This document shows positions 1-64,000 of a stretch of 64,000 nucleotides of DNA, piece after piece (within the stretch, counting starts at the first letter, position 1; every line of letters starts with the position of its first letter). Source of the stretch: an uncultured Acidobacteriota bacterium (lineage in GTDB: Bacteria > Acidobacteriota > Thermoanaerobaculia > Multivoradales > UBA5704); the NCBI GenBank assembly GCA_963770895.1, contig CAVYRF010000002.1:2144001-2208000 (forward strand), in the 5' to 3' direction. The position numbers and the translations under genes are program-made. The notes beneath the pieces were generated by a model that saw only the letters and a program-made list of their open reading frames with translations, had not been told where the DNA came from and searched no databases.

Positions 1-339
1 CGGTTCCTGCTCCTGCTGGTCTGGGCGTTGGTGCAGCAGTTCATCCTGCAGACCACGGTCCTGCGGGAGGTGCGCAGCGCCTGGGGAGAGCGCACGGCGC
101 CGGTGGTGGCGGCGGCGCTCTTCGCCCTGCTTCACCTTCCCAATCCCTTCCTCACCCTGGTCACCTTTGTCGCCGGCCTGGGCTGGTGCCGCCTCTACGA
201 GCGCCACCCCAACCTCATCCCTATCGCGCTCTCGCACGCCTGCGCCAGCCTGGCTGTCGCCCTCGCTCTCAGCCCGGCGATCACCGGCGGCATGCGCGTC
301 GGCTACGGCTACTTCCTCCACCACGGCGTCTGGCTCTGA
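1..339 (+). CDS. CPBP/Abi (CAAX protease-like) intramembrane protein, 5' truncated by window edge
   Basis: Hydrophobic ORF open from the window edge, with QQF..., AALFALLHLPN and ALSHA motifs of the CPBP family; stop TGA at 337-339. Confidence 0.75.
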   Translation, partial: RFLLLLVWALVQQFILQTTVLREVRSAWGERTAPVVAAALFALLHLPNPFLTLVTFVAGLGWCRLYERHPNLIPIALSHACASLAVALALSPAITGGMRVGYGYFLHHGVWL

Positions 340-366
340 GTCGGCGTGGAAGACGGGCGAAGGCGA

Positions 367-386
367 ATTGATATCATGATATCAAT
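367..386. promoter_or_regulatory. Perfect 20-bp palindrome, probable FitA (RHH) autoregulatory operator
   Basis: ATTGATATCATGATATCAAT is its own reverse complement (two TGATATCA half sites) and ends 5 bp before the antitoxin ATG. Confidence 0.7.
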
Positions 387-391
387 CGGCC

Positions 392-640
392 ATGAGCCAG
401 ATGGTGGTGCGCCGACTCGATGAGGACGTGAAGCTCAAGCTTCAGAAGCGCGCGCGCCTCAACGGCCGCAGCACCGAAGAAGAGGTGCGTGAGATCCTCC
501 GTGCTGCGGTGAGGGATGAAAGTGGCATGGACGTGCCGCTCGGCTCCCGGGTTGCCGCCCGCTTCGCACGCCTGGGGCTCAGGGAAGTGATTCCCGAGCT
601 ACGCGGCCAACCCGCGCAACCCGTTGTCTTCGAGCCGTGA
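392..640 (+). CDS. fitA: FitA-like ribbon-helix-helix antitoxin
   Basis: MSQMVVRRLDEDVKLKLQKRARLNGRSTEEEVREIL matches the FitA/Arc RHH pattern; overlaps the downstream PIN gene by 4 bp (GTGA). Confidence 0.85.
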   Translation: MSQMVVRRLDEDVKLKLQKRARLNGRSTEEEVREILRAAVRDESGMDVPLGSRVAARFARLGLREVIPELRGQPAQPVVFEP

Positions 641-1056
641 TCATCCTGGACACCAACGTGATCTCGGTGCTGATGCAGAGCGCACCGGATCCGGTCGTCG
701 TCAGGTGGATCGATGCGCGACCTCCGGCGTCCCTATGGACGACGGCCATCACGGTCTTTGAGGTCCGCCTGGGACTGGAGGTTCTGGCGTCGGGGCGCCG
801 GCGACGACTGCTGGAGGATGCCTTCGCCGCGACCCTCGAAGAGGACTTCGGAGGGCGAGTGCTCCCCTTCGACCAAGCTGCAGCGCATGCGGCTGGCCGC
901 ATCGCCGCAGAACGACGACGCCCCGGCCGCACGGTGGAAATCCGTGACGTCCAGATCGCCGGTATCGCCAGTGCGCGAAGCTCTGCCGTCGCCACTCGCA
1001 ATGTGCGCCACTTCGAAGGCCTAGGCTTGGAAATCCTGGATCCCTGGTCAGCGTAA
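637..1056 (+). CDS. vapC: PIN-domain toxin (VapC/FitB)
   Basis: IILDTNVIS, E, DVQIAGIA and ATRNVRHF PIN motifs; translationally coupled to the antitoxin. Confidence 0.92.
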   Translation: MIILDTNVISVLMQSAPDPVVVRWIDARPPASLWTTAITVFEVRLGLEVLASGRRRRLLEDAFAATLEEDFGGRVLPFDQAAAHAAGRIAAERRRPGRTVEIRDVQIAGIASARSSAVATRNVRHFEGLGLEILDPWSA

Positions 1057-1077
1057 TCGCGGCTCCGAGCGCGGCCG

Positions 1078-1103
1078 GCGGCGCCCGCGAGGGCGGGCGC
1101 CGC
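1078..1103. terminator. GC hairpin between convergent genes
   Basis: GCGGCGCCCGC-GAGG-GCGGGCGCCGC, perfect 11-bp stem; no clear U tract. Confidence 0.5.
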
Positions 1104-1123
1104 GCAAGGCCGGCTGGCTTTGA

Positions 1124-1753
1124 TCAGTGGCCCGGCGTGGGTGAGCCGGCTGGGCAGGCGGCGGCCGGTGGCGGTACGTCGACGCCCTGCTTCTTGAGGT
1201 GCTCGTAGAAGTAGCCGGCGGCGAACTTGTCGTTGGCCGGGGTGGCCGCGGACCAGACCTGGGAGCAGGCGGCCTGGTCGCACTTGCCGCCCAGGGTGCT
1301 CGCGGCGCCGGTGCAGACCGGGCAGGTGCAGGTCGCCCTGTCCCCCTTGGGTCCGTCGACCTTGCATGGCGCGCCGTAGCACCAGGCCCACTTGGTGGAA
1401 TCGCTGGCGCAGGTGAGCGTGCTGTCCTTGACGTCGAAGGCGTTCGAATACGTCGACATGATCGCCATGCCGGGCTTGGGCGGCGTCGTCTGGCTGCGGC
1501 CCTTCACCGTGCACGCCGCCGGCCCCATGGACCAGCCGTTCTCCACGTTGCAGGCGCATTCGACCCGCGTCGGGTCCGACGTCGGACGGCAGAGCGCCTT
1601 GATGCAGAGCGCGTAGTACCCCTGGCAGAATTGAGCGTCACTGGCTCCCATGCTCGCGTTGCACTGCGGCCGGTCCACCGGCCTGTCCGCCGCCAGCGCC
1701 GGTGCGGCCACCAGGCATCCGATCAGCAACGCCAACATACTTCCCTGTCGCAT
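1124..1753 (-). CDS. Secreted cysteine-rich protein (16 Cys in mature part)
   Basis: GGGGAGG RBS, signal peptide MRQGSMLALLIGCLVAAPALA, internal repeat YALCIKALC..ECAC / WAWCYGAPC..TCTC; alternative start at 1759. Confidence 0.75.
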   Translation of the reverse strand: MRQGSMLALLIGCLVAAPALAADRPVDRPQCNASMGASDAQFCQGYYALCIKALCRPTSDPTRVECACNVENGWSMGPAACTVKGRSQTTPPKPGMAIMSTYSNAFDVKDSTLTCASDSTKWAWCYGAPCKVDGPKGDRATCTCPVCTGAASTLGGKCDQAACSQVWSAATPANDKFAAGYFYEHLKKQGVDVPPPAAACPAGSPTPGH

Positions 1754-1949
1754 CGTCATCCTCCCCTCTGGAGAGCGAGGCGGTCGGTACCGCGCGGGGA
1801 TCGCGCGCCCCGGCCCCACTTCGCCTCCGATACAGGTTTTTGTGACGCTAGCATGGATGACACCGCCCGCGCCCGTCCTGCGTCGTGCGTTGCCTTCGTG
1901 CCGGGAGGCGATAGGATTGTCAAGTCGTACCCCACAAGCGGAGAGTCGC

Positions 1950-3650
1950 GTGGTCCCTGAGCAGTCCCTGTACCGCCTGTACGTCGTCCCCGCGGCCGGC
2001 GCTCCGTTCGAGCGGGCGCTCGACGGCGAATCGCTGGTCGTCGGGCGCGCCGCCTCCGCCGACCTGGTGATCGAGGACCTGTTCCTCTCGCGCCACCACT
2101 CGCGCTTCTTCCGCCGCGGCGACCGGCTGTTCGTCGAGGACCTGGGCTCGCGCAACGGTACCCTGGTCAACGGCCGCGCCATCGCCGAGCCTACCGAGGT
2201 GCGGCCCGGCGACGCGGTGCAGATCTCCGGCAGCGTCCTCACCGTGGCGCGTCCGCTGCCTGCCTCCGGCGCCGCCGGAGGCTTCGCGGGAAGCGACCTC
2301 GGCGGCGACTTTCCCGAGGGCGACGGCACGGTGATGATGGGACGCGACGCGGCGGCGATCTTCCGCCCGGCGGCCCAGCTCCTCGACAGCGCCCCGACGG
2401 CGGTGCACTACGCCGAGCAGCTCAAGATCCTCAACGAGGTCCATCACGCCCTGAGCCGGCCCATCCATCAGCGGGCGCTGCTCGACCTGATCCTGGACCG
2501 GGTGTTCGATCACCTGCGCCCGGAACAGGGGGTGATCTACCTGAAGGGCGCCGACGGCGGCCTCCACCCGCAGGCCAGCCGCTCGGTCGACGACGCCCAG
2601 GACCAGCTGCTGGCCTCGCGCAGCCTGGCGCGCGAGGTCGCCGGCCGCGGCCTGGCGGCGCTGGTGCTCGACGCCCAGACCGACGCCCGCTTCGCCGGCG
2701 CCCAGAGCATCACCCTCTCCGGCGTGCGCAGCCTGCTCGCCGCGCCGCTGCTCGAAAGCGGCGCCGGCGGCACCCTCGGCATGATCGTCCTGGGCTCCAA
2801 GATCACCGTGCGCCAGTTCACCGAGGCCGACATGGAGCTGCTCGTTTCGCTCGCCTCGGTCGCCGCCCTCTACCTGCGCAACCTCGCCTTGGCCGAGGAG
2901 GCCGCCGAGCGCCGCCGTCTGGCCGACGAGCTCGAGCTGGCGCGCCAGATCCAGCTGGCCCTGCTGCCGACGCAGCTCCCCACCCTGCCCGGCTACGACC
3001 TGCACGCCGGCAATCAGCCCTCGCGCGGCGTCTCGGGCGACTTCTACGCCGTCACGCCGCGCCGCGACGGCGCCGAGTGCGTCGTCGTCATCGCCGACGT
3101 CTCGGGCAAGGGCATGGCCGCCTCCCTGCTCACCGCCAGCCTGGAAGCGTTCGCCGCCGGCCCCATCGAGGACGGCCTGGGGGCCGAGGAGATCTGCGCC
3201 CGCCTTTCGCGGCTGCTCTTCCGCCGCACGCCGCCCGCCAAATACGCCACCGCCTTTGTCGGCGTCCTGGACCTGGCGACCGGTGCCTGCCGCTACGCCA
3301 ACGCCGGCCACAACCCGCCGCTGCTGGTCCGCGCCGGCGGCGACGTCGAGCCCCTGGCCGCCACCGGCGTCCCCATCGCTCTGCTCGCCACGGCCGACTA
3401 CACCGCCGCCACCGTCACCCTCGCCCCCGGCGACACGCTCGTCCTCTACACCGACGGCATCGTCGAGGCCACCGACCCCGACGACCAGGAGTACGGCGAC
3501 CAGCGTCTCACCGACCTGGTCCGCCGCCACCGCGCCGACGCCTGCCCCGCCCTCGCCGACGCTCTGGAAGCCGACCTGGAAGCCTTCGTCCGCGGCACCC
3601 CTTTCGCCGACGACCGCACCCTCATCTTGCTACGCCGCTTCCCTGGCTGA
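1950..3650 (+). CDS. FHA-GAF-SpoIIE (PP2C, RsbU-like) serine phosphatase
   Basis: FHA motifs (VGR, LSRHH, DLGSRNGTLVNG), GAF (VRSLLAAPL), PP2C motifs SGDFY, ADVSGKG, NAGHNPP, LYTDG, DDRT; GTG start with GGAG RBS. Confidence 0.9.
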   Translation: MVPEQSLYRLYVVPAAGAPFERALDGESLVVGRAASADLVIEDLFLSRHHSRFFRRGDRLFVEDLGSRNGTLVNGRAIAEPTEVRPGDAVQISGSVLTVARPLPASGAAGGFAGSDLGGDFPEGDGTVMMGRDAAAIFRPAAQLLDSAPTAVHYAEQLKILNEVHHALSRPIHQRALLDLILDRVFDHLRPEQGVIYLKGADGGLHPQASRSVDDAQDQLLASRSLAREVAGRGLAALVLDAQTDARFAGAQSITLSGVRSLLAAPLLESGAGGTLGMIVLGSKITVRQFTEADMELLVSLASVAALYLRNLALAEEAAERRRLADELELARQIQLALLPTQLPTLPGYDLHAGNQPSRGVSGDFYAVTPRRDGAECVVVIADVSGKGMAASLLTASLEAFAAGPIEDGLGAEEICARLSRLLFRRTPPAKYATAFVGVLDLATGACRYANAGHNPPLLVRAGGDVEPLAATGVPIALLATADYTAATVTLAPGDTLVLYTDGIVEATDPDDQEYGDQRLTDLVRRHRADACPALADALEADLEAFVRGTPFADDRTLILLRRFPG

Positions 3651-3667
3651 GTGCCACCGGCGCCGCT

Positions 3668-4516
3668 TCATCGAGCCTCCTCTCCCGGCCAGCCGAAGCT
3701 GTAGCGCAGCACGTCGGCGACCGCGCGATAGCCGATCCGACGGTAGACCGAGTTCGACGTCGGGTTGATCAGCTCGGTGTAGAGGATGCAGCGAACACCC
3801 TGCGCTCTGAGGGCCTGCGACAGGTGCCCGACGCAGGCGCCCGCATAGCCCTGGCCGCGTGCGCCAGGCGGCGTGTAGACGAACTGAATGCGCACCGTCC
3901 CGGCGACCGGCGTGGAATGGGTGGCCATCGAAACCGGGGTGCCGTCGACGTCCCACATCCAGAAGCGGCCGTCCGAAAGCCTGCGATCGACCACCACTGC
4001 CGGCGCATCGCCCAACTCGTCGACCTCGAGGGCGAAGGCCTGGGTCCAGGCAACCAACCGGTCGCGGTCGTCCAGGCCTGCCCGCCGCAGGCATCCGGCC
4101 ACGCCGTCGCGCAGACGCACCGTGGGGCAGTGATAGAGGCGCAGGCCGCTCACCGGCCGCGCCGGCACCTTGCGGCGCTCCGCCCACTGGCCGGCGAAGC
4201 GGGCCGACGTCGCCGCATCGGCATTGACTCCGGGCACGGCGATCTTCGCCTCAGCGACTGCGTCGGCCAGCGCCTCCACCGATTCGTCATCCATCGGGGT
4301 GAGCAGCAGCGGAAAGTCGAGCGGCGACTGAAAGGCCACGCCGGTCACCATGGCGCCGTTGCGCACCACCCAATAGCGCCCCGGCTCGCTGCCTGCCGCG
4401 CGCTCCTGCAGCAGGCTCAGCACCAGGTTGTGCAGCACCGGCTCGGAGGTCAGGTAGCCGTCCGCCGCGGCCAGCACCTGACCGGCGTCCGCGCTCATCG
4501 TCACATTCAAGCTCAT
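3668..4516 (-). CDS. GNAT family acetyltransferase
   Basis: VYTPPGARGQGYAG acetyl-CoA motif and LYTELINPTSNSVYRRIGY. Confidence 0.88.
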   Translation of the reverse strand: MSLNVTMSADAGQVLAAADGYLTSEPVLHNLVLSLLQERAAGSEPGRYWVVRNGAMVTGVAFQSPLDFPLLLTPMDDESVEALADAVAEAKIAVPGVNADAATSARFAGQWAERRKVPARPVSGLRLYHCPTVRLRDGVAGCLRRAGLDDRDRLVAWTQAFALEVDELGDAPAVVVDRRLSDGRFWMWDVDGTPVSMATHSTPVAGTVRIQFVYTPPGARGQGYAGACVGHLSQALRAQGVRCILYTELINPTSNSVYRRIGYRAVADVLRYSFGWPGEEAR

Positions 4517-4907
4517 CCCCTGATTCTAACGGCGGTCAGGCACCGGCCCAACTGCAGATCGAGCTCCAGCTCTTTGGTACGGCGTTCACGGGGACTGCCA
4601 ACCTGACGAGCGATTTCCTGCCCGCGGAAACGGTGGCGAGTGTCGCCTCGGAGAACCTGTCGGACGGCGGTGACGTTGCTCTTCGGGCAGACCTCCGTTG
4701 CCAGTGTGCATCTGTTTCTTCATGCCAGTGGTTACTTCGAATGTAGCGATGCAAAACGATTTTCTCGGCAAATCCGCGCCGTCGCGGCCTCGCCGATCTG
4801 CTCGGTGCGCCCGGCGCTCAGGAAGCGCATCGCACGAATGCCATAGGTCGATAAGCTTGTGACCTTCGTGGTGAACCTCTATGGTGGATGCAAAAGGAGG
4901 ATCACGC

Positions 4908-5747
4908 GTGCGAAAAATTATTGTTTTCCTGTCCGGAGTGTGTCTGTGTGCAGCGATTGCCGCCGATCGCGCGGCGGCATCTCCAGCCGAAGCCATCCGC
5001 CAGGCGGTGGCCGCAGCGCATCTCAAGCGCGACGGCGCCAAGCCGGAGGCTTGCAGCTTTCTGTCGATCGGCTGCAATCAAACAGTCAACGCGGCGCTTG
5101 GCTCGTCCGGCTGCGCTCTCAGCGACGGCCAGCTGTCGGACCTCTATGCCTTCAATGGCATCACCGGCACCACGGTGACCGCCACGCTCACCAGCGCCGA
5201 TTTCCCACCTTTCCTTGATCTGCTCGATCCGTCGGACAACAGCGCGGGCGACGATGGCGAACCCGTCGTGGCAACGGTGAGCGGAACCCTCTACGCCACT
5301 GGCCAGTGGGTGCTCGGCGTGACCAACTTCAACGAGTTTCTGCAGACGGGCAACTACACCCTGTCGTTGCAGTGCTCGAGCGGCGGAGGCGCCGGCGCCT
5401 GCTCGGCGGACGGCAACACCCTCTGCCTCAACTCCAACCGCTTCAAGGTGACCGCCACCTACAACGCCGGCGCGAGCGGCTCGGGCCAGGCGCATGCCGT
5501 GTCGATGACCGATGACACCGGCTACCTCTGGTTCTTCGCGTCGAACAACGTCGAAACCGTGATCAAGCTCATCGACGGCTGCGGCACCGGCGGCCACTAC
5601 TGGGTCTTCGCCGGCGGGCTCACCAACGTCAATGTCGTGATCACCGTCACCGACACCCAGACAGGCGCCATGAGGACTTACTCCAACCCTCAAGGCACGG
5701 TATTTCAGCCTATCCAGGACACCGCCGCCTTCGCCAGCTGTCCCTGA
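4908..5747 (+). CDS. Secreted protein: PPC-like beta domain plus a C-terminal domain of the type common in Thermoanaerobaculia
   Basis: AAGGAGG RBS, GTG start, signal peptide; DLYAFNG..TVTATLTSADF..LDL (PPC-like); LCLNSNRFKV..DTGYLWFF..NNVE..K.IDGC..YWVFAGGLTNV..TDTQTG. Confidence 0.75.
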   Translation: MRKIIVFLSGVCLCAAIAADRAAASPAEAIRQAVAAAHLKRDGAKPEACSFLSIGCNQTVNAALGSSGCALSDGQLSDLYAFNGITGTTVTATLTSADFPPFLDLLDPSDNSAGDDGEPVVATVSGTLYATGQWVLGVTNFNEFLQTGNYTLSLQCSSGGGAGACSADGNTLCLNSNRFKVTATYNAGASGSGQAHAVSMTDDTGYLWFFASNNVETVIKLIDGCGTGGHYWVFAGGLTNVNVVITVTDTQTGAMRTYSNPQGTVFQPIQDTAAFASCP

Positions 5748-5778
5748 AGCGGCAGCCGCAGCAGCGGCAGAGTCCGCG

Positions 5779-5813
5779 CCCGGCCGGCCCGCGTTCGCCG
5801 CGGACCGGCCGGG
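5779..5813 (+). terminator. Hairpin downstream of the secreted protein gene
   Basis: CCCGGCCGGCCCGCG-TTCGC-CGCGGACCGGCCGGG, 15-bp stem with one mismatch. Confidence 0.45.
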
Positions 5814-5982
5814 GCAGCCTCCGGCGTGCTAACTCTCAAGATCTATATAATCTAGACAGCAATTGCTATAAGATAGACTTGTGGCTTAGGCGCAAGCTTT
5901 GGATGATGGCCGAGGTTTCTCCTAAAGGCAGCCGAAGCAACAAGGAAACGCAAGCGCCGTCACCTTCCTTGAAGGAGGGAAC

Positions 5983-7482
5983 ATGACGACAAAGGGATAT
6001 GGGGTGATTGTCATTGGCGCCGGCTCGGCCGGCAGTGTGCTGGTGGGAGAGTTGGCGGCGGCCAGGGCCAGCGTCCTGTTGTTGGAGGCCGGCGGCCCGA
6101 TCGAGGCGTACCCGCAGATCTGGGACCCCAATCAGATCAACTGCCTCTACGACATCTCGGCGATTCACTGGGGATACAAGACCACTCCCCAGGTCAACCT
6201 GGACCAGCGTGTGCTCGACGAGTGGCGGGCCAAGGTGATGGGCGGCTGCAGCTCCCACAACGACATGGTCTATACGCGGGGCGCCCGCGGCGACTTCGAC
6301 GCCTGGGCAAACACCTACGGATGCCCAGGCTGGGACTACGATTCCGTGGCGCCTTCCTTCGACGCCGTCGAAAAGCGGCTCAGGCCCAGGACGACGCAGA
6401 TCAACGGCTTTGGCAAAGCGTTCATCGACACCTGCGTCGACCTGGGGATTCCGTTCAACCCCGACTACAACTCCGGCGGCAGCATGCGCGGAGTGAGCCT
6501 GCTCCAATCGACGATCGAATACAAAGAGGGCTATCAAGCCCCGCGCCGGGTGACCAGCTTCGATCGCTACGTCAAGCCGGTGATGGACGCGCCGAACGTC
6601 ACGGTCGTCGGCGGGGCGCTGGTGACCCGAGTGATCATCGACGCGAAAGGCCGCGCGACCGGCGTCGAGTACGTGGTCGATGGGCGCTCCGAGATTGCCT
6701 CGGCCGGCGAGGTCGTGCTGTGCGCTGGGGCGATCAACAGCCCCAAGATCCTGATGCTGTCCGGCGTCGGCGATCCCAAGGAGCTGGCTCGGACAGGGAT
6801 CCCCGTCGTTGCCGAGATCCCGGCCGTCGGGACCAACATGCAGAACGCGATCATCTTCCTGGCCAACTGGAAGTCCGCTCAGCCGATCAAGGGCCAGCCG
6901 GTCAACGAGGGATGCGCGATCGTGTGGGACAACATGATCGACGACGATCAGCCCATGACCTGCCTCGAAATGATGTGCGGCCAATATACCTGCGATCAGT
7001 CGCCCGCCGAGCTCGAAGGTTTCTATAGCGTCAGCGGCGGCGCCATGCGCCTTCTCAGCAAGGGTTCTGTCACCTTGGCTTCGAACGACCCTGCCGTGGC
7101 GCCGATCATCGATCCCCGTCTCCTCTCGGTGCAGGAAGACTACGATCAGTGCCTGGCCGCGTACTCCCTCATGCTCAAGGTCGGCAACGCTCCCGGCCTC
7201 GCGGACTGGCGCGCCGGGCAGGTCAATCCCGCGCCGGGGACCAAGCCCGCCGATTGGTTGCTGAGCAACATCTACAGCTACAGCCATCCGGTGGGGACCT
7301 GCGCCATGGGGTCGGGGCCGGCGGCGGTCGTCGATCCGGCGACCCTCACCGTGCACGGTCTATCTGGTTTGCGGGTCGCCGACGTTTCGATCATGCCCCG
7401 CATCACCTCCGGCCACACCCAGGGGCCGGCGTTCATGATCGGCCACCGGGCCGCCAGGATGATCCTGGGGCACTCGGGATAA
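5983..7482 (+). CDS. GMC family FAD oxidoreductase (choline oxidase/dehydrogenase-like)
   Basis: VIGAGSAG dinucleotide motif, RAKVMGGCSSHN, GAINSPKILMLSGVG, HPVGTCAMG, GLRVADVSIMP; GGAGG RBS. Confidence 0.92.
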   Translation: MTTKGYGVIVIGAGSAGSVLVGELAAARASVLLLEAGGPIEAYPQIWDPNQINCLYDISAIHWGYKTTPQVNLDQRVLDEWRAKVMGGCSSHNDMVYTRGARGDFDAWANTYGCPGWDYDSVAPSFDAVEKRLRPRTTQINGFGKAFIDTCVDLGIPFNPDYNSGGSMRGVSLLQSTIEYKEGYQAPRRVTSFDRYVKPVMDAPNVTVVGGALVTRVIIDAKGRATGVEYVVDGRSEIASAGEVVLCAGAINSPKILMLSGVGDPKELARTGIPVVAEIPAVGTNMQNAIIFLANWKSAQPIKGQPVNEGCAIVWDNMIDDDQPMTCLEMMCGQYTCDQSPAELEGFYSVSGGAMRLLSKGSVTLASNDPAVAPIIDPRLLSVQEDYDQCLAAYSLMLKVGNAPGLADWRAGQVNPAPGTKPADWLLSNIYSYSHPVGTCAMGSGPAAVVDPATLTVHGLSGLRVADVSIMPRITSGHTQGPAFMIGHRAARMILGHSG

Positions 7483-7499
7483 GGCGCCGGGTCCTATGT

Positions 7500-9233
7500 T
7501 CACCTGCTGGCTGGAGGGTCGAGCCACTGCCCGGCAGGCAGATTCAAGGTGCAGACGTGGGACAGTCCGTGGGCGGCGGTCCAGCGGTCCACCAGATCGG
7601 GATATTGGGGGGCCTGGGGGTTTTCCAGGTGCCAGCCGGGAGGGGTGAAGCCGCTGTAGCCGTTGACCGTGGGCAGCGTCAGGCGCTCGGCGATCAGCAT
7701 GGCGTCAATCTGCAGCGCGATGGGGCTGGTCGGCCGGAGCGGCGAAGACTGGCGAATCGCAAAGCTCTGGCAGCGCGGGCCCGGGCTGGGAATCGACGCC
7801 AGGCGTGCCAGCTCCTGCTGGCGATGGACGCCATGGGTCCGGGTCAGGTTGACCTCCTCGAAGGCCAGCCAGGCGCTGACCGCGACGATCGCGGCAAGGG
7901 CCAGGCGCCGGCGCGGCTCGCTGCTCCAGGCTGCGCGCGCGGTGATTGTTTCCCAGGCCGTGGAGAGCGCGGCGATCACGACCACCACCATGGCCAGGCT
8001 CAGCTGATATTGAAAGCGGAAGGTCTGACGGATTGCGACGGCGCCGGGCACGATGCGCCAGACCAGGTACCAGAGCGAACCGCTCTGGGTTCGGCAGAGC
8101 AGAGCCCAGGCCGCGAAGATCGACGCCGCGGTCGAGGCCAGCAGCACCGCGCGCAGCTCGCCGCGCCGGCGCGCCAGCCGCTGAGCGCCGGAACAGAGCA
8201 GCACGCAGCTGGCGGCGAAGGCGATGAGCAGGCCGGGCGGCAGGCCGTAATCCCAGCCCACGTTGGCATACCTTGGGTCCAGGCGGCGCATCAGCCAACC
8301 CCAGGCGACGTTGCGAGTGCTGACGTTGAAAAGGTCGCCGAAGGTCATGGCGTTGCGTGTCACCTCGGCGTACGATCGCGCCTGGCCGGCGGCGATGGCC
8401 GGCCCGTAGGTGACGATGAAGGGCGCCAGCGCCAGCGCGGCCGCGGCTCCCAGGTAGAGAATCGATCGCCAGCTGCTGGCGACCAAGGCCAGGTAGCGTG
8501 AGGCCATCCGCCATTGGATCGACACGGCGATGGCTGCCGCGATGGCGGTGAAGAAGAGCAAGAACCAGCCGGTGTAGAAGTCGGAAAAGAGAATCAATGA
8601 AAAGAGGGCGCCGGCCGCGCTCAACCAGGCAGGCGCGCTTGCGGCGCGGCCCGCTCCGGCCTTGGCGCCCTTGACCAGGCACAATAAGAACAGGGGCACC
8701 AGCATGATGGTGTAGGCCTGCGGCAGCACCCGCGAATGCAGCAGGTTGGAAAAAACGCAGAGCAGGGCGCCGAGGATGGCGAAGCCGCGGCCAAAGCCGA
8801 AATTGCGGAGCAGCCCGATCGTCGAGGCATAGCCGACTTGCGTCAGCAGCCAGAGCGTCAGCTCGAACGCGACGTACGGATCGCAGCCAGTGAAGCGGAG
8901 CGCCGAGTACGGCAGCGATTGCAGGAAAAAAGTGGCGGAGTATGCCAGGACGTGCTGGACAGGAAAGAAGAAGGGCGGCGACAGCCAGTCGTCCAGGCCG
9001 CGATAGACGTTGTGCCAGTGTTCCAATAGCGCCAGGGTCAACCGGGCATCGCCGAAGTCGCCGGCGATGAGCTCGCCGCGGGAGACGATGAACTCGCCAA
9101 AACAGAGGCCGCTTGCCACCAGGCTGACAACCACTGCCGCGGCGTAGAAGCCGCCGGTGGACCACTCCCGGCCGCCGCGCTCGCCGCGAAGACACTGGCC
9201 GCCGCGGCCCTGTTCCGACCGACGCTTCGCCAT
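7500..9233 (-). CDS. Polytopic membrane protein, putative GT-C-type glycosyltransferase
   Basis: N-terminal TM then GDFGDARL..EHW..PPFFFP..LAYS, about 10 TM segments, C-terminal PTVNGYSGFTP periplasmic motif. Confidence 0.65.
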   Translation of the reverse strand: MAKRRSEQGRGGQCLRGERGGREWSTGGFYAAAVVVSLVASGLCFGEFIVSRGELIAGDFGDARLTLALLEHWHNVYRGLDDWLSPPFFFPVQHVLAYSATFFLQSLPYSALRFTGCDPYVAFELTLWLLTQVGYASTIGLLRNFGFGRGFAILGALLCVFSNLLHSRVLPQAYTIMLVPLFLLCLVKGAKAGAGRAASAPAWLSAAGALFSLILFSDFYTGWFLLFFTAIAAAIAVSIQWRMASRYLALVASSWRSILYLGAAAALALAPFIVTYGPAIAAGQARSYAEVTRNAMTFGDLFNVSTRNVAWGWLMRRLDPRYANVGWDYGLPPGLLIAFAASCVLLCSGAQRLARRRGELRAVLLASTAASIFAAWALLCRTQSGSLWYLVWRIVPGAVAIRQTFRFQYQLSLAMVVVVIAALSTAWETITARAAWSSEPRRRLALAAIVAVSAWLAFEEVNLTRTHGVHRQQELARLASIPSPGPRCQSFAIRQSSPLRPTSPIALQIDAMLIAERLTLPTVNGYSGFTPPGWHLENPQAPQYPDLVDRWTAAHGLSHVCTLNLPAGQWLDPPASR

Positions 9234-9316
9234 CCAGGGTTCTCCTCAGTCCAGGTCCGCGCGAATCGCCAGGGGAGTATATTCGCGGCCGCTCTGGACG
9301 GCGCGCTTCTGGCGCG

Positions 9317-9345
9317 TTGATGGAGCCGCGAGGCACAGGTATAGA
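9317..9345 (+). promoter_or_regulatory. Sigma70-like promoter upstream of the RiPP precursor
   Basis: TTGATG-N17-TATAGA, about 80 bp upstream of ATG 9424. Confidence 0.45.
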
Positions 9346-9423
9346 GGATGGACTGCCGCTGTGCCGCGCAGATCCGCGCGGCGGCGGGCGCCCTGAAAAC
9401 GGCCTCGACCATGGAGACGTGAG

Positions 9424-9597
9424 ATGAAAAAGAACGTCAGGAAGCTCCAGCTCAATCGCGAGACCCTGCACTTCCTCAGGTTCACGGACGTGACCGGCGG
9501 CGCCACCGCGACGGTCTGCTCCAGGATTTGCGGCGTCACCGACGGCGGCGGCGGCGTTTGCACAGGAGCCCATTGCACAGGAGCCGATTGCAACTAG
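9424..9597 (+). CDS. Lanthipeptide-like RiPP precursor peptide (57 aa; absent from the ORF track)
   Basis: MKKNVRKLQLNRETLHFLRFTDVTGG-ATATVCSRICGVTDGGGGVCTGAHCTGADCN*; GGAG RBS at 9413-9416; KLxLNRETL leader, double-Gly site, core with 5 Cys and 6 Ser/Thr. Confidence 0.85.
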   Translation: MKKNVRKLQLNRETLHFLRFTDVTGGATATVCSRICGVTDGGGGVCTGAHCTGADCN

Positions 9598-9692
9598 CAG
9601 AGGATGTCGGGTGAACCACGGCGACGGCGGTGAAAGCCGCCGCCGCCGCGCCCCGAGGTCCCACCGCCGTTGCCCTGCAACGAGCGCCCGTC

Positions 9693-10094
9693 TCAGGGTT
9701 CCGCGGCGCGCTGCGCAGTCCCGAAGTCATGGAACACGCGGAACAGATTGCCGTCCAGATCTGCCGCGGTAAACTCGAACAAGCCCCACTGCTTCGGCTC
9801 CGGTGCGGATATCAATTTGACGCCGCTGGCGCTCCACGCGCGATACAGCTCATCCACGTCAGCGTTGCTCTCCAGATTCAGCCAGACCAGTGCCGGCCCG
9901 GCGTTGCCATATCCCTTGCGGTATTCCTGACTCGCCAGAAAGATCCGGCAGCTGCCCCTTGAAACACCTGCCAGTCCGAGCTCCTCGCCGCCCCAATCGA
10001 GCGTGAAGCCCAGGTTGGTTTGGTAGTAAGCCGCCGCTCGCTTCATGTCTTTGACCGGTATCTCGGGAACGGCGCTCGGAAACTCTGCGTTCAT
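9693..10094 (-). CDS. VOC/glyoxalase/bleomycin-resistance family protein
   Basis: AAGGAG RBS then MNAEFPSAVPEIPVKDMKRAAAYY..LGF, VDELY, PEPKQWGLFEFTAADLDGN. Confidence 0.85.
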   Translation of the reverse strand: MNAEFPSAVPEIPVKDMKRAAAYYQTNLGFTLDWGGEELGLAGVSRGSCRIFLASQEYRKGYGNAGPALVWLNLESNADVDELYRAWSASGVKLISAPEPKQWGLFEFTAADLDGNLFRVFHDFGTAQRAAEP

Positions 10095-10096
10095 GG

Positions 10097-11117
10097 TCAC
10101 TCCTTGGTCGCCGGCACGGCAAGGGCGGCGCCGATGGTTGCCGGCTCGACCGGGGGCGCCGCCCTGGCGGAGCGATCGGTCGATGGCGTCCAGCAGGCGC
10201 ACGACGCGCAGGCCGGATGCGCCGTCCGAGATGGGGCGGTTGCCGGTCTTGATGGCGCGCACCAGGTCGGCGACGGCCAGGGCCAGGGGCTCGCACGCGT
10301 CGTTGCAGGGGAGGTCACGGCCGGCGTCGAAGACGCCGGCTCTCCAGGGCGGGGCGTCGAAGATGCGCAGCTTTTCCTGGGACGCGAGGTCGTCCCAGAG
10401 AACGGTGCGGCGGTCGCCTCCCAGGAGGATGCGCCGCTGTTTGAAGGGGGCGACCCAGCTGACGTGGAGGTGGGCCAGCAAGCCCGAGGGGTAGCGCAGG
10501 GTGATGAAGGCCAGGGCGGCGCTGCCGTCCGCCAGGTGGCCGGCGGCATGTGCCGAGATCGCCTCGGGCGACTCCTGCCGCAGCAGGCGGTCGAGCAGCG
10601 CCAGGTCGTGCACCGCGAGGTCCCAGGCCACGTTGACGTCGCTGCGCACCCGCCCCTGCGCGATGCGCGTCGAATCGTAGTAGGTCAGCGCGCCGAGGTC
10701 GCCGCGGTCCACCAGGTCGGCGAGGCGGGAAAACGCCGGCGCGAAGAGGTAGGTATGGTCCACCAGCAGGACCCGGCCGCGCCGGGCGGCTTCCGCGACC
10801 AGGCGCTCGGCGTCTTCGACCCGCGTCGCCAGGGGCTTTTCGACCCACACGTGGAGGCCCGCGGCCAGCGCCCTCCGCGCCAGCGGGAAATGGGAGCCGG
10901 CCGGCGTCGCGACGACGACGGCATCCAGGGTGCCATCGGTCAGGAGGTCCACGTCGCGCGCCACCACGCGCGTTTCTGGATGGTCGCGTGCGGCCAGCGC
11001 GCGCCGGGCGGCATCCGGGTCCCCCACGACCGCCAGGGTCACGGCCGGGTGCGCCCGGAGATTGCGGGCGATGAGGCTCCCCCAAAGGCCGAAGCCCAGC
11101 AGGCCGACGCGGATCAT
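10097..11117 (-). CDS. Gfo/Idh/MocA NDP-sugar oxidoreductase (WlbA/WbpB-like); probable +1 indel near the 3' end
   Basis: MIRVGLLGFGLWG, VATP..H, HVWVEKPLA, WDLAVHD; as read it runs in frame into the VOC gene, but removing one base of the G5 run at 10152-10156 gives ...APVEPATIGAALAVPATKE* ending at 10097. Confidence 0.85.
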
Positions 11118-11587
11118 CGCGCGTCGCCGGGCGGGTGCAGCCGCGCCGGCACTCCTGCCACGACGGCGCCGGGCGGCACGTCGCGGGTCACCACGGCGCC
11201 GGCGCCCACCAGCGCTCCGGCGCCGATCTCGACTCCGCACAGCACCACCGCGCCGCTGCCCAGCGAGGCGCCGCGGCCCACCCGGGTGGGCGTGAGCTTC
11301 CAGTCGTCAGCGGTCTGCAGGCGCCCGGCGGCCGTGGCGCGCGGATACCGGTCGTTGATGAACAGGACGCCGTGGCCGACGAACACCTCGTCCTCGAGCG
11401 TCACGCCGGAGCATAGGAAGCTGTGCGAGGAGACCTTGCAGCGCCGGCCGACGCGCGCGCCGCGCTGGATCTCGACGAAGGCGCCGATCCGGCTGCCGTC
11501 GCCGATCGTGCAACCATACAGATTCACCAGGCCGGGCTGGGGGATGTCCACCCCCTCGCCCAGGACCACGTCGGCGGCAATCGGCAC
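11114..11587 (-). CDS. Hexapeptide-repeat NDP-aminosugar N-acyltransferase (FdtC/QdtC/WlbB-like)
   Basis: VNLYGCTIGDGSRIGAFVEIQ..CKVSSHSFLCSGV..GHGVLFIND.YPRA, left-handed beta-helix repeats. Confidence 0.88.
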   Translation of the reverse strand: MPIAADVVLGEGVDIPQPGLVNLYGCTIGDGSRIGAFVEIQRGARVGRRCKVSSHSFLCSGVTLEDEVFVGHGVLFINDRYPRATAAGRLQTADDWKLTPTRVGRGASLGSGAVVLCGVEIGAGALVGAGAVVTRDVPPGAVVAGVPARLHPPGDAR

Positions 11588-11641
11588 CTGGCTCCTCCCC
11601 TCTCCTGCGCCCGTGGCGCATCCGTCGCGTTGCAGCCGGCC

Positions 11642-12385
11642 TCACCCGCGCGCGGCCAGCGAGCGCACGGCGAACCGGACCTTCTTGCCCAGGGTCCAAC
11701 CCGAGCGGCCATGCCGTCGCGGCGCGCGCTCATAGACCACGGTGGCACAGGGCTCAGTCAGCTCCCGATCCAGGCGGCCGAGGGCCGCAAAGACGTCCAC
11801 CGGAGCCGGCTGGCGCGCCGCCAGGGCAGCCGCCACCGACCGGTCGACCAGGACGAACCCGGCGCCCCCGGGCGGCAGGCCCGCGGCGCCGCGCCACCGC
11901 CGCAGAAGGCCGTGATACAGCCGCCCCGGCGCGGCGGTCAGCGCCGCCCGCCGCGCCGCCGGCGAACCGAGCCCGCCGCGCCGCCGTACCGCCCAGACGA
12001 TGCGCGCGCCGCGGCGCCAGGCGTCCACCATCGCGGGACAGCTCTCGGGCGGATCCTGCAGGTCGGCCGCCAGCAGCAGCACGGCCGTGCCGCGCGCCGC
12101 GGCGAAACCGCGCAGGATCGCCGCATGCGAGCCGCCGTTGCGCGCCAGGCGCAGGCCGCGCACGCGGCCGTCCAGCGCCGCCAGCCGCGCCACCGCGGCG
12201 CTCGTGCCGTCCGTCGATCCGTCGTCCACCACGATCCACTCCCAGGTCGCAACCGCCTGGGCCAGCGCCGCCGCCAACCGCTCATGCAGAAGGGGAAGAT
12301 TCGCCTCCTCCTGGAATGCCGGGGTGACGATCGACAGAGCCGGGACGGCGGCGCCGGCCGGCGGCGGCAGCGGCGGTGGCGTCAC
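11642..12385 (-). CDS. GT2 glycosyltransferase (polyprenyl-phosphate glycosyltransferase-like, no C-terminal TM helices)
   Basis: SIVTPAFQEE, VVDDGSTDGT, LARNGG, AADLQDPP, YER.PR..GRSGW. Confidence 0.85.
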   Translation of the reverse strand: MTPPPLPPPAGAAVPALSIVTPAFQEEANLPLLHERLAAALAQAVATWEWIVVDDGSTDGTSAAVARLAALDGRVRGLRLARNGGSHAAILRGFAAARGTAVLLLAADLQDPPESCPAMVDAWRRGARIVWAVRRRGGLGSPAARRAALTAAPGRLYHGLLRRWRGAAGLPPGGAGFVLVDRSVAAALAARQPAPVDVFAALGRLDRELTEPCATVVYERAPRRHGRSGWTLGKKVRFAVRSLAARG

Positions 12386-13632
12386 CGGCAGGCCTCCTCG
12401 AGCGCCGCGACGACGCGCGCCGGATCACCGTCATCCATCTCGGGGTAGAGCGGCAGCAGGATCGAATGGTCCTGCAGCTCCTCGCTGACCCGCAGGTGCG
12501 GGCACCCGCCCGCCGCGCAATCGTCGCCGCCGGCGCCGCCAGGGCCGCCAGCGTCGCCGGCGCCGCAGCGCCAGGTGCCGGGGGGGAACGCCGGCTCGCG
12601 GTGGGCGCACATCACGCCGCGCCGGGTGGCGATCCCGGCGTCGAGGAGACGCTGCATCACGCGCCGCGGATCGAGGTGCGGGGCAAGCCTCACCGCGTAG
12701 CTCTGCCAGTTGCTGCGCGCCCAGGCGGGTTCATGCGGCGGCGCGACGTCGTTCCTCCCGGCGAGCAGCTGGTGGTATCGCGCCGCCAGGTGGCGCCGGC
12801 GCGCGACCAGCGCCGGCAGCCGTTGCAGCTGGGCGCGCCCCACCGCCGCCTGGAGGTCGCTCATCCGGTAGTTGTAGCCGAGGTCGAGGTACGACTCGAT
12901 CTCGACCCGCGCCGAGGCGTGCCGCGCTTCGGCCGGCAGGCTCATGCCGTGCTGGCGCCAGCGCCGCACCTGCCGGTCGAGCGCGGCGTCGGCGGTGGTC
13001 AACATGCCGCCCTCGCCGGTGGTCAACACCTTGCGTCCGTGGAACGAAAAGCACGCCACGTCGCCGTGCGGGCGCCCGATCGGCTGCCAATCCTGGCCGG
13101 CATCCGAGTCCGCGCCTGAGCCGCGGATGGCACTGCCGATGGCGCAGGCCGCATCCTCGACCAGGGCCAGTCCGTGCCGGTCGGCGAGCCGGCGCAGCGC
13201 CGCCACGTCGCAGGGCATGCCCAGCTGGTGCACGCACAGGATGGCGCGCGTCGCCGCGCCGATCGCCGCCGCCGCCTGACCCGCGTCGATATTGCCGGTC
13301 CGCGGCTCGACGTCGACGAACACCGGCACGGCGCCGCAATAGCGGATGGATGCCGCGCTGGCGACGAACGACGAGCTGACCGTGACCACCTGGTCGCCCG
13401 GCTTTACGCCGACCGCACGCAGCGCCAGGTGCAGCGCCGCCGTGCCGCTCGCAACCGCGCAGGCGTGCGGCGCGCCCACCGCGGCAGCCATCTCGCGCTC
13501 GAATGCCGCCACCTCGGCGCCCTGGCTCACCCAGCCGGAGCGCAGCACGCGGCTCACCGCCGCCTCCTCGGCGGCGCCCAGGACCGGCCGCGCGAGGGGC
13601 AGCCGTCGCGCGATGTCCGGCTCGGTCGCCAT
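12382..13632 (-). CDS. DegT/DnrJ/EryC1/StrS PLP-dependent sugar aminotransferase
   Basis: SGWVSQG, ASGTAALHLAL, VEDAACAIG, FSFHGRKVLTTGEGG (PLP Lys), GYNYRMSDLQAA. Confidence 0.92.
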   Translation of the reverse strand: MATEPDIARRLPLARPVLGAAEEAAVSRVLRSGWVSQGAEVAAFEREMAAAVGAPHACAVASGTAALHLALRAVGVKPGDQVVTVSSSFVASAASIRYCGAVPVFVDVEPRTGNIDAGQAAAAIGAATRAILCVHQLGMPCDVAALRRLADRHGLALVEDAACAIGSAIRGSGADSDAGQDWQPIGRPHGDVACFSFHGRKVLTTGEGGMLTTADAALDRQVRRWRQHGMSLPAEARHASARVEIESYLDLGYNYRMSDLQAAVGRAQLQRLPALVARRRHLAARYHQLLAGRNDVAPPHEPAWARSNWQSYAVRLAPHLDPRRVMQRLLDAGIATRRGVMCAHREPAFPPGTWRCGAGDAGGPGGAGGDDCAAGGCPHLRVSEELQDHSILLPLYPEMDDGDPARVVAALEEACR

Positions 13633-13728
13633 TGGACCTATCCTATGGGTCCAGGGCGGAAAAATCGACGGCGGCCAGCCGGTGGCCGGCGGTCGCGGCT
13701 CGCCGGACATCGGGCTATCCTGGTCTTC

Positions 13729-14439
13729 ATGTCGCCCTCCGATCCCAGCTCCTCCGGCCGCGTCGTGCCGGCGTTTTTCGCCCACCGCGCCATCGAACCC
13801 GACGCGCCCTTCGAGACGGCGCTTGCCGCCCATCTGCGCAGCAGCAGCACCGCCGCCGAGATCGAGGCCTTCTTCGACCAGTTCACCGCCGCGCACGGCG
13901 ACCTGGCTGCGCGCCTGCGGCGGACGGCCCTGCGCGCCCTGCTGGGCCGCCTCGGCGACGGCGCCCAGGTCGGGCTCGGCGTCACCGTCCGGCACCCCGA
14001 AACGTTCACCGTCGGCGCCGGCGTCTTCGTCGGCGATCGCGCCGTCCTCCAGGGGCGGCACGACGGCCGCTGCGTGATCGGCGACCGCACGTGGATCGGC
14101 CCGCAGGCCTTCCTGGACGCGCGCGACCTCGAGATCGGCGACCTGGTGGGCATCGGCCCCGGCGTGCGCATCGTCGGCTCGCGTCACAGCGGCGAGCCCG
14201 CCGCCCAGGCGGTCATCGCAACCGACTTGGAAATCCTGCCGGTGCGCATCGAAAGCGGCGCCGACCTCGGCGCCGGCGCCGTCGTCCTGCCCGGCGTGAC
14301 CATCGGCCGCGGTGCCGTCGTCGGCGCCGGTGCCGTCGTCACCCGCGACGTCCCGCCGCTCGCCGTCGTCGCCGGCGTTCCGGCGCGCCCGCTCCGGCGC
14401 CGCGGCGCGCGCACCGCCCGGCAGGCCGCCGCGGACTGA
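13729..14439 (+). CDS. Hexapeptide-repeat acyltransferase
   Basis: IGDRTWIGP..IGPGVRI..VRIESGADLGAGAVVLPGVTIGRGAVVGAGAVVTRDVP. Confidence 0.85.
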   Translation: MSPSDPSSSGRVVPAFFAHRAIEPDAPFETALAAHLRSSSTAAEIEAFFDQFTAAHGDLAARLRRTALRALLGRLGDGAQVGLGVTVRHPETFTVGAGVFVGDRAVLQGRHDGRCVIGDRTWIGPQAFLDARDLEIGDLVGIGPGVRIVGSRHSGEPAAQAVIATDLEILPVRIESGADLGAGAVVLPGVTIGRGAVVGAGAVVTRDVPPLAVVAGVPARPLRRRGARTARQAAAD

Positions 14440-14452
14440 CCGATGGGTGTGG

Positions 14453-15364
14453 TCAGTGCGCGGCCAGCGCGGCGAGCGCCGCCTCGATGCGCGCCGCGTC
14501 GCCCCGGCGGCCGGCGGCACGGTCGGCGAGCAGCGCCTGCGCCTGGCGATCGCGCTGGCTCGCCGCACGTCCCGTAAGACCCTGTTGCAGCAGCGATCCG
14601 GCGCGTGCATAGTCGCGCCGCGCGATGGCGCTCCAGGCGTCGCGATACGCTTCCCGGATCTGGAGGGCGGCCGGCGCGATCTGCCGCCGCAGCGGCCCCT
14701 CGGCCTGCTCCAGGACCGGCCATGCCGCCGCCAGGTCGCCCGCGGCGGTGGCGAAATCGAAGACCCGCAGCGCGGTGACGCCGTTGTGCAGGTGCGCCAG
14801 CCCGCCGTGCGGCGGCGGATCGGCCGCTTCCCCGGGCCGCTCGTCGCCGCGCCGCACGAACACCGCCGCGGTCGGGCCGTAGAAGATCGCGCGCCAGTCG
14901 GGCGAATCCAGGAAATTGCGCTCGCAGGCGGCCTGGCGGTGCTCGATCACCGCCAGCCGCGCCGGATAGCGGGTCTGGAAGTCGTCGAAGATGCCGCCGT
15001 AGGTGAAACGGGCCTGGTCCTGGAACCACGCACGCCACACGGCATCGAGAGCCAGCTCGCTCGCCCAGGAGCAGTAGATCGCCGTCCGCGAGGTCGGCGT
15101 CCACGAGTAGATCGTCGGATCGGGCACCAACGACCCGGTATCCCGGATCTGCTGCGCGTAGGCCAGGTGGAAGAACAGGTCCCCGTCGAGAACCGGGCCG
15201 GCGTAGCGCACCACGACCACCGCCGCCAGGCACCCCGCCAGCGCCGCCGTCACCAGCAACAGCGGCAGCGGAGCGCGGCCGCCGATGAGCCGCCCGCTCA
15301 GCCGTTGGAGGTTGGCGGCCGGCTGCGGCTTGGCGAGCTGCGGCGGGGGGTCCTCGATCGACAA
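14453..15364 (-). pseudogene. Membrane protein (GT-C-like family) apparently lacking its central TM bundle
   Basis: N-terminal DGDLFFHL..YSWT..SWASE joins directly to C-terminal-type ..DWRAIFYGPTAAVFVRR and a helical tail with only one TM; start uncertain (TTG 15364). Confidence 0.45.
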
Positions 15365-15395
15365 GGCGTGCGCGTCGCGCGTCGCGCGCCGGGTG

Positions 15396-15827
15396 TCAGG
15401 GCTGGCGGGCGACCGCCGGCGCGCCGGCGGCCAGCCGCCGCAACGCCAGGGCGCCGAGCAGCACCGCCAGCGCACCCAGGCCCCACAGCGACAGGGTCGG
15501 GACCAGCACCGCGGCGGGCGTGATCGTGTCGACCTCGGTCAGGGTCACCTCGTCGCCATTCGGGACGGTGCACGATAGCGCCTTTTGCGCGCCGTAGCAG
15601 ATGGGGGCGGGGCCGATGATCGTCTGCACGGAGACGGTCGTCTGCGCCGTTGGCCCGGTGCAGGTCACTGTGGTTTCGAGCTGGATGTTCGCCGGCCCCT
15701 GGCTGCACGATTGGCCGCTCGGCACGCACGGTGGCGGCGTGTACACCTGGCAAGGGTTGGTGGTGGGCGTACAGGTCTGGGCGCGCGCCAGGGTGCCGCC
15801 GGCCGCGAGCGCCAGCATCGCCGCCAC
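15396..15827 (-). CDS. Small secreted Thr/Cys-rich protein with IPTL-CTERM sorting signal
   Basis: Signal-like N-terminus; C-terminal VPTLSLWGLGALAVLLGALALRR. Confidence 0.8.
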   Translation of the reverse strand: MAAMLALAAGGTLARAQTCTPTTNPCQVYTPPPCVPSGQSCSQGPANIQLETTVTCTGPTAQTTVSVQTIIGPAPICYGAQKALSCTVPNGDEVTLTEVDTITPAAVLVPTLSLWGLGALAVLLGALALRRLAAGAPAVARQP

Positions 15828-16014
15828 TGCCAGGGCTCGCCCCAGAGGCAGGCGGCCGGCGGATCGCGCAGCGGCGGATTGCTTGGTTCCCTTCGCGCGG
15901 TCGGCGCCGGAGCGCAGGATACGCCGCCGAAATGCATGCTACCGTCCGGAATCTTGCCTCGTTCCCGTGTGGCGCGAGCATCCGCTAGGCGCGGAACGGG
16001 CTGGAGGGACTGTG

Positions 16015-17031
16015 GTGCACGGCACGATCGCACGGCCCATCCTGGTGACCGGCGGCGCCGGCTTCATCGGCTCCGAGCTGGTGCGCCAGCTGGCGGCCGC
16101 CGGTGACAGCGTCATCGTGCTCGACAACCTGAGCAACGGCAGCGCCAGCCGCCTGGAGGGCCTGCCCGCCGAGCGCGTCCGCCTGGTGGTGGGCGACGTG
16201 CGCGACACGCAGAGTGTCGCCGCGCTCCTGGCCGAGGCCGGCACCGTCTATCACCTGGCCTGCCTTGGGTTGCGCCACTCCCTCCATTCGCCGCAGGAGA
16301 ACCACGAGGTCAACGCCACCGCGACGCTCGCCCTGCTGGAGCTGGCGCGGCGGGCAGGCGTCGCGCGGTTCGTGCACGTGTCCAGCTCCGAGGTCTACGG
16401 ATCGGCCCGCGACGTGCCGATGTCCGAGGACCACCCGACGCGGCCCACCACCGTCTACGGCGCCGCCAAGCTGGCCGGCGAGAGCTACGCCCGCGCCTGC
16501 GGCGCGACGCACGGCCTGCCGGTCGTCGTGGTGCGCCCGTTCAACAGCTTCGGGGTGCACGGCCATCACGAGGGCGACAGCGGCGAGGCCATTCCGCGCT
16601 TCCTTCTGCGCGCGATGGCGGGGCGCCCGCTGACGGTCTTCGGCGACGGCACCCAGACCCGCGACTTCACCTACGTCACCGACACGGCGCGCGGCATCCG
16701 CCTGGCGGGAAGCGCCGCCGCCGCGGTCGGGCGCACGATCAACCTGGGCAGCGGCCGCGAAACCGCCATCGGCGATCTGGCCCGCCGCATCGCCGCGCGC
16801 TACGCCCCTCCCGGCACCCCGGCAGCAGTGGTGCGCCACGACCTCACCCGCCCCGGCGACGTGCAGCGCCAATGCGCCGGCATCGGCCTCGCAGCCAGCC
16901 TGCTCGGCTACCAGCCTGCAGTGACCATGGAGGAGGGACTCGACCGCCTCCACGCCTGGTATCGGGCGCAAGGCCTGGCCGCCGACCGCCTGCTGCAGGA
17001 CCAGGCCGGCGAGATCAACTGGATCTCCTAA
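16015..17031 (+). CDS. NAD-dependent sugar epimerase/dehydratase (extended SDR)
   Basis: ILVTGGAGFIG, SSSEVYG, YGAAK, VFGDGTQTRDFTYV; GGAGG RBS upstream, start approximate. Confidence 0.9.
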   Translation: MHGTIARPILVTGGAGFIGSELVRQLAAAGDSVIVLDNLSNGSASRLEGLPAERVRLVVGDVRDTQSVAALLAEAGTVYHLACLGLRHSLHSPQENHEVNATATLALLELARRAGVARFVHVSSSEVYGSARDVPMSEDHPTRPTTVYGAAKLAGESYARACGATHGLPVVVVRPFNSFGVHGHHEGDSGEAIPRFLLRAMAGRPLTVFGDGTQTRDFTYVTDTARGIRLAGSAAAAVGRTINLGSGRETAIGDLARRIAARYAPPGTPAAVVRHDLTRPGDVQRQCAGIGLAASLLGYQPAVTMEEGLDRLHAWYRAQGLAADRLLQDQAGEINWIS

Positions 17032-17136
17032 CCCGCCGGTTCTCGTTGAGGTCGCGCTAGTCTGGGTTTCCGGCCAGACCTTCGCGGATGGCGGAGGCGT
17101 AGGCGGCGACGTTGTCGTTGATCCGCCGCGGCGATG

Positions 17137-17316
17137 CTATTTGAACACGCCGGCGAAGACGAGCAGCAGGACCAGCACCAGAATGCCGAGGCAGATGCGG
17201 GCGGCGGTCATGAGGTGGGTGCGGCCAGCCGGGCGGCCGCCTTTGACCTTGACGCCGGATAGGGCCACCAGGCCGATGGCCACGACGACGAATCCGAGAA
17301 TGACGATCCAACTCAT
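17137..17316 (-). CDS. Small two-TM membrane protein (59 aa; absent from the ORF track)
   Basis: AAGGAG RBS; MSWIVILGFVVVAIGLVALSGVKVKGGRPAGRTHLMTAARICLGILVLVLLLVFAGVFK*. Confidence 0.75.
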   Translation of the reverse strand: MSWIVILGFVVVAIGLVALSGVKVKGGRPAGRTHLMTAARICLGILVLVLLLVFAGVFK

Positions 17317-17558
17317 GGCTCTCTCCTTGACCGCTCGTTTTTAAGCCCCTGTCGATATCGGAGCTCTTGCAATCTTGGGACCCGGCTGAAGCGCAGGACT
17401 TCGGCGACCCCGCGACAGCCGTTCTGGCGACCGGCTTGGCCGGGAGCCCGGCGGCGCGGCCGCGTGCCTCCCGATATTTGCCTGACGATAGATGTGTTGG
17501 GTATTCTTGATCCAGTGTCGCAGCGTTTCATCACCGTTACGATTATGAGGAGATCGCT

Positions 17559-18059
17559 ATGCATCGTACCTGGAACGGAGCAATTACGGTTGCGGCGGCG
17601 GCTCTCGCCGGCGCGCTCTCTCTATCCCCCGGAGCCGCGGCGCAGGTCGGCGGCGTCGGCGGCATGTCGCACGGCGGCCTCGACTCAGGCCGCAGCATGA
17701 ACCAGATCAAGGACCCGGCGCAGCAGGCGGCCGACGCCTACTCGCGCGGCGCCAAGTACATGCGCAAGGCGGAAAAGGAGAAGGACGCCAAGGACAAGGC
17801 GAAGCTCTACCAGAAGGCGAAGGACGAGCTCACCAAGTCGGTCGGCTATCAGCAGACCTACGATGCGCTGCTGGCGCTCGGCCAGGTAAGCCTGGCGCTC
17901 GACGACCGGTCGTCGGCCGCCACCTACTGTGCGCAGGCCGGCTCGCTCAAGCCCTCCGACGCGGCGGCTCAAGCGTGCGTGCAGACCGCGTCAGCGCCGG
18001 CGGCCGCGACCACCACCGCGACGGCGGCGCCGCCGCCGGCACCACCGCCCCTCCGATAG
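17559..18059 (+). CDS. Secreted helical (TPR-like) protein
   Basis: GAGGAG RBS, signal peptide, helical A..Y..A..ELTKSV..YDALLALGQV..A..YC.QA..LKP, Ala/Pro tail. Confidence 0.7.
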   Translation: MHRTWNGAITVAAAALAGALSLSPGAAAQVGGVGGMSHGGLDSGRSMNQIKDPAQQAADAYSRGAKYMRKAEKEKDAKDKAKLYQKAKDELTKSVGYQQTYDALLALGQVSLALDDRSSAATYCAQAGSLKPSDAAAQACVQTASAPAAATTTATAAPPPAPPPLR

Positions 18060-18070
18060 GATTGCCGGGC

Positions 18071-18122
18071 GCCCCCCGGGCCCCGATCGCGAGCGCGCCG
18101 CCAGGCGCGTCGCGGTCGGGGC
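18071..18122 (+). repeat. REP-like hairpin, copy A
   Basis: GCCCCGATCGCGA-G-CGCGCC-GCCA-GGCGCG-TCGCGGTCGGGGC. Confidence 0.75.
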
Positions 18123-18133
18123 CTCTTGCCCCC

Positions 18134-18664
18134 ATGATCCTCCCCGGTTTTCTGATCACCCTGCTCACCTTGCCGGGTGTCGTGGTCCACGAGCTGGCCC
18201 ACCAGCTGTTCTGCCGCTGGACCGGCACCCGCGTCCTGCGCGTCTGCTATTTCCGCCTTGGCAACCCCGCCGGCTACGTCATCCACGAGCGCCCGACAAG
18301 CGTCTGGAAAAGCATCCTGATCGGCGTCGGTCCGCTCTTTATCAACACCGCGGGCGGCCTCGCCATCGCGCTCGTGGCCATCGCCCTGCACCGCTCCCGG
18401 CACCCCAATCCGTGGCTCTTCGCCGCCCTGATCTGGCTGGCCATCGCGGTGGCCATGCACTCCTTCCCCAGCACCGGCGACGCCAGGGCCATCTGGAGCG
18501 CCCTCTGGGCCAGGGATGCGCCGCTGACCGCCCGGCTTTTCGGCACCCCGCTTGTCGGCCTGATCTACCTGGGCGCGTTCGCCTCGATCTTCTGGCTCGA
18601 CCTGGCCTACGGCCTGGGAGTCGCCATCGGCATCCCCTACCTGCTCCACATCCTGCCCCGGTAG
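18134..18664 (+). CDS. Membrane zinc metalloprotease-like protein (HExxH; DUF3267/M50-like)
   Basis: PGVVVHELAH, GYVIHE, GPL, HSFPSTGD, several TM segments. Confidence 0.75.
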   Translation: MILPGFLITLLTLPGVVVHELAHQLFCRWTGTRVLRVCYFRLGNPAGYVIHERPTSVWKSILIGVGPLFINTAGGLAIALVAIALHRSRHPNPWLFAALIWLAIAVAMHSFPSTGDARAIWSALWARDAPLTARLFGTPLVGLIYLGAFASIFWLDLAYGLGVAIGIPYLLHILPR

Positions 18665-18709
18665 GCTCCCAATCGGCCCTGGCGTGCCCGGCAGTCTATG
18701 GCGCTTCGC

Positions 18710-19357
18710 CTACTTGCGCAGCAGTTTGAAGGCGTGGTTGCGGGAGCCGGTGAGGATGCTCTCGAGCACCCAGACGACGCACATCGGCTCGAGCAGGCGG
18801 GCGCTCTCGATACCGCCGAGATCGACCACGCTCGGCCAGCCGAGCTGGCCGCAGATCTCGGTGACGGTGCGCTTCGCCCCTGCGTCGTTGCCGCAGAGGA
18901 ACATGTCCGGCGGGCCGCCGGGGAAATCGGGGTTGACCATATGGTCGACGCCGACGGCATTGAACGCCTTGACGACGTGCGATCCCGGCAGCCAGCGCTG
19001 CACCTGTTCGCCGGCCGAATCGGTGTGACCGAGCGCCAGGCCCGGTGGCTTGCCGGGCGCGAAGACCAGCGGGTTCATCACGTCGATCACCACCTTGCCG
19101 TCGAGGTTCTCGACCCCGGCGAGGTCGATAGCGCTCTGCGCGCCGTTCCAGGAGGCCGCGAGAAGCGCCAAATCGGCGAACTCCGCGGCCGCCGCGAACG
19201 TGCCGGCCGACGCCCGGGCGCCGCCCTTTTTGACCCACTCCTGCACTTCAGGCTTCTGCGGCTCGCGCGTACCAAGTTTCACCTCGTGCCCGGCGGCGAG
19301 GAACCCGCCGGCGAGCGTCTGCCCGACATTGCCCGAACCCAGGACGCCAATCTTCAT
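18710..19357 (-). CDS. NADPH-dependent F420 reductase family (F420_oxidored) oxidoreductase
   Basis: MKIGVLGSGNVG, KVVIDVMNP, SAGEQVQ, VVKAFN, CGNDAGAK, DLGGIESARLLE. Confidence 0.88.
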   Translation of the reverse strand: MKIGVLGSGNVGQTLAGGFLAAGHEVKLGTREPQKPEVQEWVKKGGARASAGTFAAAAEFADLALLAASWNGAQSAIDLAGVENLDGKVVIDVMNPLVFAPGKPPGLALGHTDSAGEQVQRWLPGSHVVKAFNAVGVDHMVNPDFPGGPPDMFLCGNDAGAKRTVTEICGQLGWPSVVDLGGIESARLLEPMCVVWVLESILTGSRNHAFKLLRK

Positions 19358-19507
19358 CGTCAGCTCCTTCAGAGGTCAAAGCGGTCCCGGCGGCGGGCGC
19401 ACCAGCGAACCCGCGCCCCAGGACAGACCGCCAGCCCATCATGGCATAGCGGCAGCCAGCCCCACGGCTGGTCGAATTCCGCGCGCTAAGCGGAGGGGCG
19501 CGTCGCT

Positions 19508-19906
19508 TCAGCAGGTGCTGTCGGGGCAGCCGAAGGTGGCGTAGCCCGAGACCTCGTAACCACCAGTCGACAATGGGTGGCAGGCGACGGTCGTGAAGAT
19601 GGTGACGTGGCACGCCAAGTTGCCGCAGTCCGACGAAGCAAAGGAGTGGAGCTGCTGGCTCAGGTCAGTGCTGGCGGTCGCGCAGGTGTCTCCGGCGGCG
19701 GGCACCGTCGGCGTCGTTCCGCCGCCTGCCATGTCGCAATAGGCACCGCACTTGGGCGCCACCGTCGCGGCGAGGGACGCAGCAAGGAAGAACTCCTTTA
19801 GCGAGTCTTGCTGGAAGCAGGCTCGAACCGGCTCGGCCGAAGCGGTGAAGATGGGAGCCAAACCGATGATGGCGGCGAGCGGCAGCAGCAGGCGAAGCTT
19901 AGACAT
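19508..19906 (-). CDS. Secreted cysteine-rich small protein
   Basis: GGAGG RBS; signal peptide MSKLRLLLPLAAIIGLAPIFTASA; 9 Cys, ends GYATFGCPDSTC. Confidence 0.75.
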   Translation of the reverse strand: MSKLRLLLPLAAIIGLAPIFTASAEPVRACFQQDSLKEFFLAASLAATVAPKCGAYCDMAGGGTTPTVPAAGDTCATASTDLSQQLHSFASSDCGNLACHVTIFTTVACHPLSTGGYEVSGYATFGCPDSTC

Positions 19907-20147
19907 TGGGCCTCCGATCTCCGGCACCGAGAGCCGGGACATATGTTTACTTCCACATGCGCGGCAGAAACTTATCAACTTATATCGTATCTCATGGTCA
20001 ACTCGATCGAGAAAAGGAGTGCCAACTGGCCACCAGGGGCGGGAGTAGGGCGGCGCCATCACACCCTGGTACGACAGCACCTGCGCTTCCGCGTGGGTAC
20101 TCGCGCCTGCCCATGGCGCTCCTCAGCCCGGCACGACGTTTCGGTCC

Positions 20148-20204
20148 GCCCCCCGGGGCCCAATCGCGGTCGCGCCGCCAGGCGCGCCGCGATTGGGGCA
20201 ACCC
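20148..20204 (+). repeat. REP-like hairpin, copy B
   Basis: GCCCAATCGCGG-T-CGCGCC-GCCA-GGCGCG-CCGCGATTGGGGC-AACCC. Confidence 0.75.
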
Positions 20205-20253
20205 AACGAGCCCGATCGGTGCGAGATGCGTGCGCGAGGGGCACGGCAGCCAT

Positions 20254-20437
20254 CATTGCGATCGGGGGTCGAAGCTGGCGATCGACGCGCGGGTCGTGGT
20301 CGAGCTGGTCAAGCAGTTCGCGGCGGATGGGTTGCCCCGACCGCGACGCGCCTGTCGGCGCGTGCGCGATCGGGCCGCGGGGGCGCGGGGGAGCGTCTTG
20401 CCAAACGCGATGCGCCGTAGCCGCGGGCACCGAAACC
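20254..20437. repeat. ~185-bp direct repeat, copy 1 (contains REP-like copy C on the minus strand, 20329-20385)
   Basis: Aligns with 21080-21264 from CATTGCGATCG to GGGCAC.GAAACC with scattered substitutions and one indel. Confidence 0.85.
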
Positions 20438-20465
20438 TGATCAGGTCACTGCAACCTTTCGCTTG

Positions 20466-20810
20466 TCACTGCTTCGGCTTCCACAAGCCAACGGTGTTGC
20501 CTTCGAGGTCCTGGAACCAGGCGAAAGTGCCCGTCGGAATATCCACCGGCGGGACAAGGGTCTTCGCGCCGAGCGCATTGGCCTTTTGCAGCGCGGCGGC
20601 GACGTCGTCGACGCCGACATAGAAAATCGTGTAGTGATGCGGTTCGTGGCCGAGCGCGGTGATGTGCCCCGTGATGCCGCCGGCTTCTGCCGCGATCATC
20701 GCCGCCGGACCCATGGCGTCGATCTTCCAGTCGAAGAGCTGCTGGTAGAATTCCTGCGTCTTCGCCAAATCCTTGCAACCGATCTCAAAATGCACCACCG
20801 CATGGGCCAT
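20466..20810 (-). CDS. VOC/glyoxalase family protein
   Basis: AGGAG RBS; MAHAVVHFEI..QEFYQQLFDW..FYVGVDDV..GTFAWFQDLEGNTVGLW. Confidence 0.9.
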   Translation of the reverse strand: MAHAVVHFEIGCKDLAKTQEFYQQLFDWKIDAMGPAAMIAAEAGGITGHITALGHEPHHYTIFYVGVDDVAAALQKANALGAKTLVPPVDIPTGTFAWFQDLEGNTVGLWKPKQ

Positions 20811-20878
20811 CTGGTTCTCCTGGTTCTTGCGCGTTGGAAGCCGAACACGACGCTGCCGCGGAAGCTGCTCATCGTAAC

Positions 20879-20904
20879 CGACCTGGTATTCCATCACCAG
20901 GTCG
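20879..20904. promoter_or_regulatory. Inverted repeat upstream of the VOC gene, possible operator
   Basis: CGACCTGGT-N8-ACCAGGTCG, perfect 9-bp arms; a second hairpin CGCTTGAC-TCGC-GTCAAGCG lies at 20933-20952. Confidence 0.4.
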
Positions 20905-21079
20905 TTTTAAATTACATGCGGCTGCGCTATATCGCTTGACTCGCGTCAAGCGTCGAGCCAGCGGCGGAGCTGCAGCGGCCGGAGCGCGCAAATGCAGTGC
21001 AGGCGGTGCGCACAGGCGTGGCCGCGGCAGCGCAGGCCGAGACGGCGGGCCGAAACCTTGTCGCTCGCGCGGTAGCTAC

Positions 21080-21264
21080 CATTGCGATCGAGAGGGCGAC
21101 GCTGGCGGTCGCTGCGCGGGCCGTGGTCGAGCTGGTCAAGCAGTGCGCGCCGGGTGGGTTGCCCCGACCGCGACGCGCCTGTCGGCGCGTGCGCGACCGG
21201 GCCCGGGGGGTGCGCGGGAGCGTCTTGCCAAGCGCGATGCGCCGTAGCCGTGGGCACTGAAACC
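21080..21264. repeat. ~185-bp direct repeat, copy 2 (contains REP-like copy D on the minus strand, 21156-21210)
   Basis: Aligns with 20254-20437. Confidence 0.85.
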
Positions 21265-21379
21265 CTAACGCAGCTGCGAGAAACTGTTCCTCGGCCATGA
21301 GACGCCCTGCGGGCAAAGGCATGGTCGCTTGTTCATGGGCTCTAGCCATGTCGAGGACTCCGCAGCCTGGAGTCGAACG

Positions 21380-21905
21380 CCTGAGGAAGCGGACGGACCG
21401 TTCGACTCGCCCCTTTTCGTTGCTGGCTCGGATGTGGCAGGGGCGGGCTTCGAAACCATACGTGCCGGCGAGCTCCAGGTAGCGCGGATGAAAGCGGATC
21501 TGGTCGCCATGGCGTTCGAGCACGACCGAGCGGAGATTGTCGCTGGCGACGGCACGCGGCACCCCGCCGAAGTGCTCGAAGGCGGCGATATGGCCGCAGA
21601 GGAATTGGGCGAGCGCCGGGTCGAAGAAAAACTCGACATAGAGCGCCCGCGAATAGACGAGCGTCAGGAGGAAGGCCGACAGTCGCCGCCGCGCCCGACC
21701 TACCAGGACGCCGCCGAAGTCGGCCCAATCGACCTGCGCCGCCTCGCCCGGCAGGCTCGACAACCGGGTAAAAACCCGCCGGGGCGGCGCCGGGCGCAGC
21801 TCGCGCACCACCCGTCGCAGCTGCGACACGCCGCCCCGGAAGCCGCGCTCGCGCAGCATGCGGTGCGCCACCGTGGCGCACAGCCGGGCGAGCTTCCTTT
21901 CGTGG
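21380..21905 (-). mobile_element. istA: IS21 family transposase (IstA) internal fragment
   Basis: LRERGFRGG, PGEAAQVDWADFG, LVYSRA, FGGVP...SDNL, PCHIRASNEKGRVERSVRFLR; no start, no C-terminal part, no istB. Confidence 0.85.
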
Positions 21906-21912
21906 CCTAGGT

Positions 21913-23187
21913 CTAAGGCGCCGTCGCCCTGAAGCCCTTCACGACGAACTGGGATTCGGGGCGGGTCCAGCTGGAGCCGTTCGACCAGTTGATGGTGCCG
22001 ACCTCGCCGATAGATTCGATGCGGTGGATGCCTGTGGACCCCGCCGGTCTCGCCAGCGTGCCCGTGTAGGTGGCGTCGTCGGGAAACGCCACGGTGATGG
22101 TGGAGCTGTCGAGAATGGTACCGATGGCGGTCGGACGGTTGTAGGCGGACATGTCGATCGAGAGGTTGACGCCGGCCACCGTGATGACGGGGCCGACGAC
22201 ACCCCCACCCTGCCATTGTCCAGCGAGGATGATGACCGTTGCGATGAACGGCCGCGGACGGAAACAGGTGAGGACGCCGTTCTTGGCGTCGTAGGCGCAG
22301 ATACTTTCGACGGTGACTTCTCCCAGCACGAGCGGCGTGCAGTCGCCGGCCGTGATGAACTGCCATGAGGTGCTCCAGGCGGTCCCGAGGCTGGCCTCCA
22401 ACAGGCTCATGCCGCCGGCGCCGTCGGTCGCGTAGAGCTCCGTGTACCCCGTGTCCGCCTCGTAGAAAAGCAGGTTCTCGGTGATGTTGTCGACGAGGAA
22501 ATTTCCCGCCACGATCTGCTGCCAGGTTGTCCTCAAGCCTTCCTGGCGCCGGAGCGGCGTCAGGACCCCGTTGGCGTCGCATTGATAGAAATCCCCGGTG
22601 CCGGCCTGTTGATCGTAGCAAAACAGGTCGTCGTTTCCCTGCGAGTGGAACATGCCCGGGACGATCGCCGTCCAGGTGTTGGGCAAGCCCGAGTTCGACT
22701 GGATCAGATCCATGCCCCCGGCGTAGACGCGATGGAATTCGACCACTCCGGCAGACGCGTCATAGAAGAGCACGTTCGCAAGCCCGAACTCGCCCGCCAC
22801 CATGAGCGTCCATTTCGGAGCCCAATCGGTGAACTGCTCCGCCGGTTGAAAGGCGCCGGTTGCCGCATCGATCACGTCGAGCTCGCCAGCGCCTGCGGCG
22901 GCATTGTAGCCAAGCGGCCCGGCGGGCAGAGCGGCGAACTGATTCCACACCTTCTGATAGAACCGGCTGGTGAAGAGTACCGCGGGGTTCGCCACCGGAA
23001 TATTGGCGTTCGCGGTGTTCAGCCTGATCTTGAACAGAGAAGCCGTAAGGTTTTGGCTGTCGTACAAGAGAAGGTCGTCGAGACCTGCGGTGTCCAGATC
23101 CGAGTCAAGATAGGGCCGCAAGGCTGCCTGCGTCCACGACCCTGTAAAGGGTTGCGATGTCCATTCGACGAGCTCGATTCCGGCCAT
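21913..23187 (-). CDS. FG-GAP/VCBS-like repeat beta-propeller protein with a small C-terminal beta domain
   Basis: GGAGG RBS; repeated DLL(F)YD..G.G.FY..D..G...L....W..IV.G.F units; C-terminal IDMSAYNRPTA.GTI..ITVAFPDD.TYTG..INWSNGSSWT. Confidence 0.7.
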   Translation of the reverse strand: MAGIELVEWTSQPFTGSWTQAALRPYLDSDLDTAGLDDLLLYDSQNLTASLFKIRLNTANANIPVANPAVLFTSRFYQKVWNQFAALPAGPLGYNAAAGAGELDVIDAATGAFQPAEQFTDWAPKWTLMVAGEFGLANVLFYDASAGVVEFHRVYAGGMDLIQSNSGLPNTWTAIVPGMFHSQGNDDLFCYDQQAGTGDFYQCDANGVLTPLRRQEGLRTTWQQIVAGNFLVDNITENLLFYEADTGYTELYATDGAGGMSLLEASLGTAWSTSWQFITAGDCTPLVLGEVTVESICAYDAKNGVLTCFRPRPFIATVIILAGQWQGGGVVGPVITVAGVNLSIDMSAYNRPTAIGTILDSSTITVAFPDDATYTGTLARPAGSTGIHRIESIGEVGTINWSNGSSWTRPESQFVVKGFRATAP

Positions 23188-23344
23188 GATCGTTCCTCCC
23201 CCGGGGACTGTTCACTCCATGTCAGCCACGGAGCGCCATCACCTCATGCACAAGAGAACGACGCGAGGAGCGGAATCCTCTCTCCTCCTCGGGGAGCAGC
23301 CCGGCGGCGGGCTCGATCGTCGAGATCGTTTGGGATCACGTCGG

Positions 23345-23640
23345 AGACGGCCGGACGCGCGGCCACGCCCGCGACGGCTCTCCGAGACGAGCACCAATCT
23401 GGTCCACCGCCAGCAGGTAGTCGGCCAACACCGCCCGCTCCGTGGCGTGGTTCTGCGGATGGCGGCCAGCCGGGAGGCTCGGCTCGCGGAGAGAGCACGC
23501 CGCCCGTCGCCCAGGCCGCGGCAGCGGGAGAGGATGGGCAACCTTGAGCGGGTCCGCGAGGCAGTGTGCTGGCCGCGTCGCAGGAGGAGGGCGAGGAGCT
23601 GGGCATCGGTCAGAGTCGGGATGCGCGAGGCCCCTCGCTG
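23345..23640 (-). pseudogene. Degenerate IS110-like transposase remnant
   Basis: Frameshifted fragments TDAQLLALLLRRGQ, RTRSRL and HATERAVLADYLLAVDQIGARL resemble the IS110 central region; recognition is from memory only. Confidence 0.4.
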
Positions 23641-24538
23641 ACAAAGCTGTATGCGCCAGCGCACTTCGACCCCGTACTCAAGCGTCATGACCTGCCCCAA
23701 CACCAAAGCTCCCGACCATGGTAGGCTCTTCCACCCTAACGACAGCGAAGCGGCGCTTGCGTTCGGTCTCCGGCGCCGGATGACTGCAACGATGGTTGCG
23801 CAGGGGCTGCGTCCGCGGATTTGCTGCCCCTCACACCCGCACCCGCTATCGTTTGAAGGTCCAGAATTCTGGGAGTAGCCGAAAGGTGCGGCCGCGAAAG
23901 GCGGCGAGGAGGAGCGCGGTGGGCGCGGTGCGGCGGCAGGGCCGCGGAGACGCCGGTCGCCTCGGGGTGGTGGCGTCGTCGTCTAGCAAGGCGATTGGAC
24001 GACTGATGCCCGCCGCTGCGGACGCCGTGATCACCAGTCGGTCCAGGCGCCCTTCTGCCGCTGGGCCAATTGCCGCCTCCGCTCGGCCGGCGTGGCGTAC
24101 ACCCGCGGCGGCGTTTTCCGCGGACGCCTGTTGAAGTAGCCGTCGGCCGAGCGGCCCGCCGGCGCAGAGATCCGGGCCGGCCTGTTCGCCGTGGAGGCGC
24201 GCTCGCGCAGCGCATCAGCCTCATCTCATGAAACCAAAGGCACTTACGCGCGCCGGACCCCGTAATCGCCCGGAGCGTCGCACAGCAGCCAGCATCATCT
24301 TCCGCTCGGTCGGCTGCTGCGGTGGGCGTTGCCGCACCCGCAACACGGTCCAGGTGAGCACTCGCAAAGGGTCTGCTGTGCCGCCGCAGCGAACTCCTCT
24401 CCACCGCGCTCCTCGACCCTGCTGTTAGGCTATAGAATTGTGAACCGGAAAGCTTGAAGTCCCTGGCGCCGCTTCCATGGTGGCCAGCAGGGGTGCCGGG
24501 AAGGCCTGGCCCATTTCCGGGGAAGAGGCTTGAGAGCG

Positions 24539-25927
24539 ATGCTTACGCGACTGAGAGTCAACGGCTTCAAGAACCTCGTCGAGGTGGATCTGCGGTTTGG
24601 TCCCTTCACTTGCATCGCCGGCGTAAACGGCGTTGGAAAGTCCAATCTCTTCGACGTGATCGGCTTCCTGGCAGCACTATCTGAGAAGACCTTGCTCGAT
24701 GCGGCACTGTCCGTTCGCAGTGAGGGGAGTAAGACTTCGGACCTGCGTGGCATTTTTAATCGGGTGGGCGATCGCTATTCCGACGAGATCTCCCTGGATG
24801 CGGAGATGCTTGTATCAGATTCAGGCGTTGACGACCTTGGGCAGGAGGCCAGAGCCGCAATCACCTTCCTGAGCTACGGCTTGACAATCGGCCTTGAAGG
24901 CTCCGGCTTGGCAATTCGCAGGGAGGAGCTTAAGCACATCACCGTCGGCGAAGCCAAAAAGAACCTGCTATTCCCCCATACCCAAAGCTGGCGGAAGTCG
25001 GTTGTCACGGGGCGCCGCGCAAGCCCATTCATCTCGACGGAGCGCTCAGGAAGCTCGACGATCATCAAGCTTCACCAAGACGTGGGCAAGAATTACAAAG
25101 GAGGAGGACGTCCTCACACCTATGTAGCTGGACGCCTGCCTCGTACAGTATTATCTGAGGCGAATTCCTCGGATAGCGCGACTGCAGTCCTCGCTCGCCG
25201 CGAGATGCAATCGTGGAGACTGTTGCAGCTCGAGCCTTCTGGGCTACGTCAGCCTGACCGCTTCATCGCACCGCGGTCGATCGCCCGCAACGGCGCCCAC
25301 CTGCCGGCGACGCTAGCTCGTCTTGCTCACCTCAACATTGTTCCCGGCATAGCTTCGCCTGCCAGCTCTCACGGCGACTTGCCGGACCACGCGGCAACTG
25401 TCTATGCGCGAGTTGCCAATCGGCTTTCTGAGCTCATCGAGGACGCCCGATCGGTGCGGGTCGTAGTTGACGACCGACGTGAGCTATTAAGCCTATTGCT
25501 GACTGAGCGTAACGGGACCGAGCACGAGGCGCAATCTCTCTCCGACGGTACGCTCCGCTTTCTGGCATTGGCAATTCTTGAGACCGACTCTGATGCGAAA
25601 GGTGTTTTGTGCCTGGAAGAGCCAGAAAATGGGATTCATCCTCGCCGGGTACCGGCAATGCTGCGCTTGCTACAGGACTTGGCCGTCGATCCCCAAGTGC
25701 CGGTAAGCATGGAAAATCCACTGCGCCAAGTCATCGTCAATACCCATTCGCCGGCTGTGGCGGCACAAGTTCCCGAGGATTGCCTGCTCGTCGGCGTCCA
25801 GCATGCCGTCGAGAAGGAGGGCCGCCGCGCCAACACCGTCGCCTTTCATTCGTTGCCCGGCACCTGGCGGGCGCGAGAAGCTTCCGGGCTGGCACCGATT
25901 GCAATGGGAGAAGTCGCAATGGGCTGA
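24539..25927 (+). CDS. ABC/AAA_21-type ATPase, C-terminus probably truncated
   Basis: GFKNL, Walker A GVNGVGKSN, signature LSDGTLRFLA, Walker B LCLEEPENGIHP, H-loop NTHSP; visibly lower GC than flanks. Confidence 0.88.
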   Translation: MLTRLRVNGFKNLVEVDLRFGPFTCIAGVNGVGKSNLFDVIGFLAALSEKTLLDAALSVRSEGSKTSDLRGIFNRVGDRYSDEISLDAEMLVSDSGVDDLGQEARAAITFLSYGLTIGLEGSGLAIRREELKHITVGEAKKNLLFPHTQSWRKSVVTGRRASPFISTERSGSSTIIKLHQDVGKNYKGGGRPHTYVAGRLPRTVLSEANSSDSATAVLARREMQSWRLLQLEPSGLRQPDRFIAPRSIARNGAHLPATLARLAHLNIVPGIASPASSHGDLPDHAATVYARVANRLSELIEDARSVRVVVDDRRELLSLLLTERNGTEHEAQSLSDGTLRFLALAILETDSDAKGVLCLEEPENGIHPRRVPAMLRLLQDLAVDPQVPVSMENPLRQVIVNTHSPAVAAQVPEDCLLVGVQHAVEKEGRRANTVAFHSLPGTWRAREASGLAPIAMGEVAMG

Positions 25928-26432
25928 TCTGCGCGCCCTTCGGTCACCGCCAAGGAGCCTGCGAGACAGGGTGCAGACCGCGGTTCAATTGTATCCGTGC
26001 GACCTTCTGTTCATTCACCGAGATGCAGAGAGCATGTCCCTTGATTCGCGCAGGGCTGAAATACGCGGACAGTTGGATGAGCGGACGGGGCCGCCCGTGA
26101 TTTGCGTCATCCCCGTTCGCATGCAGGAGGCATGGTTTCTTTTTAATGAAAATGCGATTCGTGAGGCTGCGGGCAATCCCCGCGGAAGGGTGCCCCTCGA
26201 CTTGCCCAGGCTGGATGAAATCGAGTCGCATCCCGACCCTAAGGGGGTCATCCATGGTTGCCTGCGCAGCGCAAGCGGGTTGCCGCCCCGGCGCGGTTTC
26301 AAGGTGGCTACCGCGTTCCAGCGACTGGCAGGGTTGATTGACGATTTCACGCCGCTGCGCAGCTTGGCCGCTTTTCAGGTCTTGGAGGCAGCGGTCGAGC
26401 GCGTCCTCGATGAGCGATCCTGGCGGGACTGA
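25912..26432 (+). pseudogene. DUF4276-like (TOPRIM-like) protein lacking its N-terminus
   Basis: SQWADL..PCDLLFIHRDAE..VIPVRMQEAWFL..AIREAAGNP..PDPK..LAAFQ; no start codon/RBS or N-terminal acidic motif upstream of SQWADL. Confidence 0.6.
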
Positions 26433-26458
26433 TCTTCCAGGCAGTCGAAGGAATGCGC

Positions 26459-27343
26459 TCAGGTCCGTTCGAATGCCAGGTATGCCCAGGCGAGGTGCCG
26501 CGTCCAGTTCTGGCGGTGCGGGCAGAGGACGCGCAGGCGGAAGGCGCCGGCCGGAAATTGGCGTGCGACGCCCCAACTGGTCGCGTAGAGGTGGGCCACG
26601 TTGTAGTCTGCATGGCCGTAGACACGTTGGGCGACGAAGCGCTGCAGCGGGTCGGGCAGGAGGGCGAGCCCTGGGATTCCGTAGTGCGGATCGCGCTGCC
26701 GGGCGAACTTGAGGCGCGGCGGCGTCGAGACCAGGCAGACGCCGCCCGGCCGCAGCACCCGAGCGATCTCGCTTCCCGTCTGCCGGGGCTCTGCCAGATG
26801 CTCGATGACCTCCGCCATGATCACCACGTCCACGCTGCGTGGTGCGAGCGGCAGTGCCGCCCCATCGCCCAGCAGATGCAGCACCGAAAGGCCCGCCGCA
26901 CGCCGGAATGCCACCAAGTCGCGGTCGAGGTAGACATCGAGCGCCACGAGCCGCGCGCCGGCGCGCTCGCCGAACGGAAACAGCATGCCGCCGTTGCCGC
27001 TCCCCAGGTCCAGGACGGTCAGGTGGGGCCGCGCCATCAGCCGCGGAAACTCGCGCCCCAGGAGCGCCACGCTGCGCTCTCCTTCGTCGTAGCGCGACAA
27101 CGCAAAGCGCAGCCGGCTTGCCGCCAGATCGTCGGCCGTGCCGCGCCGGTCGCCGCCGCGGATGATGCTTTCGAACAGGTCCCGGTGCCGTGCCAATGCC
27201 ACCCCGTCAGGAGCGGCTGGAGTATATCCGCGGGCGGGCGGGCCCATGGACAGGCCCTGGTCGAACTGGTGGACTTTTGGCCCGCCGCGGCGTTTGGCGA
27301 CACTACTCTCTTGCGGCGTCTCCCAGGCGGCGCCGGGACGCAC
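26459..27343 (-). CDS. Class I SAM-dependent methyltransferase, divergent from the NRPS
   Basis: VLDLGSGNGG, GDGAALPL, DVVIMAEVIEHL, RVLRPGG; start uncertain (ATG at 27248 possible). Confidence 0.85.
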   Translation of the reverse strand: MRPGAAWETPQESSVAKRRGGPKVHQFDQGLSMGPPARGYTPAAPDGVALARHRDLFESIIRGGDRRGTADDLAASRLRFALSRYDEGERSVALLGREFPRLMARPHLTVLDLGSGNGGMLFPFGERAGARLVALDVYLDRDLVAFRRAAGLSVLHLLGDGAALPLAPRSVDVVIMAEVIEHLAEPRQTGSEIARVLRPGGVCLVSTPPRLKFARQRDPHYGIPGLALLPDPLQRFVAQRVYGHADYNVAHLYATSWGVARQFPAGAFRLRVLCPHRQNWTRHLAWAYLAFERT

Positions 27344-27438
27344 TCCGTCCTATACAGGACGCTCAGTGTACGCCGTGAAGAGCCAGCTTTAACTGAAGTT
27401 CAAATGCGCGCAGGTAGGGGCCGTGATTTTAGAATATC

Positions 27439-64000
<36,562 letters not shown>

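Follow-up and report, generated by a model that had tools for sequence, protein, structure and literature searches.

A stand-alone gene for a putative lanthipeptide-type precursor in an uncultured Acidobacteriota bacterium

Many class I LanAs of Bacteroidetes carry the leader motif LxLxKx5L instead of FxLD, as described by Walker et al. (2020, PMC7268733). Such leaders often end in Gly-Gly and the cluster often has a C39 protease, while prochlorosin genes are described as distant from their LanM (PMC7268733). A third system comes from Thermoanaerobaculia, in which two GMC oxidoreductases, ThaO and TheO, are reported in a 2026 paper to form thiazoles in precursors rich in Cys; the 'the' cluster also includes a GNAT, and TheO is active without the lanthionine synthetase (PMC13083261). 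The closest analogues of the peptide described below are the first two, the Bacteroidetes LxLxKx5L precursors for the logic of the leader and the prochlorosins for a dispersed organisation.

The window, by which we mean the whole stretch of 64 kb that was analysed, contains one small gene for a peptide of 57 residues. Like the Bacteroidetes/pinensin-type precursors of the NF038153 model, this peptide has an MKK start, an L-x-L-x-basic-x5-L motif, a Gly-Gly end to its predicted leader and a short putative core rich in Cys, Ser and Thr, and its relatives adjoin LanB, LanC and C39 exporters. It differs from them in having Arg for Lys in the motif, in a distance from motif to Gly-Gly that is 3 residues under the family mode, in phylum (58 of the 66 loci of its family are from Acidobacteriota), and in standing without such enzymes within 9 kb upstream and 54 kb downstream.

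Its family resembles the prochlorosins in combining a conserved leader with hypervariable cores, in occurring as more than one copy per genome, and in that many of the members are far from a synthetase. Unlike the prochlorosins (ProcM, Nif11 leader), the family has a non-Nif11 leader and class I enzymes, LanC and LanB, rather than LanM; the window itself holds a single copy and no LanM. The precursors ThaA and TheA resemble the window peptide in a Cys-rich core, in a GMC oxidoreductase nearby and in belonging to the lineage of most of its relatives, but the class II mersacidin-type leader, the G-C-G motif and the LanM described for them are all absent from our case (PMC13083261).

The peptide gene and its signals

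The peptide gene occupies a gap of 460 bp between two minus-strand genes, divergent from that of a 577-aa membrane protein and convergent with that of a GFO/IDH/MocA oxidoreductase. The features of the window that the argument needs are as follows.

1-336 (+): fragment of a CPBP/Rce1-like protease, cut by the window start, 9 kb from the peptide
520-1053: PIN protein
1635-3647: FHA-GAF-PP2C phosphatase
3671-4525: GNAT
4875-5744: unknown ORF
5983-7479 (+): GMC-family FAD oxidoreductase (PF00732 + PF05199), choline-dehydrogenase-like (PRK02106, 309 bits)
7503-9233 (-): 577-aa membrane protein, with an Atlas feature score of 0.99 to YfhO-family and DUF6311 clusters
9317-9345 (+): promoter candidate TTGATG-17-TATAGA, 8/12 consensus matches, unsupported beyond chance
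9413-9416 (+): Shine-Dalgarno sequence GGAG, 7 nt 5' of the ATG, read from the sequence
9424-9597 (+): putative precursor peptide gene, 57 codons plus stop (ORF list, sequence, GC3, nine close relatives)
9424-9501 (+): predicted leader, residues 1-26, starting MKK, with K7-L-Q-L-N-R-E-T-L15 and L18 and ending at G25-G26
9502-9594 (+): predicted core, residues 27-57, with 5 Cys (32, 36, 46, 51, 56), 6 Ser/Thr and 7 Gly
9619-9648 (no strand assigned): GC-rich hairpin by RNA fold, between the stop of the peptide gene and that of the convergent gene
9696-11240 (-): GFO/IDH/MocA oxidoreductase (Pfam), 3' of the peptide gene
after the peptide gene (-): hexapeptide acetyltransferase, GT2 (260 aa), DegT aminotransferase
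after the DegT group: NAD-dependent sugar epimerase/dehydratase
27.4 kb to the window end: NRPS genes

The 57-aa ORF reported in the initial annotation is found at 9424-9597 (+), with a sequence identical to the one quoted there. The window has a G+C content of 72.5%, and the coding character of the ORF was tested because chance long ORFs are frequent at such a base composition. The G+C fractions at codon positions 1, 2 and 3 of the ORF are 0.52, 0.53 and 0.83, as in the real genes of the window, a pattern seen in none of the seven ORFs that overlap it. The initial annotation described the gene as missed by the ORF caller. The exact protein is present in a predicted-protein collection (one contig, 5,832,828 bp), so at least one gene caller had found the gene. 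Judged by its sequence and its relatives, the ORF is a genuine gene that is selected at the protein level.

Of the two expression signals first proposed for the gene, the ribosome-binding site stands. Besides the GGAG at 9413-9416, an SD-like motif occurs in 65 of the 69 upstream regions of the leader family described below, with AGGAGA counted 31 times against 3.1 expected. The sigma70-like promoter of its own is unsupported: the promoter scan called 0 promoters, and when the 200 nt upstream were shuffled 300 times, 13.7% of the shuffled sequences scored as well as the TTGATG-17-TATAGA candidate with its 8 matches in 12. The TATAGA element lies between the arms of a 17-nt inverted repeat (9322-9338 / 9359-9375, 82% complementary, 20 nt between the arms), a candidate operator or 5' hairpin upstream of the peptide gene.

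Downstream, the RNA fold of 9595-9680 reaches -44.2 kcal/mol (z = -2.9 against shuffles). The hairpin at 9619-9648, which lacks a U tract and was not called by the terminator scan, is a possible bidirectional terminator. Rfam gave no match in the window at gathering scores and none in 9100-9800 at E <= 1.

Across the 64 kb, searches with Pfam and NCBIfam models over all coding-like ORFs and the gaps between them yielded no domain of the LanB, LanC, LanM, radical-SAM, YcaO or C39 type, in agreement with the first reading of the sequence. A six-frame motif search found no second copy of the leader in the window.

A leader family of Acidobacteriota

We scanned a species-representative genome collection with a back-translated K-L-Q-L-x-R-E-T-L-x-x-L pattern, which gave 104 matches at 98 loci. 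Small ORFs account for 71 of the matches: they are 40-100 aa long, start at most 15 codons before the motif and have a Cys-containing tail, and most begin with MKK. The other 33 matches, which lie inside large ORFs, in very short ORFs or in Cys-free ORFs (e.g. L007, L014, L073), were excluded. The 71 small ORFs represent 66 loci and 69 distinct sequences (L077 repeats L044). The shared motif is circular as evidence, because the family was gathered with that very pattern; independent evidence is limited to the MKK start, the position of Gly-Gly, the size and the Cys-rich tails.

By record title, the 58 loci from Acidobacteriota are mostly from Thermoanaerobaculia and Holophagae; three others belong to Candidatus Eisenbacteria, one to Longimicrobiaceae, and the remaining four have no classification. 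Although the pattern is narrow, 17 assemblies hold at least two separate loci, and up to four. As a predicted precursor, the window peptide belongs to a large, mainly acidobacterial family with a common leader and hypervariable cores. Our literature search turned up no account of this leader family of Acidobacteriota or of the solitary placement of its genes.

Two other core types of the family were seen in passing. Five loci (L017, L033, L053, L064, L082) carry a distinct single-Cys precursor subfamily with the same leader and a near-identical core, ...VPIKDT[IV]VRP[ST]DACGTPT...; its neighbours are a tyrosinase and an M61 peptidase in L017 and a protein with an M61 N-terminal domain in L053. 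An HtrA-like protease (Trypsin_2 + PDZ), which recurs in three loci, adjoins, in divergent orientation, precursors of the ...CGSDANT.C... core type (L011:10374-12038, L029:9899-11998).

The nearest relatives of the window peptide came from protein searches. A word-based search found P0002, of 57 aa and 66% identity, and an exhaustive search found P0005, of 55 aa. A profile of these two with the window peptide added seven more members of 55 aa (E 1e-16 to 1e-20), together with weaker leader look-alikes. All nine close relatives, 55-57 aa long, have five Cys and a C-terminal CTGAxC[ND]. A scan of the species-representative collection for this close family, based on the three-sequence alignment, gave 115 pattern matches, of which 0 were confirmed.

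Aligned with these nine and with L035 (alignment A4, 11 sequences), the window peptide shows the invariant residues M1, K3, L10, R12-E-T-L15, L18, G25, T28, C32, C46, C51, T52 and C56, with G48, G53 and A54 kept in at least 90% of the sequences. Five Cys are present in 11 of 11. The core of the window peptide ends in C-T-G-A-H-C-T-G-A-D-C-N, and with P0002 it shares the core type GG-ATAT.C...ICGVTDGG...CTGAHCTGADCN. The remaining nine sequences follow G[QN]-NPSILPPCTAAVPC[ST]LTC.GA.CTGA.C[ND], of which L035 has a variant. L035 offers the closest core type with a readable context, and its DNA could be compared directly: the two leaders agree at 17 of 26 residues, and at 5 of these 17 the codons differ synonymously.

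The assignment of the leader to a class was made at the level of the family. In the window peptide, L8-x-L10-x-R12-x5-L18 followed by G25-G26 is the LxLxKx5L...GG motif with Arg for Lys. The class I lanthipeptide leader model NF038153 (lant_leader_L1a) is its sole NCBIfam match and a weak one, at 14.5 bits and E 0.03 over residues 1-15, below the cutoff of 22; P0002 scores 18.8 bits. The family set used here has 78 members, made up of the 69 distinct precursors without L068, which is truncated at its end, and the ten of the close family; NF038153 matches 67 of them at E <= 0.1, with a best E of 4e-9, and of the 11 members of the A4 subfamily just 4 are touched by it. The low score of the window peptide follows from its spacing: Gly-Gly lies 18 residues after the K of KLQL, 3 short of the mode of 21 that is found in 47 of the 69 family members.

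Other models match fewer of the 78, namely NF038158, a second class I leader model, 10 and TIGR04149, the GG leader of rSAM-modified RiPPs, 8. Pfam matched neither the window peptide nor, as far as leaders go, any of the 78, and Nif11- and NHLP-type leader models of NCBIfam and Pfam gave no match with the window peptide. An Atlas search with the peptide returned best scores of 0.86-0.87, which are leads at most; one of the matched clusters is labelled 'class I lanthipeptide family', and 50% of its members carry PF28317.

The claim of a class I lanthipeptide leader, made at the outset, is thus supported for the family, by the motif, by NF038153 and by the LanC and LanB neighbours presented below, and not for the peptide by itself (14.5 against 22 bits). 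We describe the window peptide as a predicted precursor of class I leader type rather than as a certified member, because it misses the curated cutoff.

Enzymes near the relatives

All ORFs of at least 200 aa at the 66 loci were clustered without prior labels, and the cluster representatives were annotated by Pfam. The most recurrent neighbours are LanC-like cyclases and Ser/Thr kinases, at 9 loci each; smaller clusters consist of C39-peptidase ABC exporters, full-length LanB dehydratases, histidine kinases (4 loci), MacB permeases and CHAT-TPR proteins. With local HMMs, LanC is found within 10 kb in 10 of the 66 precursor loci, LanB in 3 (L032, L048, L074) and ABC exporters in 7. Neither LanC nor LanB occurs in any of 32 control loci, which are chance pattern matches covering 373 kb. 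The exporter ('PCAT') HMM also matches 2 of these 32, so that we count as PCATs only the cases in which Pfam confirms the C39 domain, L021 and L032.

In five aligned LanCs (alignment A2) the Cys...Cys-His zinc triad is kept, with C284, C333 and H334 invariant; this triad is described as the feature that distinguishes true LanC cyclases from look-alikes (PMC10352776). The precursor directly adjoins LanC in three loci, as two-gene modules at L010:6288-10053, L039:8532-10546 and L041:8616-10150, with no LanB within 10 kb, while L048 and L074 have both LanB and LanC. The modules without LanB suggest that dehydration is either split off or follows an as yet unrecognised route. In L010, LanC is followed by a same-strand gene for a Ser/Thr kinase-TPR protein. 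Locus L048, with its LanB and LanC, has a gene for a CPBP/Rce1-like intramembrane protease (L048:7713-8609) 1.4 kb from the precursor.

Most members of the family stand alone, as does the window gene. Thirty-seven distinct precursors are well flanked, with at least 5 kb on both sides. A LanC-like gene is found within 10 kb of 7 of them (L010, L028, L039 twice, L041, L048, L074), two of which have LanB as well, and 30 of the 37 have neither LanB nor LanC within that distance. For 28 well-flanked precursors, including L028 with its LanC fragment at the locus edge, we considered the two nearest genes per side; by Pfam, Lan, radical-SAM, YcaO and C39 domains are present in 0 of these 101 proteins, and the neighbours are heterogeneous.

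Three assemblies, with prefixes DATHUD, DATFPH and DASUNJ, hold one LanC-linked and one unlinked locus each. The leaders of enzyme-linked and unlinked relatives do not separate by identity, which at free positions is 0.20 against 0.18.

Proposed maturation in trans and its alternatives

We propose that the window gene encodes a lanthipeptide-type precursor that is matured in trans by enzymes encoded elsewhere in the genome, and we give this reading a probability of about 0.5. The reason for placing maturation in trans is the solitary position of the gene, which most of its relatives share. The leader would recruit a dehydratase and a LanC cyclase from elsewhere in the genome; these would dehydrate Thr and Ser residues and join them to the five Cys in thioether rings, with the invariant T52 and C56 as a candidate pair. 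Cleavage after Gly-Gly and secretion of the product would then fall to a C39-type exporter, whose gene would also lie elsewhere. We infer all the steps that follow translation of the peptide.

The material for (methyl)lanthionine rings is present: the 31 residues after G25-G26 comprise 5 Cys and 6 Ser/Thr (1 Ser, 5 Thr), as the initial annotation had counted. As it matches the organisation of the family, maturation in trans is a plausible mechanism and, on comparative grounds, the best supported one. The leader alone does not settle the chemistry, since 8 of the 78 family members also match TIGR04149.

A wider version of the proposal is more tentative. The Thermoanaerobaculia-like Acidobacteriota might possess a class I counterpart of the prochlorosin system, in which one trans-acting lanthionine machinery, made of LanC with LanB or with an unrecognised dehydratase, would serve a genome-wide library of stand-alone, hypervariable KLQLxRETL...GG precursors, the window peptide among them. 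If one enzyme set does serve many dispersed precursors, the chemical diversity of lanthipeptides in Acidobacteriota, a phylum already noted for its rich biosynthetic potential, is underestimated. Cluster-based mining detects RiPP precursors beside enzymes only; the window gene and most of its relatives would therefore be overlooked or left as 'hypothetical'. The leader could also be a handle for the making of peptide libraries. At present the window peptide counts as an unannotated representative of a leader type already known, with a putative product.

The alternative that survives best, though we hold it to be distinctly less probable than thioether formation in trans, is a peptide with a double-glycine leader for which a C39 ABC transporter would serve as both exporter and protease and which would acquire no thioether rings, a bacteriocin-like or signalling peptide either disulfide-bonded or unmodified. 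GG leaders also serve unmodified bacteriocins. In favour of this reading are the 30 of 37 relatives without LanB or LanC nearby, the 101 neighbour genes devoid of maturase domains, and the kinases and regulators frequent among the neighbours (Ser/Thr kinases at 9 loci, histidine kinases at 4). It is at odds with the specific enrichment of LanC and LanB (10 and 3 loci out of 66, and none among the 32 controls) and with the invariant number of Cys, which at five is odd and a misfit for a purely disulfide-bonded peptide; the window, moreover, lacks an exporter too.

Returning to lanthipeptide-type maturation, its rings might in principle be replaced by another RiPP chemistry encoded elsewhere, for instance that of a radical-SAM enzyme acting on the Cys residues. 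The TIGR04149 matches of 8 of the 78 family members and the spacing of the last three Cys, one at every fifth residue, point in this direction. Yet the subfamily of the window peptide matches neither TIGR04149 nor a Cys-every-fifth model at E <= 10, and no radical-SAM enzyme appears among the recurrent neighbour clusters, the 101 nearest neighbours or the window, so that we find this chemistry improbable.

Still less probable is the conversion of the peptide's Cys into thiazole by the GMC oxidoreductase at 5983-7479, after the manner of ThaO and TheO in the Thermoanaerobaculia RiPP clusters. The setting invites the comparison: the GMC gene lies 1.9 kb upstream of the peptide, GNAT and GMC genes are both within 6 kb, and the 'the' cluster is in the same assembly as loci L008, L050 and L069. 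In the experiments described for TheO, however, the enzyme requires Gly flanking the Cys on both sides, and the changes G-1A and G2A impair it (PMC13083261). G-C-G occurs in 0 of the 11 subfamily members; the core of the window peptide has I-C36-G only, and Gly-Cys is absent from the nine relatives of 55 aa. The ThaA and TheA leaders, as that paper presents them, are of the mersacidin type and class II, unlike the window leader (PMC13083261). Moreover, the GMC protein of the window scores best with choline dehydrogenase models, the ORF before its gene is not TheB-like, an oppositely oriented gene separates it from the peptide gene, and by tblastn it matches 0 of the 98 related loci.

The 577-aa membrane protein between the GMC gene and the peptide gene matches no Pfam or NCBIfam model; from its likeness to YfhO and DUF6311 clusters we take it to be a putative glycosyltransferase of the GT-C type. 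Sublancin, a glycocin, has five Cys, one of them S-glycosylated. Glycosylation of the window peptide by its neighbours, which the first annotation had raised as an option and for which the flanking GT2, DegT aminotransferase, acetyltransferase, oxidoreductase and YfhO-like membrane protein might speak, can be set aside as very improbable indeed: by tblastn none of these sugar genes recurs at the 98 related loci, L035 has housekeeping genes on both sides, for pyruvate phosphate dikinase and for glycyl-tRNA synthetase beta, the sugar genes, all of them on the strand opposite to that of the peptide, jointly resemble an ordinary surface-glycan module, and the GT2 has just 260 aa, presumably short for a peptide S-glycosyltransferase.

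Nine window proteins compared with the 98 loci by tblastn revealed no common synteny, with two unrelated weak matches. The sugar genes therefore look like a surface-glycan module that is adjacent by chance. Within it, the single ORF at 9696-11240 (-) fuses the GFO/IDH/MocA part (residues 43-360) to a glyoxalase/bleomycin-resistance-like domain (394-501), and a second glyoxalase-fold protein is encoded at 20469-20897.

Farther downstream, the stretch 24530-26400 has a lower GC content, 57-62% against 72.5% overall, and may represent a small defence or mobile island; at 24530-25924 it encodes an AAA_21/AAA_15 (AbiEii-like) ATPase. The rest of the window is taken up by a very large NRPS in two ORFs on the plus strand, 27433-32163 and 31731-64000. 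The first encodes 1577 aa with the order C-A-T-C. The second has an embedded methyltransferase near 61.9-62.3 kb besides at least 10 adenylation, 9 condensation and 10 carrier domains, and it is open for more than 10,757 aa up to the window end.
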